DNA from: a virus
Taxonomy: Duplodnaviria; Caudoviricetes
Virus record (IMG/VR): IMGVR_UViG_3300021167_000382
Span: 64,001 to 128,000 of that record
Length of the DNA: 64,000 nucleotides
Strand: one strand, 5' to 3'
Shown here: positions 1 to 64,000 of the stretch, one piece after another
Position numbering within the stretch: position 1 is the first letter of the stretch
Layout of the letters: every line of letters begins with the position of its first letter
Translations under genes and position numbers: made by a program
Notes under the pieces: model-generated
What the model saw: only the letters and a program-made list of their open reading frames with translations
Told to the model about the DNA's origin: nothing
Database searches by the model: none

Positions 1-1731
1 GATGTGATCCGGCGCCGGCGTACCGGTACGGAGTGCATCGATAGACAGCGGGGTATTGATCAGGGTGTTGAGGTGCATTGCCTGGAGTGCCTGGGACAGT
101 GCGGTGATGGTTTCGGCCGAGAAGGTACAACGCATGGCGTAACCGGTGATCTTGCACTGTTCCTTCAGCACGTGACTGATGATGCCTTCACGCTTGGCCA
201 GATTGGTGATCGGGCCAGAGTTCGGGCGAGGAACGAAGGTGTCGTTGTAGACGTGAATGTTTTCCGGGTTGTTCTTGAAAGCATTGCAGATGAAGGTCAG
301 ATCCACATCGCGAATGTCGCGCTTCTGCTTGTCAGCAGCGATGTAGTAACCGAGCGGCACACGCGTGGCGTTCGAGAACAGGGAGGCATTGGCCTGGAAG
401 AACTTGCTGAAGTTACCGGCGGTCAGCTCATCGAAAGCTTCCTTGACGGCAGCGATCGCGTTGGCATCGTTCATGGCAGCGGCAGCAAAGACATTCAAGT
501 ACCAGGATTGCGGGGTGCTTTCCGGGCAGTCGATCGAGACCACGGTACCAGGACGGAACAGCTTGCCGATGAACTGGTTGAACTTGCCCAGGTCATTGGC
601 CATTTCAGCGGTATCAACCACGGAACCCCACGGACCATTGGCCGTTTCGTTACCGACGTTGCAGATGGTGTTCAGAGCACCGATTTCAGTCATGTCATTC
701 GAAGCGCTGAAGGATTTCGGAATCAGCGACTGCACCCAGTTGTTGTTGTCGGCAACCAGGAGAACGGACGACAGGGCCAGAGCGACGGCGGACGGCGATT
801 GAGCGAACGGGGTATGGACACCAGTGATAACGTATTCAGCAACCAGCTTGCCAACAGGGATCTGCTGCTGCGGATTGATGTAACCGAAACCAGCGATACC
901 TTGATTGGCCGGCGCCCAGATCGGATTCACGAAACCAGAGACATCACAGATCTTGACAGTATCGCTAGCGGCATTGACCACGGACAGATCACCAACAGTG
1001 CGACCCTTCTTGCGAGCTGAGATGGAAACCGAGATCGACGAACGCTGCGGATTGCCGACGGCATCGTAGTTGCAGCCGCTACCAGTGGTCATGTCCAGAA
1101 CCATCATGGTGTCACGGGAGATGGTATCCAGGCTAACCGGCACAGCGCGGTTCAGTACGACTTGCAGGCAAGAAGCACCAGCCACAGCGGCATTGCGAAC
1201 GACGGCGGTCACGTGATCGAGATTGACGGCATCGATAGAAGTCGGCACCACGGTGGCAGCAACGCTGTAGACGGCCATGTTCGGGAAGGTTTCCTGAACG
1301 GCGCGTTCACAGAGTTCAGCCAGGGCAGTATCGTTGGCATCGCCGGTCACCAAATTGATACGAACTTGCTGGTTGTCGATGGAACGCATTTCCGGCTTGA
1401 GTTCTTCACCGGTGGATTCCAGGAGCAGCGTATGGTAGGCGACGACGTCCGGCTGATCTTCCAGTTGGAAGGCCAGGACCATGGCAGAGAAACGCAGGTT
1501 ATCGTATTCCTGACGGGACAGCGGGATGATAGTCATGGACAGGCCACGGAGCAGATCGGAAGCGATCTTGGTCACGGACTCACGGAAGCGAGTGAAGTAC
1601 TCACCACCAACGCCTTGAGCAACCAGGCCGCCGGACAGGCCGCGGAGCGTCGTGAAGAAATCACCACCGATGATTTGCTCGCCTTGGGCGAAGTTCGGCT
1701 TTTGGGATTCGTTTTGGTTCTGAATCGTCAT
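1..1731 (-). CDS. chmA: Chimallin, major phage nuclear shell protein (phiKZ gp54 / 201phi2-1 gp105 family); C-terminus runs off the window
   Basis: Manual translation gives a 577-codon open frame from ATG 1731 (RBS GAGGT) to position 1. Motifs YDAVGNPQRSSISV, EIGALN, GNFSKFF, KRDIRDVD and ITGYAMRCTFSAETITAL match recalled chimallin motifs (HDTVGNPIRAD, DIGALG, GGFERFF, KRDRRDLD, YTGKAERCTYNAKFIEAL). Missing from the ORF track because there is no stop in the window. Confidence 0.93.
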   Translation of the reverse strand, partial: MTIQNQNESQKPNFAQGEQIIGGDFFTTLRGLSGGLVAQGVGGEYFTRFRESVTKIASDLLRGLSMTIIPLSRQEYDNLRFSAMVLAFQLEDQPDVVAYHTLLLESTGEELKPEMRSIDNQQVRINLVTGDANDTALAELCERAVQETFPNMAVYSVAATVVPTSIDAVNLDHVTAVVRNAAVAGASCLQVVLNRAVPVSLDTISRDTMMVLDMTTGSGCNYDAVGNPQRSSISVSISARKKGRTVGDLSVVNAASDTVKICDVSGFVNPIWAPANQGIAGFGYINPQQQIPVGKLVAEYVITGVHTPFAQSPSAVALALSSVLLVADNNNWVQSLIPKSFSASNDMTEIGALNTICNVGNETANGPWGSVVDTAEMANDLGKFNQFIGKLFRPGTVVSIDCPESTPQSWYLNVFAAAAMNDANAIAAVKEAFDELTAGNFSKFFQANASLFSNATRVPLGYYIAADKQKRDIRDVDLTFICNAFKNNPENIHVYNDTFVPRPNSGPITNLAKREGIISHVLKEQCKITGYAMRCTFSAETITALSQALQAMHLNTLINTPLSIDALRTGTPAPDHI

Positions 1732-1843
1732 TTCGAAATACCTCTTATTTTACAGTGCGTCTGTGCACAGAACACGCTGTTTTGTTTAGGAAGGATGGTG
1801 TCCTAAACTAACACCTGCAGGAGTTTTTGTCCAGCTCCTCACC

Positions 1844-1860
1844 TAAGATATACATGGCTC
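1844..1860 (-). promoter_or_regulatory. Putative early (vRNAP) promoter, copy 1, upstream of chmA
   Basis: + strand TAAGATATACATGG; core ATATACATG at 1848-1856; one of 8 copies, each upstream of a minus-strand start codon. Confidence 0.7.
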
Positions 1861-2052
1861 AGCATACCTTAGAAACAGGATTGGGTGTCTACCCCTGGAA
1901 CAGCTGAAAAGGGATTGTAACGGGTGTCGATAAAACCCTTCGGGAGATGATCTCACCGAAGTGTGACCTCTCTACTACATTATCAATTCTCCAAGATAAA
2001 AAATATATCATCACCAGGTTCCGGAATTGAATGACTCCCGTAAGGATTAATC

Positions 2053-3129
2053 ATGTATGATCTTTTCTCTAAACCAAGGCGTGTTTATTCTGGACTTCTA
2101 TCTGACTTTGTCCTGAAGAACGTTGAGGCTCGAACACTTGAAGATGTTAACAGGGTCATCGAATACCATCGGTATGGTAGTTTTTTTGTACCTAATACCC
2201 ACCTCTTGGTTCGACTGATCAACACGGTCTCAACGCCGCTTGCGTATGAGCTGAACCATTACTACGAAGTAACGATAGCTCGGTCGCTGTATGCGGCTAA
2301 TGCTTTGAAGCTGATATCCAGTATCAACTATGGTCAATGGCATGTAGGAGAGTTCTATTTTAACTGTCCTGAGCTAATCATCGCTTACAATGGCAGCGAT
2401 AGCCCACAAGAACTTGCTAGAGGCTGGATGGACCTTCAACCGGTTCGCGTATTGGAATGTCCTGTGTCCAATATGAACTACCTTCTTCCGAATGGTGTCA
2501 ATCATTCTAGTGAACGCGGCTTGGTGGTGATTGCGATTGATCTACCGATGCTGATGATTCAGTACCGATGCTTCATGGAACAACAGTCTGCTAAGGCCGC
2601 TAAAGGTCTGGATAACGTCGACACCACCAAACACTTCGTTGCAAAGTATGTACTTCCGAATATGCTGAGGAGTCAGACGGATCTAGCACTCTTCAATCGA
2701 CTCTATAATCTTGAGATGGGTGCGCCGATGGGTATCGCTACCAAACGCCATCCTTTCCATATTTCAGACTACACTGATCAACTTGACAAGAACCTGATGC
2801 TTTTCGCAGATCGAATCCGGAATACAGGACGAGATTATGAGAACTATCTGGAACAACTTCCGCGGTTCTTCAGTGTCAACCCTTTATCAATTCCGGATAT
2901 TCTTGAAACACGTCAGGTCTGGTGGGCTCTGTTCTTAGCTAGAAAACGCCAGATGGAGTTCTTGATTGAGGTCGGTGGTGCTAAAGGTATTCAGATGAAC
3001 CGAGCTGAGCTGAATGTTCTAAAAAGAATAGTGAAGCAGTTCAAATCTGATCGAATCTATGAAAAGGTGCTTCCGGATGGTATGAAGCTAGACATGGATT
3101 ACTTCTTCAAACGTGTTAATGAAATTTAG
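2053..3129 (+). CDS. Conserved phiKZ-like protein divergent from chmA (gp52/53 region; probable virion or core protein)
   Basis: 358-aa ORF, RBS AAGGA, core-block synteny. Confidence 0.65.
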   Translation: MYDLFSKPRRVYSGLLSDFVLKNVEARTLEDVNRVIEYHRYGSFFVPNTHLLVRLINTVSTPLAYELNHYYEVTIARSLYAANALKLISSINYGQWHVGEFYFNCPELIIAYNGSDSPQELARGWMDLQPVRVLECPVSNMNYLLPNGVNHSSERGLVVIAIDLPMLMIQYRCFMEQQSAKAAKGLDNVDTTKHFVAKYVLPNMLRSQTDLALFNRLYNLEMGAPMGIATKRHPFHISDYTDQLDKNLMLFADRIRNTGRDYENYLEQLPRFFSVNPLSIPDILETRQVWWALFLARKRQMEFLIEVGGAKGIQMNRAELNVLKRIVKQFKSDRIYEKVLPDGMKLDMDYFFKRVNEI

Positions 3130-3138
3130 GAGCTCATC

Positions 3139-3960
3139 TTGGATCTGATTACCAAAGCTATCCAGGACGTGAAGTATGCCATTCCAAGAGAAATCTTGAG
3201 AATGGCATACCTTGAAGACCGAGTTGGTCAGTACGTCCCGGCACCTACCAGTCTTGAAAGCGCTATTCGAGATAAAACTATTCTCCCCAGAGTCGTTGTC
3301 GATACCGATATCGTCGGTGGACAAACGATCATTATTGACCTAGGTGGCCTGACACCTAAGATTATTGATGATCATAACTTCATCTTCGAGATCCCTTCGG
3401 AACGAACCGATAACAGAACGATCATCTCTGTACTAGCGGTGAACTATTTCCGTAGTGAGAATATCCCTGCTGGAAACTACAACAATGCCCCTGGAATCTC
3501 TCCGATGGCGGGCAGTGAACTCAGTACGAGCGCACAGCGTGCGATGAATAGCCGTGGTAGCATTCCGTTGGTTTCTACGGCTGAATGTATCGTCGTTGGT
3601 CATAATGTAATCATGATTCGGAATCATCTTCGTACAGCGGCTATGACGCAGTTGCGGTGTCGTGTAGAGAATGATCAGAACTTGGCAAACCTTCCTATCA
3701 CGGTAGCACCGATCTTTTCGAAGCTCTGTACCTTCGCAGTCAAGGCATTTGTTTACAATGAACTGATTGTCAAATTGGACCGAGGTCGTATTGACCGTGG
3801 TCATGAACTAGGTTCGATCAAGAATATCATCGATGGTTACTCTGACTCTGAAGAAAACTATCGTACTTGTCGTGATGAAGAATGGGGTGCTGTGGCGACG
3901 ATGTGCGATACCAACGTCTACCATGATCTTCTTAAGATGTCCATTAATCCTGGCATATAA
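3139..3960 (+). CDS. Conserved phiKZ-like core protein of unknown function
   Basis: 273-aa ORF, TTG start with AGGAG RBS, followed by a hairpin. Confidence 0.65.
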   Translation: MDLITKAIQDVKYAIPREILRMAYLEDRVGQYVPAPTSLESAIRDKTILPRVVVDTDIVGGQTIIIDLGGLTPKIIDDHNFIFEIPSERTDNRTIISVLAVNYFRSENIPAGNYNNAPGISPMAGSELSTSAQRAMNSRGSIPLVSTAECIVVGHNVIMIRNHLRTAAMTQLRCRVENDQNLANLPITVAPIFSKLCTFAVKAFVYNELIVKLDRGRIDRGHELGSIKNIIDGYSDSEENYRTCRDEEWGAVATMCDTNVYHDLLKMSINPGI

Positions 3961-3967
3961 AGCTAAC

Positions 3968-4001
3968 CACAGACAAGGAGGCAACTGCCTCCTTGTCTGT
4001 G
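3968..4001. terminator. Bidirectional hairpin terminator
   Basis: CACAGACAAGGAGGCA-AC-TGCCTCCTTGTCTGTG between convergent genes. Confidence 0.8.
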
Positions 4002-4021
4002 ACTGATCGTTATGACTTACA

Positions 4022-4339
4022 TTAATCCGGAAACTTACAAAATGGGCTATTTAACCCTGAACGGTTCGTCAGTTCCATGACTTCCGCGCCGTATTCAGGA
4101 TCATCCTTACTGGCAGCTTCCGCATAAGCTTGAATCGCTGGTTTAGCGTATAGATCCTTCAATTTCATTAGCCAGAATTCATCGTCTTCACCCACACGAC
4201 CAAATTCAACGCATTCTGGATTTTTCAAAATCGCATCGGCGACTTCCATCGGTGTTCTTGGTGTTCCTTCTACCTTACGAAGGTTGATAACGATATATTT
4301 ACCAAGTCCTTCATGACTGTTGTTACGATCAAGTTTCAT
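4022..4339 (-). CDS. Hypothetical protein, paralog of 4732-5073
   Basis: Shared motifs DEF..M.L.D.....A...YA and C-terminal RSG..S.F.K.PD. Confidence 0.75.
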   Translation of the reverse strand: MKLDRNNSHEGLGKYIVINLRKVEGTPRTPMEVADAILKNPECVEFGRVGEDDEFWLMKLKDLYAKPAIQAYAEAASKDDPEYGAEVMELTNRSGLNSPFCKFPD

Positions 4340-4365
4340 ACAGACCTTTCTTTGTTAGAGCCGTT

Positions 4366-4722
4366 TTACAGGATCACCTGACGCTTACCGATGGTCGCTA
4401 GGTAGTTACAGACTTGTCGCTTTAATAGAGCTTCTTCAGCGACTGAATAATGGTAACGTAAGATATGAGATCCGTATAAGCGCCATGTGGCTTTTCCAGA
4501 TTCATCGAAGTAGTCCGTAATCTCTTCAACCGTATTGCGGGATGGTTCATAGAACTTAACGAGTTCTGCGAATTCTTCACTCGTCAGTGTTCTAGTAGGG
4601 AAAATAGTTGTTCTGTGGGGATCTGTAGAAGTATCGAAGACCGTTGAGACTTTATCTACTATTTTCAAGTTGTAATACCACGCAAGGTAAACTTCAAGCG
4701 TATGATCGATGATAACGCCCAT
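4366..4722 (-). CDS. Hypothetical protein
   Basis: 118-aa ORF packed in the operon, RBS AGGA. Confidence 0.65.
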   Translation of the reverse strand: MGVIIDHTLEVYLAWYYNLKIVDKVSTVFDTSTDPHRTTIFPTRTLTSEEFAELVKFYEPSRNTVEEITDYFDESGKATWRLYGSHILRYHYSVAEEALLKRQVCNYLATIGKRQVIL

Positions 4723-4731
4723 AGTAGTTTC

Positions 4732-5073
4732 CTAATCCGGACGCTTGACGAACTTGCTAAGAAAACCCGATCGTTCAGCTAATGCCTGGACGGCAGTAGC
4801 GAGCTTCTGTTGACCAATTAGCACAGCAGAACGTGCATAGCCGATTAAGGCCTTGTGACTGTTGACATCACGAAGCATCGTTACGAAGAATTCATCTTCT
4901 GATCCAGCTTGATAAAAGATGACAGCTTCAGGGTGCTTCGTAATCAAACGAGTCAGTTCATGCGTATTCTTAGGCACTGGTTCATTGAATGCTTTAAAGA
5001 TCTCTGTCTTGATCAAGATATATTTATCCGGATCAAATTCAGGATCAAGAGTTGTTACTTTGATTTCCATCAT
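4732..5073 (-). CDS. Hypothetical protein, paralog of 4022-4339
   Basis: Shared motifs as above; RBS AAAGGA. Confidence 0.75.
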   Translation of the reverse strand: MMEIKVTTLDPEFDPDKYILIKTEIFKAFNEPVPKNTHELTRLITKHPEAVIFYQAGSEDEFFVTMLRDVNSHKALIGYARSAVLIGQQKLATAVQALAERSGFLSKFVKRPD

Positions 5074-5155
5074 TATTCCTTTATTGTCCGATTCCCTATT
5101 CAGAGGATCTTCAGTTCAAAAAAGAAAACGCCTTGGGCGCTTTCTTTCGGTTCAG

Positions 5156-5275
5156 CTAGGCAATCGCTGCTAAGATAGCAACAATCATAATGCCGATGGC
5201 CATACCAATTCGGATAGCGCCGGTGTTAACCGGCGCGAGCATCTTAGGCTTACTGGGACTAATAACGTTATACAT
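5156..5275 (-). CDS. Small single-TM peptide, 39 aa (MYNVISPSKPKMLAPVNTGAIRIGMAIGIMIVAILAAIA)
   Basis: Manual translation; RBS AGGAG in leader CTAGGAGATTCAAAATG, identical to the leader of the gene starting at 32257; hydrophobic C-terminus. Confidence 0.65.
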   Translation of the reverse strand: MYNVISPSKPKMLAPVNTGAIRIGMAIGIMIVAILAAIA

Positions 5276-5285
5276 TTTGAATCTC

Positions 5286-5585
5286 CTAGTGATAAGCGAG
5301 TGCACTTGAGTAATACCGTACCGCGAGTTCTTCATCAGAAAGAGAAGCCAGAAGCTCCTCGGTGATAAGTATTACGATACGGCGGTGACCGTTGACGGTT
5401 ATTTTGTCACAAAGAAAACCACCGAAAGACGTAAGGCTGTCATAGAACATCCAAGACTTCTCGATGACAACCAGATCAATCCCTGTTCTTGGATCAGGCT
5501 GATAAACCTTCCGATGAGGGAATTCCTGAGCACACGTCTTCAAGAAACTAAAACGAAAGGAAGCTTCGGTTTGTGGAGTGGTCAT
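5286..5585 (-). CDS. Hypothetical protein, possible truncated zincin (M48-like) remnant
   Basis: ILITEELLASLSDEELAV resembles the segment preceding HEXXH in M48 peptidases, but HEXXH is absent. Confidence 0.55.
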   Translation of the reverse strand: MTTPQTEASFRFSFLKTCAQEFPHRKVYQPDPRTGIDLVVIEKSWMFYDSLTSFGGFLCDKITVNGHRRIVILITEELLASLSDEELAVRYYSSALAYH

Positions 5586-5592
5586 GATGATC

Positions 5593-5685
5593 CTAAACGA
5601 GTAGCCAGATAACTAGCACAGTCAAACCGATAATTACTTCAACTCGGTGAGATTGGCCATTTGAAAAACGGGAATCGAGTTCCAT
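5593..5685 (-). CDS. Small single-TM peptide, 30 aa (MELDSRFSNGQSHRVEVIIGLTVLVIWLLV)
   Basis: Manual translation; AGGAG RBS overlapping the upstream stop; hydrophobic tail. Confidence 0.55.
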   Translation of the reverse strand: MELDSRFSNGQSHRVEVIIGLTVLVIWLLV

Positions 5686-5695
5686 AGTGGATCTC

Positions 5696-6313
5696 CTAGT
5701 AGCCTTCGGTATACTTAAGAAGTTCTTGATAACGCAACGTGGATCGGATCTGAGCCATTGTGTCAGCTTCGACCTCTTCTACGCTAGCAGTACTGATGCC
5801 AAGTTGAACAGCGATAACAGCCCGTGCCTTAACTACTGCGTTAAGTGCTGCAAGAACACGATGGTAGCCTACGAAAGAAGCAGCATATGCATCCGCTTCA
5901 ATTTCCATCGCTTCTTCAGACAGGAACTTACATGAAGTCGACTCGAATGTTATGCATTCAGCCAGTCCTTCTAGTGCGGTTTTCACATGGCCATGAACTA
6001 CATGTCCAAGTTCATGCATAAAAATAGCTTCACTGTTTTCTCTGGACAGCAAGTGGTCAATGTCAGTCATGACCGTAACGCTATGACCTACTTTAGCGGT
6101 TTCGATTGCCGCAAGTGCTTGGTCATCGCCAGCATAGATAACTTTGACTGCGTCAAGATGCTCTTGCGTGGTGTATGATGTTGCAAAGCCGCAAGAGTAG
6201 ACCAATGGCAATGCTGCTTTATGGCCGTATAGATCGCTCATTTCCTTAAAGGAAACTAGAGATACCGTGATCTGTTCGCCGGTACTGTTGATTTTGAATT
6301 CGAAATCTTTCAT
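5696..6313 (-). CDS. Zincin metallopeptidase (M48/M56-like)
   Basis: FMHELGHVVHGH (HEXXH) and downstream EIEADAYA third-ligand motif. Confidence 0.75.
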   Translation of the reverse strand: MKDFEFKINSTGEQITVSLVSFKEMSDLYGHKAALPLVYSCGFATSYTTQEHLDAVKVIYAGDDQALAAIETAKVGHSVTVMTDIDHLLSRENSEAIFMHELGHVVHGHVKTALEGLAECITFESTSCKFLSEEAMEIEADAYAASFVGYHRVLAALNAVVKARAVIAVQLGISTASVEEVEADTMAQIRSTLRYQELLKYTEGY

Positions 6314-6365
6314 TTTAAATCTCCTAGTAATTCATGGGTGGGATATTAACATATCCAGGGACACT

Positions 6366-6385
6366 TTAAATATACATGAGTGAGA
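6366..6385 (-). promoter_or_regulatory. Putative early promoter, copy 2
   Basis: Core ATATACATG at 6370-6378, ~57 bp upstream of the ATG at 6313. Confidence 0.72.
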
Positions 6386-6404
6386 TTTTTTAGATGCGTA
6401 AGAA

Positions 6405-6434
6405 GAGCCCAGGAGCCAAAAGGCTCCTGGGCTC
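6405..6434 (-). terminator. Hairpin terminator after the DNA polymerase operon
   Basis: GAGCCCAGGAGCC-loop-GGCTCCTGGGCTC. Confidence 0.75.
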
Positions 6435-6642
6435 GATAGTGCTTGGGTGTTGTTATGACTAATGGCAAAGCGAGCAAAGTGGGTGTAAAGACCCTACGTG
6501 GGAAGGAAACGCAGAATTGGGCGTATCGAATTCTTCTCAGGTTAAATGTACATTTTGGTTGTTAAACTGGCAAACTGGTACAACTTCAAGACTTGGGTGT
6601 TGAATGCGGTTAGGTAATTTTGATCTCGGATGAAGACAGCTG

Positions 6643-6855
6643 TCATGTCCGATGGCGGATGTTGAATATCGCTTCATCTCCGCACTCAGTACATCTGAAG
6701 ACGCCTGTCTTAGGAAAACGATCAGGATGCTTCGGATGTACTGTTTGGTTTTGTTCACCCACATGTCTGAGAAATCGATATACGTGAACCAGTCCACGTC
6801 GTTTACAGTTGTGGATAAGGTTCTTTTTTAACTTCTTGGTTGACAGTGGTGTCAT
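6643..6855 (-). CDS. Small basic protein with CxxC (possible Zn ribbon)
   Basis: ATG 6855 with RBS AAGGA; FRCTECGD. Confidence 0.55.
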   Translation of the reverse strand: MTPLSTKKLKKNLIHNCKRRGLVHVYRFLRHVGEQNQTVHPKHPDRFPKTGVFRCTECGDEAIFNIRHRT

Positions 6856-6868
6856 GTGGGTTTCCTTG

Positions 6869-9046
6869 CTATACCTGGTGAATATTAGAGAACTGTTCAA
6901 CAAACATCATTTCCGCTTTCGAGAAGAATCCATGAGATTCCACAACGTTACGGAATGATCGGGTAAGTCCGAGAACAATTCGCTTTCGATCCAGGATCGG
7001 TTTAAGTTCTTCAGGAATACCGAAGTTAACGCAGTGTGCGATAGGAATATGGATCTGGGTCAAGACTCGGATGTTGTGATCCTCCATCCACTCTACGAAG
7101 TTCTTAGCAAAGGTTTGATCCGCTAAGCCATTCAACCATTCTGACGTATTCTTGGCAGAGGTAAGAATGATTGGGATGGTAACAGAAGTATAAGGCGGTG
7201 GTTCATAGTGGCCATATTTATCCGCAAAGCAGCGTTCCCAGCATGTATAATGACGGAAGTTTGTTTGGTCAATACTTTCACCTTTTGCATTCAACTTTAC
7301 CTCTCGATCTTTATACGACTCTTTGGATTTAATCTGAAGTCGTTTTAGGTAGGTAGTTTCACCACGTTCCAGTGAGTTAAGAATATCACGTTCGGCGTCC
7401 ATCGCTTTATTCAGAATGTTGTATAGTGAAAGCTTACCGCCAGCCATCACTTGACGAATGATCGCTTCCATGGCATTCGCAGCCCCTTGAATGATATTCT
7501 TAGGTACTGTAGAGTCCTTCATATGAACGCCTTTTACTTCCATCTTGATATCGGCGTAGACGTTACCTTCCTTCACCAACATGGCTGTGTAGTAATGCTT
7601 GGCAACGGATGTCTGAGCGAAGACCGGGAAAACGTACTCAGGTTTCATGGAAAGTGAATAGAGGCGACTCCGCTCAACGTTCATATTGGCTGAGAAATGG
7701 GCGAGAATATGTGCGATAGACTGTGTGGCCATGTACATCACTGCACCACCTACCGCAAAACCATCATCTCCAAAATCTAGCTTACCAAAATACCACTTCA
7801 CCCAACTGTCCACTGAGAACATGGTAGAGTCGGTATCCGACAGAACAACAGCACGCCGGATCATTTTTGGCATTGAAGCCATTGTCGGTGGGCTATTTTT
7901 TGTTAAGAAGAAAGCCTTTAGAAACGGCTTATAGTGATTAATAACATCGATAATGTTGGTAGCGGTGTTATAGAGAATACACTGTTCATCAGGCGTGAGC
8001 TTATCGTAATCCTTACCCTTACCCTTCAACATAGTGATGTTGATTTGGTGCGCATAGTTGACCACTAGCTCATCGGTCTTATAGAGCTTACTAACCACGT
8101 CTTCTACGGGCGTCGTATCGCCACGACGAGAAAGATCACTGATAAAACGATACATGAACTCTTGATTCAGTTCACGAAGATGATAAAGGTCGCCCGTATA
8201 GACAAATGCAACGCGTTCCAAAGGAAGCATCTTTTGAACCAGCAGCTCAATCTTCGCTAGTTTCCGTGTATCTCTAAAATAAAGATCAGAAGACCGTCGA
8301 ATACATGCCATGGTTTCTTCAACGGTTGGAATGGCGAGTCGATATTCATTAACAGCGAACTCAACTTCCTCATAATTCGTATTTATCGCAATCGATGCGA
8401 TATTATTAATAATCATGTCAGGGGAATAGTAATGACGATTCCCTTCAATAACTCGTTCATTACAAGCATTACTTAGAGAAGCAATAGACCGCGTCGTCGA
8501 AGTTAGCGTAGAGTGTGCTGAGGTATTTTGAATCACGCTACCATCGGCTACGAATCCACCTGACACTGAGTTATTATCTCGCTTTGCATTGTCTTGCGAG
8601 TTATTGAAATAACTATACTGATCCTTATTACCTTCTGCTTCAAATTTCTGAGCAGCTTTCTTATATCTTTTTCGAAGCGCCACGTTCTCGTCGAGATATT
8701 CCACGATGTTTGAACGTTTAACACTAGGGTGGAGGTAGACTGTACCAGTAGCGGCTAATACATGGCCGTTCTTAGTAATGTTATTGATATAGCCACGCAG
8801 TGGAGCAGATTGCTTATGACGGTCACCGTTATCACCACGATGGTAGAAGACAACCGATGGATCAACCATACCGACTTGGTTAGTGGTGACTTTCTTCTTT
8901 AAGTGTTCTAGACACGCTTCAAAAGACTTACCAGTAAGTCTTGAACCATACCAAGCAGTTTGTTCTGCCCAGTCTTTGATCGGATTAATCTCTCTGACAT
9001 AATGGTCAGTGGGAAGGAGGAATGGGTTTTCCAAAATCAACTCCAT
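6869..9046 (-). CDS. Family-B DNA polymerase, palm/fingers subunit of the split phiKZ-type enzyme (gp50-like)
   Basis: Motif B-like KRDNNSVSG, motif C VLSDTDSTMF, AKHYY and EVKGVH; no exonuclease or motif A region. Confidence 0.88.
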   Translation of the reverse strand: MELILENPFLLPTDHYVREINPIKDWAEQTAWYGSRLTGKSFEACLEHLKKKVTTNQVGMVDPSVVFYHRGDNGDRHKQSAPLRGYINNITKNGHVLAATGTVYLHPSVKRSNIVEYLDENVALRKRYKKAAQKFEAEGNKDQYSYFNNSQDNAKRDNNSVSGGFVADGSVIQNTSAHSTLTSTTRSIASLSNACNERVIEGNRHYYSPDMIINNIASIAINTNYEEVEFAVNEYRLAIPTVEETMACIRRSSDLYFRDTRKLAKIELLVQKMLPLERVAFVYTGDLYHLRELNQEFMYRFISDLSRRGDTTPVEDVVSKLYKTDELVVNYAHQINITMLKGKGKDYDKLTPDEQCILYNTATNIIDVINHYKPFLKAFFLTKNSPPTMASMPKMIRRAVVLSDTDSTMFSVDSWVKWYFGKLDFGDDGFAVGGAVMYMATQSIAHILAHFSANMNVERSRLYSLSMKPEYVFPVFAQTSVAKHYYTAMLVKEGNVYADIKMEVKGVHMKDSTVPKNIIQGAANAMEAIIRQVMAGGKLSLYNILNKAMDAERDILNSLERGETTYLKRLQIKSKESYKDREVKLNAKGESIDQTNFRHYTCWERCFADKYGHYEPPPYTSVTIPIILTSAKNTSEWLNGLADQTFAKNFVEWMEDHNIRVLTQIHIPIAHCVNFGIPEELKPILDRKRIVLGLTRSFRNVVESHGFFSKAEMMFVEQFSNIHQV

Positions 9047-9101
9047 GTTTCATTCTAGGGACTACACTATCCCTCTTTAAAATCAAAAAAGATAGACGAG
9101 A

Positions 9102-9130
9102 AGACAGCCTGGGGAATCCCCAGGCTGTCT
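9102..9130 (-). terminator. Hairpin (terminator or processing site)
   Basis: AGACAGCCTGGGGA-A-TCCCCAGGCTGTCT. Confidence 0.7.
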
Positions 9131-9546
9131 CAGTATATAAACTTTGTTTTATCAATCTGACCTTGCTTAATAAGCCGTTCAAGTTCTTGCTCGGAATACA
9201 TCATCGAGAATGCCTGTTTACAGAGTGCCAGTAAACGAAGCATATTGACATGTTGGTCGTAAAGTTCACCGTCATTCTTCGGTTCTGGTTTTAACAGTAT
9301 TCGAAGACGAGTGATCTCAGCAATCAAATCATACATGTCGGACTTCAACAACAAATCATTAAGTTTCTTCTCTTCAAACACTTGAAGAAACACTGTCGTC
9401 ACCTCACGAATATGCTTAGTAACGACTGCGCGTATCTCTTCTGAATTATTTGCTGCGCCACGAAGGTGCTCAATGAACTCTTTTTTCAGGAGTCCGGCGC
9501 CATCCTCCATGACTCGTTCATATAACGGAAGACCTTTTGCTGCCAT
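9130..9546 (-). CDS. Hypothetical helical protein
   Basis: 138-aa ORF, tightly packed. Confidence 0.65.
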   Translation of the reverse strand: MAAKGLPLYERVMEDGAGLLKKEFIEHLRGAANNSEEIRAVVTKHIREVTTVFLQVFEEKKLNDLLLKSDMYDLIAEITRLRILLKPEPKNDGELYDQHVNMLRLLALCKQAFSMMYSEQELERLIKQGQIDKTKFIY

Positions 9547-9548
9547 GG

Positions 9549-9959
9549 TTACACCGTTTCGATTTCAACCTCAGTTTTACCGATAGCGGCGAGTGCTGCT
9601 TTGATTTTCGAAACATCGCCCAGGTTACCGTCGTAAATCTTGACCGAATAAACAATACGGACAATTTCCTCAACAGAACCTTCCACCATCCACTGGTCAG
9701 CGATGGCGATCGTTTCACCATTCAGCTGCTTAAAGATATAGTACTTACAGTTGGAAGCACTGTACGGCGTACCAGAGGGCAGCGCTGGGTAGATCTGCGC
9801 ATACTGCTGACTGACCGGTGCGATCAAACTCGCCACTTCGATATCACCAATGGCCGCAAGGCGTGCCTTTTCGATACGTGCACCATAGATAATCGGACTA
9901 CGCATCGCAAAACTGTAAACTTTACCAACGACCATTTCTTCGATATTCACCAAGATCAC
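9549..9959 (-). CDS. Conserved phiKZ-like core protein (gp49 region, possibly SH3-like beta fold)
   Basis: GTG start with AAGGT RBS; position just upstream of the polymerase. Confidence 0.6.
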   Translation of the reverse strand: MILVNIEEMVVGKVYSFAMRSPIIYGARIEKARLAAIGDIEVASLIAPVSQQYAQIYPALPSGTPYSASNCKYYIFKQLNGETIAIADQWMVEGSVEEIVRIVYSVKIYDGNLGDVSKIKAALAAIGKTEVEIETV

Positions 9960-9961
9960 CT

Positions 9962-10372
9962 TTATGCGTAATTTGAATCAAGATACACGTTAACGATCAC
10001 CATCGTTACGGTGGCTGCTTCCATGAGATAGGTATAACGAAGCCCAGGATCTTCAGGGATATTTCGACGAAGTAATGCAGTAAGCGCTAATGCGAACAAC
10101 CGAACACGTGCAGCAAACTCTCGCTTAATATCGAAGAATGCATGTTGGTCTTCAACATAAAGAATTGTCGGCCAGATGGGCAATGATGAGACAGCCATTG
10201 CAACTTCAGCTTCACGGCTACTGTAAGTTGAAATGATCTGAGCCATCAGTTCTTTGTAGATGTTGAAGGTAACTTCTTCAGTGGTTGGTTGACCGATCTG
10301 CTCGCTGAAAATCCGTATTTCATTTAACAGGGTGTAACCCATTTGCTCGAGGCCGATGACGTAGCTGCTCAT
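9962..10372 (-). CDS. Hypothetical protein (phuZ-polymerase block)
   Basis: ORF of ~136 aa; start uncertain. Confidence 0.6.
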   Translation of the reverse strand: MSSYVIGLEQMGYTLLNEIRIFSEQIGQPTTEEVTFNIYKELMAQIISTYSSREAEVAMAVSSLPIWPTILYVEDQHAFFDIKREFAARVRLFALALTALLRRNIPEDPGLRYTYLMEAATVTMVIVNVYLDSNYA

Positions 10373-10748
10373 AAAGACTATCCTTACCATCTGAGAAGAA
10401 AGTTACCACAAGCGTATCGGGTTCTACAATATGAATTGCTTGAAGTTGTTTATAATTGAAGATTCCAACGGCTCCTAAGATTTCACGTTGAGCGTAGTTG
10501 CTTAGATAAGCTAATCCACGCGCCATGCCTTCCGAGTTGAATTCGATGTTAGCGTCTGTGAGCTGCTTCAATAGTGACTGAAGTTCAGTATCGAAAGAAT
10601 ATGGTTTTCGGCAGATGTTACTAAGTATCTCGGAAACAATATCGTAAAATGATTCATTAGCTTCATCAAAAACAGTGTAAATGTGAAGAATCGCTAATGG
10701 AACAGGAATGCGGAAAAAGAGGCAGAGTTCTTTATGGTTCATTTTCAT
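10320..10748 (-). CDS. Hypothetical protein (phuZ-polymerase block)
   Basis: 142-aa ORF overlapping its neighbours. Confidence 0.6.
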   Translation of the reverse strand: MKMNHKELCLFFRIPVPLAILHIYTVFDEANESFYDIVSEILSNICRKPYSFDTELQSLLKQLTDANIEFNSEGMARGLAYLSNYAQREILGAVGIFNYKQLQAIHIVEPDTLVVTFFSDGKDSLYEQLRHRPRANGLHPVK

Positions 10749-11166
10749 ACCTCAGAAAGGCAGCCAAGCCATCAGCGGCCCAGTGATCGAATACGTATTT
10801 CTCATAATGGTTCGTGTGGTATGCTAGAATCTGGCGCAGAAGAATATCCATCGCTTCTACGATATCGTTAACCAAACAATCGAAATTGAAAAGTACATCT
10901 GTATTGTCACAGAGCACATCCATAGCACTAGGACATTGGTGTTCAATATATTCATAGAGAACACCGGTCATACCGTTTTCTTGTAAATCATGCGCAGGTA
11001 GAACAAAGACGCATTCGATAATGCGATTTACAGTTATCGCACCCACGACCTTCCGAAGTAAAGGGAAGGTCGTGTAGTAGTGACTGTAAGAACGATAGGG
11101 ATTAAATGCGTCGAGTATAGGCCTGACGTCAACATAAAACCCATTACTTGGTGTAGATGCCGACAT
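10732..11166 (-). CDS. Hypothetical protein (phuZ-polymerase block)
   Basis: 144-aa ORF. Confidence 0.62.
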   Translation of the reverse strand: MSASTPSNGFYVDVRPILDAFNPYRSYSHYYTTFPLLRKVVGAITVNRIIECVFVLPAHDLQENGMTGVLYEYIEHQCPSAMDVLCDNTDVLFNFDCLVNDIVEAMDILLRQILAYHTNHYEKYVFDHWAADGLAAFLRYENEP

Positions 11167-11185
11167 AAGTAGCGCTCACTTAGAT

Positions 11186-11929
11186 TTAGATCTCGCTCAT
11201 GTGAGAGGTGATCATGCGGTAATATTCAATCACTCGGAAATCGTTGCCCTTTTCGATAGTCATGGTCGTATTACTAAGATAAAACCGATAGACATTATAT
11301 CGATTCTGACCAATGAACTCTCTGAGCTTTGCGCCGAGCAGGATCAAATCTTCATTATCTTCATCGTAGAAATGATGCATCCCACGACTCTGGAGATAAT
11401 CCTCATAACTACCATCGAAGTTCGGTAGAAACTGAGGCTTGACATGAGTTCGAAGATCTGTCAGTTGCTTTTCCACATTAGAGTATGGTGAAGAAAGTGG
11501 ATTTAGGTACCGGAAAGATTCCAGTATGTAGATGTAAGCGATATAGATCGCTGCGGGATGCCATATCGGGTATTCCGAGTAATGATGCTGAGTGCCTGGA
11601 ATGATGCAGAATACAGGACGCCCTTCTTGGTCATAGACCGAACCACGGTGTTTCCAGACATCATCAAACTTAACAATATCTGGAACAGTATCTCGATTAC
11701 TCACTGCGGTGTGAGAGTAGTATCCCATACCAGGTCCAAAATAAATAAACGGATGAATTGCGCCGTTCATATACAACCCAGGTGAAGGATCTGTTAACAT
11801 GTCTACGTACTTAGAATCCAGTCTCAATACATACTGGGAAAGATCGATGCGGTACAGCTCGAGTGTTTCTAAGACGGCATGTTGATAGGTATCATGATCA
11901 CAAACCATATTTCTAAAATCCGGGTTCAT
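11186..11929 (-). CDS. Conserved hypothetical protein (phuZ-polymerase block)
   Basis: 247-aa ORF. Confidence 0.65.
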   Translation of the reverse strand: MNPDFRNMVCDHDTYQHAVLETLELYRIDLSQYVLRLDSKYVDMLTDPSPGLYMNGAIHPFIYFGPGMGYYSHTAVSNRDTVPDIVKFDDVWKHRGSVYDQEGRPVFCIIPGTQHHYSEYPIWHPAAIYIAYIYILESFRYLNPLSSPYSNVEKQLTDLRTHVKPQFLPNFDGSYEDYLQSRGMHHFYDEDNEDLILLGAKLREFIGQNRYNVYRFYLSNTTMTIEKGNDFRVIEYYRMITSHMSEI

Positions 11930-11977
11930 TGTCTCTACTCACTTTTGATTACATAGGAGTTCGGACCATAGAGAAAA

Positions 11978-12009
11978 AGACTAGCACCGGGATTTCCCGG
12001 TGCTAGTCT
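11978..12009 (-). terminator. Intrinsic terminator
   Basis: 15-bp perfect stem with a minus-strand U-tract. Confidence 0.8.
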
Positions 12010-12031
12010 GACGATTCGTTGTTTTTATAGC

Positions 12032-12394
12032 TTAAGGAGCTTTGCTTTCTTGCGACTTCACCGGTCCGCAGCGGCAATGGGAATCGTGACCTGCTGAACG
12101 TTTGTGACGTAGAGAGGTTTTTGTTTTCAGAATATCTCCAAGATCTTCGGTCCAGCGCCAAGCTTCAGCTAGATAAAAGAACCCGCAAAGGTCTTGTAAA
12201 GTATATTCCTTACAAACATCACCCGAAACGTTTGCGATGGTCATGCTAACAATCGATTCACCGTCAAAAACATTAACCGTATCGCCGACTGATAGATCAG
12301 GTTGATAGTATTTTTCATCAGGAAGCGCCATCAGTGTCATAATTTCTTCACTGAACTTCACACCGTCATTAAATTGCAGTCTAGCTGTGTTCAT
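12032..12394 (-). CDS. Hypothetical protein, possible ASCH/PUA-like domain
   Basis: ATG 12394 with GAGGA RBS; LSVGDTVNV..MTIANV..YTLQD..GF pattern resembles ASCH. Confidence 0.5.
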   Translation of the reverse strand: MNTARLQFNDGVKFSEEIMTLMALPDEKYYQPDLSVGDTVNVFDGESIVSMTIANVSGDVCKEYTLQDLCGFFYLAEAWRWTEDLGDILKTKTSLRHKRSAGHDSHCRCGPVKSQESKAP

Positions 12395-12461
12395 TTTTAT
12401 TAATCCTCTTTCAGTTAAAAGAAGAGGGAGGCACCTCAACCTCCCTCCTGTACAGCACAAC

Positions 12462-13445
12462 TTAGATGACTAAGAAATCATCCGTAGGGTTCCGATCCAC
12501 TACAACTGCTTTAACCGTTGCAGGTTTGCGGTGTTTCGAAACCTCATCTTCCAGACTCTGAAGCGTGTCTGGAAAGATCCCTTGCCGGGTTACCAGATGC
12601 ACCGGCGTGGCCAGCTGAAGACGTCCAGCGACCTTTTCATTCAGCTCACCGTAGCTATGGTACGGAACCATAATACCCGGTGAGTGATCTTCATCGGCCT
12701 TAACGATCGTCACCACCGTAGAAACCGGGCAGTGGTCATTAGCCAGAACCGCCTTCACGCCGGAAGTCAGTTCCAGTGCTACGATACCTGGTGCGTAATC
12801 ACTAACCTTATTGTAATTCAGGAAGTTTTCCAGATCCATGCGATCCAGGCCTTTGTTTTCACCAGACCAAACCGCAGACAGGAAGAGCACCATGATACGA
12901 GCAAGGGTATCGACATCGGCCAGCGTCGGATATTGCGAGTTATCCAGGTAATAGCAAGGCACTGGACGATCGAATGCCTCAGCCAGTTTCTGATACGTCA
13001 TGATGGTGTCACGAACGTTATCAGCTTCCTTGATACTGGTTCGAGAACCCACCATCACTACAACGACGTTCTTCCCACGGGCCATGAGGTCTTTGGTCAG
13101 AATATTACCGATCAGAGAGCCCGACCCACCAGACCCAGAATGCACCACGATACTCAGATCACCCGGTTCCCAGCGACTCACGATATCCGTCACGGCCTGG
13201 CGAGCGTGTTCCACATTCGTGGCACGGATCTTACCAGAGCCGTCGACCAGGTTATGGCGGCTTCCGATGTGGATGAACGAAGATTCGAAGCCTGCATCCG
13301 GCAGATTACTGTGACTGGTATCGATCATACCAAAAGTCAAGTCAGCGTAGCCTTTAACATCCTTAGCCGCCACCTGCATCAACGGCATCACGATGTTGAT
13401 ACCGCAACCACCAACCGCATAAACCGTTACTCGGTTATTTTTCAA
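12462..13445 (-). CDS. phuZ: Tubulin-like spindle protein PhuZ
   Basis: VYAVGGCGINI, IDTS, GSGKIR and the tubulin signature SGSGGSGSLIG; C-terminal DDFLVI; TTG start with AGGAG. Confidence 0.93.
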   Translation of the reverse strand: MKNNRVTVYAVGGCGINIVMPLMQVAAKDVKGYADLTFGMIDTSHSNLPDAGFESSFIHIGSRHNLVDGSGKIRATNVEHARQAVTDIVSRWEPGDLSIVVHSGSGGSGSLIGNILTKDLMARGKNVVVVMVGSRTSIKEADNVRDTIMTYQKLAEAFDRPVPCYYLDNSQYPTLADVDTLARIMVLFLSAVWSGENKGLDRMDLENFLNYNKVSDYAPGIVALELTSGVKAVLANDHCPVSTVVTIVKADEDHSPGIMVPYHSYGELNEKVAGRLQLATPVHLVTRQGIFPDTLQSLEDEVSKHRKPATVKAVVVDRNPTDDFLVI

Positions 13446-13459
13446 AGCAATTCTCCTAA

Positions 13460-14299
13460 TTAATCAGAGGGTAAAGAAACCAGATGCTCAGATTCAATTT
13501 CATTCTGAGCGATATGCGACTGAACACGAACTTCCCGAGCACGAAGGAGTCTATCCAACGTGATCTTACGTAAAGTCATGCTCTGTATTTCAAGATCACT
13601 ATTCTGCTGACCACGCCGAGCACCTGAGGTAGCTAGGTATCTACGACGGTTGGATTTGAGTTCTCGATCGATCGTCAATATCCGATCACACCATGCGGAC
13701 AGAACCTCGTCCTGGTTCGTATTCTGGTTATATCGAACCGATTCATGGAGTGTGTAAAGCCAGTAAGAGCCATCGTCCATACGTTTGAATAAGTGCACAT
13801 GTGCTTTATTGGAGATGGGGAAACGAGACGACTTTAAATAGAGTTCAAGTTCTGGGCAGTGGAGCATTTTAAATTTGTTTTCGGTATACTCAACTGCGGT
13901 GCTGTCGATAATATAAAAGCGCTGTGGATCTTGGTGTTTCTGGAACTGAGGTCGATTGATCCGTTTCTGACGAAAGTCATTCCACTCGCTCAGCCAACTT
14001 ACTAGAATACCCTTCAATATTCCAGGCGTCAACAACCCTTCCTCAAATGGAGGATAGTTGGATTCATTCATGAACTTCAAAGTCTCACGTTCAAGTTCCT
14101 TCAACGTGAAAGTCTTTGCTCGTGCTAAATCATCCGCATAGTACTTTGTTAGCATGAGTAGATGGTTGGCAATCATCCGTGCCATGCTAAAGAAACGTTC
14201 CAATGCAGCGATTTGTATCGAGTCCATTTCCAAACGTATCGCTCGATAGTGGACATGGAGAAAGACCTTCTCCTTATCCATGTTAGATGTTTCCATCAT
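13460..14299 (-). CDS. TnpB (IS605 OrfB)-derived protein lacking the RuvC nuclease domain
   Basis: RAIRLEMDSIQIAALERFFSMARMIANHLL aligns by eye to TnpB RLYPN..Q..L...LG.ARFVYNH.L. RPQFQK matches FPRFRK, and KRMDDGSYWLYTLHE matches RRxxxGxYxxSVLCE. No GxDxG, no E/D catalytic motifs and no Zn finger. Confidence 0.72.
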   Translation of the reverse strand: MMETSNMDKEKVFLHVHYRAIRLEMDSIQIAALERFFSMARMIANHLLMLTKYYADDLARAKTFTLKELERETLKFMNESNYPPFEEGLLTPGILKGILVSWLSEWNDFRQKRINRPQFQKHQDPQRFYIIDSTAVEYTENKFKMLHCPELELYLKSSRFPISNKAHVHLFKRMDDGSYWLYTLHESVRYNQNTNQDEVLSAWCDRILTIDRELKSNRRRYLATSGARRGQQNSDLEIQSMTLRKITLDRLLRAREVRVQSHIAQNEIESEHLVSLPSD

Positions 14300-14400
14300 C
14301 AATATCCTTTCAACTTGTATTCGTGTTCATTTCAAATAACTCATCGTTCACGGTTAATCTATCTAAGAAGATAGCAGAGATCGCTACCCATCGGTTCATG

Positions 14401-14420
14401 TAAGATATACATGACTTCAT
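14401..14420 (-). promoter_or_regulatory. Putative early promoter, copy 3 (TnpB-like/phuZ operon)
   Basis: Core ATATACATG at 14405-14413. Confidence 0.7.
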
Positions 14421-14503
14421 TATCAGTAGTCACAGGAATACCATTACCCACTAGGTAAGTAACTTAAACAAAAGAACCCTACCAATGTATCGACAATTAC
14501 TTA

Positions 14504-14904
14504 GCAGACTTCTTCTCTACCGGACTAGCAGTTTCGATAAGAAACTGCCGAGGTGGAGGAGAAGGGTGCGATGCTGCCGACACATGCTACGTGCTACACC
14601 TACTTAGAAATATTTTCATTCTACTATCTCTCTATCTATTGGCTCGTGATGATTTAAAAATTTACGAGCTTTCGAGAAGTCGACTGAACGGAGTGAAGGA
14701 GCGGATCGAAAGCGAGCTTCCCTACCTCAGTGACATGGACACAACGCCGAAGGCTGTGTGGACAGGACACTCTAACTTCCCGCAACGCGGGGGGCGAAGC
14801 CCAACAACATTTTTTAATATTTCGAATATCATATTTACAGACGTTCGCATCATGTGACGGATAGGCTTTGATGGCCTATCCGTCACAGGCAGCATCCGTC
14901 ACAT
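14504..14904 (+). ncRNA. Candidate structured ncRNA (alternatively a hairpin-rich ssDNA or origin element)
   Basis: At least six stems with G-T wobbles that pair only on the + strand, in the longest gene-free gap of the window. Confidence 0.45.
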
Positions 14905-15017
14905 TGCGTATTAATAAAACCCATTTCATTCGGGAAGTAAAAATAATAATAATCAAAAGGAGAATCTCTTTGCTGGTAGATCCTCTGGTATAACAATCAT
15001 AGTAAAAAGGATGCATC

Positions 15018-15644
15018 ATGGAAATCTTTAAGATTACACGACAAGGTCAAGGTAACGGCGTGGCAGTTCAAGGCGTGTCTAGTGAAAAACCTTTAGTGGA
15101 ACAACAGGATCAAATTTCTGAAGCTGCTGAGTTGAAGCAAGCTAAGGTGCTGGCAGGGGAAGTGGTTCAAGGGCAAGTAGCAGATAGTGGTACCAGTAGT
15201 CCAGTCGAATCCACTGAACCAGGTTTCACCTTGGATGCCAGTCAGAAAGATAAGGTCATTGTGAAAGTTGATGGTCCGCTTTCTCAGGTATTCACTGAAG
15301 CGTTGAATAAAGTACTGGCTTTTGAGAACATGGTACTACTTCCTGTTCTGGCAGAAGAATACGACGCTATGAAGGATGATCCCTCTTTCAACGATACAAC
15401 CTCTATCCATGTTCAAGCTTACGATGCACATGACTTAACCACAGGCGATGTGGTTGATATTACGAACGAAATCACAAAGACGACAGAAGATTCACATATC
15501 ATCGCCATGGAGTCTGCGCGTGGAATGAGTACAGCGACAGGTAGTGCTGAAGCAGTCTATCGTTCTTTGAAGGTAGCTAGTTACTATCGGTTCACTTCTG
15601 CAGCGAATAAGATCGTTTCGATTGCTAAGAATCACGGGGTCTGA
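15018..15644 (+). CDS. Probable virion head protein with propeptide
   Basis: Acidic; AFE and AME motifs match the phiKZ prohead protease site (S/A/G-X-E). Confidence 0.6.
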   Translation: MEIFKITRQGQGNGVAVQGVSSEKPLVEQQDQISEAAELKQAKVLAGEVVQGQVADSGTSSPVESTEPGFTLDASQKDKVIVKVDGPLSQVFTEALNKVLAFENMVLLPVLAEEYDAMKDDPSFNDTTSIHVQAYDAHDLTTGDVVDITNEITKTTEDSHIIAMESARGMSTATGSAEAVYRSLKVASYYRFTSAANKIVSIAKNHGV

Positions 15645-15645
15645 T

Positions 15646-16860
15646 ATGACCACATTGAAAGAAGTCTTTGATGACTTAACCAAGGAAGTAACGTTTGACA
15701 AGGGACTGTTGAGTCGCCTCTATAAATACCATACGACTTTCTTGAATCAGAGTAGTGAATACCTGAGTTTCTTTGCAAGCAACTTGATCGGTGTTCACGT
15801 GGTTCGTTTTCGTGTAGTAGATATTCAGCGTTTCTATCATGATGTGTTAGGCTTGGATATGACACATGTTCGTCGTGAGGTTTTGAAAGTCACGACTATT
15901 AACCATAGTTACCACATTACATCCGACGACATGAACCTGATGTTGATGTATATCATTCATCGCATCAGCACCTCAATGAAACTATCAGAGTCAGATCGGA
16001 CCCGAGGCGTCTATGATGCCGCATTGATCTTCTTTTACCGTTGTCTAGTTATTCGTCAGTCAGATTACTTCCATTTCCCTGCAGATAAACATATCGCCCA
16101 AGCCGCATATGCTGAGCTGAGTAACAAGTTTCTGATTAAGCAACTTGGTAACTGGAAAGCAGTGATGGATTATCGTGCAAAAGATCTTATCAACCCTGAA
16201 GGACTTCATCTGAAGAACCTCATTGTTTTTGAAGATGATGACTTAGTCACTTATGCTATCAGTGACAGCGAGAACCGCATTCGTGAACTTTATAAGAGTT
16301 ACTGTAAAGTTTTCCATCAAGTCTATAGTTCAGGTGATCGGATCAGTAGCACTTCAGCAACTATCACAGATGTGGAAGGAGTTGAGAAGATACGAGAACG
16401 CGTTCGGGAAGTCGAACAGGCGATCGCTTTGATCCAGAACACTATCCACGACGCTAAGAGTTTCATTAAGCCGGAACTATTGAAGGTGATCATTGAGATC
16501 AATACAAACACCTCACAGCGTATGCTGATGCAGGTGCTCTCGTGGCTCTCAGAGAACTACATGGGTCGTCAGTGGCACGCGAAGATCGATGAGTTTGTTC
16601 GTCTTATCGTAATTCATAGTTACCACCTTGTTGCAGAGATGGGTGAGGCTGAAATAAACGATCTCCCTTCCGTCCTTGTCACGTTGAAGAATCTCTATCT
16701 CTCCACACGTAGCGCTGATCCTGAACTTCTGAAGATTCGAAAGCTAGGTGAACAGCTAGTGAAAGAATCTGCTGGTAAGGTGAATCCAAGCTTAGAAATG
16801 GCCACGCGTACTTCGGTGATTCTTTACATCACGTTACGCACCTTCATGACTGTCAAGTAG
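15646..16860 (+). CDS. Virion structural protein (phiKZ gp32-like)
   Basis: ~404 aa; recalled family and synteny. Confidence 0.62.
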   Translation: MTTLKEVFDDLTKEVTFDKGLLSRLYKYHTTFLNQSSEYLSFFASNLIGVHVVRFRVVDIQRFYHDVLGLDMTHVRREVLKVTTINHSYHITSDDMNLMLMYIIHRISTSMKLSESDRTRGVYDAALIFFYRCLVIRQSDYFHFPADKHIAQAAYAELSNKFLIKQLGNWKAVMDYRAKDLINPEGLHLKNLIVFEDDDLVTYAISDSENRIRELYKSYCKVFHQVYSSGDRISSTSATITDVEGVEKIRERVREVEQAIALIQNTIHDAKSFIKPELLKVIIEINTNTSQRMLMQVLSWLSENYMGRQWHAKIDEFVRLIVIHSYHLVAEMGEAEINDLPSVLVTLKNLYLSTRSADPELLKIRKLGEQLVKESAGKVNPSLEMATRTSVILYITLRTFMTVK

Positions 16861-16886
16861 TTTGATGTTTTAATTCCACGGATCTA

Positions 16887-17351
16887 ATGGTTATTTTATC
16901 AGTGAGGTCTGTTGTGAATTTCTGTCAATTCATTAAAGAGCTTCTTTTCCGGATCAAGCTGTACTACTTGGGTATTCGTTTCTATGAGGGTTCTTCTCAA
17001 GAGCAGTCGCCTGCTATCCATGAAACGACGCATAAATTCGAGGACATCAGTGTCCAGGTCAGTTTTAAACGGGTACCGTGTCGTGACTTGGTACTTAAAC
17101 GTGGGCAGTTGTCCACTGAAGACTATAACAGCTATGCTGTCTTAGCCACATTTGACATTTCTGAATTCGAGAAAACGACAGATGAGAAGATTCTGACTCA
17201 GATGAAGTTCTTGAACAATAAGGCTTTCTTTTTCAATGGTCACTATAACCGGCTCGGGATGAGTGAACGTCATAAATTGGAACTTATTACTGATGTCTAT
17301 ATGGACTTCATCTCAGAGATGATTCGGAATCAACACCACCAGCAAGCGTAA
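16887..17351 (+). CDS. Hypothetical protein
   Basis: 154-aa ORF. Confidence 0.6.
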   Translation: MVILSVRSVVNFCQFIKELLFRIKLYYLGIRFYEGSSQEQSPAIHETTHKFEDISVQVSFKRVPCRDLVLKRGQLSTEDYNSYAVLATFDISEFEKTTDEKILTQMKFLNNKAFFFNGHYNRLGMSERHKLELITDVYMDFISEMIRNQHHQQA

Positions 17352-17354
17352 TCT

Positions 17355-17384
17355 GACAGGTGAGGGCTAGTGCCCTCACCTGTC
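17355..17384 (+). terminator. Hairpin
   Basis: GACAGGTGAGGGC-TAGT-GCCCTCACCTGTC. Confidence 0.7.
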
Positions 17385-17446
17385 GTCCCTTAGTGTTTTT
17401 TATAAATAAGTTGAAATTCAGATGACTACAATAACGGAGAAGAATC

Positions 17447-19714
17447 TTGACCATTCTCTTTGCTGAAGATTTTGAAAAGAAACACCCGTCGGCAATCGTG
17501 GACTATAAGACAAAAAATGAAGACTTTGTTCGCCTAGCTGCCCTCTATAACAAGATGGGTGTTCCGCATGCGGGTCGAATGATTCTATCGTTGCATGACA
17601 GAGATTTGCAAGGTATCGATCCTTTCAATCCGCCGGATGCTGAAACCGCCCTTCGGATCAGCTTGGAATGTAAGGATAACTTTTGGTATTTTATTCGAGA
17701 GATTGCTCGAGACCCTGCAGGCAGTGACGACTTTCCTATTCTATTCAAACCGAATCGTGGTGTGATTTCAGCCTACTGGTTGTATTTCAACCATATTGTT
17801 TTCTTCCTGATCATGATTCGACAAACCGGTAAATCCTTCGGTATTGACTGGCTCTATATCTGGTTGATGAATATCGGTACAACAAAGTATGAAATCGCAC
17901 AGCTCACGAAGGATGAAAAACTTCGTTCTCGTGAACTAGAACGTCTGAAGGCAATGGAACTCACGATGCCTTCCTACTTGAAGATGCGACATGACCGAGA
18001 TCCAGGTAATACGGAAACGATGCGAGTGTCTCGTCTTGAAAACTACTTTAAGTCCTATTTGCCTAATAAATCCCCAAAGATCGCTGACATGGTCGGTCGA
18101 GGGATGACTGCTTCAACGGCAGGTGTGGACGAACTTGCTTATATCTTTAACAACCATATCACTGTGCCCGTGATGCTATCTGCAACGCTCGCGGCACGTG
18201 AGGTATCTCGTATGAAGGGTGAGCCTTACGGGACCATCTTTACGACAACCTCTGGCAAACGTGATACGCCTGAAGGCAGATACGCTTATCGACTCGTCCA
18301 TGAATCAGCCGTTTGGTCTGAGCAGTTTATGAATGCAAGGAATCTCCAAGAACTTGAGAAGATCATTCTGAATGCTTGTCCAGGTGATGCACGCGGTGAG
18401 AAACGACTCCATGTCAACTGTACCTTCAACCATCGACAACTCGGTAAGACTGATGAATGGCTTAATTCACGCTTGAAGGAATCCATTCAAGAAGATCCGA
18501 CACAGATGCAGGCCGACTACTTCAACATGTGGCCGTCCGGTACAACCGCTTCTCCTTTTACTCGTGAAATCGCTGAACTGATTCGTCAAAGTGTTGTGGA
18601 AGATCACTATACACAAATCGACGGTGCTGATATGTATGCGCTTCGTTGGTATTATCCTGAGTCTGATATCGACGGTCTTATGGAACGCTACGATCACATC
18701 CTTTGTATTGACTCCTCTGACGCTATCGGTCGAGATGCGTTAGGCGTTAATCTAATCAACATCACCACTGGGGAAGAAGCCATGGCTGCTACTGTCCCTA
18801 AAACAAACCTGATTACTTTTGCTAAATGGGTTTGTGATTTCCTGGAACGGCATCTTAAGGTAGTCTTGATCGCTGAACGTCGTGGTAGTGGGCAGACGAT
18901 CACGGATTATCTCTTACTCTATCTTCCAGCCAAAGGTATCGATCCCTTTAAGAGAATTTACAACACCATCGTTCAGGAAGCGGATGAATATCCTGACCGG
19001 TTCAAAGAAATCCAGAACCCCTATGCAGCGGGTGAAGATATCTACACGAAGTACAAGAAGTGTTTTGGTTGGGCAACCTCCGGCGGCGGGACGACCTCAC
19101 GAGGTGACCTCTATAGCAAGACACTTTCCATAGCCACACGAATGGGTGGTAGTGTGATTCGAGACAGCATACTTGTACTCCAGTTACTAGGACTAACTAT
19201 TCGAAATGGCCGGATCGATCACCAGGAAGGTGAGCATGACGATATGGTTGTTTCATGGCTGCTAGGATGGTGGCTAATGACCAATGGTCGTAATCTTCAC
19301 TACTATGGACTGAATCCTCAGAGCATTCTTTCTAATAACGCCACAGTACTTCAAGAACGTAAAACCAAGACCACTTATGATCTCTATCATCAGAAAGTAG
19401 CAATGGATGCGGTTAAGCGACTTAAGGAACTGTTGGAATCTGAAACTGATCCATATGTAATTCGACGGTATGAATCAGATCTTGAACGTGCTGTATCTTT
19501 ACTCACTGTTGAAGATCGACAGATCATCGCTGCCGACGATCTATTACAACAACTCCGTGAAAAACGAAATGAAGCTTTCCGTCCCTCTATGGGCAGCGAG
19601 GCTTCTAACTACTTACAGCAGGCATTATCGAATTATCCTAACATGTATAATGCTGGAAGCTATGGTGGCGGTAACTATGGTTCTGCTGTTTTCTCGAGTG
19701 ATATGTATTTATAA
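17447..19714 (+). CDS. terL: Terminase large subunit (phiKZ gp25-like)
   Basis: Walker A MIRQTGKS, Walker B GVDE, coupling motif FTTT, nuclease motifs CIDSSDAIGRD and HDDMVVSW. Confidence 0.92.
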   Translation: MTILFAEDFEKKHPSAIVDYKTKNEDFVRLAALYNKMGVPHAGRMILSLHDRDLQGIDPFNPPDAETALRISLECKDNFWYFIREIARDPAGSDDFPILFKPNRGVISAYWLYFNHIVFFLIMIRQTGKSFGIDWLYIWLMNIGTTKYEIAQLTKDEKLRSRELERLKAMELTMPSYLKMRHDRDPGNTETMRVSRLENYFKSYLPNKSPKIADMVGRGMTASTAGVDELAYIFNNHITVPVMLSATLAAREVSRMKGEPYGTIFTTTSGKRDTPEGRYAYRLVHESAVWSEQFMNARNLQELEKIILNACPGDARGEKRLHVNCTFNHRQLGKTDEWLNSRLKESIQEDPTQMQADYFNMWPSGTTASPFTREIAELIRQSVVEDHYTQIDGADMYALRWYYPESDIDGLMERYDHILCIDSSDAIGRDALGVNLINITTGEEAMAATVPKTNLITFAKWVCDFLERHLKVVLIAERRGSGQTITDYLLLYLPAKGIDPFKRIYNTIVQEADEYPDRFKEIQNPYAAGEDIYTKYKKCFGWATSGGGTTSRGDLYSKTLSIATRMGGSVIRDSILVLQLLGLTIRNGRIDHQEGEHDDMVVSWLLGWWLMTNGRNLHYYGLNPQSILSNNATVLQERKTKTTYDLYHQKVAMDAVKRLKELLESETDPYVIRRYESDLERAVSLLTVEDRQIIAADDLLQQLREKRNEAFRPSMGSEASNYLQQALSNYPNMYNAGSYGGGNYGSAVFSSDMYL

Positions 19715-19739
19715 TTTTTATACAAGTCACTTATAATGT

Positions 19740-19954
19740 GGTTGTGAGACCAGGAACTCGGTGTGATAATGTATCATATCGGGCTTGCGAGCCATTTGAC
19801 CATGCCCGCTGCGCTGCAAGCGTAAGTCCACAAGACTGAAATCTTGCAATATGTGAAACGTCTTTGGGTGGGGATTGATCACACGGCCTATCCAGGCCAT
19901 AGCGGGTACAGTGTCGCGCTGCATGAATGGGGAGGGCTTCGGCCCTCCCTTTTT
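19740..19954 (+). ncRNA. Candidate multibranch structured ncRNA with its own terminator
   Basis: TATAAT at 19732-19737; nested stems with GNRA-type loops; closes with GGGAGGGC-TTCG-GCCCTCCC-TTTTT. Confidence 0.55.
19930..19954 (+). terminator. Intrinsic terminator
   Basis: 8-bp GC stem, UUCG loop, U5. Confidence 0.85.
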
Positions 19955-19983
19955 CCGTCTAACTGAAAAAAGAAAAGAAGAAC

Positions 19984-20017
19984 ACCAGAGAGCACGGCTG
20001 ATGCCGTGCTCTCTGGT
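19984..20017 (-). terminator. Intrinsic terminator of the minus-strand accessory operon
   Basis: 15-bp stem followed by a U-rich minus-strand tail. Confidence 0.8.
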
Positions 20018-20022
20018 AGCTA

Positions 20023-20442
20023 TTACTTCAGCAGTTCTTTCAGCTTGGTAAAGCGTTCGTTGTCCCTGCGATTGATTTCATCTCTCACAGTCACACCGGC
20101 TTTATTTGCCATCTTCAGAATATGGTTCGACCACTTAGGAGAATAGCCGAGATCATTCCCGGTGCGGATAGCGATATGCGCTACCGTATCCCCGTTATCA
20201 TCGACATACTCCCAAGCATTGAAGTCATCAGACAGATGGCCAGTTGCTGCCGCAGCATGAGCGACTGTCCAGTTCGTCTCATCACAGATACCCCAGAACT
20301 CAAAACCATTTTTAGGTTTGTAGTGTTGAACATAGTAATGAGCGATGGTCCAACCACATTCATCCGTTAAGAGCATCTCCCGAACATTCGGTACCCGTTG
20401 TTTGAGAGAGTGAAGCACATGTTCATAAGACATTGAAACCAC
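20023..20442 (-). CDS. Ankyrin-repeat protein
   Basis: Repeats DECGWTIAHYY, DETNWTVAHAAAATGH, DDNGDTVAHIAIRTG and NKAGVTVRD fit ankyrin D..G.TPLH.A...G. Confidence 0.72.
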   Translation of the reverse strand: MVSMSYEHVLHSLKQRVPNVREMLLTDECGWTIAHYYVQHYKPKNGFEFWGICDETNWTVAHAAAATGHLSDDFNAWEYVDDNGDTVAHIAIRTGNDLGYSPKWSNHILKMANKAGVTVRDEINRRDNERFTKLKELLK

Positions 20443-20480
20443 CTCCTAAAATAAAGAGGCAGGATCGCTGCCTCTAGAAG

Positions 20481-21305
20481 TTATTCGCAATACAGGAAAA
20501 GAACACCTTCGTCATGACGTTCAAAGACTGCCTTGTCGAAGCGACGATTGCCATAGATGATCTGGCCATAGACACCCATAGACTGATGGATGAAGTTCTT
20601 GCCAGTAGACATCGAACGACGGATGATGCTGTATGCCACATTGTCAAGCGTGGCAAACTGGATGAAGCTGACCAAACCGTTATCAGCCACCGGGTAGCTA
20701 ATGTGACGGATTTTGTTGGCAAGGCCCTTGTTGATCAGACGTTGTTTAGCGTAGAATGCATCGACTTCCGCTTCACCTGCTTCAACAGACATGTTGATAA
20801 TGTCATCCGAGGCATCGCTACCTGCGGCATGGGCTTTGTGGCACATGTCCAGAACTTGGTAGTAGCGAACCAATCGACCAACTTCCCCATCATTCTGGTA
20901 GAACTTCTGGGCAGAGATATTCCACTTGGCCAATAGCGGTGATTTCTCAATCGATCCACCATTCCGTTTCACTACCATGTCACTGAGCTTCGACATCAAG
21001 TCAGGCCGCTCGATAAAGACCGAGTGATCCATCGCCGATTGAAGTTGTTCCGGGTGAACTGATTTCCGGTAGTAGTTCGTCAACGATTCACGATTACCAA
21101 CCCCTAGCCAAAGATAACTCTCAGCCGGTAGAATCGGATCACGGATATCAATCAGGGTAATATTGCTGAAAGGTGTGCTGGCCTTGTAAAGATTGGCCGC
21201 CACGACAGATTCATGATCCAGCAGATTAAACACGACGACCTGGTGTTGCGTTTCCAGCAATTCAACATCTTGCCCATTGTCTTTTTTCTTGAAGAAACTA
21301 AACAT
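20481..21305 (-). CDS. Hypothetical protein (N-terminus faintly like a degenerate DHH phosphoesterase)
   Basis: 274-aa ORF with GAGGT RBS; functional guess is weak. Confidence 0.6.
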   Translation of the reverse strand: MFSFFKKKDNGQDVELLETQHQVVVFNLLDHESVVAANLYKASTPFSNITLIDIRDPILPAESYLWLGVGNRESLTNYYRKSVHPEQLQSAMDHSVFIERPDLMSKLSDMVVKRNGGSIEKSPLLAKWNISAQKFYQNDGEVGRLVRYYQVLDMCHKAHAAGSDASDDIINMSVEAGEAEVDAFYAKQRLINKGLANKIRHISYPVADNGLVSFIQFATLDNVAYSIIRRSMSTGKNFIHQSMGVYGQIIYGNRRFDKAVFERHDEGVLFLYCE

Positions 21306-21316
21306 ATCACACCTCT

Positions 21317-21727
21317 TTAGAATTTTATTGGAATACCATTCATTTCATAGAAAACCTTAAGGTCCCTGTGAAACCGTTTAAAAGTCTTGTCCTTGAACAG
21401 GTCAATACTAGCGTAGTCAGATGTACAGCGGGTGAAGCTTTTCGAAGTGACAAACTTTGAAATCCAGATCATGTTACCGTAGGCATCATGAATCAATTCA
21501 CCGATCTTAGCGCTGATTGATGGCACATAGTAGGTGAGGTGCACTTCGAGAACTGGCCTAGATGAAGCACTGTTCTCGGCAGGCTGGATACTCTGATGAA
21601 ATTTACGACACCCGTGGATGATCCTGCCCCAGTATTCCTGGTCATTGATCTTATCGTTAGGCACCGTGAATCGATAGATCGGCCGACCTTCACGATCGAT
21701 ACCGTCATAGGTGTAGAGATGGTTCAT
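21317..21727 (-). CDS. Hypothetical protein
   Basis: 136 aa; ATGA overlap with the upstream gene. Confidence 0.65.
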   Translation of the reverse strand: MNHLYTYDGIDREGRPIYRFTVPNDKINDQEYWGRIIHGCRKFHQSIQPAENSASSRPVLEVHLTYYVPSISAKIGELIHDAYGNMIWISKFVTSKSFTRCTSDYASIDLFKDKTFKRFHRDLKVFYEMNGIPIKF

Positions 21728-22020
21728 GGAGATTTCGCCAAGACGTAGTCCGTCCCTTCAATCAAAGAAGTCACCTCTACCATCGCTACCGCAACAGGGG
21801 AGTTGACGTTCATTGCTAGAAGCAACATTGAATCGACGGGCTTGATGGTGACGGGGGTACCCATGCTTCGACTGCAAAGATTGATGAAGGTACCGACTTG
21901 TTTTTCCACATCACTCATCACCGATGTTAGAGAGTGACCAAGCATGGAGAAATGTGGAAGTGCTGGAATCATGGCCTTTAAGAGACCACGTTCCTGCTGA
22001 AGAAGTACTGTGAGGCGCAT
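21724..22020 (-). CDS. HicB-like antitoxin domain protein (orphan)
   Basis: MRLTVLLQQERGLLKAMIPALPHFSMLGHSLTSVMSDVEKQV fits the HicB N-terminal pattern Y.V.....G...A..P.LPGC...G.T.EEA..N..EA. Confidence 0.55.
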   Translation of the reverse strand: MRLTVLLQQERGLLKAMIPALPHFSMLGHSLTSVMSDVEKQVGTFINLCSRSMGTPVTIKPVDSMLLLAMNVNSPVAVAMVEVTSLIEGTDYVLAKSP

Positions 22021-22036
22021 TTACAACCTTTCTATT

Positions 22037-22393
22037 TCAGAGCATCGCCTGACATTCTTGCGACAACTGCATAGTCGCTTTCTGAACGATATGGCGGTTG
22101 AGGCTACCAAGATACATAAGGGCCGTGTTCTTATCCGGCGTAATGAAGTGACCATTGTGCAAATTCCTATTCAATGTATCCTTCAGAACAATACTTATCG
22201 GCAGTGACAGGTTCGTCAGTGTGCAATGGTACTCTTCACGACCCATGTAGTATTTCACATAGACCGAACGCAGATCACCATCATCCGGATCGGCAAAGAC
22301 AGAGTAGAGGATGGCCAAAGTAATGCCAAACATATTCTCAATGACACTGGCTGTGGCGTAGATCTCAACAGCATCGATTTTATTAACATCCAT
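22037..22393 (-). CDS. Hypothetical protein
   Basis: 118 aa, AGGAG RBS. Confidence 0.65.
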   Translation of the reverse strand: MDVNKIDAVEIYATASVIENMFGITLAILYSVFADPDDGDLRSVYVKYYMGREEYHCTLTNLSLPISIVLKDTLNRNLHNGHFITPDKNTALMYLGSLNRHIVQKATMQLSQECQAML

Positions 22394-22446
22394 TTTTATA
22401 TCTCCTGAAATTCTGATTAAGGGAGAGTACTTCTATCACTGAAGTA

Positions 22447-22821
22447 CTAAGTCGGCCAAGGAATGTTACGGATGGCACACTGGGAAGCTGCGGTGGTAAA
22501 AATGAAGACCAGGATAGCCTTGACGTATTCCGGTGAGAATGCGCTACCAGCAACCCCACCCAACCCAATGGTTTCCAGATACAGCAGGGTTGAGAAGATC
22601 TCGCTATAGCTCAAGTCATCCAACGAAACGTATTCACTCGCACCATCGACCTTCAACTGGATGTCGTTATCGATGAAGCGAACCGATCTTCCAGGGATGG
22701 TACCTTGGAATGCTGGTAGTATGAGTACCGTGTTATTATCACGGAACTCTTTAAAAACCAAGACTTCTAGGCCAGAGCTCGTATCCATCAGCGCTTCCAA
22801 ACAAGCCTTCAATATTTTCAT
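22447..22821 (-). CDS. Hypothetical protein, first gene of an early cassette
   Basis: 124 aa, AGGAG RBS. Confidence 0.65.
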   Translation of the reverse strand: MKILKACLEALMDTSSGLEVLVFKEFRDNNTVLILPAFQGTIPGRSVRFIDNDIQLKVDGASEYVSLDDLSYSEIFSTLLYLETIGLGGVAGSAFSPEYVKAILVFIFTTAASQCAIRNIPWPT

Positions 22822-22869
22822 AATAAATCTCCTGAAATAAATAAGGATACAAAGGTATCCAAGCTCAGG

Positions 22870-22890
22870 TTAGATATACATGAGTGAAAA
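22870..22890 (-). promoter_or_regulatory. Putative early promoter, copy 4
   Basis: Minus strand TTTTCACTCATGTATATCTA; core at 22874-22882. Confidence 0.75.
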
Positions 22891-22906
22891 CTTTTATAGA
22901 CTGAAT

Positions 22907-22938
22907 ACACGAGAGGAGGCAACCGCCTCCTCTCGTGT
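22907..22938 (-). terminator. Hairpin terminator of the structural operon
   Basis: ACACGAGAGGAGGC-AACC-GCCTCCTCTCGTGT. Confidence 0.75.
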
Positions 22939-22944
22939 CAGTGC

Positions 22945-24609
22945 TTAGAAGCGTTTCAGAATTGCAGCAGCGAAAGCCAATTGCAAATCAGCCGTTGGTG
23001 TACGGCGGATGAAGCGAATGAATGCAGTCTGACCACTGACCGTTGCTTGACCAAGGTCAAGGTTCTGGTCCCAACTCGAGATCGGGAAGGTCGTTTCAAA
23101 ACCAGCATAGCTCACCACAAAGTGTGTGGGGAGTGGTGCCATGTTTTCATTGAGTCGATTAACCAAGGGTTGGGTTTTCCAATAGACATTATCCAACCAG
23201 TCCGTCAATGACGTCGAGTCACCTTTAAGGTTAACACTGTGGTCATCATTCACAAAACCATAGACACCGTACCCGTACTGCGGGACAGTATCCGACGACT
23301 CACTGAGAACTGTCCAAGAAGGCAGTGTGTCTGCGCTAGGTGGCTGTTTCAGAACAATGTCGACAAGTTGTGTATGGATGAATGGAATAAACGATCCAGA
23401 GACATCACGAAGATTAACACTCACCGCCTTACGCTGCAGATAGCCGTAAAGTTTTGGATTGAATTCACCCGTGTTTTCCGCAAAGCGAACGACACTCGTC
23501 GCATCAAAGTAGACATTACGTTCCATGTTCAGCAAGAACCAACGCATGGTGTAGCCGATCGCATCACCTTGCCATTCTGGATAACCGAACAGCTTGACTT
23601 CGATGGAGTTATTCGGATTCGTCGTTACCAAGGTAAACGGCTTAGTGATCTTGTTCAAGTTCACACCCGTGGAAGCATAAGCTTGCTCGTTAGCGCCCAG
23701 GAGGTAACGAAGACTCAAAGGAACCTTCTGACCTGGAATTGACGAGACATGCGAGGTTAGGCCGTCCATGGTAAACTTATTACCATCAACCGCATACCGT
23801 GCAGTCGTACCATCTGAATAATGGACAACCCCCATCATGTTCAGGGAATCCATCGGAAGGTTCAGCGGGTATTCGATGACGTCTGTCGATTGGTTAGACA
23901 GCCAAGCACATTCCAGGCTGATCTCCGTGATGTATTTGATACCAACGTGAGCATCTGCAATGGTGTCGGTATTCTCGATCAACATCTGACGTTTATAGAC
24001 CACATGGCCGTCATCCGCATAGATCACGATCGTTACCAGTTCACCATTCGGATAGGCTTCCGTGCAGTTACAGCGACGAATCGCTTTCAGTGCATGGTTG
24101 ATATGACTATCCAGCGTGATCAATTCCAGAGGCACTGAGGTGGAAATGAAGTTACCAGAGTTGTCATAAACCTTCGAGATGGGATGCCCTGATTCTTCAG
24201 TTGTATCGGTTCCAAGGAAAATCTTGGCATAAGACGACATCGATCCTTTGATACCATTCCCAGTATCAACCGAGAGCGTATGCGGAAAGACTGCCGTATT
24301 TAGATAAACACGGTAGACGTCTGATGGTGCACCAGGTCCCATACCCAACAGTCGGTCATTATCGGACAATACGCCCACATTTCCAAACGTAATCATTCGA
24401 AGGGTAGGGACGAGTGAAACTGGATCAAGGTGATCCACGATCCACGTATCACCCGAGTCAGGGTCGATGACCCAGTCCTTAACTTTAGGTACATAACGGT
24501 TCTCACCGACGCCGCCGTCCCAGATTTGCGCTAGTGACCAGATACGCCAGAGAGGTTCGTTGTCCTCGATAGGGTACCGGCCATCAGTTCCGATGATATT
24601 ATCGGCCAT
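22945..24609 (-). CDS. Virion structural (baseplate/tail) protein, phiKZ gp26-like
   Basis: 554 aa; RYVPKVKDWV motif; synteny with sheath and tube. Confidence 0.72.
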   Translation of the reverse strand: MADNIIGTDGRYPIEDNEPLWRIWSLAQIWDGGVGENRYVPKVKDWVIDPDSGDTWIVDHLDPVSLVPTLRMITFGNVGVLSDNDRLLGMGPGAPSDVYRVYLNTAVFPHTLSVDTGNGIKGSMSSYAKIFLGTDTTEESGHPISKVYDNSGNFISTSVPLELITLDSHINHALKAIRRCNCTEAYPNGELVTIVIYADDGHVVYKRQMLIENTDTIADAHVGIKYITEISLECAWLSNQSTDVIEYPLNLPMDSLNMMGVVHYSDGTTARYAVDGNKFTMDGLTSHVSSIPGQKVPLSLRYLLGANEQAYASTGVNLNKITKPFTLVTTNPNNSIEVKLFGYPEWQGDAIGYTMRWFLLNMERNVYFDATSVVRFAENTGEFNPKLYGYLQRKAVSVNLRDVSGSFIPFIHTQLVDIVLKQPPSADTLPSWTVLSESSDTVPQYGYGVYGFVNDDHSVNLKGDSTSLTDWLDNVYWKTQPLVNRLNENMAPLPTHFVVSYAGFETTFPISSWDQNLDLGQATVSGQTAFIRFIRRTPTADLQLAFAAAILKRF

Positions 24610-27221
24610 TAATTACTCCCAGTTGCGTTGATGTTGAGGTGTCCGCTGAGGCTAATCAGATTCTTCCCGTATAACTGAACGACGCGCTTTAGGAAAGCGT
24701 AGCTCTCTACATCTAGCAATATCGTCGTGTCGAGTTGATGAGGGTGGATCAGAACAAACCGATAATCAATCCCTAGTTCCTCATTAAGCGGATCGTTTTT
24801 GAGGAGTGGGGTGTATGTCTTACAAATTTCAATCACATCACTATCCAGTAACTTCTTCTGGAGTTTCTCACGTGGGAATAGACCACTTTGCAAGTCATTG
24901 ATGAGGTGTGCGAAGAAAGGACTATAAAGTCGATGTCTTTCTTGGATAGCTGACGGCGCGTTGCGCGACGGCTGCGGGAGATGTAGAGACAGATAACTGC
25001 CAACCACTCGATCAATCACCAATGACGCTTGACGAAGTAAATCGGTTTCAGAAAGCGTCAGTCCCCTTAAAGGAATGAGACGTTCTTTTACCTGATACGG
25101 CTGCCCGTTCAACGCATTCGTAACACTGATGCCTTGGTGTTCTTCTGAGAAGACGACGTCGTCACGGCGCTTCAACGCACCCTTCACATAAATAGACATC
25201 ACGCGATCATCACGAATATCGTATCTATTATTGTTAGACAGCACACCGTGTTCAATAAAACCATAGTCATCCGTCGATTCAGCAGGAACCATTACACCAT
25301 CAGCTGTTTCACAGAAGCCAGTGAATCTAACCGTTATGCGCTGCGCTGTACTACCAGCAGGCTGGGTTAGATAGTCTTTATTGAAGATGTGGATGTTCGG
25401 GAATTCATAAGTAAAATCAAGACCCCGGATCAATGATCGACCATTTAGCCAGATATCTAAATCAGCCCCAGGAACAGGAAGTTCACGGTGAAGACCGCCT
25501 GAGACTTCTGTTAATGGAAAATAGAGCGTACCTGCCACAGGTAGGATAGAGAATTCATAGGCAAGAAACTTCTCATCAGTTCGCACCATGAGAATGTAGT
25601 CTTCATCCGCTGAGGTCCATTTTAGCAATCCATCAGCGATCTCATACATATCGCTATCAGTCACATCTATCCAGGGCGTTCTGGCAATAGTGTTTTCACC
25701 ATAAGCCATATAGACCTTGTAATTTGAATTACTAGGGACAGGGATGTCAGTTACACCGAAGGTAACTGCAGGGTTATGACTTCCTAGCCCAACTACCCCT
25801 TCAATATAGCTACAGTCAACATGTTCAGCGACATGGACTGCACCCATAGTGTGCGTGGACCATCCTAGTAAAACACCCATCTCGTCGTATTCATAGATGG
25901 TTGAATTATTCTGAAGACCTGCTGGGAGCATGAATGCCTCAGGGACACCGAATGCTGCATTGCTGTAAATAGGTGAGTCAGCTAAGACCTTACTGATGGC
26001 ATTGTAGCCATAGCTCTTCTCAATCAGATCAATGTCAATCTGCGCATAGTCAATGTCCAAAGACCGAATGAATGCTGAGTTCTCAAGTTCAGCTGCTTTC
26101 CAATAAGGAACTGTTGCATCAGCACCAATCAACGCACTAACGATACTTTGATCATCAAGCTTGTAAAGTTCGAAGATGCGATTGTTTTCGAATGGTAGTT
26201 TCTTAACCAGGCCACTATGGCGAATATATAAACGAACTGAAGCTGTTCCAGCTGGTTTACCTTGAGCAGTTAGCCAGTCGACCAAGGATTGATGTGTGTT
26301 GGAAACATTATCAACAAGAAGACTGTAGTCGCGATGCGTCACCATCCGCAGTGTTTCATGGAGATTCCGGTGAACATAGCGTCCATAAGTTCGATATTCA
26401 GACTTTACCAAGACATAGACATCGATATCATCTACATAGTCAATGACATGATCTGAAGTTTCAGGATAATGGAGAAGGTACTTCTGTTTTTGATCCCGCA
26501 GTGATGTGAATGCCGGTAGTCCAGTCAATGGGAAATCAATGACTCGTTTTACTGAGAGGTCGATGATGCATTCTACATAGTCACCGATGGTCACAGATAA
26601 CGGTGAAAGACTGTCGACCATTGTGCCGTTCACATAGGAGAACGTAGCACCACCCATGGCTTTCCACTGGGCTTCGATGCTTTGAATTTCCAATACATCT
26701 GTCATGGCATAGATCAACTTACTAACCACACGTGTATTAGAAGTCAATCCATCCGCTTCAGTGCTGTCGTAGTACGCATTCGTATAAAGACGGAGATAAA
26801 CCTGGTTATCATCCATGTTAAGGTTGAAGCTAGGTTTTACCTCAACACAGAAAATGAATCCACGGTCCGGTGTGTATTGGTAATAGACTTGGGTCAGTGG
26901 GATACGAAGACCGTTGTCCATATAGACATCACAGAACAGAGGAAGGTTGTTCACCGCCTCAGTCATGTTAATCCACGGCTGCTCTGCCCAGAAGGGGTCT
27001 TTTGGAAGCAACCCAAGAATAGTCGGATGTGCTTGACCGACATAATAAACATGGTAATACTTTTTGGGCTCGGGAAGCGAAATACGGCGAGTCATCACTA
27101 ATGTGGAAACCGTATCCCCGCCTTTTTTCGTGATCCGCGCTGCTGCTAGGATAATTTGATTATCCTGCTCCGGACTACACCAGACACTTTTAACAGCGTG
27201 ATCCCTGAGGATATCGAACAA
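24609..27221 (-). CDS. Virion structural (baseplate) protein, phiKZ gp27-like
   Basis: 870 aa; N-terminal VWCSPEQD; synteny. Confidence 0.72.
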   Translation of the reverse strand: MFDILRDHAVKSVWCSPEQDNQIILAAARITKKGGDTVSTLVMTRRISLPEPKKYYHVYYVGQAHPTILGLLPKDPFWAEQPWINMTEAVNNLPLFCDVYMDNGLRIPLTQVYYQYTPDRGFIFCVEVKPSFNLNMDDNQVYLRLYTNAYYDSTEADGLTSNTRVVSKLIYAMTDVLEIQSIEAQWKAMGGATFSYVNGTMVDSLSPLSVTIGDYVECIIDLSVKRVIDFPLTGLPAFTSLRDQKQKYLLHYPETSDHVIDYVDDIDVYVLVKSEYRTYGRYVHRNLHETLRMVTHRDYSLLVDNVSNTHQSLVDWLTAQGKPAGTASVRLYIRHSGLVKKLPFENNRIFELYKLDDQSIVSALIGADATVPYWKAAELENSAFIRSLDIDYAQIDIDLIEKSYGYNAISKVLADSPIYSNAAFGVPEAFMLPAGLQNNSTIYEYDEMGVLLGWSTHTMGAVHVAEHVDCSYIEGVVGLGSHNPAVTFGVTDIPVPSNSNYKVYMAYGENTIARTPWIDVTDSDMYEIADGLLKWTSADEDYILMVRTDEKFLAYEFSILPVAGTLYFPLTEVSGGLHRELPVPGADLDIWLNGRSLIRGLDFTYEFPNIHIFNKDYLTQPAGSTAQRITVRFTGFCETADGVMVPAESTDDYGFIEHGVLSNNNRYDIRDDRVMSIYVKGALKRRDDVVFSEEHQGISVTNALNGQPYQVKERLIPLRGLTLSETDLLRQASLVIDRVVGSYLSLHLPQPSRNAPSAIQERHRLYSPFFAHLINDLQSGLFPREKLQKKLLDSDVIEICKTYTPLLKNDPLNEELGIDYRFVLIHPHQLDTTILLDVESYAFLKRVVQLYGKNLISLSGHLNINATGSN

Positions 27222-27325
27222 AATGTTTCTCCTTTAATGGCTACTAGACGACCTTACCACGAGAACCTCCATAACAGAGGCCTCATGGTAAGATAACGAT
27301 CAGTCTAGTCAATTCCTATCAGCAA

Positions 27326-28318
27326 TCAAAACTCACGAAACTCGATTTCATTCGATGCAGATTCCGTTACATAGGTCACGGACTGGATTTCGTCCAAATA
27401 GTTCAACTTGAATTCGTTGACATTACCAGACCGAGACTGAGTTTCAATCAAGCGATAAATCTGACAAGACTTATAGGTCTTTTCCGTCATCGCTGCAAAG
27501 ACAATCGCAATCCAGGTAGGCGGATGCTCCAATGCAACCATGATCATATCACGTGCATTGTTACCATACCAAGTATTCTGAACAACGGTGACCAGCATCG
27601 TCAGATTGAAGTCTTGAAGTCGGATATTCTTGACAATGTCCTTGATAGCCTGACAGAGACTCTCAACACCATCTACTTCCGGCATCTGGACGAAGATTTC
27701 CATAATCTCGCGTTCAGACAGTTTGGTTGCATTAATGGTATGGATCACAGCTATATCAAGGGCTTTTTCCTCGAGCTTCTTCTGGTCCGTAAACAGAGTA
27801 TGGTAATAGTACATTGCGATGGCCATGATCACACGCTGATCCTGGAAATCTAGACCATAGACTTTAGAAACAGCCTGGCTGATCCATGCCGCAAAAACAT
27901 TCCCAGCAAAGGAGAACTTGGAGCGGAGCGTCGATTGCTTTCCAACAACCCACTTCAATTCGAGCACTGACCGATTTTTGGTCAGCATGTACTCAGTTTT
28001 ATTCTTAACGGATTCCTCAAAAGTTTTTGCTGTGATATATTGAGCGGCGTGGTTTTTGTAAGCACGAACATCGGCTACGAGGTAACTCTGGCCTTTGAAA
28101 TTCTCGATCAAATAGGGATGAACGAAAGCAGGGACATGGCTTTCACCGGCTTCCAATCCAGCAACGAATACCAGGTGCATCTCTTCAATAGGAGAAATAC
28201 CAAAGTTTTGGTCGCGAAGACTCGTCATCACCAGTGCTTCTTTCAGGGCTGTTTCGAGTTTATTACTCGGGAAGATCGACCCAGCAGTCGTTTTATAGCT
28301 TGTTTTAAAAATTGGCAT
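27326..28318 (-). CDS. Virion structural protein, phiKZ gp28-like
   Basis: 330 aa; ALEHPPTWIA motif; divergent from the sheath gene. Confidence 0.7.
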   Translation of the reverse strand: MPIFKTSYKTTAGSIFPSNKLETALKEALVMTSLRDQNFGISPIEEMHLVFVAGLEAGESHVPAFVHPYLIENFKGQSYLVADVRAYKNHAAQYITAKTFEESVKNKTEYMLTKNRSVLELKWVVGKQSTLRSKFSFAGNVFAAWISQAVSKVYGLDFQDQRVIMAIAMYYYHTLFTDQKKLEEKALDIAVIHTINATKLSEREIMEIFVQMPEVDGVESLCQAIKDIVKNIRLQDFNLTMLVTVVQNTWYGNNARDMIMVALEHPPTWIAIVFAAMTEKTYKSCQIYRLIETQSRSGNVNEFKLNYLDEIQSVTYVTESASNEIEFREF

Positions 28319-28347
28319 TTTCTTTTTTTCCTCGTGAAAGGTTGGTC

Positions 28348-30444
28348 ATGAAGAACATTATCAATGGCGCACCCGGGTGGGTGAATTACGGCGTCAAGGA
28401 CGATTCGTCCTTACCCTACACCCGCTCAGCAGTTCCGCTTCCACAGCATTTGCCGAAGTTCTTTATTTACGCTCAAAAGGGTCCTTCGATCTTCGATAAA
28501 TACCCGGAACAATTGCTGGTTGGCAATGAGCGTAACTTGATGTACGGCGATGACACCTTCGTTGAAGGTTCGAAGTATTTCAATCACCAGACCGTGTTCT
28601 CCAATGGCGTGAATGCTCAGGGTAATACCGGCATGTATGTCCGCATGTTGGGCAAGAACCATGGTCCGAAACCGACTGCACAGCTGTCGTTGGATGTGTT
28701 GCCCTGTAAGATCGACGTCTACAAGCGCTATGCTGACGGTTCTTTGGAACTGGATGCCGCTGGTGATCCGAAGCTGACCGGCGCTCAGGTTGACGGCTAT
28801 CGCGTCAAGTTTGTAGTTAGTTCCATTTCCACCTTGGCCGGTGAAGCTGACTTCGGTCAACGTGATCCTTCTCAAGGCGATCAGGTCGATGCCGTTTCTG
28901 GTGTACAGTCGACACGTTACCCGATCATGGATTTCCAACACAGCTTCTATGGTGAAGATGGCAATCTGTCAGGTTTCCGTCTCTGGGGTCAGACGCTGGA
29001 TAACACCGGCTCCCTCCCGACCAAGATGATGTCGTCGGAACGTGCTTACCCGCTGAACTTCGGCATCGTTCGTAAGAACGCCAAGACGGGTAATGTTAAG
29101 TTCCAGGAAACCATTTTCGGTGAGCAGTTCATGACTGTGACGCTGAAGCCTGGCGTGATTGATCCGCTGACCAATAAGAAGATCGGTATCACTGATCGTG
29201 CTGTTAAGGAATACCAGAACTTGACCGATACTCGCTACCCGATGGCTTGGGGTGAGTTTGGTAAGATGGTGGTCTATCAAGATAACATCAACATGTTGGT
29301 TCAGATGTTCCACGCTGCTGAAGCAGCTGCTGGTCTTGAAAACTGGCATGACTTTGATGATGTTGAAACTGACAAGTTCCTGTTCAACATCTTTACCGGT
29401 GTGAATACCTCGGGTGCACCGTACAACAGCTTCATCTACGTTGAATCGCCGGATAGCGTTCGTTTCTCTGCCAATACCAATGTCTTCCTGCAAGGTGGCA
29501 CGGATGGTGAGATGACCAATGACAATTTCGCTGACTCCGTGAGCGAATACATGGATCGCTATTCGAATCCGAACGATGAACTGATGGATGACGCGTATCA
29601 CGTTGAATCCCACATCTACGATACCGGCTTCCCGCTGGATACCAAGTACAACCTGATCAAGTTCATCTCTGAACGTAAGGACACGTTTGTCCAACTCGTT
29701 CCGTACACCGACGGCGAACGCACGTTGACCTCGGCTGAAGAATACTCGATCGCTGCATCGTTGATGGCTCGCATTGCCCTGTATCCGGAATCGACCTACT
29801 TCGGCACGCCAGTCTATCGCGCCATGGTAACGGGTTGTTCTGGTAAGATCCGCGGTATGGCTGATGAACGGGATTACCCGGCTCTGTACGAGATCGCTGT
29901 TAAGAGCGCTAAGTATATGGGCGCGTCGAACGGTATTTTCAAGTCGAATGAGCGTTTTGAAGGTTATCCTGGTCACATCGTTGATTCGATGTACGACCTG
30001 TCGATCCGTTTCATTCCGGACAGCATTCGTGTCCGTAACTGGGATATCGGTCTGAACTGGCTGGCTCGTTTTGACCGCGAGCAGTACTACTTCCCGGCAT
30101 TGAAGACTGTCTACAATGAAGATACTTCCGTCCTAACGGGCTACATCTTCGCATGCGTCATGCTGACGGTCAACAAGGCATTGTCTAAGTGCCAGCGCGT
30201 TTTCTCTGGCCGTAGCGATTTGACACCAGCTCAGTTTACCACTAAGGTGAACGAATGGTTGACGGAAGAACTTCGTGGTCGCTTCGATAACCGCGTAACG
30301 ATCATTCCGCGTGCTCAGTTCACTTCGATGGACGAGATCCGCAACTATTCCTGGACTGTTCCGGTGGACGTTGGCGGTGAAGGCATGAAGACTGTTATGA
30401 CGGCTTATGCTGTTGCTCGTCGTCGTGCTGATCTGACCCAATAA
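28348..30444 (+). CDS. Tail sheath protein (phiKZ gp29-like)
   Basis: ~698 aa; PQHLPKFFIYAQKGP, LQGGTDG, YDTGFPLDTK and YPESTYFGT. Confidence 0.88.
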   Translation: MKNIINGAPGWVNYGVKDDSSLPYTRSAVPLPQHLPKFFIYAQKGPSIFDKYPEQLLVGNERNLMYGDDTFVEGSKYFNHQTVFSNGVNAQGNTGMYVRMLGKNHGPKPTAQLSLDVLPCKIDVYKRYADGSLELDAAGDPKLTGAQVDGYRVKFVVSSISTLAGEADFGQRDPSQGDQVDAVSGVQSTRYPIMDFQHSFYGEDGNLSGFRLWGQTLDNTGSLPTKMMSSERAYPLNFGIVRKNAKTGNVKFQETIFGEQFMTVTLKPGVIDPLTNKKIGITDRAVKEYQNLTDTRYPMAWGEFGKMVVYQDNINMLVQMFHAAEAAAGLENWHDFDDVETDKFLFNIFTGVNTSGAPYNSFIYVESPDSVRFSANTNVFLQGGTDGEMTNDNFADSVSEYMDRYSNPNDELMDDAYHVESHIYDTGFPLDTKYNLIKFISERKDTFVQLVPYTDGERTLTSAEEYSIAASLMARIALYPESTYFGTPVYRAMVTGCSGKIRGMADERDYPALYEIAVKSAKYMGASNGIFKSNERFEGYPGHIVDSMYDLSIRFIPDSIRVRNWDIGLNWLARFDREQYYFPALKTVYNEDTSVLTGYIFACVMLTVNKALSKCQRVFSGRSDLTPAQFTTKVNEWLTEELRGRFDNRVTIIPRAQFTSMDEIRNYSWTVPVDVGGEGMKTVMTAYAVARRRADLTQ

Positions 30445-30468
30445 CCCCCATCGTCAAGGAGAAACGAG

Positions 30469-31335
30469 ATGTCTCGTCAAACTGATCAAATCCTGAAATC
30501 GACCGGTTTCTTTTCCGGTAACGAAACGGCTTTTTCGAATCCGCTGCTTGGCGGTCAATTCGCTTGGGCTACCAATCCTGAAGAATGGCTGGGTACCCAG
30601 GCTTACGTTCCGCGTAACCTGATCCCTATCGTTCTGGAAACACCGCGCTTCTTCGAGAAGATGCCGAACCCTGACCAATGGGTCACTGCCTGGAAGATCT
30701 ACTTCGAAAAACACTGCCGTGTGATCGAAGGTTTGAAAGCAGGTCTCACGGTTGAAACTGCCGAACATGCTTTCGGTGCTGCTGGTGAAATGTTCCAGGA
30801 AATCGTCGATGTCAAGCGTGAACGTTCTACGCTGTCGACGACTGCTACCGAGAAATACGGTAACGTCTGGCAGACATTCTGGGAAAAGGTTATCACCTAT
30901 GGTGGTATGGACCCTGAAACCAAGACCCCGTTGATCGCTACGATGGCGGATGTCCCTGCCGACTTCTTGGCTGACTGGTACACCGGCACGATCGCGTTCA
31001 TCGAACCTGATCCGACCATGAAACGTGCACTGCGCTGCTGGGTCACGACCAATATCTTCCCGCAAGGTACTGGCTCGATCGAAGGAAAGATGGACAAGAC
31101 CTCGTCGATGTCTGTCAAGGAACTGAGCCTTGAGTTCAACGCCTTGTCGTTCTACGGCACTGGCACTCGTGCGCTGGGTCAGGAACTGCTGGACGGTATC
31201 TCGAAGCAATGGGCTAATCCACAGCTTCGCAAGTCCTTTATCACTGATATCGCAGCTGACGTTAAGGCTGTAACCAAAGGGTACAAGGAATCGGTCGAAA
31301 CCGTCGCAACCAACCGCGTCGGCGATACCATCTAA
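30469..31335 (+). CDS. Tail tube protein (phiKZ gp30-like)
   Basis: 288 aa directly after the sheath; AYVPRNLI and FIEPDPT. Confidence 0.82.
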   Translation: MSRQTDQILKSTGFFSGNETAFSNPLLGGQFAWATNPEEWLGTQAYVPRNLIPIVLETPRFFEKMPNPDQWVTAWKIYFEKHCRVIEGLKAGLTVETAEHAFGAAGEMFQEIVDVKRERSTLSTTATEKYGNVWQTFWEKVITYGGMDPETKTPLIATMADVPADFLADWYTGTIAFIEPDPTMKRALRCWVTTNIFPQGTGSIEGKMDKTSSMSVKELSLEFNALSFYGTGTRALGQELLDGISKQWANPQLRKSFITDIAADVKAVTKGYKESVETVATNRVGDTI

Positions 31336-31351
31336 GCAAAAAAGAAATGTG

Positions 31352-31379
31352 AGGAGAGGGTGCTTCGGCACCCTCTCCT
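31352..31379. terminator. Bidirectional terminator
   Basis: AGGAGAGGGTGC-TTCG-GCACCCTCTCCT between convergent genes. Confidence 0.82.
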
Positions 31380-31384
31380 TATCG

Positions 31385-31561
31385 TTAATCTTTAAATTGC
31401 TCTTCGAGGCGAGCGCGTGATTCAGCAAGCTCTTTACGAAGTAGTTCATGAGCTACCACGATCTTCTCCCCTTCATTCATGGGTTTCTGGTCATCTTTCT
31501 TCCCAGTGTTACCGGATGACAGATGGCTACCGAAAAACTCCCGACGCTGCATTGTTGCCAT
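31385..31561 (-). CDS. Small 58-aa protein (MATMQRREFFGSHLSSGN...ELLRKELAESRARLEEQFKD), not in the ORF track
   Basis: Manual translation; strong RBS AAGGAG; C-terminal coiled-coil-like helix. Confidence 0.6.
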   Translation of the reverse strand: MATMQRREFFGSHLSSGNTGKKDDQKPMNEGEKIVVAHELLRKELAESRARLEEQFKD

Positions 31562-31590
31562 TTCAAATTCTCCTTCTATCTGGTTTTGTA

Positions 31591-31899
31591 TTATCCAGCC
31601 GTAACCTGTTGAGATTGATAACCGTATTTCTGGCTATTCTCAATGGTACGGATTGTGGACATCATTGCAAAGATTTCCTGCATCCCGATTCCCAACTCAT
31701 AAACCCTGCCAGTCACTTCACAGAGTTTATTAAAGTAGAAATCAAGAATGATGATTGAGTTCGCAGTAATGCGAAGATGATCGTATCCGTCGAGCTGCAC
31801 GGTAATGTTCGGATAACCCGTGAAAAGGGTTACGTAGCGTTTAATCTCTTCTTCTAGTTCAGTAAGAGACTTAACACCTTCCGCATTTAACTTGAGCAT
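31591..31899 (-). CDS. Hypothetical protein, paralog of 32388-32708
   Basis: Shared V.L..GYPN, .R.T..S, EV.GR...GI. Confidence 0.7.
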   Translation of the reverse strand: MLKLNAEGVKSLTELEEEIKRYVTLFTGYPNITVQLDGYDHLRITANSIIILDFYFNKLCEVTGRVYELGIGMQEIFAMMSTIRTIENSQKYGYQSQQVTAG

Positions 31900-31921
31900 T
31901 TAAATCTCCTCCTGAAAGAAA

Positions 31922-32257
31922 TTAAAAACCGAGGCTCTTCCTAGCCTGGTCTTCCGTAAGAAAACCAAACCTTTCACCGTCTGTACCTTTACCAAAGATA
32001 CGACCATCAGTGGAATAGAGCCGACCTTTGATTTCATCTTCAATCGGAGAACCGCACATATCCATTGCAACAGCGATAAAATTCGATTCACCTATGGGTT
32101 TAACCAGATAGATCGGATAACCAATTGCATTTGCGCGAATAGCAAGAACTTCAACATCGCAGTCAGAACGATAGTGACGTTCACCTTCATTACCAAGCTG
32201 AGCACGAACTACGTTACCAACTTGAAAAGAAACCGGCTTTGTAATAATGTTATTCAT
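31922..32257 (-). CDS. Hypothetical protein (SH3/KOW-like FQVGNVV start)
   Basis: 111 aa; leader CTAGGAGATTCAAAATG. Confidence 0.65.
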   Translation of the reverse strand: MNNIITKPVSFQVGNVVRAQLGNEGERHYRSDCDVEVLAIRANAIGYPIYLVKPIGESNFIAVAMDMCGSPIEDEIKGRLYSTDGRIFGKGTDGERFGFLTEDQARKSLGF

Positions 32258-32311
32258 TTTGAATCTCCTAGTTTGTGGTCATGAGGGATACTAAATGTAT
32301 CCAGGGACATG

Positions 32312-32332
32312 TTAGATATACATGAGTGAAAG
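32312..32332 (-). promoter_or_regulatory. Putative early promoter, copy 5
   Basis: Minus strand TTTCACTCATGTATATCTAA; core at 32316-32324. Confidence 0.75.
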
Positions 32333-32359
32333 ATTTCAGAAGAAGAAAAATAAACATGG

Positions 32360-32386
32360 ATAGGCGCGGGGTGACCCCGCGCCTAT
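32360..32386 (-). terminator. Hairpin terminator
   Basis: ATAGGCGCGGGG-TGA-CCCCGCGCCTAT. Confidence 0.72.
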
Positions 32387-32387
32387 T

Positions 32388-32708
32388 TTACGAAGATGAA
32401 GTTGTTTCCATGTTCAGCATTTGGAACAACATCTTGATCGTGTCGATGGATTCGGCATCAATACCGATAGTCTGCAGTCGACCAAAAACTTCCTTTCTAT
32501 GCTTAAAGTCGTAATTGACTAAGGTGAAGCTATCAACCGTGACTCGCATTTGCGTGTCTGTGAATTCACAGATTGCGTTTGGATAGCCATTGTACAGGCG
32601 AACCCAGTCACAGATAAGTTTCCTTAGCGAGATGAAAGAACGTTCCTTCAGCGTACCGAAAGTGGCTAGTGCGTGATGGAGCGTTTTCACATCCACATAC
32701 TCACCCAT
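32388..32708 (-). CDS. Hypothetical protein, paralog of 31591-31899
   Basis: Shared motifs as above; RBS AAGGAG. Confidence 0.7.
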   Translation of the reverse strand: MGEYVDVKTLHHALATFGTLKERSFISLRKLICDWVRLYNGYPNAICEFTDTQMRVTVDSFTLVNYDFKHRKEVFGRLQTIGIDAESIDTIKMLFQMLNMETTSSS

Positions 32709-32814
32709 AATAACTCCTTTAAAAATAGCCCTAAAACCACCACAATCGCTTCCAGAGCGATAAATAGAATTAACTAGTCACATAGTCTAAGATTAACAAA
32801 GAAATGCAACGTAG

Positions 32815-32844
32815 ACCCCTAGGAGCCGTTTGGCTCCTAGGGGT
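32815..32844 (-). terminator. Hairpin terminator
   Basis: ACCCCTAGGAGCC-GTTT-GGCTCCTAGGGGT. Confidence 0.75.
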
Positions 32845-32860
32845 GACCGGGCTGTGAGGA

Positions 32861-33328
32861 TTACTTCAGCTTCTCAACTGCCAAAGCCTTGATGGCTTCC
32901 TTGGCCACATTGAAGCGCTGAGGAGCCGGCGCGAAGATGTCGAGCGTGGCACGGTTGGCGCCGGGAGTGACGACTTCAGCTTGAGTAGCCGGATTGCGAC
33001 CGACATGACTGCGGGAAACATAGGACTTCATCGCGCCGATCGGACCCAGGCTAACCTTACCCATGACCTTGTCGAGATCCTTGTCCTTGACCATGGCAGC
33101 CACGCTGACTTCGCCGATGACCTTGTGTGCCGCGGAGACGGTATTGGTAACGTGGTTGCTCAGATCAGTGATGATCTTCGGCGTCACGCCTTCGGGCAGA
33201 TTGGATTCAAAAACATCACGGCCGTCGAGTTCGATTTCACCATCAGTAACTTTATGGCCCTTGGCCAGTGCACGGAATTCACCTTCCATCTTTTCAATGG
33301 AGGCTTGGTTTTCTTCTGCTTTAGACAT
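32861..33328 (-). CDS. Putative DNA-binding protein with an HU/IHF-like beta arm
   Basis: KVSLGPIGAMKSYVSRSHVGRNPATQAEVVTPG matches HU V.L.GFG.F....R..R.GRNP.TGE.I.IPA; ATG 33328 with RBS AAGGA. Confidence 0.62.
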   Translation of the reverse strand: MSKAEENQASIEKMEGEFRALAKGHKVTDGEIELDGRDVFESNLPEGVTPKIITDLSNHVTNTVSAAHKVIGEVSVAAMVKDKDLDKVMGKVSLGPIGAMKSYVSRSHVGRNPATQAEVVTPGANRATLDIFAPAPQRFNVAKEAIKALAVEKLK

Positions 33329-33480
33329 CGGTATTTCCTTCTTAAAGAGTTGTGAGAGTTTTTGGTTTAGGCCATTTCTGACCATAGCCATTTTGTTACT
33401 TGGAAAAATCTACCTAAGTCATACTCGAGTAGTGACCTAAGCGAGTGCAAACTTTTCCAAAGAGCACAGCTTGCTCAAGT

Positions 33481-33500
33481 AGAATATACATGAGCTTCTG
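33481..33500 (-). promoter_or_regulatory. Putative early promoter, copy 6
   Basis: Core ATATACATG at 33484-33492. Confidence 0.62.
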
Positions 33501-33517
33501 CATTTTAGAAACAGGAC

Positions 33518-34150
33518 TTAGATCGTGAGTTCTTTCGGATCGAGCTTGCGACCCGTGATAGGTTTCCAAAGTCTGTTTGCAGCATAAGACATACTCAGGC
33601 CCTTGGTACCACCATACCCACAAGACGATACCGTTAGGTAGGCTGCTTGTTTCTTTTCAAGATACGCCGTCACCGTGTCCATCGCGTCATTCTCAACACT
33701 ACGAACATTCTCCCCCATACGGAGCCAGTCGTTCTTATGCACCACGACATAGAAACGATTCTTCACACGAACTAGTGCTAGAACATAGTCGTTAGGAATC
33801 GGTAGCTTGCAGAAAGTAATAACAGCGGCTTCCAGTGCCGTGAGACTATTCTCACTATCTAGAAATGTAATCATCTGCCCACGTTTCACCGGTGGAACTG
33901 AATTGTCGATGATTACTGATGCATGACTGAGCGCTTCACCGATGGCCGCCAGTCTACGTTCTTCACTGTGCGCTTCATAGTCGAAACTTCCAGTGGCAAT
34001 GATCACTTCCTGTTTAAAGGCTTCGGTTTCAGCACGCTCCTGCAAGGCCTCAACATCAACTACTACATCCTTGATCGATTCATCTATAGTCTTATTATCA
34101 ACGAATGCGAGTTCGTCGACCAGATACATCGATGTCATGATTCCACGCAT
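33518..34150 (-). CDS. Hypothetical protein
   Basis: 210 aa, RBS AAGGAG. Confidence 0.65.
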   Translation of the reverse strand: MRGIMTSMYLVDELAFVDNKTIDESIKDVVVDVEALQERAETEAFKQEVIIATGSFDYEAHSEERRLAAIGEALSHASVIIDNSVPPVKRGQMITFLDSENSLTALEAAVITFCKLPIPNDYVLALVRVKNRFYVVVHKNDWLRMGENVRSVENDAMDTVTAYLEKKQAAYLTVSSCGYGGTKGLSMSYAANRLWKPITGRKLDPKELTI

Positions 34151-34809
34151 TAGAAACTCCTTTTTGCTAAAGCGGTAACTCGGTTTGCCTGTTTGACAGG
34201 TGGCGTATGTTTCCGCAAGCGTTGTAGATTCTTGTTTCGAATCCGGTTATGAAGATTGAAACCTTGTAGCCGATACATCAAACGAAGTAGAAGACGATCG
34301 AAGCGATCCATCTTAAAGATTCGTGCGATTGTACTACATTCGAAATGCTTTGCCTTTTTCAAGGCACGCTTCAGTATGTGAGGTTGGACACCGTACTGGC
34401 AGGCGAGATTGTCATGCATTAGCACATAGTCTGATGGATTATGCAAAGCATGTTGGTCATTAAGAGACTTGATATGTTGAAACAGCACTTCCTCACGAAT
34501 CACCAATGCATCAAATTCATGATGACTGAGATCCAGGAAGAAATAACGATCGATGAGGATGACGTGTTTAAATAACATCAGGACACCACCTTCTTTCATA
34601 TGCAAGGAATCACCAGGCATACCGAGAGTCACACCGCGCAGAGAGGTAAAGAGGTGGTGCGATTGCACAGCCATCGGAGGAAAGCCGTCATCATGAAGCT
34701 GAGGCGGTGCATTTTGATAAACCGTATCCAGCGTATCATAAAAGAACATGTCAAGCTGATACGGAGAATGAAGAATGCGAAATTCGCTGATACCGTAGTA
34801 GTGTTTCAA
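34150..34809 (-). CDS. Possible catalytically dead M48-like zincin
   Basis: ILIDRYFFLDLSHHEFDALVIREE..H ... HDNLACQYGVQPHILKRALKK follows the M48 layout but HEXXH is replaced by REEVL. Confidence 0.5.
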   Translation of the reverse strand: MKHYYGISEFRILHSPYQLDMFFYDTLDTVYQNAPPQLHDDGFPPMAVQSHHLFTSLRGVTLGMPGDSLHMKEGGVLMLFKHVILIDRYFFLDLSHHEFDALVIREEVLFQHIKSLNDQHALHNPSDYVLMHDNLACQYGVQPHILKRALKKAKHFECSTIARIFKMDRFDRLLLRLMYRLQGFNLHNRIRNKNLQRLRKHTPPVKQANRVTALAKRSF

Positions 34810-34874
34810 GATAATCTACCCGAGGTTAGAAATGGTCTATCCTATCACTCAGTGGTAGGAAAAAGTATAGCCGG

Positions 34875-35108
34875 TTAGTGCGTTAAGAAAAAAGAATCTC
34901 TTCTATATTGAAGCTCTGCATTAGTATGCAGCATCCCGCCTTCGAACCAGAATTGAAACCGGCGATCCCTTACATCTTCGCACATCTCAAGATATGCATC
35001 AGCGATGTCTTCAGCGATGAAAGGAAACCATCCTTGGGTTGGCTGGTACATTTCTCGAGTAGGACTAACGTGATTAAACTTCTCAGCACGTCGTTGTTTT
35101 CGATTCAT
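34875..35108 (-). CDS. Small protein with basic N-terminal MNRKQRRA
   Basis: ATG 35108, downstream of a hairpin. Confidence 0.55.
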   Translation of the reverse strand: MNRKQRRAEKFNHVSPTREMYQPTQGWFPFIAEDIADAYLEMCEDVRDRRFQFWFEGGMLHTNAELQYRRDSFFLTH

Positions 35109-35127
35109 AATTACACCAACTTTAACA

Positions 35128-35158
35128 AGATGCAGGTAGGGTAACCCTACCTGCATCT
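35128..35158 (-). terminator. Hairpin
   Basis: AGATGCAGGTAGGGT-A-ACCCTACCTGCATCT. Confidence 0.65.
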
Positions 35159-35162
35159 ATGA

Positions 35163-35372
35163 TTAAGAAACGTGATAGTGGAGATGGCGCTTGTTCTTGA
35201 TAATCGGCTTAACACGCTGACCGATCTTCAACTTCACACCTTCCAAGCAAATCGGCTTAGTGACCGTATAGACCACACCGATCGCAGGGTTAAAAGTATT
35301 GCCAGCGATGACCCCGTCAGGGCTATTGAAATATTCAGCCGGCAACGTTTTAGCAGCAGTACGAATTTCCAC
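35163..35372 (-). CDS. Small beta-rich (SH3-like) protein, paralog of 37028-37264
   Basis: Shared TA.K, GV.(L/I)..G....I.KN.R...Y. Confidence 0.62.
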   Translation of the reverse strand: MEIRTAAKTLPAEYFNSPDGVIAGNTFNPAIGVVYTVTKPICLEGVKLKIGQRVKPIIKNKRHLHYHVS

Positions 35373-35380
35373 AGAAACTC

Positions 35381-35953
35381 CTAATTATAGGCAAGTGAAA
35401 CAATGGAGATACCGATCGTCAATGATAGATCAGCGATGATGAAGATAGTTGTTACAGAGATCACAGAGAGAATGCATCGAGCGAGAGACCGTTTTTCTTT
35501 TACGATACACGCCATATGAAGCCCTTCACTTACTTGTTTCCAAATTACAAATAAGAGAACAGGTACAACCACTGAAAAGAGCGTGAACCCTACGATGGTT
35601 TGGTAAGGAATTAGTTTAGAAGGAATGAGAAGAATTTGAACTGTAACCGGGTCAAACCTAAAAGGGAAATAACCAAGTTGGACTACTGCTTCCATGGCTA
35701 GAAACATAACTACAATGAACACAACTGATAAATACACAGTCAGAATCTGCAGTGTCCTAGAACTGTATTCCCCATCACTACTTTCTTCATCATTTTGTTG
35801 AAGATAGAGATTCAACTCTAACCAGAGAGAAACCAAAGGTATCGAAAGAATACCCGCCTTTAGGATGAAATGAGCGTCCTTCAGCGCGAACGGTGAAACC
35901 AGTAGAATCCCTGCTAATACCGAGAGCATTAACTTTAAAGAACACTTCATCAC
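35381..35953 (-). CDS. Multi-pass membrane protein, paralog of the next gene
   Basis: About 5 hydrophobic segments; shared L(K/R)D..FI.K..I.....WL(E/D)L. Confidence 0.68.
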   Translation of the reverse strand: MMKCSLKLMLSVLAGILLVSPFALKDAHFILKAGILSIPLVSLWLELNLYLQQNDEESSDGEYSSRTLQILTVYLSVVFIVVMFLAMEAVVQLGYFPFRFDPVTVQILLIPSKLIPYQTIVGFTLFSVVVPVLLFVIWKQVSEGLHMACIVKEKRSLARCILSVISVTTIFIIADLSLTIGISIVSLAYN

Positions 35954-35967
35954 TACACCCCCAAGAA

Positions 35968-36567
35968 CTAAAGAAAGGTGATACCTATTACCGCAGATGA
36001 GGTCGCAAGAGTGAATAGCGCGAGCGCTGTTACCTTATGAAGATAACACATAGCATACCCAAGCCGCCCTAGTCCATTTTCAGGGTCGCACTGAAGCACC
36101 GCAATTTTCCAAGGAAGGAATAACACGAATGGAATGTAAAGTACCAGTATGTTGAATAAGACAATGGAAACTAAAACATTCAGCGTGATACTCAGGCTCA
36201 CTAAATTCGTCGTGATATGGACTGTATCCATTTCCATTACTACGAATTCCGGTAACAGCAGGCCACTAAGACCAATCACTACCAGCAGCGCTGTATAGCC
36301 TGTTAGAATATTCATCCAACTAGGAATGGAGATTCGTCGATGGATTTCTTTAGCGAGATCGTACTGATCAATGCTGAGCGCCTTTCCGAGATCAAGCCAG
36401 ATAATGTAAAGCAGTGGTGCAACTATGCAAAACTTCGAAATGAAGCTAAAATCCCGAAGCGTCGTTGAGCCAACCGTAGTTAGTATAATAATCGCGATAA
36501 CGCTTAAAACACTAGTAAGTTTCAAGATACACCTCATAAGTTGATCGATGGAAATATTGATAAACAC
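35968..36567 (-). CDS. Multi-pass membrane protein (start uncertain)
   Basis: 5-6 hydrophobic segments. Confidence 0.68.
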   Translation of the reverse strand: MFINISIDQLMRCILKLTSVLSVIAIIILTTVGSTTLRDFSFISKFCIVAPLLYIIWLDLGKALSIDQYDLAKEIHRRISIPSWMNILTGYTALLVVIGLSGLLLPEFVVMEMDTVHITTNLVSLSITLNVLVSIVLFNILVLYIPFVLFLPWKIAVLQCDPENGLGRLGYAMCYLHKVTALALFTLATSSAVIGITFL

Positions 36568-36596
36568 AGCTACGTGGGATTCCCACGTAGCTGTGT
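36564..36596 (-). terminator. Hairpin
   Basis: ACACAGCTACGTGGGA-T-TCCCACGTAGCTGTGT. Confidence 0.65.
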
Positions 36597-36713
36597 CATT
36601 AAGAAATTTTTACAAGTACAGCGATTGCGAATACTACATGAAAGCACAACCAACACTGAGCAGCCTTCACACCCACATTAAGAAATGAGTTTGAGAGATA
36701 CATCACCATTCCC

Positions 36714-37025
36714 CTAAAGCAATATTGAGAGCTGAAGCACGTTTTCAATAGTCTTCAGTACAATATTTATATAACCATATTCTTTTTTCTCAACCACCTT
36801 CACTGCTTTAATTATTCGAGTAGGTGGTTTTTTAGGTTCTATATGCTTAACCTGATAAAACACAAAACTAAAAGTAATGACCGCAGCAATACCGATCATA
36901 CCTACAGAGAGTCGACGCTTTTCCTTCATCTTAGATGTGAAGCTTAGATTATAGAGCAACACAAATAGCGCCATATTGAGAAACAAGATGCCCATAAGGA
37001 CATCAATCACGTAATCCGGAACCAT
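36714..37025 (-). CDS. Membrane protein with 2 TM segments
   Basis: Two hydrophobic helices separated by a basic loop. Confidence 0.6.
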   Translation of the reverse strand: MVPDYVIDVLMGILFLNMALFVLLYNLSFTSKMKEKRRLSVGMIGIAAVITFSFVFYQVKHIEPKKPPTRIIKAVKVVEKKEYGYINIVLKTIENVLQLSILL

Positions 37026-37027
37026 TT

Positions 37028-37264
37028 CTATACTTTCTTATTATCAGGCTCACGGGGGAGATCGAGTTCGTAGCAGATGAATCGATCATTCTTTTTAATG
37101 ACAGATGCAATAGTTCCTTTCGGAATACGTACACCTGCATGGATGAAGTCTGACAAAGCACGCACACTTTGACCTACAGCCAGGGAGACGGTACCATCAC
37201 TTAAACCAAACGGTATCCCTGGAAGGACCGGTTTGGATGCGGTTATGAACATGATCAACTCCAT
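37028..37264 (-). CDS. Small beta-rich (SH3-like) protein, paralog of 35163-35372
   Basis: Shared motifs as above. Confidence 0.6.
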   Translation of the reverse strand: MELIMFITASKPVLPGIPFGLSDGTVSLAVGQSVRALSDFIHAGVRIPKGTIASVIKKNDRFICYELDLPREPDNKKV

Positions 37265-37340
37265 TATGTTTAAAGGTTATTTGGGACGTTTCCCATACGA
37301 AATGCATTTTTTGATTTTATATATCGATAGCTTCTTCATT

Positions 37341-37361
37341 TAAGATATACATGACTGAGAT
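37341..37361 (-). promoter_or_regulatory. Putative early promoter, copy 7
   Basis: Core ATATACATG at 37345-37353. Confidence 0.72.
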
Positions 37362-37367
37362 GAACAT

Positions 37368-37399
37368 CAGAGCGGTACGGGGTTTCCCGTACCGCTCTG
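37368..37399 (-). terminator. Hairpin terminator after the protease gene
   Basis: CAGAGCGGTACGGG-GTTT-CCCGTACCGCTCTG. Confidence 0.75.
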
Positions 37400-37403
37400 T
37401 CAT

Positions 37404-38156
37404 TTACCAGCTATGGTAGATCTTGCTTTCAGCCTTAGGGAAGTACTTACCTAAGAAGTAATCTGCGGTCTGAGCGGATTCCAGTGCAAATGCATTAGAG
37501 GTGTTTTTCGTAGAACAGCGTTCTAGTACCTTCTCCAGCATAGGCGCCGATGAGATCGACTCCGTGGCAGGACTGTCCCATTTGCTGGCAACCAGAATCC
37601 CACCTTCGTTAACGTAATCGATAGTGATCAGTTCACGTAGCGCACGAATGCGTTTACCACGAACAATCTGTTCATCAGCCAAAGAGCGAATAGAGAAGCA
37701 GACATTTTCATCAGCGTTCTCGAATGCTTCTTTCAGCATCGCGCCCTTAGCACCCGAAGGTTTAACCTTACCCATGATAGCAACCATTTCCGGATTATTG
37801 TACTCCGGATGCATCTTGCCAAAGTTTTCATCAAGCCAGAGCGATTTGAAATGGCAGCAGACATTATTCAAATCAATTTCCATCATACGCTGATAGAAGG
37901 TTTCCAGCTTCTCACCGGGCATCTGTTTCGGATGGTCCACTTCACCACGAAGACATCCATTAGCGATTTTACGATGAAGAAGGCTGCCAGGACCGAAAAG
38001 TTCCTTAGCGCCTTGTGCGGTGTAATACCAAGCACGGCTATTATTGTAAACGTTCAATGCCCCGAGCACTAGTTCGTAGTACCCGTTCTCATCTGGCGTC
38101 TGATGACCAGTTTTACCAAAAGCGGACAGCTTAGTTTGTTCAAAAAGAATCGTCAT
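37404..38156 (-). CDS. Prohead (head maturation) serine protease, phiKZ gp175-like
   Basis: LRGEVDHP (His), CFSIRS (Ser), ITIDYVNEGG; C-terminal ATE and ALE sites like the autocleavage motif. Confidence 0.88.
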   Translation of the reverse strand: MTILFEQTKLSAFGKTGHQTPDENGYYELVLGALNVYNNSRAWYYTAQGAKELFGPGSLLHRKIANGCLRGEVDHPKQMPGEKLETFYQRMMEIDLNNVCCHFKSLWLDENFGKMHPEYNNPEMVAIMGKVKPSGAKGAMLKEAFENADENVCFSIRSLADEQIVRGKRIRALRELITIDYVNEGGILVASKWDSPATESISSAPMLEKVLERCSTKNTSNAFALESAQTADYFLGKYFPKAESKIYHSW

Positions 38157-38218
38157 ACCTTCACCTTGAAAATTGTTCAGTCAGCATAGACTAGAAAGAT
38201 TTCTCACCACATCATACA

Positions 38219-38249
38219 GACTAGAGACCGGACAAACCGGTCTCTAGTC
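38219..38249 (-). terminator. Hairpin
   Basis: GACTAGAGACCGG-ACAAA-CCGGTCTCTAGTC. Confidence 0.7.
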
Positions 38250-38254
38250 GATGT

Positions 38255-38968
38255 TCACGCACGTAGCACGGATTCCACAGATTCTACTTGTGTACTTGGA
38301 TTAACCAATGCACTAACGATACCGTCCTGAAAATAGGCACCGGCAAGTTTATTCACCGTCCCAGGCGCAGAGTAGAAAACGCTGCGTAATGGAACCCAGC
38401 GAATTTTATCTGGCGTAAAATCAGACCGAGTTTTAGCACCCTCGCGGATGAAACGAACACGGTCTTCTTTTTGTCGAGCGGTATAGGCAGCGAAGAATTC
38501 CATCATGCTCGGTATGATCCGTGCACGAGAACCCGCATAGCTCTGAGCGGTTTCAAAGATCTTTCCCATGTCCTCATAACCAACGTACCACGGAACCTTC
38601 CCTTTGAAAACAAACTCATCAATCGCTGTGAAGATCAAATTACTTCGAGCGACGATGTCTTTCGTCAAGATAACTGTTTCACCTGGGTCATAGGTGAACG
38701 TGTAATATTCCACTTCGCCTACTTGTTCGATTTTGATAGCAGCTTCACCCAATTCGATATAACCATTCAAATTGAGCAATGCGTATTCATCATCAACAAG
38801 AATAGCAAACAGACCATAAACGAAGCTAATCTTACCGATCACAGCAAGGTTGATATCACGAAACCGAACAGGGAAAGTGATAGTTAACTTCTTTTTGGCA
38901 ATAACGCGTCCATTGGGAAGGTCTTGAAGTGCAGCCAAGACCTTCTCAGGATTACGTTTTAAGTTCAC
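38255..38968 (-). CDS. Conserved core protein, phiKZ gp176-like
   Basis: 237 aa; GKVPWY motif; synteny. Confidence 0.68.
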   Translation of the reverse strand: MNLKRNPEKVLAALQDLPNGRVIAKKKLTITFPVRFRDINLAVIGKISFVYGLFAILVDDEYALLNLNGYIELGEAAIKIEQVGEVEYYTFTYDPGETVILTKDIVARSNLIFTAIDEFVFKGKVPWYVGYEDMGKIFETAQSYAGSRARIIPSMMEFFAAYTARQKEDRVRFIREGAKTRSDFTPDKIRWVPLRSVFYSAPGTVNKLAGAYFQDGIVSALVNPSTQVESVESVLRA

Positions 38969-40497
38969 TTAAGCAACGTCGTCAGATTGACCTGGCTGTA
39001 GAGATATTCCACCAGGTAGGTGATAGTAGCGGCTGCAGCAGCTTCACGAGGATCAATATCCTTGTTAAAGCGAGCAACTTGCTGCATTTCACTGAGAATG
39101 GTGTAAGCCGAGGTATAGAAGAAACGAGCCTTGGCCACCATGTGCAGGGCGGTGTGTGCAATATCTTCATGAAGACGGTGACTGAGGTGCATGATTTCGG
39201 CATCCACATTCTTCATGATGATGTCCCGCATACCAGGATTCGTCTTTTCATATTCGCATTCAATGTCAGCCTGGTTAGTAATCGCTACCGACATATAACT
39301 ACGAACCCATGCCTGGAAATTAACACGGATGTCCGTGATATCCTTCGTGGCACGGAAACTGATGTAGCTATTCCAAGATTCCACCAAGCGAGCCTGGTTC
39401 TCAAGAATAACATTCATGTCGAAATAAGCTTGACCAGCCATCAGCATGCCGAGAAGCGCTTCCGACTTACCGCCTTTTTCAAGGTAGACACGGTAGAGAC
39501 GGTCATGAACCGTAACTTCCTTGCGATTCGGTATCAGCGATGTGACAAGGATACCATTTTCAATCTGGCGGCCGAGTTGATCCAGAGCGGCCTTTAGCGT
39601 GACACCGGCGACATCCAGCCAATATTGGAAGGAAGCGGCGTATTCGTCCAACGTGACATTTTCCTTGGTGCTCTTGACATTGATCTTCAGCCAGTTAGCG
39701 ATCAGCCACATAGCCAAAGACAGATCCATCGCATCACCTTGGTTACCGCGACGAATGCTGTATTGGTCGAAAACAAATCGACCGATCTCTTCAAAATTAC
39801 CAGCATCGGTAAAGTTAGCAACCAGTACGTTCTTGATCAGGTTGTCTGGAGCATTTTCAAGCCAGTCTGCCAGAAGTCCATTCAGACGAGCATTACCCAG
39901 ATTGCAGATTTCAGCGACGACGGCATCAACATCTTCCAACTTCAATGTCAGACGTGCGCCTGTGTCACGGATTTCAGCCAAGTTAACGATGTCATCAAGA
40001 CCCATTGAACTGAAAGATGCATCGCCGAGCAGTGCAGGGATACGGAGCATGCGAATGCTGAACTCAGCTGAAGGATCTTTAGCCGCAGCCAAATCCAAGA
40101 AAGCCTGAGCCGCTGCTTCAAATTCATTCACCAGCGGAATCACCACACTACGAACCGTATAGATGTGCGATGTGATAATCGGTGCCAGATCGTCTGCAAG
40201 AGCAGTGATACAGAGTGTGTGGTCTGAAACTTCAGAAGCATTTCCAGTAGCCGACACCACTGCGTCGCCAAACATTTCCTTGTCAGTCAGTGTCCAAGAG
40301 GAAACGTTATTGTTCAATACCTTACCACCCGGTAGAACAGTCGTTTCACGTTGACCTTGTTCTACGAAGTTATAAGGCATCGAACTGTCAACCAGTTCCG
40401 CCATGGCGCTGTTATCGGCAGCGGTGAGTTGAATGCCTGCGTCCTTCAACTGAAGGGCAACTGCGATCGCATTCTTTGCAAGATTCGAGGTAATCAT
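38965..40497 (-). CDS. Conserved core/virion protein, phiKZ gp177-like
   Basis: 510 aa; synteny between the protease and vRNAP genes. Confidence 0.65.
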   Translation of the reverse strand: MITSNLAKNAIAVALQLKDAGIQLTAADNSAMAELVDSSMPYNFVEQGQRETTVLPGGKVLNNNVSSWTLTDKEMFGDAVVSATGNASEVSDHTLCITALADDLAPIITSHIYTVRSVVIPLVNEFEAAAQAFLDLAAAKDPSAEFSIRMLRIPALLGDASFSSMGLDDIVNLAEIRDTGARLTLKLEDVDAVVAEICNLGNARLNGLLADWLENAPDNLIKNVLVANFTDAGNFEEIGRFVFDQYSIRRGNQGDAMDLSLAMWLIANWLKINVKSTKENVTLDEYAASFQYWLDVAGVTLKAALDQLGRQIENGILVTSLIPNRKEVTVHDRLYRVYLEKGGKSEALLGMLMAGQAYFDMNVILENQARLVESWNSYISFRATKDITDIRVNFQAWVRSYMSVAITNQADIECEYEKTNPGMRDIIMKNVDAEIMHLSHRLHEDIAHTALHMVAKARFFYTSAYTILSEMQQVARFNKDIDPREAAAAATITYLVEYLYSQVNLTTLLK

Positions 40498-40528
40498 TTT
40501 TTATCCAGTCTAGTCTATGAATGAGAAC

Positions 40529-40559
40529 AGGACACTAGAGGAATGTCCTCTAGTGTCCT
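40529..40559 (-). terminator. Hairpin
   Basis: AGGACACTAGAGGA-ATG-TCCTCTAGTGTCCT. Confidence 0.7.
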
Positions 40560-40568
40560 CACCCTGTT

Positions 40569-40775
40569 TTACGATTTCAGATCTTTGACAGCGATCTCAC
40601 GAAACTTCGAGATCGCCAGCGTCTGAACCGCTTCACGGGTCAGGCTTTGACCGTTCAGCGCACTGCTGATGTCATTACCCGCGATACGGTGCATCACGGC
40701 AGCAGCCAGTTCACCGACATTTGCTATAACGATGGCCGTTGTAGCAGTTTGTTGACTGATAACATCTTGCGTCAT
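40569..40775 (-). CDS. Small helical protein coupled to vRNAP beta
   Basis: 68 aa; ATGA overlap. Confidence 0.6.
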   Translation of the reverse strand: MTQDVISQQTATTAIVIANVGELAAAVMHRIAGNDISSALNGQSLTREAVQTLAISKFREIAVKDLKS

Positions 40776-43700
40776 TTTCCTTCTCCGTAATAAGCGTTCA
40801 AAGCACGTTTAGCCGCCAAATCAAGCAAGACAGTTGCCATGCCAATCAAAGTAGCCGAGTTTACTTCACGAGCTGCGAGTGAGCGATAGCTAAAGATCGC
40901 ATCCACCTCAGTCCCACCTTCAGTGAAAATCTTACCTGGGTGAACCTCAGCGATCGTGGATTTCATTTGATGTCCAAATATCACCTTATCACCGACACCT
41001 GTAGAAGCTTTGATCGTAATATAAATCTTAATCTCAGCTTGGTCCATTTCTAGCGGTGTTCCATTGACTCGATATTCGTCAGTCACCTGACCAGATAGCA
41101 CGGGTTTACCGATAGCCTTGAATCCTGCGGCAAGGTCAGCGTCACTCCTATCCGCAATCTTCTTCAATGTTGGTGACATATCCCGCTTTTCACCATGATA
41201 GTAGACTTCGATCTTTTCAATTGTACCAGAGATCCCAGCACGAGGCGCGACATTCGCCAGTCGTTTCAGTGTATTGATAGAGTCATCGCTGAAATGGCCA
41301 CTGCTAGATGTAACACCGTCTTCGATAATCATTAAGACATCACGAGGATTAACCTCACTACCGATCTTAACAACTTCTTGTAAACCTTGATCAAATCGAA
41401 CCACGTAAGATTTAACCTTAGTGACTTCTGTTTTAAATTTAGCACCTAGTTCAGGACTAATCGTACATGAGTCTTCATGGGTTGATTTGTCTTCCATGAA
41501 AGCAACAGTGGCGAAACCTGAAACTTTCATATTGACTTCAGTTGGATTCAAGAAGTCCGGTTCAAAGAACTTCTCATTGTAGGAAAGGATGTCGCCCTTC
41601 TTAAACTTCTTACCAACTTCCAGTTTAGTGATGATGTCATGCGGATAGACCGTACCTTCGGCCTTACCATACTGACGACCTAACGGAATACTGTCTTCAT
41701 GACCATCGGCATATTTAACAACCATACCTTTGTCACTGACTGAAGTAACTACGCCATCTTGTTCAGCAGCTGAACAGAATAGTTTCGTAGTGCGCTGGCC
41801 AATGACTTTCTCATAGCCAGTACGAATATAGGGTTGCTTATAAGCTTCCGCAGCGATGGTGTGACTATGCTGGGTATTTATAAACATTATTCTTTTTGCA
41901 TTGTCGTTAAACGAGCATGGTGAAACCAGTGAAGCCGTTGACATCATGCTTGTTGGGTTCAATGTTTTCTTATCCGCCATCATCCCGCGAACTGTAGCGA
42001 TATTCGGATTAGCAGAGAGATAGGCCACCGTGCCAACACCTGCGTTATCGACAGTACTTTCAGACAACACGCCAACATCCGAAACATGGAATGCTCGAGT
42101 TGGTTTTGTCATGGTATCTTTATCTCGACCACCCGCACCACCATAAGTGATGACTTCCGACTCTTTCAAATTCTGAATCGGATTGATGTCTTCCACAATT
42201 TTGATGGTGTTATCTTTGAGAATAGAATTCCAGACCTGATAAGGACTGATATCAATCTTCGACCGACCGATCAAGTTCTTATTACGGAACTGTCGGATCG
42301 CTTGCGTAAGTTCTTTGTAGACCGCACCCGAGAAACGCTCATACCCACGATCGCGCATCACTGTTCGATCTTGGGAGACCGGGTGATGGTAGGTTAACAA
42401 TAGTTCAGTGGCTCGATAGAGTAAACCCTTGAAGGTCGTGGGTTCATTCATCGAGAGAAGAATCTCTTCAGTGATATGATCGACGAATGCATTCTCCATC
42501 ATGTCCAGTTCTCGAACATATAGAGCACCAAGTCCTTTGGTCATCAGTAGATTCAAATAGACGTCTTTATGTTCGAACATCTCGCTGTCATAGAGTTTGG
42601 TAACCTTTTCAAAGTCACCAAAACCTGCCATGATCAAGGATTCAAATCGACGGTTACTCTTAAAGATATAGGTTCTATCCTTAAAGACAATCGGGAATTC
42701 ACCTGGCGCAAGCATCTTATTCTTCCGAGGTTCGACGATACGGTATTCTGCACCCAATGCCGCCAGAAGTGTCTTGAAGCCGACATAGTAACCAAGAACC
42801 ACACCAACAGGCACATACTTGGAGAAAACACGAACCTCACTGAAGTCTACTGGAGAAGAACTACGATCCAATTGCAGGAAGGTAAAGACATCGCCTAGTA
42901 GGTGTTCTTTATCACCATCAATTTCTAGGAAGTGATTCGTTGCATCGATAATGATCGGTTTTCGATTAGCGCTGATACCGCAGAAAATACGGCTGTTCTT
43001 TTCAAGGATTGGTAGTTGCGCGGGGTCAATCTTTGTCTTACGAAGACGATGATCGAAGAATACATGATGCTTCCCAACTGCAAAGCTTTCGAACTCAGCA
43101 GAGAGTGCATTATAAATGAAAGGTGCCTTGAACTCATTGTCAAAGACATTACCAAGTGAAATCTCAGTAATGTAACTACCATCAGTGACTACTGCCTGGT
43201 TGATCTGCTTAATGATCCAGGCGGTGGAATTATTGACTACCTTCGGACTAATCTGAACAAAGGTCTTTCCGTAGTATGATGAGAGGGAAACGATACTCGG
43301 TGCAATCTTTCGAATCGGATTATCAACCCGTTGTTTACGGGCTAAGTACTTATTACCAGCGACCATAAACGTACCGTCTTCTTCAATCACAGGTAATGAG
43401 AAACTGATCGTCGAAGGTTGACCGTCAACCGGTTTCACTTCAAGTCGATGATGTTCATAGGTTCCAAGAATAGTGTTAGTTTGGTGAACCTCATGGTTCT
43501 TCACGATGACGCCAGCCGACTGAAGCCGATTCACTGCGTTCATCACGTCTTTTTTATAGACGTTTCGAAGATACTTTCGATTGAAAGCGTTCATCGATGC
43601 AGCAGCCATAGTTTTATCAGGGACAGCGTCATTAATAACCATCTGACTATCTTCAGCAGTTAGAAGGAGGTCTTCTGGTTTAATCAGTGAAGCATCACGA

Positions 43701-45130
43701 CGCGTTTGCCCTGAACCATAGGGGTCATCACTAAGTTCGAACTGTTTCGCTGCTTCTGACATACGACGATATTCAGCCGCAGTGATCAGACTAGATTCAG
43801 CGTCATCTACTAACCGCTTTTGAAGGACGGATGATGGTGTACTCGTTGCAAAGATTCGAGCTTTCGCATCTTCTTGCGTGATAGTAGGTTCAGGAATGAC
43901 CTGGTTCGCTACGGTTGGATTAACATCTTCCGAAATCTTCCGATCCAACACTGTACCCGGCGCGATCCCTTTATTTTTCATCTGGATCAAGCTAATCTTA
44001 TCCAGCGCAAGTAGATCTTCTTCGATAGACCCCATGAGTTCTTCAGTGATATCACCACTACGACCCATGGTTTCGACATTAACTTTCTTCTCTTGATTGC
44101 TCTTAACTACAGAACTAGAAACCGTATCCGAAGAATCAATAGGGATTCCGACAATACCTTCTGCTTCAGATTCACTGGTTGCTGAAGCTGTCTCAGTATT
44201 AGCAGCCGAAGTAGCTACTGATACCGCTTCTTCTGTTTCAGCAACTGCCGTATCCATCACACCGTTCAGTGTAATGCAGAGCATCAAGAACAACTTCTGA
44301 ACACTCGTTTCAGCGAATTGCGTTACGCTGCTGAATTCTGTCTTATTTGGCTGGCCTTTAATCCAGCTGTTCAAATACCCAAGATTCACCAGACATTGAC
44401 GACCAGTAGTACCTTCAAAAATGAAGTTGATCTTGTCATAGTTCTTTAGGTTAACTTTATTCAACAAGCTCAAGGAGCGATTAGTGACACTCAACCACCG
44501 CCAGAGATCAAGCATGGTGAAACCTTCGATATCGGGAACACCGAAGATATTCATCTGTGCTAATGTGAAATCTTTATTCACAAAGCGATCGAGAATCGTG
44601 CGACCCTGTAGTACTTTAGGGATCTTCAGAATGATAAACTGCTGTCGTCCAGTGACTGTGGCAAGTCGATCCATATTTTCATAGATCGTTTCCATGCGGT
44701 TATGCCAGGCGTAGTACTTAGCAGCAGGAACAGGCTGGTAGCGGTATGCCTTATCCAAATAACCATAATTGACTACTGCTAATTGATCAGGCGGCATGCG
44801 AACAATGGTTAGGTCATCTTCAAGTTGCCACTTTTGAAGATGTTCTCGTTTCCAAGGTTGAACTGCCATTGGAAAGTTAAAAGTCCAAGGCCGAACTGGA
44901 CCTTGAGGATTTTCCAGTTGGTAAACGCATTCAGCGATAATCTTCCGATTCTGACCACTGTAGTAAGGCTTAGTGGTATCGATATCCGGACTGCCGTCAC
45001 CGTCATCGTAAACGTGGAAGATAGTTTCACGTGGAAATGCCGTTAGTGTGAATTCAGGTTTTTCCGTGAGCGCACTTGGAAATCGTGCCCCTTTCTCACG
45101 GTAGAATTGACGAAAAAGAATGTTGGACAT
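40772..45130 (-). CDS. rpoB: Virion RNA polymerase beta-like subunit, N-terminal part (phiKZ gp178-like)
   Basis: 1452 aa; GGAGGR, SESTVDNAGVG, NAKRIMFINTQHSH, THEDS and GVGDKVIFGHQMKS (beta GDK motif). Confidence 0.9.
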   Translation of the reverse strand: MSNILFRQFYREKGARFPSALTEKPEFTLTAFPRETIFHVYDDGDGSPDIDTTKPYYSGQNRKIIAECVYQLENPQGPVRPWTFNFPMAVQPWKREHLQKWQLEDDLTIVRMPPDQLAVVNYGYLDKAYRYQPVPAAKYYAWHNRMETIYENMDRLATVTGRQQFIILKIPKVLQGRTILDRFVNKDFTLAQMNIFGVPDIEGFTMLDLWRWLSVTNRSLSLLNKVNLKNYDKINFIFEGTTGRQCLVNLGYLNSWIKGQPNKTEFSSVTQFAETSVQKLFLMLCITLNGVMDTAVAETEEAVSVATSAANTETASATSESEAEGIVGIPIDSSDTVSSSVVKSNQEKKVNVETMGRSGDITEELMGSIEEDLLALDKISLIQMKNKGIAPGTVLDRKISEDVNPTVANQVIPEPTITQEDAKARIFATSTPSSVLQKRLVDDAESSLITAAEYRRMSEAAKQFELSDDPYGSGQTRRDASLIKPEDLLLTAEDSQMVINDAVPDKTMAAASMNAFNRKYLRNVYKKDVMNAVNRLQSAGVIVKNHEVHQTNTILGTYEHHRLEVKPVDGQPSTISFSLPVIEEDGTFMVAGNKYLARKQRVDNPIRKIAPSIVSLSSYYGKTFVQISPKVVNNSTAWIIKQINQAVVTDGSYITEISLGNVFDNEFKAPFIYNALSAEFESFAVGKHHVFFDHRLRKTKIDPAQLPILEKNSRIFCGISANRKPIIIDATNHFLEIDGDKEHLLGDVFTFLQLDRSSSPVDFSEVRVFSKYVPVGVVLGYYVGFKTLLAALGAEYRIVEPRKNKMLAPGEFPIVFKDRTYIFKSNRRFESLIMAGFGDFEKVTKLYDSEMFEHKDVYLNLLMTKGLGALYVRELDMMENAFVDHITEEILLSMNEPTTFKGLLYRATELLLTYHHPVSQDRTVMRDRGYERFSGAVYKELTQAIRQFRNKNLIGRSKIDISPYQVWNSILKDNTIKIVEDINPIQNLKESEVITYGGAGGRDKDTMTKPTRAFHVSDVGVLSESTVDNAGVGTVAYLSANPNIATVRGMMADKKTLNPTSMMSTASLVSPCSFNDNAKRIMFINTQHSHTIAAEAYKQPYIRTGYEKVIGQRTTKLFCSAAEQDGVVTSVSDKGMVVKYADGHEDSIPLGRQYGKAEGTVYPHDIITKLEVGKKFKKGDILSYNEKFFEPDFLNPTEVNMKVSGFATVAFMEDKSTHEDSCTISPELGAKFKTEVTKVKSYVVRFDQGLQEVVKIGSEVNPRDVLMIIEDGVTSSSGHFSDDSINTLKRLANVAPRAGISGTIEKIEVYYHGEKRDMSPTLKKIADRSDADLAAGFKAIGKPVLSGQVTDEYRVNGTPLEMDQAEIKIYITIKASTGVGDKVIFGHQMKSTIAEVHPGKIFTEGGTEVDAIFSYRSLAAREVNSATLIGMATVLLDLAAKRALNAYYGEGK

Positions 45131-45141
45131 CAGACAACCTT

Positions 45142-46764
45142 TCAGGAGGAAAGTTCTTTAAAAACAGAGGTCGATACGTCGTTGTCTGCAGAGAAGTTCA
45201 TGGTTCCGTTAATACCGACGTAGTATTTAGCGGACTTCATTAGAGCAGAGATCTCTTCAGTTGCATCTGCTGTCATGAGTACTTCGTAGTTCATCGTATC
45301 CCCATCATGGTCAGCCTGGAAGCGAGTCAGTGTCTGAATAGGCGGTGACATGGAGTTGAAGAATGCTGTTCCAGGAATTGGGAACTCATTGAACTTAACA
45401 CCGGTAGGTTGCCATAGATCATTCAACTCATTCAACGATTCAGACTTCATCGTGGTACGGAGATAGATCGTGCATGGTAGAATGCTACCGTAGTTGATCA
45501 CAGGGTACCGTGTAATGAAACAGTAGCGCTTCTTTGAATCTTTCAGTGCCGCCATATAGAACAGCTCGGCATATGTGATCGGCTTGACAAACTTCCGATC
45601 ATAGCCTTCCGGCAGTTCATCAATATCCTGGAAGAACTTGAATGAAGCCCCGTCCCGATAAAGCAGGCCAAAGTAGTAACCATCTAAGATAATTTCTTCA
45701 GAGCGGAAGGATTCCGTTTCAAACTGATTCAGAATGGATTCAATCCCTTCCTTAGTCACCCAGTCATCGTAGTAGACGGGATCAATCTGAACCATCTCAG
45801 ATTTCAAGGTCTTCCTATTGACCAATCGAGCTGGTGCATTCGGTCCAGTAAAAACCTTTTCAGAGAAATCTCGAAGAAGTTTAATGAAGAGCGGTGTGAC
45901 TGAGCGAACATGTTGGTAAAGCCCGACCATGACATCCGTCGGACCAACAGTCAGTTCGTCAAAGAGTTTCTTGGAGTTGGTGATGCTGGACGTGATCACA
46001 TTCCGACTGGAGCTAAATACATTACGCGCTGTCCAGTTACCCTGGATTAACTTCGAATCCCCTTCCAGCAGGTTCACGATATACTGATACAGCGACAACA
46101 CGACCTGCTGCAGTCTGAAACGCGTACCGTCCAGATGTGTCTTATCAGCCGCCTTGGCTGAGTTAATGGCGATATTGCCGATCGACAATGCTTGACGATA
46201 AATCGTGTTGATCTCGTCTTCTTCACGCATCCCATTCGGCTTCACGGTAAAATCACGTAAACCCGCAGGCATCACAATGAGATATCGAAGGAATGGATTC
46301 TTCCGGTATTTGTTAAGGAATCGAATTGCAAAGCTTCGAGACGTACTATCGCGTTCCTCAGGCTTCAACTCTTGGAAATGTTCCATGAAGAAGCTGTATC
46401 CTGTTCGACCATCAACTGCATTGCTTTCATCAAAGTCTTTGGTTTGCTTGTTGAACACAGCATAAGACGTACCTGCCATGATCTTTCCGTAGAGTTCACG
46501 GACATCGCATAGCTTTTTATAGATCAACGGATGAAGGATCTCGACGCCGAGATCGATATATGCGTACAGTCGATTACGTCGCTCATCACCGACTTTTCCA
46601 AACGCTTCGATGCTGAATAAACCTTGTGGATGGAACTGCTGGCTACTGGGCTCAAAGATATCCAGCACTTTGATTTGATGCAGTCCTTTCAAGCTGCCAG
46701 CCGACTCTGCATTTAGAATCAAAGGCGCTATATTGAAAGGAAGCATGGAGATAAGGTTAGACAA
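45142..46764 (-). CDS. rpoC: Virion RNA polymerase beta-prime-like catalytic subunit (phiKZ gp180-like)
   Basis: FHPQGLFSIEAFG, VMPAGLRD, TRYPV and catalytic ADHDGD; TTG start at 46764 chosen from the AAGGAG RBS. Confidence 0.9.
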   Translation of the reverse strand: MSNLISMLPFNIAPLILNAESAGSLKGLHQIKVLDIFEPSSQQFHPQGLFSIEAFGKVGDERRNRLYAYIDLGVEILHPLIYKKLCDVRELYGKIMAGTSYAVFNKQTKDFDESNAVDGRTGYSFFMEHFQELKPEERDSTSRSFAIRFLNKYRKNPFLRYLIVMPAGLRDFTVKPNGMREEDEINTIYRQALSIGNIAINSAKAADKTHLDGTRFRLQQVVLSLYQYIVNLLEGDSKLIQGNWTARNVFSSSRNVITSSITNSKKLFDELTVGPTDVMVGLYQHVRSVTPLFIKLLRDFSEKVFTGPNAPARLVNRKTLKSEMVQIDPVYYDDWVTKEGIESILNQFETESFRSEEIILDGYYFGLLYRDGASFKFFQDIDELPEGYDRKFVKPITYAELFYMAALKDSKKRYCFITRYPVINYGSILPCTIYLRTTMKSESLNELNDLWQPTGVKFNEFPIPGTAFFNSMSPPIQTLTRFQADHDGDTMNYEVLMTADATEEISALMKSAKYYVGINGTMNFSADNDVSTSVFKELSS

Positions 46765-46837
46765 AATCAGCTCCTTTATGAACAAATAAGAAAATCTTAA
46801 GAAATCCTTTGATTAGGCATATCTCGATAAGGAGAAA

Positions 46838-49800
46838 TTGATGGCCAAGAAAGATCTCAGTACGACAGAATGGCGACCGGACGACGATCTTGATTTTAAC
46901 TTCGGTGATGAAATTGGAACAGGGATGTCCCAGGAATCGAAGAAAGATCGATCTGCAGTTACCTCTGTGGTACACGGGCTCGGAGAAGGACTGAAGTCCA
47001 AAGCCGTTGACCCTTCTCTTTATAAACGAATTCTAAGAAACACACTCCCTCGTCACTACGGTGAAATCGCCGATGCTGCTGGCGATGTCACAGGGGGTCT
47101 GTATGAACTATACGATCAGACTCAGAAGGAAGTAAAACCTCGACTGAACCGATTGACGAAGTCCCTAGATAAGTTTATTCCTGAGGAATCAAAAACCCTC
47201 AAGAAGATCATGGGGAAGATCGTTGATTTGACTGGCGGTCATGGTTCTGAGATAAGTTCTCCAGATACTTCTGCTCAAGAAGATCAGAGTGTTAACATGA
47301 TGCTGGGTGAGATTTTCAAAGCTCAGCATTCCGCAAGTAAGATTGGTGAAACTCGCGCAATCATGCGCGATGCCATTGATTCGAAGCGGTACAAGGGGAA
47401 TATGGATATCTCACTGCGTATGCAGCGTGATATTTCAGTACTTCAGCAGTACACCACGAATGTAACTCAGGCTTTTCAGAAGAAGTCTTTGGAACTCCAA
47501 CTCCGGACTTATCTTGGTCAGCGTGCTTACTATACTAAGTCTCTGGAATACATGGAGATTTTCCGTAAGCAGAATGAAGCCATCGTTAAGAACAGCTCAC
47601 TTCCTGACGCGGTGAAGATCACTGAAGCCGAGCGTCTTAAGACGATCGGTAAAGAGAAGTTAATGGGTAGTCTTTACGGTGACGGTTCGGTCTGGAAGAA
47701 AGGACTGACGCGTCTCAAGAAGTCTGCGGGTGACTATGTCCAAGGCATAGGCATGCGGATGGATATGGCTGAAATGGGCATTGACATGGCCCACATGGGC
47801 ATGGAGCAGATGAAGGAAATGAACGCGATGCTCGCGGACATGGGTCTTCCTCCAATGACTAAAGCTCAGATGGCAGGTGCTGCGGCGGCAGGATGGGTGG
47901 TTGATGAAGCGGCCGACTGGGCATCCCCTAAGCTAAAAGCAGCAATTGAAAAACACCCGGAGATCAGTGAGAAACTCGCTCGATACGCACGCTTCGCATT
48001 GAACCCTGGAAGCAAGATCAAGAAGCTTCGTAACAGCGATGAGTGGAAAGCTAAGGCTGAGTCACATGACCTCGAAGGAAAGATGTATAAGTTCTTTGAT
48101 TTCATCCTGGAACACTTTGAGGATAGAGCCGAGGGATCGAGCTATGTCACTGGCAATACGAATGACGAACTTGCTGAAGGTAAAGGTTTCGATAAGCGCG
48201 CGTATGCGTCACTGACAACCGTTATTCCAGGTTATCTGTCGATGATCCATCGTGAGATGTCGTCACTACGGTCAGGAACTGATCAGCCTTATCTCAGATA
48301 CGACCATCAATCTGGTCGATTCAGAACTGATAAAGCATTACAGATTCAGTCGGTGAATAAACTGAAGGACGTTGCTCGTTCCTCAGGCTATGCAGGCCAT
48401 GTTAATATGGCTAGCGAAACATTGACGAAGGATCGAGACGCAAGCGCTACTGAGAAAAACACACTGAATACCTTCCTGTCGAAATTGAGTCGAGTTAGTA
48501 ATCTCGACTATTCACTTGAGGATATTCGAAAAACTGACCTTTATCAAAACCTATCTTCTTCTGACCAGGATACAGTTGATCGTTTCTTCGGTTTTATGGA
48601 AGAAGCGCCTGATAAAGAAGTTCGCAAGGCGGACTTCACCAAGTCTATGATGGATATTCGGAAATCTACACCCGACTATCAACGCGCCATCGCTGACATC
48701 GTTCGCTCTGGACACGGTGACCTCTTGATGAAAGAAGGTATTCTAAAACGTTCGGATGATGGATTCACTGCTGATCCGGACGACCTTCATCGTTTCACTG
48801 AAGAACACGCGAGAACCGTGGGTTCTGATATGAACATTAAAGAAGGTATCAAAGCTACTACACCTGCCGGCCTTCTGAAGTCTCTTGGTAAACATGCCTA
48901 TGAAGGCATGCAGAAAACCAAGCTCTATAACTGGATGTATAAGAAAGGCGCTGGTGATCGTAAGCCACATTCAGGTCCGATGGCTCAAGATGTCCAGAAG
49001 AATCTTGGAGAAGAAGCTGCACCTGGTGGTAAGGAGATTGATCTCCAAACTATGAATGGGACATTCTTTGCTTCTATCCAGTATCTAGGAGGTCGTATCG
49101 AAAACCTCTTTAAAGGAAAGAAGAGCGAGGTAGGTGACGAAACCTCAGACAGCACTTTAAAGAACATCGATCTTAATGTAGCACGGATTGCTGCAATGAC
49201 TGCTGCCTCCAGTGGCGGTATGGGCGGCGGTACAGGTTACCGAGAAGGTTTCAGTCTCGACTACTTTCTAGATAAAGGAATTGCTGGCGCTAAGTCCATG
49301 GGTTCCTCCGTTAAAGAAGGTGCGACGATCGCATCTAATAAAATCGCTGAACTTTGGAGCGATAATAAAGACAAATTGAAAGAGAAAGCTATTTGGCTTT
49401 TTAACAAAGGCAGCGATCTCGCTGGAACCATCTTTGATGCTGGTAGTAACTTCATGAAGAACACCGTTCCTGACTGGATGAATAGAGCTAAAGATTTTGG
49501 AAACAAGGTACTGAGTACTATTGGTGAGCAGTTCATGGTTTTCCAAGATCTCTATCTTCCTGATGGTGCTGAACCTGTCATTCGTGCTGCTAAATTGAAA
49601 GCAGGTGAGTACTATGACCAAGCGACCGGTAAAGTACTGACTACGATGGATGAGGTCTTAAAAGTCAAAGGTGACATTGTTGATAAAGCAGGGAATGTTA
49701 TTCTCTCTGCACAAGAACGCTCACGTGGTCTGGTAGACAAGTATGGTGAGAAGGTGCGCACTGTTGCCGGAACAGCTGCAGCATTTGTCATCAGCGGCGT

Positions 49801-52800
49801 TAAAAAGATCGGCGGTAGTTTAATGAAAGCTGGCGGTCAACTAACTGAGATGGTTGCCGGTGGATTTAGTAAGGTTAAGGAATGGTGGGACAACTCACCT
49901 GAATTCAAGTTCCCTGACCTTGGTGCTGCTTTTATCGGTAAGAAGCATCTTGCCGAATTGATCAATATTCGTGACATCCTTCTTGGTGATGTCAAGAATG
50001 TTCGTAAACGGATTAAGAAGTCTTCTATCGGTAAAGGTGGTGGTGGGTCTGCCACTGATGGAAATGATACAGGCATTGGTGGCGTAGGCGGCGCATTTAG
50101 CTCTTTGAAAGAGAAAGCGGCTGACATTCAAGCACGCTACGCTAAACCAGGTTCTCCGTTGGCTAATCTTCTAGATAGAGCCAAAGGTTACGGTGGTAAG
50201 GCTGCCGCAATGGCGACCGTCGCAACGCGTGGTGCAGACTTCACCGGTCCAATGACCCGTGACGAGATGGAAGCTGCCGCTATGCTAGAGGCTAAGAAAG
50301 CTCAGGTCGGTGGACGGTTTGCTAACATAAAGGACTATGCTCAGAAACTTCTGGGTAGAAAGGGACCTGATGAAAGTTTCGTTGGTCCGATGCAGCAAAG
50401 TAAATGGGGTCGACTGAAAGGTAAAGCTTTAGGTGGCTTATCTGCAGGGAAATCTCGACTAGGTGGATTGATGACAATGGCCTCCGGACTTCTTTCCGGC
50501 GACCAGAACAATCCTTCTCCAGGCGCACTCACGGATGGGTCAGATGGTCAAACCGATCAGCAAAAAGAGGCGGCTGCGCATGATGCATCTGCACCAGCAG
50601 TCGTTCGTCGTAAACGGGGTACTGTGGCACAGAAGGATCGTGCCAAGGGGGATGACGATGGCGACGGTGTTAAGGACAGCAGCGTTGAAGCTCAGCGAAA
50701 TAAGGTTGAGGCTCTCCGTGCTGAACGAGATAAGAAGACCTTAGCTGCGGACACCAGTTCAAAGTATAAGACTTCTGAAAACGTACTTGATACGATCGCA
50801 AAGAAAGCCTCGGATCTCATTGGAACATTGTCATCTGGTCTAGGCTCTGTCTTCAGTTTAGCCGGTATGCTTTTCTCTGGTGGAAAAGGTCTTGTAAAAG
50901 GCATCACAGGTGCATTTGGTGCTCTAGGTAAAGGCGCTGCTGCGTTAGGTAGCGCTACTGGTGGCCCTGGCGCAGGATTTGCCAAAGTTGCACGTGGTGC
51001 ATGGCTTGGTCTTCGTGCATATGGTACAGCGGCTGCATTGTCAACGACAGCGGCTGGTGCGGGTATTGCAGGTTTTGCGGGCTTAGCAGTCTCAGCTGCT
51101 AGCGCAGTTGCTGGAACAGTGCTTTCTGCAATAACAGCGCCTATTATAGGTATTCCGTTACTAGTCGCAGCTTCGGCCTATGGGCTTTATAAACTTTATA
51201 AATACGCCAACCGTGATAATGCCTCTGAGATGGAACGTCTCCGTCTTCGCCAGTACGGTTTTGGTTACAATTCTGCAGTCGATCGATACAACCACCATGT
51301 TTACTTACTGGAAGAGTATCTTCAGGATAACAGAATCTCGTATGATTCAAACGGCTATCCGTCAATTCTGAATAAGAAAGTCAATATCAAAGAACTATTG
51401 TCAATCTTTGAAATCGATGAAAAAGATTCCGAAGGTGCGGATCGATTTAATGCTTGGTTTAGGAATCGTTTCAAACCTGTATTCTTCGCACATCTAGCAG
51501 CACTGATGAAGGTGAATAAGAAGAAAACACTGCAACAAGTTAATGACTTGTCTCCTGAACAAAAGCTTACCTATCTTGAACAGTCTAAACTCAAGAACGG
51601 GCCTTATGACTACGACACATCGCCACTAGGTGAGAAACTCGCTATGGATGTCAATAGCGATGAAGTCATGACGAGCTACGATAACTTGATTCTGAAGGTC
51701 ACTGCAGAAATCAGGAAGACTGCTAAGAAACATGCAGGTATCAGTAAACCTGTTGAAGAAGTCGATACGAAGTTACCTAATAAAACAGGTAACGATGGAC
51801 AAAAGGTTGCAGGACTGAAAGCTGGTCAAGAGAACGCTAAAGCAAACCAAAATATCGTTGGTGAAGATGCCTTAGGTGAGGGAGATGGCGCTGCGCCAAA
51901 ACCCGATGCTTCTTCAAAACAAGGTAGCGGTGCACCGGGTAGTATTAACATGGCCGGTGGTCCACTGCTAAGTGGTGAGAACGGTATGCAGTTTGTTAAC
52001 CTGAAGTCAGGTAGCCGACTGGATGGACTCTCACCCGCTATGTTACGTCAATTCCTTGCCATGGCTGAGGAATATGGAAAACTTACAGGTAAAGCGATCC
52101 CTGTTGAATCAGGGTTCCGTAGTTTCGAACAGCAGAAAGCACTCTGGCAGCGCGATCCGAGTAAGGCTGCTCGACCGGGACGCTCTCTCCATGAATACGG
52201 TCTTGCGCTCGACATCAGTTCTAAGGTTGCTAATGAACTCGATCAACTAGGCCTGATGAAGAAATATGGATTCACTCGCCCTGTAGGCGGTGAGCCATGG
52301 CACGTTGAGCCGGCAGGTATTCAGAAATCAATCGACCTCGCTAAGAATAATGCTGCAGAGCGGGAGCGGATGATTGAAGTTTCTACTGGACGTGGCGGTG
52401 GCGGGTTCGGAGCATTGAACGGTTCTCCGACGGGTAAGCGAAACCATGAGCTTGCTATGCGACTTCTAGATGTTCCATCTAAACTGGTCGATAACAAATC
52501 TGAAGAGTCCAAGGATGTTGCTAAATCCTTCACGGACAAACAAATTGCTAAAGAAGAAAGTAAACCTACAACAGTTTCTCCTTCTAGCATTAAAAATGCT
52601 TCGAATGATACCTCTTATTCGAAGACAGCTTCTCTTCCCACGACGAAGATGGCGGATTACAATTCACAACTGAATCAGTCGACTGTTGCACCGGATGCTG
52701 AGTCAGGTAAGGTTGAAGGTGGGTCAGATTCTCCCGGTAGTTCGTCTGGTATTAGTCAGATCATCGAAGATGCCGCTCGTAAGACCGGTATGGACCCTGG

Positions 52801-53728
52801 CCTCTTAAAAACATTTGCAGCGGTCGAGTCTAGTATGGACCCTTCTGCTCGGTCAAAGAACAGTTCTGCCATGGGACTGATGCAATTCATGCCAGATACC
52901 TGGAAAGAAACTTTAGCCAAGTATGGCGGTAAATACGGCCTCGCAGCAAACACGTCACCTTTCGATGCCGCTGCATCAGCACTCATGGGTGCTGAGTATA
53001 TTAAGAGCAATCAACGTATTCTAGCTGGCGTAAAGCCTAATATGAATGCGGCTGATATGTACCTAACGCATCTACTAGGTGCCGGCGGCGCTCGTAAATT
53101 CTTCCAGGCTGATCCTAACCAGTTGTCAGATGCGGTTCTTGGAGATCAAGCCAGGTCAAATCCTGAACTCTTCTTCGCTAATGGAAAACCATTAACGATT
53201 GCTCAAGCTTATGAGCGAATTAAACAGCGGATTAAAGCAAAGGCTGATGCTTTTGGTCTGAAAGCTAATCTCTCTGGTCCAGGATTGAAACCGCCGACTA
53301 CTGGTGAAACTGGTCAAGGTGTAAAACTACCTAGCTCAGGTGGCGTTGATCCTAAGGTTTCTGGCCCTGAACCTACCGGAACACCTGAAGTTAAGACCAA
53401 GAGAGGTTTTAATTTTGACGGTACATCAGCTGGTTATGTCTCTCAGCCTAATCAGTCTGGGCAGCGAAACGATTCGCCTTCTAGTAAGGTTGAAGCATTA
53501 ATGGAGAAATCCAATGACACGGCGGCGGAATCTTTGAAGGCACTTCAGAGTATTGTCTCGTCGCTTTCAGAGGAACGTTTGACTAAGGTTCTTGCAGCGG
53601 TAATGGCAGTTCTACCGAAACAAGAGTCCAAGGAAGAAGCAGTTAAGATCAAGGACAAAGAAAACATGAACCGCACAGCAACCGCGAACGGTTCATCGCT
53701 TGATCTGAAACGTCGTACCTCTGCGTAA
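46838..53728 (+). CDS. Large tail-associated peptidoglycan hydrolase / tape-measure-like protein (phiKZ gp181-like) with internal S74-like chaperone, M15 peptidase and lytic transglycosylase domains
   Basis: 2296 aa; SLT motifs VESS and AMGLMQFMPDTW; M15 motifs SGFRS, SLHEYGLALDI and EPWHVE; Gly/Ala-rich hydrophobic stretch at ~50800-51200. Confidence 0.85.
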   Translation: MMAKKDLSTTEWRPDDDLDFNFGDEIGTGMSQESKKDRSAVTSVVHGLGEGLKSKAVDPSLYKRILRNTLPRHYGEIADAAGDVTGGLYELYDQTQKEVKPRLNRLTKSLDKFIPEESKTLKKIMGKIVDLTGGHGSEISSPDTSAQEDQSVNMMLGEIFKAQHSASKIGETRAIMRDAIDSKRYKGNMDISLRMQRDISVLQQYTTNVTQAFQKKSLELQLRTYLGQRAYYTKSLEYMEIFRKQNEAIVKNSSLPDAVKITEAERLKTIGKEKLMGSLYGDGSVWKKGLTRLKKSAGDYVQGIGMRMDMAEMGIDMAHMGMEQMKEMNAMLADMGLPPMTKAQMAGAAAAGWVVDEAADWASPKLKAAIEKHPEISEKLARYARFALNPGSKIKKLRNSDEWKAKAESHDLEGKMYKFFDFILEHFEDRAEGSSYVTGNTNDELAEGKGFDKRAYASLTTVIPGYLSMIHREMSSLRSGTDQPYLRYDHQSGRFRTDKALQIQSVNKLKDVARSSGYAGHVNMASETLTKDRDASATEKNTLNTFLSKLSRVSNLDYSLEDIRKTDLYQNLSSSDQDTVDRFFGFMEEAPDKEVRKADFTKSMMDIRKSTPDYQRAIADIVRSGHGDLLMKEGILKRSDDGFTADPDDLHRFTEEHARTVGSDMNIKEGIKATTPAGLLKSLGKHAYEGMQKTKLYNWMYKKGAGDRKPHSGPMAQDVQKNLGEEAAPGGKEIDLQTMNGTFFASIQYLGGRIENLFKGKKSEVGDETSDSTLKNIDLNVARIAAMTAASSGGMGGGTGYREGFSLDYFLDKGIAGAKSMGSSVKEGATIASNKIAELWSDNKDKLKEKAIWLFNKGSDLAGTIFDAGSNFMKNTVPDWMNRAKDFGNKVLSTIGEQFMVFQDLYLPDGAEPVIRAAKLKAGEYYDQATGKVLTTMDEVLKVKGDIVDKAGNVILSAQERSRGLVDKYGEKVRTVAGTAAAFVISGVKKIGGSLMKAGGQLTEMVAGGFSKVKEWWDNSPEFKFPDLGAAFIGKKHLAELINIRDILLGDVKNVRKRIKKSSIGKGGGGSATDGNDTGIGGVGGAFSSLKEKAADIQARYAKPGSPLANLLDRAKGYGGKAAAMATVATRGADFTGPMTRDEMEAAAMLEAKKAQVGGRFANIKDYAQKLLGRKGPDESFVGPMQQSKWGRLKGKALGGLSAGKSRLGGLMTMASGLLSGDQNNPSPGALTDGSDGQTDQQKEAAAHDASAPAVVRRKRGTVAQKDRAKGDDDGDGVKDSSVEAQRNKVEALRAERDKKTLAADTSSKYKTSENVLDTIAKKASDLIGTLSSGLGSVFSLAGMLFSGGKGLVKGITGAFGALGKGAAALGSATGGPGAGFAKVARGAWLGLRAYGTAAALSTTAAGAGIAGFAGLAVSAASAVAGTVLSAITAPIIGIPLLVAASAYGLYKLYKYANRDNASEMERLRLRQYGFGYNSAVDRYNHHVYLLEEYLQDNRISYDSNGYPSILNKKVNIKELLSIFEIDEKDSEGADRFNAWFRNRFKPVFFAHLAALMKVNKKKTLQQVNDLSPEQKLTYLEQSKLKNGPYDYDTSPLGEKLAMDVNSDEVMTSYDNLILKVTAEIRKTAKKHAGISKPVEEVDTKLPNKTGNDGQKVAGLKAGQENAKANQNIVGEDALGEGDGAAPKPDASSKQGSGAPGSINMAGGPLLSGENGMQFVNLKSGSRLDGLSPAMLRQFLAMAEEYGKLTGKAIPVESGFRSFEQQKALWQRDPSKAARPGRSLHEYGLALDISSKVANELDQLGLMKKYGFTRPVGGEPWHVEPAGIQKSIDLAKNNAAERERMIEVSTGRGGGGFGALNGSPTGKRNHELAMRLLDVPSKLVDNKSEESKDVAKSFTDKQIAKEESKPTTVSPSSIKNASNDTSYSKTASLPTTKMADYNSQLNQSTVAPDAESGKVEGGSDSPGSSSGISQIIEDAARKTGMDPGLLKTFAAVESSMDPSARSKNSSAMGLMQFMPDTWKETLAKYGGKYGLAANTSPFDAAASALMGAEYIKSNQRILAGVKPNMNAADMYLTHLLGAGGARKFFQADPNQLSDAVLGDQARSNPELFFANGKPLTIAQAYERIKQRIKAKADAFGLKANLSGPGLKPPTTGETGQGVKLPSSGGVDPKVSGPEPTGTPEVKTKRGFNFDGTSAGYVSQPNQSGQRNDSPSSKVEALMEKSNDTAAESLKALQSIVSSLSEERLTKVLAAVMAVLPKQESKEEAVKIKDKENMNRTATANGSSLDLKRRTSA

Positions 53729-53733
53729 TAATG

Positions 53734-53765
53734 GAAGAGAGGGTGGTATCAACCACCCTCTCTTC
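53734..53765 (+). terminator. Hairpin
   Basis: GAAGAGAGGGTGGT-ATCA-ACCACCCTCTCTTC. Confidence 0.68.
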
Positions 53766-53788
53766 TAAGAATATTAAGGAGCATAGCT

Positions 53789-55900
53789 GTGCAAAGTGAA
53801 GTCTTATCTAAACAACTTGAAATGGATGGCGTCCCTATCGCTATTCCTGCGCAAGAACGTTCCGCTTCAGAAATCTTTGACCGAAACTGGTTAAAGTTAG
53901 CATTCATGGTGCCAGATAACGATATTGAAATCGACACTGATGTGTTGAATCGTTACTACTGTTCAGCTAGTGCGAAGTTTACAGATACTCGTGTTGGATG
54001 TAATATCGGTATCAACACAAAACCTCAATGGACACGGTACTGTGACATTCGTGTAAAAGGACGCTTGGAAGGTCGCCAGGATGTCACTGTTGGGGCGGTT
54101 TCTGGTAACTTTGGTATGGGGTCAGCTTACAGTGAGAATCTTGATGATCCTGCGCAAAAGATCTTTATGCGTTTCGGGGTTCCGCAGTTTAACTCGCTGT
54201 CAAGTTTTCTATTGAAAGCCTTCAACCGAGAACAAACGATTATTGCACGGACAGGTCGAGCACCTAGTGCATGGTATAAACTAGGAAATTGGACAGGTAG
54301 TGCGATGATGATGATCGCTTTCCCTGCGCTTTCCATTACAGTGGCTACCGCAAAAACCATTAGCTGGTTAGTGAGTCGTCCCACTAGTAAATTCTTCACC
54401 TTGAAACCAACCATGTTCATGTATTGGAACACGGTAAATAACTTAGTGATTAACCATTCCGTAAATGTGGGATTGATTAAGAAGGTGCTTGCGGATTCCG
54501 ATTCACAGGACACCCAGCGACTTGGTCAAACTTACACGTTGGATAAAGATCAGATTTCTATGTTAGGTCAATTGTATCCTGACATCTTTAGAAACGGAAC
54601 GATTGACATCATTTCACTAGCGAGTCGTGCACAACGATTGGCAAATATCCAATTTCAGAATGACTACGATGCACTGGGTAAGGATTCGGCGTCAGACTTC
54701 GAAGGCTACCTACGGCGTGAATATACAACAGACGGTACACATGGTAGCTATATCTCCGATTCAAGCGGTGATAGCACGCTGTCGTCCTATTTGAATAAGA
54801 TTCTCATGGGAAGTCGCTATATCACCGCTGAGAAAGGCGAGGACTTCATTCAAGAATCCGACCCCAGAGTAGGTATTCCGAATGAAGCAGGTGAAGCATC
54901 TCCATTGAAGGACCACGTCGATGCCATGGTCAAGGTCATGGATGCTGAATTCCGTCACGGTGCTGAATTCGCCGTGTTCCGAGTTGAACACACAGGCACA
55001 ATGCAAGAGTCCTTTGGAAATTCTCTAATTGAATCGGACCTATCCCAGAAGTTAAATGGGATCTCTTCCCAAACAGCTGAAGCTCGTTTTAGCTTTGCAG
55101 ATGGTAATCTGATCGGCGGCGCTATCGGTAGTATCGTTGGAGCGGTGAAGGACATCGGTCTAGGTGCGCTAGATGCTGCCACATTCGGCTTTGCTGGTCT
55201 CGCTGCAGGTCTAGGTGGTTCAGGGTACATCGACATTCCGAAACACTGGCAGAGCGCGAATGCATCCCTTCCACGAGGAAGTTATAAGATCAAACTGATC
55301 TCTCCTTACAATAACCCCGTTTCAAGACTGATGAATATATTCATCCCTCTTTACATGCTCATGGCTGGCGGCCTGCCACGGTCTATCGGTAAGCAGTCTT
55401 ATACGTCGCCATTCTACTGTCAAATTTATGATCGAGGTCGTCTTCAGTCTAGACTTGCGATGATTGAATCGATCTCAATCAGTCGTGGTACATCTAACCT
55501 ACAGTACGATCTATCAGGTAACGCACTGGCGATCGATGTTTCATTTAATGTGGTTGATCTTTCTTCTATCATGCATATGCCTGTGTCTGCAGGTAATGTG
55601 GGTGAAGTAGACACCACGATGGATGACGATAACATTGCTCAGGACTACTTGGCTGTATTAGCAGGTATGGATATCTACAGTCAGATTTATGCGATTCCTC
55701 GAGCTCAGTTGAAAGCCACGAAGGAACTCGCTAAATTGCAATACAAAGCAACCTCACCAGCGTTTCACGCTGCGCTTTTTAGACATTCCATCTCAGATGG
55801 ATTTATCAACGACATCACCCTCGGTGCTTCAGGTGCTTTGACTGAGTTAGTCGAAGCTGGTGTTCGTGGTAGCTCACTTCTCGAAGGTAATCGGACGTAA
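53789..55900 (+). CDS. Tail/baseplate structural protein, phiKZ gp182-like
   Basis: 703 aa; MRFGVPQFNSL and IDIPKHWQS; follows the gp181-like gene. Confidence 0.75.
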   Translation: MQSEVLSKQLEMDGVPIAIPAQERSASEIFDRNWLKLAFMVPDNDIEIDTDVLNRYYCSASAKFTDTRVGCNIGINTKPQWTRYCDIRVKGRLEGRQDVTVGAVSGNFGMGSAYSENLDDPAQKIFMRFGVPQFNSLSSFLLKAFNREQTIIARTGRAPSAWYKLGNWTGSAMMMIAFPALSITVATAKTISWLVSRPTSKFFTLKPTMFMYWNTVNNLVINHSVNVGLIKKVLADSDSQDTQRLGQTYTLDKDQISMLGQLYPDIFRNGTIDIISLASRAQRLANIQFQNDYDALGKDSASDFEGYLRREYTTDGTHGSYISDSSGDSTLSSYLNKILMGSRYITAEKGEDFIQESDPRVGIPNEAGEASPLKDHVDAMVKVMDAEFRHGAEFAVFRVEHTGTMQESFGNSLIESDLSQKLNGISSQTAEARFSFADGNLIGGAIGSIVGAVKDIGLGALDAATFGFAGLAAGLGGSGYIDIPKHWQSANASLPRGSYKIKLISPYNNPVSRLMNIFIPLYMLMAGGLPRSIGKQSYTSPFYCQIYDRGRLQSRLAMIESISISRGTSNLQYDLSGNALAIDVSFNVVDLSSIMHMPVSAGNVGEVDTTMDDDNIAQDYLAVLAGMDIYSQIYAIPRAQLKATKELAKLQYKATSPAFHAALFRHSISDGFINDITLGASGALTELVEAGVRGSSLLEGNRT

Positions 55901-55930
55901 ACACGAGGAGGGCAGTCGCCCTCCTCGTGT
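55901..55930. terminator. Bidirectional terminator
   Basis: ACACGAGGAGGGC-AGTC-GCCCTCCTCGTGT between convergent genes. Confidence 0.8.
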
Positions 55931-55938
55931 CATCAGTA

Positions 55939-57030
55939 TCAGAAGAAATCGAATTCTTCAGAAGCTACTACGGCTGCGCTTAGAAAACTATCGTCAGAAT
56001 CAGGAATGGCATCAAGATCATTCTGACCAAAGGAACGATCCGTTAACCAGACATCACTCAAGCTAGAATAATCACTCGAGATACCGTTCAGATGTCCCAT
56101 GGAAAGCATACCTTCTTCATTATGCATCCAGTCTTCATCGTATAACTCCTGACCTCCTCGAAGCTGTCGCATGAGTTCAACTTGATCGATCTCTCCGACT
56201 CCTTCAGGAATTTCAAGATTACCAAGTAGTTCATCGAGAGATGCCGGATTCGTTAAAGCAGGATTGAGGCCAGTTGAATCTTTAGCCACGTCGATCCAAC
56301 CTCGAACATTTCCGCCAGCACCCATAATGCCTAATAGATTGCCAGCCGCTTTACCATATTCAAGGTTGGTCAATCCAAGTGCATCGAATACCTTGGAAGA
56401 ATAGAGACCACTGAAGACGCCGCAAAGTCCAAGCTTATAGCCATAGCCAGACAATGCCATTAGTGAACGAAGACCTGATGTGATGTCTCGGAAACCTGTA
56501 TTGTACGCACCGCCGGTTAACTTATTCAGAAGGTCCGTGTACCCTGCACTATTACACCCAGAGCTAGTACCATATCGTCCAAGTGATGCCTTACCACCCG
56601 AACAACTGGCCGAGAGATCATAAGGTCTACCGCCAAAGCCGTATGAACTACCACGACCACAGCGTCGCATCATATCCATTGCCGACTTAGCGACTGCAGT
56701 ACTGCCACCAGTATTCGAAGTAAACGACTTAACAAGCTCATTTACCAGATTCTCAGGTGCACCTTTGTAGTCAGTTAACTTGCCAGCGATCGATTTGATA
56801 TCGCGGCTATATTCTTCGAAAGAGTCTTTAGCCGAAGAATAGATATTTTTAGCGAGACTTGCTTCTTCCGGAAAACTCGTCCGAATAAGATTTTCAGCAT
56901 CCTCACCAACGGTCTTGAATTCATTAATTGCAGAGTTGATAATGTCATCTAACTTACCTGCACCAAAGGTAGAACTGGCAAGATTCGTATCCTGAGTCAG
57001 AAACTGAAAACGTTTAGCTGCGATAGCCAT
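55939..57030 (-). CDS. Hypothetical protein, probably virion-associated
   Basis: 363 aa, GAGGT RBS. Confidence 0.6.
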   Translation of the reverse strand: MAIAAKRFQFLTQDTNLASSTFGAGKLDDIINSAINEFKTVGEDAENLIRTSFPEEASLAKNIYSSAKDSFEEYSRDIKSIAGKLTDYKGAPENLVNELVKSFTSNTGGSTAVAKSAMDMMRRCGRGSSYGFGGRPYDLSASCSGGKASLGRYGTSSGCNSAGYTDLLNKLTGGAYNTGFRDITSGLRSLMALSGYGYKLGLCGVFSGLYSSKVFDALGLTNLEYGKAAGNLLGIMGAGGNVRGWIDVAKDSTGLNPALTNPASLDELLGNLEIPEGVGEIDQVELMRQLRGGQELYDEDWMHNEEGMLSMGHLNGISSDYSSLSDVWLTDRSFGQNDLDAIPDSDDSFLSAAVVASEEFDFF

Positions 57031-57086
57031 GGAACACCTCTTTTTTAAATCGTAGTCATCGGATCAAAAAAGAATTCAAAAAAAGA

Positions 57087-57119
57087 ACTATGGAGACGGG
57101 GTAACCCCGTCTCCATAGT
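57087..57119 (-). terminator. Intrinsic terminator
   Basis: 15-bp stem with a minus-strand U-tract. Confidence 0.82.
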
Positions 57120-57128
57120 CGTATCGAT

Positions 57129-58619
57129 TTACATCGAAGATTGCATTTCACTCAGACCGCTATTCGCAGCTTCAACAGCCGTCGCCGAAGATTCACTAGC
57201 GACAGTTGCTTCATCTTGCGAAGTTACCGAACCGGGTTCAGCCAATGACTCTTCAGCATCAGTGGTTTCCCCAGCAGCCATGATAGCCGCCACCGGTACA
57301 GCAGCCAATTCGGTAACCGCTTCTTCGGAAGGAACCTTACGCCCATCCTGTTCAGCCAACTCAAAGCGCTCAGGTTTCTGAGAAACCAAGGACACTGGTG
57401 CGTCGACGGAAGTGATAACCGGGTACAGAATATCCTGGGTAATCGGGTCCTGAATGAACAGACCGAGTTCCCAGCATTCCATGATCACCGGCATCACTTG
57501 CGACGGAATCGGCATCTTGATAAACGTCACTGCTCGGCCATTCTTAACATCGAAGGCCACGCTACCTTCCAGATAGCTGTAGTCCACCCAAGCATTTCCC
57601 GTTGACAGATGCACCAGAACATAGGACATCTCGCGAGCCGGGTTATACCAACGAGTACCTTCCGGATAATCGAGCTCCGGTGTGTCTTCAGATACGATCG
57701 TGTCACTCGAAACGTTGCCAACTTCTTCAATCACTGGTTTCGTTTCTTCAACTTCAACAGCGCCAGTTTCGGGAACTGTCTGGAGAGCTTCGGTTTCAGC
57801 GATAAGAGTTGCTTGTTCCTGGGCAACGGGTACTGTAGCTTCTTGAGCCGCCTTTTCCTTCTTCAACTTGACTTCAGCAGCCTGAGCAGCGCGCGCTACT
57901 TGACGTTCACACCAAGCATCGTAAGCCACCCAACGCTTCTCTTCGAAACGAGCGATGATTTCAGGTGCAGTGCCCTGATAGCTATCACCCGTCAGCTGAT
58001 TCATGATGCCTTCGTAGATATCGGCATCCTTGCTAACGCCGTTGTCCAGGAATCGAGCCAGGGAAGGAGAACGACGTTCCTTCAGTGCGTTACGGATTTC
58101 AGTGTAACCTGCACACAGGAACGCCGAAGGTTCGAAGCGCTGACGCAGCATGGTTTCATTGTTGATGGAATAGCTGTCGAACGGAAGCGTGCTTTCCAGC
58201 AGAAGCTTCATCAGCGATTCATTCTGAAGAACGCGAACGTAGATGGAATGCACCATCACTGCACGATAATTCGGTGTCGTCTTACGCAGACCGCCGCTAC
58301 GGAAGATGAGATCACGGATCTTCGTGAAGTTTTCCATCATGCGAATAGAGTCAGCATGCGATTCGGAACGAATGAAGAGGGAGAGGTTTTCAATCGAACG
58401 GAACTGCCCCAGGATGGGGTGATGGAAGAGGTGGCTATTGCGACCATTCAGCCATTTGCCGATCTGAGTCGCTGCATTCATTGCTACGTTGATGTGGTCG
58501 ATACCGTCACCCTGCCACTGAGAGGGGTGAGACGGAAGACCTTGGACCTTGGTCAACAAGACGCCGTGCGTCTGAAGTTGATCACGAAGAGAACCTTGAG
58601 ATTTGGAATTCTTGGACAT
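57129..58619 (-). CDS. Conserved jumbo-phage protein (DGIDHIN motif) with acidic low-complexity C-terminal half
   Basis: 496 aa, RBS AAGGA. Confidence 0.65.
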   Translation of the reverse strand: MSKNSKSQGSLRDQLQTHGVLLTKVQGLPSHPSQWQGDGIDHINVAMNAATQIGKWLNGRNSHLFHHPILGQFRSIENLSLFIRSESHADSIRMMENFTKIRDLIFRSGGLRKTTPNYRAVMVHSIYVRVLQNESLMKLLLESTLPFDSYSINNETMLRQRFEPSAFLCAGYTEIRNALKERRSPSLARFLDNGVSKDADIYEGIMNQLTGDSYQGTAPEIIARFEEKRWVAYDAWCERQVARAAQAAEVKLKKEKAAQEATVPVAQEQATLIAETEALQTVPETGAVEVEETKPVIEEVGNVSSDTIVSEDTPELDYPEGTRWYNPAREMSYVLVHLSTGNAWVDYSYLEGSVAFDVKNGRAVTFIKMPIPSQVMPVIMECWELGLFIQDPITQDILYPVITSVDAPVSLVSQKPERFELAEQDGRKVPSEEAVTELAAVPVAAIMAAGETTDAEESLAEPGSVTSQDEATVASESSATAVEAANSGLSEMQSSM

Positions 58620-58640
58620 TGCATATTTCCTTGTTAGCGG

Positions 58641-59243
58641 TTAGGTGCTCGATTTTTGAGCACTGTTGATTTCCATGCGAACTTCGTCAAATACCCCTGT
58701 AACAAAAACCAGGTAAAACGGTATCATGAATGCATGGCTATACAGAAAACTAGACACCTCAGTTGAAGTATCATGAAGGCCGGCCAGTGGCTTGTTATAA
58801 TCACGGGCCTCTTGTTTAAGAAGAACGTTACGGGCGAAGGAATCCATGTCACTGCGAATGATTCTCTCCGTCATTTTAATAACGTCTGCCTGAGGAAAAA
58901 CATTACTAGCCGTACTCGTTCCGTTCAGAATGTCAGCAGACAGAGCTTCACTATAGACTTCAAAGTTCAGCATCCCCCAAAAACGTCGGCTCAGGTCAAT
59001 CAGGAAATCAGTCGGGACATAAACCCCAGACCCTTCATTCACGATCATGTCGTCAATGAAATCATCCGTCCAATAACGACTAATCATTTTTTGGATGATG
59101 TCGAAATTGTAAGTAAACGGACTACCTGTTTGATTGTAGATATCCAACTTGGTCTGCAGCGCGTCACTATACATACATGCCGCTGCGAATGACTCTTTCA
59201 GACACCGCCGAAAGATATTTCCTTCATTCATCACCATCTCCAT
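58641..59243 (-). CDS. Hypothetical protein
   Basis: 200 aa. Confidence 0.6.
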   Translation of the reverse strand: MEMVMNEGNIFRRCLKESFAAACMYSDALQTKLDIYNQTGSPFTYNFDIIQKMISRYWTDDFIDDMIVNEGSGVYVPTDFLIDLSRRFWGMLNFEVYSEALSADILNGTSTASNVFPQADVIKMTERIIRSDMDSFARNVLLKQEARDYNKPLAGLHDTSTEVSSFLYSHAFMIPFYLVFVTGVFDEVRMEINSAQKSST

Positions 59244-59916
59244 CGTCTAGGCCGTCAACTGCAACCACGATTTCATGATAGGTTGCTTTCTTGACGGCGT
59301 GGTATAACTTCACACGAATAGTAAACCGCTGAACATTAATGAAGGCACAGCCTTTCATAAACGTTTTCCAGGTCATGCTATCCTTCAGCAACTCTTTCGA
59401 GATACTGGCACGTATGGTGGCTTTCTGTCGCTTATGGATAACCGATCGAGAACGTTCGATGTAAGCCTCCATTAGAGCGCTGTATTTATCACCTCGGATA
59501 TCGAGTTCATGAAAGATCTTCGCCATGAGACCACCAAGAAGTTTCCCGGGTTCATCTTTCTGACCAATCGCAAACGAAATATCGTGAACAGTGACTCCCT
59601 CAATGCGCTCCATCGCAAGTGTTAGGTCAACCTGTTTAATGTTAAGAAACTCAAGTCCCTTCAAGAATGTCTTCCAGGTGATGCTTTTCTTCAGAAGTTC
59701 TTTAGAGAGACCGATACGAGCAGACTCTTGTTTAGCTGCGTCCGGTAGAAACCGTGCACGCTGGATGTAGCGAACCATCAGTGAATCGTAATGGTCTTGT
59801 TCAGTCAAACCAAGATCGTACATAATCGTACGAATCAGTCGTGCCAGCACCGCACCAGCGCCACCTGTTCGGATGACTGTGGTGAAGGGTTGGACTTTGT
59901 GTTTGCGAGCAAACAT
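59224..59916 (-). CDS. Protein with an internal tandem domain duplication
   Basis: SKELLKKSITWKTFLKG and SKELLKDSMTWKTFMKG. Confidence 0.7.
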   Translation of the reverse strand: MFARKHKVQPFTTVIRTGGAGAVLARLIRTIMYDLGLTEQDHYDSLMVRYIQRARFLPDAAKQESARIGLSKELLKKSITWKTFLKGLEFLNIKQVDLTLAMERIEGVTVHDISFAIGQKDEPGKLLGGLMAKIFHELDIRGDKYSALMEAYIERSRSVIHKRQKATIRASISKELLKDSMTWKTFMKGCAFINVQRFTIRVKLYHAVKKATYHEIVVAVDGLDDGDGDE

Positions 59917-59953
59917 CGTTAATTTACCTCATAAGTAGAGGACTCTTGTTTTG

Positions 59954-60484
59954 TTATTGATCTCCGAGCCGTGGTGTTACCAACTGGGTTGAAAGAGAAT
60001 CGATATTCACAATCACCGTTGTACTGCGTGAGAGTGCGTAAGAAAGCCATCCCGGTGGGTTAGCGTTCGCAAGTGATCGCTTATGAATGTCCAATACAGA
60101 AAGCATTCGGTTGATCAACCTGCTTCGTTTTTCAAGTATACTACCAAACCGACCATCGGGAGATCTGTAAAAGTTACAGACCTTCACCAGTCGAAGTGAG
60201 AGTTCATCTTTAGGAAAATCCATCTTCCCCAATAACGAATCTTCAACTATGGCTAGTAACTCGATGTAGTTATCTACGGTGTCACAAAGTACCTCCAATC
60301 GCTGTATGTCAAATGCACGATGATTGTTAACAGCCAAGGCATGATGAAGACGTTCTATGATGTGCTCATAGGGGTCATAGAGTTGATTTGAAACCTCATC
60401 AACTTCTACATCGTCCTCTATTTTTTGTTCTGGATAAAGCTTGGCTAACGTATTCTGATATAACTTCTTAAACCAGGTTAACAC
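59954..60484 (-). CDS. Hypothetical protein
   Basis: 176 aa; GTG start with AGGAG RBS. Confidence 0.62.
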   Translation of the reverse strand: MLTWFKKLYQNTLAKLYPEQKIEDDVEVDEVSNQLYDPYEHIIERLHHALAVNNHRAFDIQRLEVLCDTVDNYIELLAIVEDSLLGKMDFPKDELSLRLVKVCNFYRSPDGRFGSILEKRSRLINRMLSVLDIHKRSLANANPPGWLSYALSRSTTVIVNIDSLSTQLVTPRLGDQ

Positions 60485-60514
60485 AGTAAAAACTCCTAGT
60501 CAGTCCGGGTCATT

Positions 60515-60532
60515 TAAGATATACATGAGCAA
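60515..60532 (-). promoter_or_regulatory. Putative early promoter, copy 8
   Basis: Core ATATACATG at 60519-60527. Confidence 0.7.
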
Positions 60533-60608
60533 ACCCCTTATCAGCACAGGACATAAATAATGTATGTGGTGGTAAAATAACAGAATTCTCCTGCTGGAGG
60601 AGCACACT

Positions 60609-61064
60609 ATGATTGATATCGAAATTTCTGAAGAAGCGGTTGGAAACAACCCTGCAGCACGTAGTGCATTGTTTGATGATGACGATGCCGATGAGCTTCA
60701 ACGTATTCAAAATCTGCGAGTACAGTTGTCTAAAAAGCTAACGATGGATGAAGTCGGTGGTTTGAAGATTCCTGAGAAGACCGCTGATAAAGTCCTACTT
60801 GCCCAACTTCTGGATGGTAGTGAGCGTTTGATCATGACCAAGGCTCGTTTGAAGGTGGCTTCTAAAACCACTGATGAGTTGGGTAATCTGGCAGATGCTG
60901 TGGCTAAAGCACTGAAGGGCTTCAAACCCTCAACGCATACCGCACTTCCAATGGAACGTGAGATCCCAGGTGAATTCCTACGGATTGATACAGTTCCAGG
61001 TGAAATGGACATTGGAAATATTCCGATGACAATCGATCAATTGCAGAAAACTGAAGTTATCTAA
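60609..61064 (+). CDS. Conserved hypothetical protein
   Basis: 151 aa; GGAGGAG RBS. Confidence 0.65.
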   Translation: MIDIEISEEAVGNNPAARSALFDDDDADELQRIQNLRVQLSKKLTMDEVGGLKIPEKTADKVLLAQLLDGSERLIMTKARLKVASKTTDELGNLADAVAKALKGFKPSTHTALPMEREIPGEFLRIDTVPGEMDIGNIPMTIDQLQKTEVI

Positions 61065-61068
61065 GAGA

Positions 61069-61102
61069 CATGAGAAGAGAGGCGTACGCCTCTCTTCTCA
61101 TG
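61069..61102. terminator. 34-bp perfect palindrome / bidirectional terminator
   Basis: CATGAGAAGAGAGGCGTACGCCTCTCTTCTCATG between convergent genes. Confidence 0.78.
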
Positions 61103-61823
61103 CATCAACGTTTATTTCCTGCTTAGCCTTAACCATACGTTCAATATTGACACAGAATGTCGTCACCGGGTAGAGCGTCAACTTGATAAACATTGAGCTA
61201 TACTGTTCGATGATGGGGTATATGTCAACTGTCTTAACCTGTTCCCAGGCAGTCTTTGAACGAACAATCGCAGGACCAATGAGTGTTATCTCAGGGCAGA
61301 ACGTTGATTCGAAGTTTCTATTGGCAGCATGAATCTCAAGCCAATTCCAATACTCGTACATCACCAGCATCGCATATGTTTTCTTAACGTAGCTAGGGGT
61401 GATCTGTTCTAAAGGTGTATCGATGATCTCAATATCGATCAACCCTTTGGTAACTAACTTTACTCCTTCCACGACTGCTAAGATAGCTTCTTCTGGAAGA
61501 ACATACGGGTAGATGTTCAGATGTAATCTGGGTTGCTTGACAAACGGCGTACTGGCTCGAGCTTTCAGCGTCTGTTCAGCGAAATAAAGAATGATCCGTG
61601 GAACATCAGTTACTGATGAATGATGAATCGTGGATGCGTCCCTTTGCTGATAAGCTTTATGATAGGTCTCAACATCATAGCCATCGAACTCATCGTAGTC
61701 TCGGCTAAAGTAACCATTCTTCAATAAGCCAGCGACACGCTGGCTATCGAGTTTGTACAGTGTAGATAGTCGTGTGTCGAATAACGAATCGAGATCGACG
61801 TAGATAGTGGAGAAGTCTTCCAT
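61098..61823 (-). CDS. Conserved core protein (HAD-like YVDLDSLFDT start)
   Basis: 241 aa; DxD motif at the N-terminus. Confidence 0.62.
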   Translation of the reverse strand: MEDFSTIYVDLDSLFDTRLSTLYKLDSQRVAGLLKNGYFSRDYDEFDGYDVETYHKAYQQRDASTIHHSSVTDVPRIILYFAEQTLKARASTPFVKQPRLHLNIYPYVLPEEAILAVVEGVKLVTKGLIDIEIIDTPLEQITPSYVKKTYAMLVMYEYWNWLEIHAANRNFESTFCPEITLIGPAIVRSKTAWEQVKTVDIYPIIEQYSSMFIKLTLYPVTTFCVNIERMVKAKQEINVDA

Positions 61824-62492
61824 TTAAAGTGTGTTTGATAGATGCGCGCACGTCAAGTACGTTTTCAACGTAGACGTAGAAACGACACCGTTGGCAAAAT
61901 GTTCCAGTTGATCCTGGCGTGCTTCACCAAAACGATTGAGCGATGCATTCAATGCCGCCCATCCACGCAGATCACCGCCACGATACTTCATGAGTTCGAC
62001 TGAAGACTTATTCAAACCCATGGCCACACAGAGTCGAAGTTCAGGTGCAGAGAACCCTGCACCTTTCGAATCTCCAGTCGGCTGACCGGTGATGGAGTTG
62101 ATTACCCGCTGGTGTTTCGGAATAGACATCTTCTTAGCGATCCGCTGAGACGCTACTCGAACAGGTACTTTGATGACCAGGTATTTTTCAGGAGTAAGAT
62201 AACGAGGAACTTCCCCGTCCGCTGGAAACCAGATCTGACTCCAGAAGTCATGTCCCCATTTATCAGCGAGCTTAACATTACGTTCAATGTCAAGCTTATT
62301 CTTACCGGCATTAGGAACAGTAAGTGTCAACCACTCACTACCCTCTTTCAGCCGGAGCATGAAGGCTTCAAATGCCTTATCATTCATAGAAGCAAAATAC
62401 TTCTGATAGAGTTCGACATCCACACAACCTGGCGAGATCGCTTCAAGATCTGCCAGGATCTGTGCTTCAGCTTTCTTGCGATCGCCAGGCAT
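61824..62492 (-). CDS. Virion RNA polymerase beta-like subunit, C-terminal part (phiKZ gp149-like)
   Basis: SITGQPTGDSKGAGFSAPELRL parallels the beta C-terminal TQQPLGG..FGEME motif. Confidence 0.8.
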   Translation of the reverse strand: MPGDRKKAEAQILADLEAISPGCVDVELYQKYFASMNDKAFEAFMLRLKEGSEWLTLTVPNAGKNKLDIERNVKLADKWGHDFWSQIWFPADGEVPRYLTPEKYLVIKVPVRVASQRIAKKMSIPKHQRVINSITGQPTGDSKGAGFSAPELRLCVAMGLNKSSVELMKYRGGDLRGWAALNASLNRFGEARQDQLEHFANGVVSTSTLKTYLTCAHLSNTL

Positions 62493-62494
62493 AG

Positions 62495-62974
62495 TTATTT
62501 CCGTTCGCGAATACCGAATTCAGCTAGGTTCGGAAGGATGCCGTCATTGAACACCTTCAACCAGACATCCGGTTGGACTTCATAGATGGCCTGATAGCGG
62601 AAGAGACGTGTATCGATGCCGTCTTGCGCTTGAATCAGCGTGAACTGCTCATCCACCCAACGCGTCAGATTCCACTGTTGTGCATGAGTGTGACGACCTT
62701 CGGCTTCCTGAACAAAGTTGCTACTATCGAAGCAAGCAGCTAGCTTTTCTTCATTGATGCCTTTTTCGAAAAGACGATCTCGAACCACCTTAACCAGATT
62801 CATTTCATCTGGATCAGCCTTCTCATCATAAAAGATCTGACCGGCTTTCATCAGACCAAGGCCCGAGAGGACAGCTTGTTCTTCAAGAGAAGCCGCGCCT
62901 TCGACATCGATTTCTTCAAGCAGTACTTCGATGGTTTTCCCAGCCACTAGGGATTGTGATTCATTGTTGCTCAT
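62495..62974 (-). CDS. Hypothetical protein
   Basis: ~159 aa. Confidence 0.6.
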   Translation of the reverse strand: MSNNESQSLVAGKTIEVLLEEIDVEGAASLEEQAVLSGLGLMKAGQIFYDEKADPDEMNLVKVVRDRLFEKGINEEKLAACFDSSNFVQEAEGRHTHAQQWNLTRWVDEQFTLIQAQDGIDTRLFRYQAIYEVQPDVWLKVFNDGILPNLAEFGIRERK

Positions 62975-64000
62975 GAAGTTCTCCAATTTTCTTCTTTGCG
63001 TATTCAGGCTTTACAGTCTTGCAATCTTGCTCGAGCCAGTAGGGATGATATTCACCTCTGGCCACGCGACAAAGATCAAGCGTACTCAGAGGATATCCAG
63101 GGTACTCTTCATCATCCAGCGTATGCCATGATCTGGTCTTATTCAAGAGAAAGTCCCAATCATACCCTTTCTCCTTTAGATTCGTATACAATTCTTCCGG
63201 ACGCATCAGTGTTTCTTTCAACGTCGGATGGAAGATTTCCAATTGAAGAAGCTGGCTGGTGATTTCCACTGCACGCTGCAATGCGAAGCTTTCACGCATC
63301 TTTTTCCGAACAGTTGTCCGTGACAAAGTAACATCCGGCATCAGGGAGAGCGAGTAGTTACGATCATTTCCTTCCAAACCATACCGAGCATTTTCTTTGA
63401 TGTAGACAAACTCGGACAAGTAAGGTAGGACACCTTCACGCTGACTGACGTAGATTTCCAATGAGAAATTGGAAGTCCCGTTCTTACCACGGAGTTGTTT
63501 CATACGAACCTTATTAAGGTCCATATCACCAGCAACTTCATCACCTGGTTCATACGGATATTCAGGTGCCTTGGTGCCTTGATTGATTGCAGGAGACGCT
63601 AGGTCAATCAACCAGCAATTGTGAAGCAAGTAGAAGAAGTTATTTGTCACACCCTTGATCACTTCATCCTGGCGCATGCCTTGCAACTGCTTACGTGGTG
63701 GTTGTTGACCAGGCGCCGATGCCATATTCACCGTCTTACCGATATGACCAGTGAACAAGAAGAAGTTGAAGCCTTGTGCGGCCACTGTCGGCATTTCCAT
63801 CAACATCCGCATCTTGGCTAAACCTTGACGCATGAAGATGGTGTTGCCGCCAGAATCACCCAGTTCATTCTTATCCATCATGTCATTAACGTCAGACGTC
63901 ATGAACTGTGACAGAGAATCGATATCGCTAAACCACGGTGCTGGGACTTCCATCGGTGTGATGCGATCTCGAGATAAGAAAGCGGTCTTGAACATCCGCT
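62961..64000 (-). CDS. uvsX: UvsX/RecA-like recombinase (phiKZ gp152-like), 5' end outside the window
   Basis: Walker-B-like DIDSLSQF, TGHIG, KQLRGKNGTS and VSQREGV; frame is open to the window edge. Confidence 0.72.
   Translation of the reverse strand, partial: RMFKTAFLSRDRITPMEVPAPWFSDIDSLSQFMTSDVNDMMDKNELGDSGGNTIFMRQGLAKMRMLMEMPTVAAQGFNFFLFTGHIGKTVNMASAPGQQPPRKQLQGMRQDEVIKGVTNNFFYLLHNCWLIDLASPAINQGTKAPEYPYEPGDEVAGDMDLNKVRMKQLRGKNGTSNFSLEIYVSQREGVLPYLSEFVYIKENARYGLEGNDRNYSLSLMPDVTLSRTTVRKKMRESFALQRAVEITSQLLQLEIFHPTLKETLMRPEELYTNLKEKGYDWDFLLNKTRSWHTLDDEEYPGYPLSTLDLCRVARGEYHPYWLEQDCKTVKPEYAKKKIGELHEQQ

Follow-up and report, generated by a model that had tools for sequence, protein, structure and literature searches.

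Judged by family profiles and a predicted structure, P0001, a 279-aa protein of a nucleus-forming phage, is a derivative of TnpB that has neither the RuvC core nor the zinc finger. An IS605-type tnpB gene was gained once by the ancestor of one uncultured clade of chimalliviruses and lost its RuvC core and zinc finger, and the P0001 lineage has since been passed on by vertical descent and maintained by strong purifying selection, as the first gene of the phuZ operon or close to it.

The DNA analyzed here (the window) is a stretch of 64,000 nucleotides from a phage genome of 210,129 bp. This genome encodes chimallin (PDB 7sqt, E value of 3e-21; PHROG 4795, 5e-58), PhuZ, a divergent phiKZ-type DNA polymerase, and terminase and therefore contains the marker set of the Chimalliviridae. 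The P0001 open reading frame lies on the minus strand at positions 13460 to 14299, starting with an ATG at 14299 (a second, in-frame ATG follows at 14296) and ending with a TAA codon at 13462 to 13460. It is preceded by a ribosome binding site, AAGGA, at 14309 to 14305 of the same strand. Exactly 14 bp separate its stop codon from the TTG start, at 13445, of the phuZ tubulin gene, the next gene in the operon (12462 to 13445, minus strand; PHROG 4733, 4e-62), which has its own AGGAG inside this gap. The ribosome binding site and the 14-bp spacing had been pointed out in a preliminary description of the sequence, and both are confirmed. The same description had reported neither a tnpA gene nor IS ends, and indeed no tnpA was found among the open reading frames neighboring P0001; rather than the mobility features of IS605, the locus has a fixed synteny and a gene tree congruent with that of the phages. 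A genome-wide search found no full-length TnpB encoded in this phage.

The recognition lobe and the missing nuclease region

The link between P0001 and TnpB becomes firm only when the 28 homologs of P0001 are added in a family profile, whereas P0001 alone gives weak matches. With the single sequence, searches of Pfam, NCBIfam, the PDB, and GenBank phages returned no match; the PHROG 506 transposase family was matched with an E value of 5e-4 (reaching 6e-18 with a homolog), and comparison with Atlas TnpB clusters gave TM scores of 0.53 to 0.56. Pfam HTH_OrfB_IS605 is matched by 14 of the 29 family members. The family HMM matches ISDra2 TnpB in the PDB (8h1j, 0.004) over TnpB residues 9 to 174, and in HHalign comparisons with four intact phage TnpBs, the match is 98.3% with an E value of 1.9e-14 and is limited to P0001 residues 22 to 187. 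Foldseek likewise ranked 8h1j first (9e-9). A single-chain AlphaFold model was predicted from the deep alignment (pLDDT of 92; pTM of 0.87). In VIA comparisons, this model aligned with four ISDra2 TnpB entries over 160 to 171 residues (Z scores of 13.8 to 14.2; root mean square deviations of 3.1 to 3.5 Å) and with Fanzor2 at a Z score of 14.4, and the list of matches was filled by TnpB and Cas12 structures. By these profile and structure matches, the WED+REC recognition lobe comprises residues ~13 to 189 (13733 to 14263, minus strand). The preliminary description, which had assigned the first ~190 aa to the WED/REC region of TnpB and had named profile and structure comparisons as the means of checking this, was correct on this point.

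The match with TnpB stops at the last WED strand, which is where the WED domain of ISDra2 ends. In ISDra2 TnpB, the WED domain ends at residue 176 and RuvC begins at residue 185 (PMC10097598). Beyond residue 189 of P0001, the model contains no RuvC sheet and only two helices; CxxC, as expected of a CCCC-type TNB zinc finger, is absent in all 29 family members, and a loose RuvC-I-like pattern occurred in only 1 of the 29 sequences scanned. The absence of RuvC motifs and of the zinc finger, as claimed earlier for P0001 itself, agrees with these results. In place of RuvC and TNB, the family alignment and the model have a short linker and then a basic C-terminal hairpin of two helices (residues 198 to 274; 13478 to 13708, minus strand), predicted at residues 198 to 221 and 227 to 274. 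The hairpin has a median charge of +6, with conserved lysine or arginine at positions 244, 245, 250, 253, and 255. A resemblance to the TnpB bridge helix had been suggested for this part. The lobe is indeed followed by basic helices, but a descent from the bridge-helix region (RuvC alpha1/alpha2), which binds the omegaRNA in TnpB, is no more than a possibility: a sub-threshold HMM segment is colinear with ISDra2 residues 220 to 264, the helices score above composition shuffles against the bridge-helix region of only one of four TnpBs, and they do not superpose as a unit on the TnpB bridge helices, the aligner adding few residues past the lobe.

Residues R41, N45, W106, Q126, L184, and R244 are invariant in the family, the last sitting in an RK-x2-L-x-R-LL-R motif of the C-terminal hairpin, and P117, F119, Y179, and E186 are nearly so. 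The TnpB core motifs R-x3-N and P-x-F are kept, with R41/N45 corresponding to R29/N33 and P117/F119 to P107/F109 of ISDra2 in an HMM alignment of ~17% identity, in which the correspondence could be shifted by several residues. The TAM is read in ISDra2 at K76, F77, Q80, T123, and N124 (PMC10097598). These positions align roughly to P92, G93, K96, D132, and S133 of P0001 and are not kept as such; D132 is a conserved aspartate in the family. The TAM-reading positions of ISDra2 differ in TldR too (bioRxiv 10.1101/2023.11.30.569447; PMC13622181). The net charge of residues 13 to 190 is about +3 in P0001 (family median, about +2) versus +15 to +23 in the N-terminal lobes of four phage TnpBs. In both TnpB and TldR, the heteroduplex is capped by aromatic residues of the RuvC region (PMC10097598; PMC13622181), a region that is gone from P0001 together with these aromatics. 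The loss of charge fits a lost RNA-DNA heteroduplex channel and could equally reflect weak binding of nucleic acids or a role as a protein scaffold. Taken together, the charge loss, the changed TAM positions, and the missing RuvC aromatics would speak against a canonical R-loop and favor a simpler mode of binding.

Homologs, selection, and genomic neighborhood

Loci of relatives were gathered with the 404-aa neighboring gene as the anchor; IMG/VR pattern scans with the P0001 gene or phuZ matched nothing. The 28 homologs have intact open reading frames of 225 to 280 aa and share 16 to 90% identity. The dN/dS ratio, taken from two independent unsaturated pairs after many saturated pairs were left out, is 0.083 (about 0.05 to 0.13) for P0001 and 0.095 for phuZ. 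In a phage tree built from the 404-aa gene by a quick IQ-TREE run, ten carriers fall within one group of twelve that has 100% support, consistent with one gain and one loss (L027/L029), and the gene tree of the P0001 family repeats the same nesting (Mantel r of 0.65, P of 0.0005). Wherever enough DNA is available, synteny is preserved: a divergent block of terminase, ~140-aa, 404-aa, and ~200-aa genes is followed by a non-coding gap and then by the P0001 family gene, which leads the phuZ operon or lies close to its start. The survey of homologs with dN/dS that had been suggested earlier thus places the family far from decay, and domestication by a nucleus-forming phage, which the preliminary description had proposed, is borne out by the low dN/dS, the vertical descent, and the chimallin encoded in the genome.

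The family had no match in the whole genomes of the cultured phages RP12, FLC9, Goslar, RAY, and AgentSmith, using a query that matched other genomes in separate searches, and was also not detected in G003 and G004, metagenomic relatives that are more distant and of roughly full length. The gene is therefore accessory and specific to a clade, and does not belong to the chimallivirus core. The 404-aa chimallivirus gene was also seen on contigs of 144 and 286 kb (L105 and L106) in isolate assemblies of Caballeronia arationis and Paraburkholderia sp. BCC1886, the former contig also carrying phuZ; these contigs are possible carrier-state or prophage-like chimalliviruses.

In the window, as in about six other loci (L001, L003 to L007, and L016), the P0001 family gene immediately precedes phuZ. 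In L019, L020, and L026, the P0001 homolog and phuZ are not adjacent, being separated by a gene for a 348-aa, a 383-aa, or some other protein. Among relatives that lack the gene, the position before phuZ is occupied by an open reading frame resembling lysozyme or SLT by eye, by a small open reading frame, or by nothing; in L030, L034, and L036 to L038, the occupant is 156 to 190 aa long and has, again by eye, the look of a lytic transglycosylase or lysozyme. The genes before phuZ of PhiPA3 had no match to the P0001 family. The place before phuZ appears to be an exchangeable slot served by a strong promoter, rather than half of an obligate pair. In one further locus (L088), phuZ is in two pieces.

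A second RuvC-less protein with a TnpB WED+REC lobe, of 211 aa, is encoded outside the window on the minus strand of the same genome (G000:C1:25057-25692, equivalent to L113:1558-2193), as the last gene of an operon that is followed by a terminator-like hairpin. Its Atlas model matches TnpB with a TM score of 0.67, and it is kept in relatives at 62 to 83%; the ortholog in the relative G001 (2e-18) itself matches the phage TnpB profile (1.6e-4). Since this protein lacks the C-terminal hairpin and has no direct similarity to the P0001 family by HHalign (0.2%), it probably represents a separate capture of TnpB. Full-length TnpBs of 382 to 450 aa are frequent in the lineage (L019:3443-4795, minus strand; L025:13171-14394; L110; L111; and G001) and are a plausible source of P0001. 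G001 encodes five intact TnpBs beside both RuvC-less derivatives, and single ones are found in L019, L025, G002, and G005; the L019 copy lies within the conserved hairpin region that precedes the P0001 homolog. Other mobile insertions near the block include an intein-like Hint domain in the terminases of L007 and L025 and an RRXRR-HNH open reading frame at L019:1-882.

The upstream region and the search for a guide RNA

A 19-bp motif at 14396 to 14414 (minus strand) upstream of P0001 is, by its distribution, a phage promoter. Its 26 genomic copies are confined to the minus strand, and most of them stand 43 to 125 nt before open reading frames, including that of chimallin; those in the window are at 1856, 6378, 14413, 22882, 32324, 33492, 37353, and 60527. 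In other genomes, 15 of 16 copies (G001) and 8 of 8 copies (G003) lie on one strand. The motif differs from the phiKZ motif TATATTAC. One copy elsewhere in the genome stands before a 1.6-kb gap that is free of open reading frames (G000:C1:192179-193772). The copy upstream of P0001 had been called an early promoter. The promoter-like motif itself stands, and its timing is probably early, of the virion RNA polymerase type, given the genes that the motif precedes and the fact that early transcription in this phage family is driven by the virion RNA polymerase (PMC13282480).

The 718-nt region upstream of the gene (14300 to 15017) is structured (z of -3.9), with folds in the upstream region that exceed those of shuffled sequences by z scores of -2.1 to -6.7. 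Alignment of relatives delimits a conserved non-coding core at 14658 to 14802 (plus strand), made up of purine-rich mini-hairpin motifs and hairpin A (14792 to 14802). Within it, positions 14777 to 14658 are 88 to 97% identical to the nearest relative versus 60 to 75% in the least conserved upstream stretches. The loops of hairpin A on the plus strand are GAA, GGA, GTGA, GAGA, and GTTA and are always closed by C-G (C-GNA-G or C-GNNA-G), a pattern that fits stable DNA mini-hairpins better than RNA. The window and L003 to L008, L020, L026, L027, L029, and L036 to L038 all carry the conserved non-coding region, with the terminase block on one side and the phuZ operon on the other; of these, L027, L029, and L036 to L038 have hairpin A and the mini-hairpin motifs and no P0001 gene at the locus. 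Since it is shared with these gene-less relatives, the region would be older than the P0001 gene, and it is a candidate replication origin or control element. A long inverted repeat at 14846 to 14893 is common to the window and L003, and a similar hairpin occupies the same position in L019, L026, and L027.

Hairpin B, at 14509 to 14564, has a covarying stem, 7 of its 19 pairs showing compensatory changes, and a purine-rich internal loop. Folding modestly favors the plus strand, with -15.4 kcal/mol as opposed to -10.9 for the minus strand. It could be aligned in six close carriers, and look-alikes were noticed by eye in another two; the carriers L019, L020, and L026 did not show it.

A 3' omegaRNA of the IS605 type has no room in the 14 bp before phuZ. 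The upstream region matched no Rfam family, and apart from the promoter it had no exact match of at least 15 nt in the rest of the genome, a length below which short guides would escape. BLASTN between this genome and G001, which has low sensitivity at this distance, found only promoters, terminators, and group I introns as shared non-coding sequence. The stretches resembling group I introns are similar to one another (61088 to 61505 and 170869 to 172185 of G000:C1; about 109200 to 110400 of G001). The upstream region as a whole was rejected as a guide for P0001, given that hairpin A and the mini-hairpins occur in the gene-less relatives, and hairpin B is the only remaining candidate for a partner element. 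Of the RNA-guided regulator envisaged in the preliminary description, the TnpB recognition fold is present, but no gene-specific guide RNA was found and the positive charge of the REC lobe is mostly lost.

Possible functions and comparison with known systems

We tentatively propose, at somewhat less than even odds, that P0001 is a nucleic acid binder that acts on the phage's own DNA or RNA independently of a guide. The protein would be made early, would be unable to cleave, and would work without a dedicated guide RNA. Its WED/REC cleft, which in TnpB holds the TAM duplex, would grip a short duplex or a junction of duplex and single strand, with the conserved arginines of the C-terminal hairpin supplying contacts to the backbone. 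The most plausible site would be structured phage DNA, for example, the hairpin-rich non-coding region upstream (the candidate origin or control region), and the role would be an accessory one in early genome handling or gene control; we infer both target and role. The hairpins beside the gene may also do no more than mark the landing site of an IS, since the hairpin region predates the gene and L019 carries a full-length tnpB in the same region.

It is unlikely, though conceivable, that P0001 is instead a minimal RNA-guided, non-cutting DNA binder resembling TldR, which would use a phage RNA (a plus-strand transcript of hairpin B or an RNA acting in trans) to repress or mark a fixed target. 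The predicted fold preserves the lobe that binds the TAM and RNA, and in TnpB the omegaRNA is held on a surface made up of the WED domain and two basic helices (PMC10097598); the covariation of hairpin B, its better folding on the plus strand, and the structure of the upstream region would suit such an RNA. Yet three carriers show no hairpin B, the remainder of the region is also found in phages without the gene, and neither an Rfam family, a genomic target of at least 15 nt, nor a trans element shared with G001 came to light; the depleted charge of the lobe and the missing capping aromatics also speak against this reading. A more specific version, in which a binder of ~260 aa without a RuvC fold loads a phage RNA (possibly an opposite-strand hairpin B transcript) on its WED+REC lobe and two basic helices and targets DNA in the EPI vesicle or nucleus, perhaps together with the second lobe, appears decidedly improbable. 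An RNA-guided P0001, if it proved to be one, would make a programmable DNA binder of very small size.

Equally doubtful to us is a decoy or dominant-negative role, in which P0001 would sequester omegaRNA or crRNA or occupy the TAM or PAM and so blunt the TnpBs of coinfecting phages or a host type V system. Intact TnpBs are numerous in relatives, and the promoter context fits early expression; however, the phage under study retains both RuvC-less derivatives while having no full-length TnpB, the family evolves slowly and vertically, which is less typical of arms-race proteins, and the model does not place the C-terminal helices in the pose with which TnpB binds RNA. Phage DNA, moreover, is already protected against nucleases by the nucleus and the EPI vesicle (PMC13282480). 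The preliminary description had also offered a tether to the spindle or nucleus, and a TubR-like adaptor connecting the PhuZ spindle with the nucleus or with phage DNA would be suggested by the position directly before phuZ and by a gene order that recalls tubC-tubR-tubZ loci. Such an adaptor is very unlikely and the tether unsupported, as adjacency to phuZ is broken in L019, L020, and L026, the slot holds unrelated genes or nothing in relatives, and neither the five cultured phages, which have PhuZ, nor the PhiPA3 genes before phuZ gave a match to P0001. A predicted complex of P0001 and PhuZ scored 0.00 ("no answer") and weighs neither way. Truncated TnpB-like clusters of 170 to 260 aa are common in bacteria, and L019 has taken up an intact tnpB in the same region, but a functionless, decaying IS605 remnant is ruled out for practical purposes by a dN/dS of 0.08, by open reading frames that stay intact and similar in length even at 16% identity, by the fixed synteny, and by the congruence of the gene tree. 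Whatever probability these readings leave falls to roles that do not involve nucleic acids.

That the recognition lobe outlasted the RuvC core on two occasions in a single phage lineage, in P0001 under selection as strong as that on the phage tubulin, suggests that the lobe is useful by itself, apart from cutting and perhaps from guides. P0001 is small and looks soluble; it offers a handle on what WED/REC does alone and is a candidate early factor of nucleus-forming phages. To our knowledge, the described domestications of TnpB (Cas12, TldR, dCas12f-sigma, and Fanzor) retain at least a damaged RuvC and a guide RNA. No published RuvC-less TnpB of chimalliviruses was found in the literature searched, the coverage of which was incomplete.

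The TnpBs of IS200/IS605 elements (ISDra2; PDB 8H1J, 8EXA, 8EX9, and 8BF8) share the WED+REC lobe and core motifs with P0001 but have a RuvC sheet, a catalytic D-E-D triad, and a zinc finger, none of which is present in P0001. They are also mobile and have a 3' omegaRNA, whereas P0001 has no 3' space for one and no tnpA, is immobile and vertically inherited, and has a far less basic lobe. TubR of type III TubZRC partition systems resembles the P0001 locus in gene order alone (structured DNA, small binder, tubulin). TubR is a winged-helix protein of partition loci ordered tubC-tubR-tubZ; the fold of P0001 differs, its linkage to phuZ is not strict, and most PhuZ phages examined do not have the gene. 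In dCas12f, sigma-TnpB, and other exapted TnpBs (PMC10691335; PDB 9N9C), an inactive lobe is reused without cutting, as it would be in P0001, and the P0001 model matches structure 9N9C with a Z score of 10.6. The exapted TnpBs described in PMC10691335 owe their inactivity to catalytic substitutions or to truncation of the C terminus, and they come with guide RNAs or arrays and partner genes; unlike dCas12f and sigma-TnpB, P0001 has no linked sigma factor or array. TldR, some examples of which are prophage borne, is like P0001 a domesticated, nuclease-dead derivative of TnpB in a fixed gene neighborhood (bioRxiv 10.1101/2023.11.30.569447; PMC13622181). Because TldR retains a degenerate RuvC and an adjacent guide RNA, whereas P0001 has had its RuvC core deleted and the search for a guide found none, P0001 is not a TldR by membership, nor is it a TnpB nuclease; it is a further case of the exaptation of TnpB, a known kind of event.

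Follow-up and report, generated by a model that had tools for sequence, protein, structure and literature searches.

We analysed a stretch of 64,000 nucleotides (hereafter the window) taken from an IMG/VR virus record, of which it covers bases 64001-128000. The record is 210 kb long, carries direct terminal repeats and has an estimated completeness of 78%. The feature under study adjoins terL, a late-type + strand gene for a 755-aa large terminase (17447..19714; PHROG phrog_2, E 1.2e-34), with its stop codon at 19712-19714 and a product that is colinear with 15 homologues to the last residue. Because this terminase matches those of Ralstonia phage RP12 (41% identity) and phiKZ (gp25, 36% identity) over nearly its full length (tblastn, 95-97% of length), we assign the genome to an uncultured phiKZ-like jumbo phage, which is probably nucleus-forming. 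DNA near-identical to this phage (37-74% of sampled words) was found in metagenome runs from 11 studies, with source labels spanning wastewater, digester, landfill, aquatic and freshwater-sediment metagenomes. None of these runs is recorded as RNA; four of them were compared with the window, as contigs. ARAGORN found no tRNA or tmRNA gene anywhere in the 210-kb genome, and a tRNA-free genome is unusual for a jumbo phage.

The terL stop codon is followed by approximately 215 non-coding bases, a + strand terminator, a separate minus-strand terminator and a convergent ankyrin-like gene. The minus-strand terminator (19983..20018, terminator prediction) belongs to the convergent operon and lies outside the candidate RNA, while the 139-aa ankyrin-repeat-like gene (20023..20442, minus strand; Pfam Ank_4, E 5.5e-7) forms the right border of the post-terL slot, as its homologues also do in three related loci (L003, L049 and L050). 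Homologues of terL are present in the protein database at 95, 85, 81, 78 and 77% identity (P0002, P0003, P0005 and P0006 being those at 95, 85, 78 and 77%). Several homologues (P0007, P0008, P0017, P0033, P0037, P0043 and L003:3004-6003) are 250-330 aa longer and carry a Hint/intein domain (PF13403), so that inteins are gained and lost among these terminases; the window terL has none. The most variable part of terL among strains is its low-complexity C-terminal tail (19660-19714), where 3 nt are deleted at 19663 and bases are substituted at 19675, 19684 and 19688-19690; a single nucleotide is inserted immediately past the stop.

Every string that the original prediction had quoted from the non-coding stretch is present where it was placed in the window sequence. 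A TATAAT (19732-19737, + strand) stands before a short hairpin with a GNRA loop, P1 (UGGUU-GUGA-GACCA, 19739..19752; GGTT-GTGA-GACC at 19741-19752). When modelled from 19739, the RNA is predicted to open with this 5'-terminal hairpin and to continue with P2, a 12-bp hairpin with a 3-nt loop (19757..19783, model pair probability 0.96), and then a modelled multibranch domain (19786..19923). The outer part of this domain is a modelled interrupted long-range stem (19786-19801 with 19911-19923), inside which a 9-bp stem visible in the sequence as well as in the model (TGCCCGCTG/TAGCGGGTA, 19803-19811 with 19900-19908, with G-U at 2 of its 9 pairs) closes three hairpins (19815-19848, 19852-19883 and 19885-19898, GGCCT-ATCC-AGGCC). 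The 3' end of the unit is an intrinsic terminator, GGGGAGGGC-UUCG-GCCCUCCC followed by U5 (19929..19955, hairpin 19929-19950), with a GC-rich 9-bp stem and a UUCG loop. The model assigns pair probabilities of 0.8-0.96 to the 12-bp hairpin and to the 9-bp stem with the three hairpins that it closes. Two further long-range stems had been proposed, CCATT/AATGG and AGTCC/GGATT; both can be drawn on paper and neither is used in the predicted fold, the former competing with the terminator.

The original prediction had also described the stretch as a multibranch RNA candidate that is GC-richer than its flanks. The whole 223-nt stretch does fold with a z score of -3.52, but the 189-nt body without the terminator (19738-19926) reaches only z = -1.16, with 27/200 dinucleotide shuffles folding as well, and ranks 977/6616 among GC-adjusted 190-nt windows of the genome, where a window holding both terminators ranks second. 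The fold of the body is thus not beyond chance and is ordinary for this genome. The GC excess is likewise marginal (0.45-0.53 vs. 0.39-0.50 in the flanks) and comes mostly from the two terminators. The claim that the stretch holds no convincing ORF did hold up, as we found no conserved frame, no Pfam or PHROG match for any small ORF in the unit and no ORF common to the window unit and its counterparts in relatives. A 65-aa minus-strand ORF was rejected, having no Shine-Dalgarno (SD) sequence, no counterpart in relatives and no homologue among 5.8 billion proteins.

A scan of JGI metagenomes yielded two relatives, L049 and L050, with terL 81% and 73% identical to that of the window (tblastn). 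In both, terL is separated from a + strand terminator by a non-coding unit that equals the window's in length. All three loci share a conserved 5' handle (19730..19756, + strand), consisting of CTTATAATG, hairpin P1 and AGGAA, in which approximately 25/28 bases are identical to L050/L049. The common 28-nt form reads CTTATA(A/C)T(G/A)TGGTTG-loop-AGACCAGGAA, that is, a TATAAT or TATACT, a GGTTG-loop-GACC hairpin and then AGGAA, with a GAAAA loop on the same P1 stem in L049 and L050. For comparison, 53% of third codon positions in terL differ between the window and L049, and the intergenic sequence that precedes terL shows no conservation at all. The motif occurs once in the 210-kb genome. We regard the handle, with its 5' stem-loop and SD-like AGGA, as a candidate site at which the RNA is started or processed.

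Comparing the two relatives with each other allowed selection on the sister unit to be measured against its surroundings. Only 30/237 non-coding sites differ between L049 and L050 (12.7%), compared with 29-49% of flanking third codon positions, namely 142/362 in terL (39%; Fisher p = 5e-13 vs. the unit), 39/80 in the last 80 terL codons and 39/134 in the downstream gene. The substitutions also respect base pairing. When L049's 27 substitutions were placed on a fold computed from L050 only, 1 pair was broken vs. 9.5 expected if the substitutions are relocated at random (0/5000 permutations), with 2 compensatory changes; the reciprocal test on L049's fold gave 4 broken pairs vs. 8.0 expected (p = 0.03), and the minus strand showed no such signal, with 10 vs. 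8.9 and 6 vs. 9.6 expected (p = 0.055). RNAalifold predicted 68 pairs for the two sequences, of which 2 are compensatory, 5 are changed on one side and none is broken, and the one-sided changes from G-U to G-C or A-U fit the + strand only. A GAAA-receptor-like CCUAAG in L050 we attribute to chance, since it is not kept in L049. Because both the preservation of pairs and the G-U changes are specific to the + strand, we conclude from this pair of sequences that the L049/L050 unit is under purifying selection as a constrained + strand RNA structure. A recent recombination tract could in principle also lower the divergence, but it would have to coincide exactly with the non-coding part, which we judge less probable than purifying selection.

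These patterns bear on two other ways of reading the locus. Under the first, the stretch would act at the level of DNA, for example by marking where packaging starts or by serving as a target for recombination or homing, as its position adjoining terL, its cassette-like exchange and a nearby mosaic boundary (see below) might suggest; the pair preservation and its strand-specific, G-U-dependent character point to RNA instead, the unit is absent from most relatives with the same terminase, and we consider a DNA signal highly improbable. Under the second, the stretch would be a micro-peptide expression cassette in which a hairpin is followed by an SD-like AGGA and, 7-8 nt further on, by a start codon, a spacing that is kept in both lineages and a layout that echoes promoter-hairpin-RBS cassettes elsewhere in the genome. 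In the window this cassette would encode 20 aa from a GTG at 19763, 7 nt past AGGA, and in the relatives the 7-codon mini-ORF MTPLSFT (L049:6318-6341 and L050:1140-1163), 8 nt past AGGA, within which the two differences between L049 and L050 are both synonymous. The peptides are however very short and bear no relation to each other, the P2 stem of the predicted fold hides both starts, one of the synonymous changes is also matched by a compensating change on the other side of the predicted RNA stem, and a one-base difference in the handle loop between the window and L049/L050 means that the frame through the handle is not kept. Some 150 nt of constrained downstream sequence would also go unexplained, and we therefore hold a micro-peptide cassette to be very unlikely.

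Beyond the handle, the window body and the L049/L050 body cannot be aligned, with a global alignment score equal to the shuffled mean, although homologous bodies would be expected to differ by only approximately 20% at the measured level of constraint. Covariance models of the two bodies each fail to find the other. The simplest reading of non-homologous bodies behind a shared handle is body replacement with the handle kept, and to judge from these alignments the window unit's body was probably swapped relative to L049/L050.

In three other strains of the window phage, the unit is nearly unchanged, with two substitutions that are both compatible with the structure: 19772 T>C touches only the loop-closing pair of P2, and 19929 G>A replaces a G-U pair of the terminator with A-U. 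The unit thus has 2 changes in 217 nt, whereas the last 215 nt of terL have 7 together with an indel; this difference is no more than a trend (p = 0.10). In runs X17, X14 and X15, the match to the window ends at approximately 19970 and is followed by a complete change of sequence, the replacement resembling the sequence that L049 has around the minus-strand terminator. This switch indicates recombination at the edge of the unit, with a mosaic junction between the two convergent terminators (window 19956-20022) as read from the run sequences.

The ordinary fold of the window body, its lack of relationship to the body in L049 and L050, and the mosaic junction in other strains would all be compatible with a functionless spacer or recombination scar, in which only the handle and terminators matter and the stems are typical of any 190 nt at 52% GC. 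Against such a reading stand the clear constraint on the sister unit, the trend toward fewer changes in the unit than in the end of terL, and the rarity with which phage genomes keep 190 nt of filler; we consider it quite unlikely for the window version. Conservation beyond the neutral rate was observed for the L049/L050 unit and the shared handle, with the lineage of the window body offering 2 substitutions only, and the evidence for selection and pairing, which comes from a non-homologous body, carries over to the window by analogy of position, size and handle only. We regard the stretch in the window as a real non-coding feature and probably an RNA.

The post-terL slot proved to be variable among relatives. 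A gap of the size of the unit was found in only 3/26 relatives (L049, L050 and the distant locus L007). In most of the others, including one at 66% terL identity and RP12, terL ends within 75 nt of the next feature; in these two (the former being L003), the terL stop leads directly into a terminator or the next gene, with the unit absent. In two relatives at 56% terL identity, the slot holds a gene for a MazG-like nucleoside triphosphate pyrophosphohydrolase (L024:5200-5517 and L002:5313-5726; phrog_4856, E 6e-10 and 3e-13), and we rejected the idea that the unit is a decayed MazG gene, there being no residual similarity. The corresponding slot in phiKZ (L057:3649-4246, after PHIKZ025) spans approximately 600 nt to the convergent gene PHIKZ023 and is loosely packed: its annotation shows two tiny ORFs, of 42 and 46 aa, and leaves a gap of 210 nt. 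On these comparisons, the unit is best read as an accessory element. A packaging-associated RNA, which the original prediction had entertained, is argued for by position alone, and most terL relatives do without the unit.

We also searched for matches to known RNA families. The stretch had been described as unmatched to tRNA, tmRNA, group I intron or hammerhead, and our searches agree: Rfam 15 covariance models (including group I/II introns, hammerhead and other small ribozymes, Phage_pRNA, 6S, Y RNA and IS605/HEARO-type RNAs) gave no match at gathering score in the 64-kb window, and ARAGORN found no tRNA or tmRNA in the window, L049 or L050. Relaxing the Rfam threshold to E <= 10 for the window and L050 returned only terminator-driven sRNA and miRNA noise far below gathering score, so that the Rfam comparison, proposed at the outset as a check on novelty, revealed no known family. 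A group I intron was rejected on genomic grounds as well, as the terL frame is intact to its own stop and the downstream genes lie on the opposite strand. Sequence searches with the unit found no match among 50,697 phage records (blastn) and only terminator-like fragments at 47 terL loci (nhmmer and blastn). Exact-pattern scans gave no match for the handle in IMG/VR and GTDB genomes or for pieces of both bodies in IMG/VR, and a terL-guided scan of GTDB genomes returned only an unrelated 23% match.

Three more specific RNA identities were considered: a guide or partner RNA of a nuclease-less TnpB-like protein, a self-cleaving ribozyme, and a phi29-type packaging RNA. In their favour are just the suggestion of the original prediction and the presence of the TnpB-like gene (13460-14302, minus strand) 5.4 kb from the unit. 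The omega-RNA (reRNA) of TnpB lies at or overlaps the 3' end of tnpB at the right end of the transposon and is co-inherited with the protein. The unit is instead non-adjacent to the TnpB-like gene, on the opposite strand and not co-inherited with it: two genomes that encode the protein, G001 and G002, have no unit after terL, the RNA model of the unit (of low sensitivity, as it was built from a single sequence) finds nothing in either, and no copy was detected anywhere in the 217-kb record of G002. The partner idea thus fails for want of co-occurrence. A phi29-type pRNA has the Phage_pRNA fold and belongs to phi29-like phages whose packaging ATPase needs it, whereas here there is no Rfam match, the large terminase is of the classical type, and most relatives are without the unit. 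The lack of any family match even at E <= 10 likewise speaks against a ribozyme, an intron or a pRNA, and we find this whole group of identities barely credible.

How the unit would be transcribed was considered in relation to the motifs of the genome. The recurrent early motif of the phage, TCACTCATGTATAT, has at least 8 sites in the window and is absent at the unit. A recurrent promoter-like motif, (T)CATGTATAT(C/T)TAA, occurs upstream of minus-strand genes at 1848, 6370, 14405, 22874, 32316, 33484, 37345 and 60519, with more copies outside the window. Three minus-strand cassettes that carry the early motif (6314-6390, 22822-22890 and 32258-32335) have a GGATA...TATCC hairpin and then an AGGAG box behind it. 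By analogy, this motif resembles the AT-rich early promoters of phiKZ-type phages. Late promoters of phiKZ need TATG, of which the G is the start (PMC4666361). In L049, a TATGG is positioned such that the RNA would open with the hairpin, while the window and L050 have TGTGG, and TATGG is not enriched in intergenic DNA of the window genome. A sigma-70-like TTTATA-18-TATAAT is present before the unit; we rejected it as a promoter, as its -35 element is not kept in relatives and phiKZ-type phages transcribe independently of host polymerase (PMC4666361). By analogy with the late ncRNAs of phage PAK_P3 (see below), the unit may be cut from the terL transcript, or it may be started at the handle.

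The position of the unit directly after the terL stop and on the same strand, the terminator that follows it, and the lack of a recognisable phage promoter motif would also suit a purely cis-acting 3' untranslated tail of the terL mRNA that tunes stability or timing and yields no separate RNA product. We consider such a tail unlikely: most relatives, including the one at 66% terL identity and RP12, do without it, and it would leave unexplained both the retention of 25/28 handle bases in front of a replaced body and the constraint over the whole 180-nt body in L049 and L050.

Taken together, the unit at 19739-19955 (+ strand) is best explained, with moderate confidence and on the strength of sequence comparison, as a lineage-specific, non-coding, terminator-bounded RNA unit, appended 3' to the late transcription unit of terL. 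It lacks coding capacity and ends in a same-strand intrinsic terminator, as the L049 and L050 units also do, features it shares with terminator-bounded phage sRNAs (3'UTR-derived or stand-alone), which form a functional class rather than a sequence family. An unrecognised structured RNA, as originally proposed, is therefore still the best reading, by way of the selection and pairing in L049/L050 and the conserved handle rather than by way of the window unit's own fold.

In the mechanism that we propose for this RNA unit, the candidate RNA would be released from, or started just after, the terL mRNA at the conserved handle, and the 5'-terminal stem-loop and terminator hairpin would protect its two ends. 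The folded body would act in trans as an accessory RNA, possibly in a protein-binding or decoy role, and would constitute exchangeable cargo behind a fixed handle, given the lack of homology between the window body and that of the relatives. Protein binding or a decoy role appears likelier than antisense pairing: nearly all of the body is paired, and its longest complement elsewhere in the phage genome is a 14-nt palindromic piece of a terminator. We infer that an accessory slot with an exchanged body suits such an RNA more than it would a core packaging factor or a regulator acting by antisense. In a bolder and rather unlikely version, the post-terL slot would be a plug-in site in which the fixed 28-nt handle drives unrelated folded bodies of approximately 170 nt, swapped by recombination and serving as RNA cargo for counter-defence or host manipulation, the RNA equivalent of protein 'moron' cassettes.

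To our knowledge, the cataloguing of small RNAs of lytic jumbo phages has just begun, and we know of none with a known function. Within the window genome itself, the closest parallel is with the promoter/leader hairpin/RBS cassettes, which like the unit combine a short conserved upstream motif, a 5' hairpin and a purine-rich AGGA(G) box with unrelated cargo; they differ in using the early motif and in preceding real protein genes, whereas the unit has another motif and hairpin and no credible ORF. Among described systems, the virulent Pseudomonas phage PAK_P3 produces two late, 3'UTR-derived RNAs, ncRNA1 (~210 nt) and ncRNA2 (~120 nt) (PMC10914365). Like the unit, these are non-coding, ~200 nt in size and located 3' of an upstream gene without a clear promoter of their own; they are made late, as the unit would be, and have no assigned function. 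They belong to another phage family, with no sequence or family relationship to the unit, and were demonstrated by RNA-seq and northern blot, whereas the unit is known from its sequence alone. Small RNAs have also been described in the chimalliviruses phiKZ and 201phi2-1, such as sRNA005/sRNA-gp182 and 3'UTR_PHIKZ298, in a group that transcribes with its own RNA polymerases (PMC11512511, PMC10914365). These come from the same broad phage group and are likewise short, terminator-bounded and conserved only among relatives; unlike the unit, they are mostly 5'UTR-derived products of premature termination, and none has been reported after terL.

The unit thus joins, as a further candidate, the lineage-specific sRNAs already described from lytic and jumbo phages. 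Its layout is unusual in placing a short, strongly conserved 5' handle before non-homologous, individually constrained bodies, in a slot that elsewhere holds a MazG-like gene. If confirmed, this arrangement would provide a defined handle for finding further such RNAs, and would suggest that these phages exchange RNA cargo as they do accessory protein genes.
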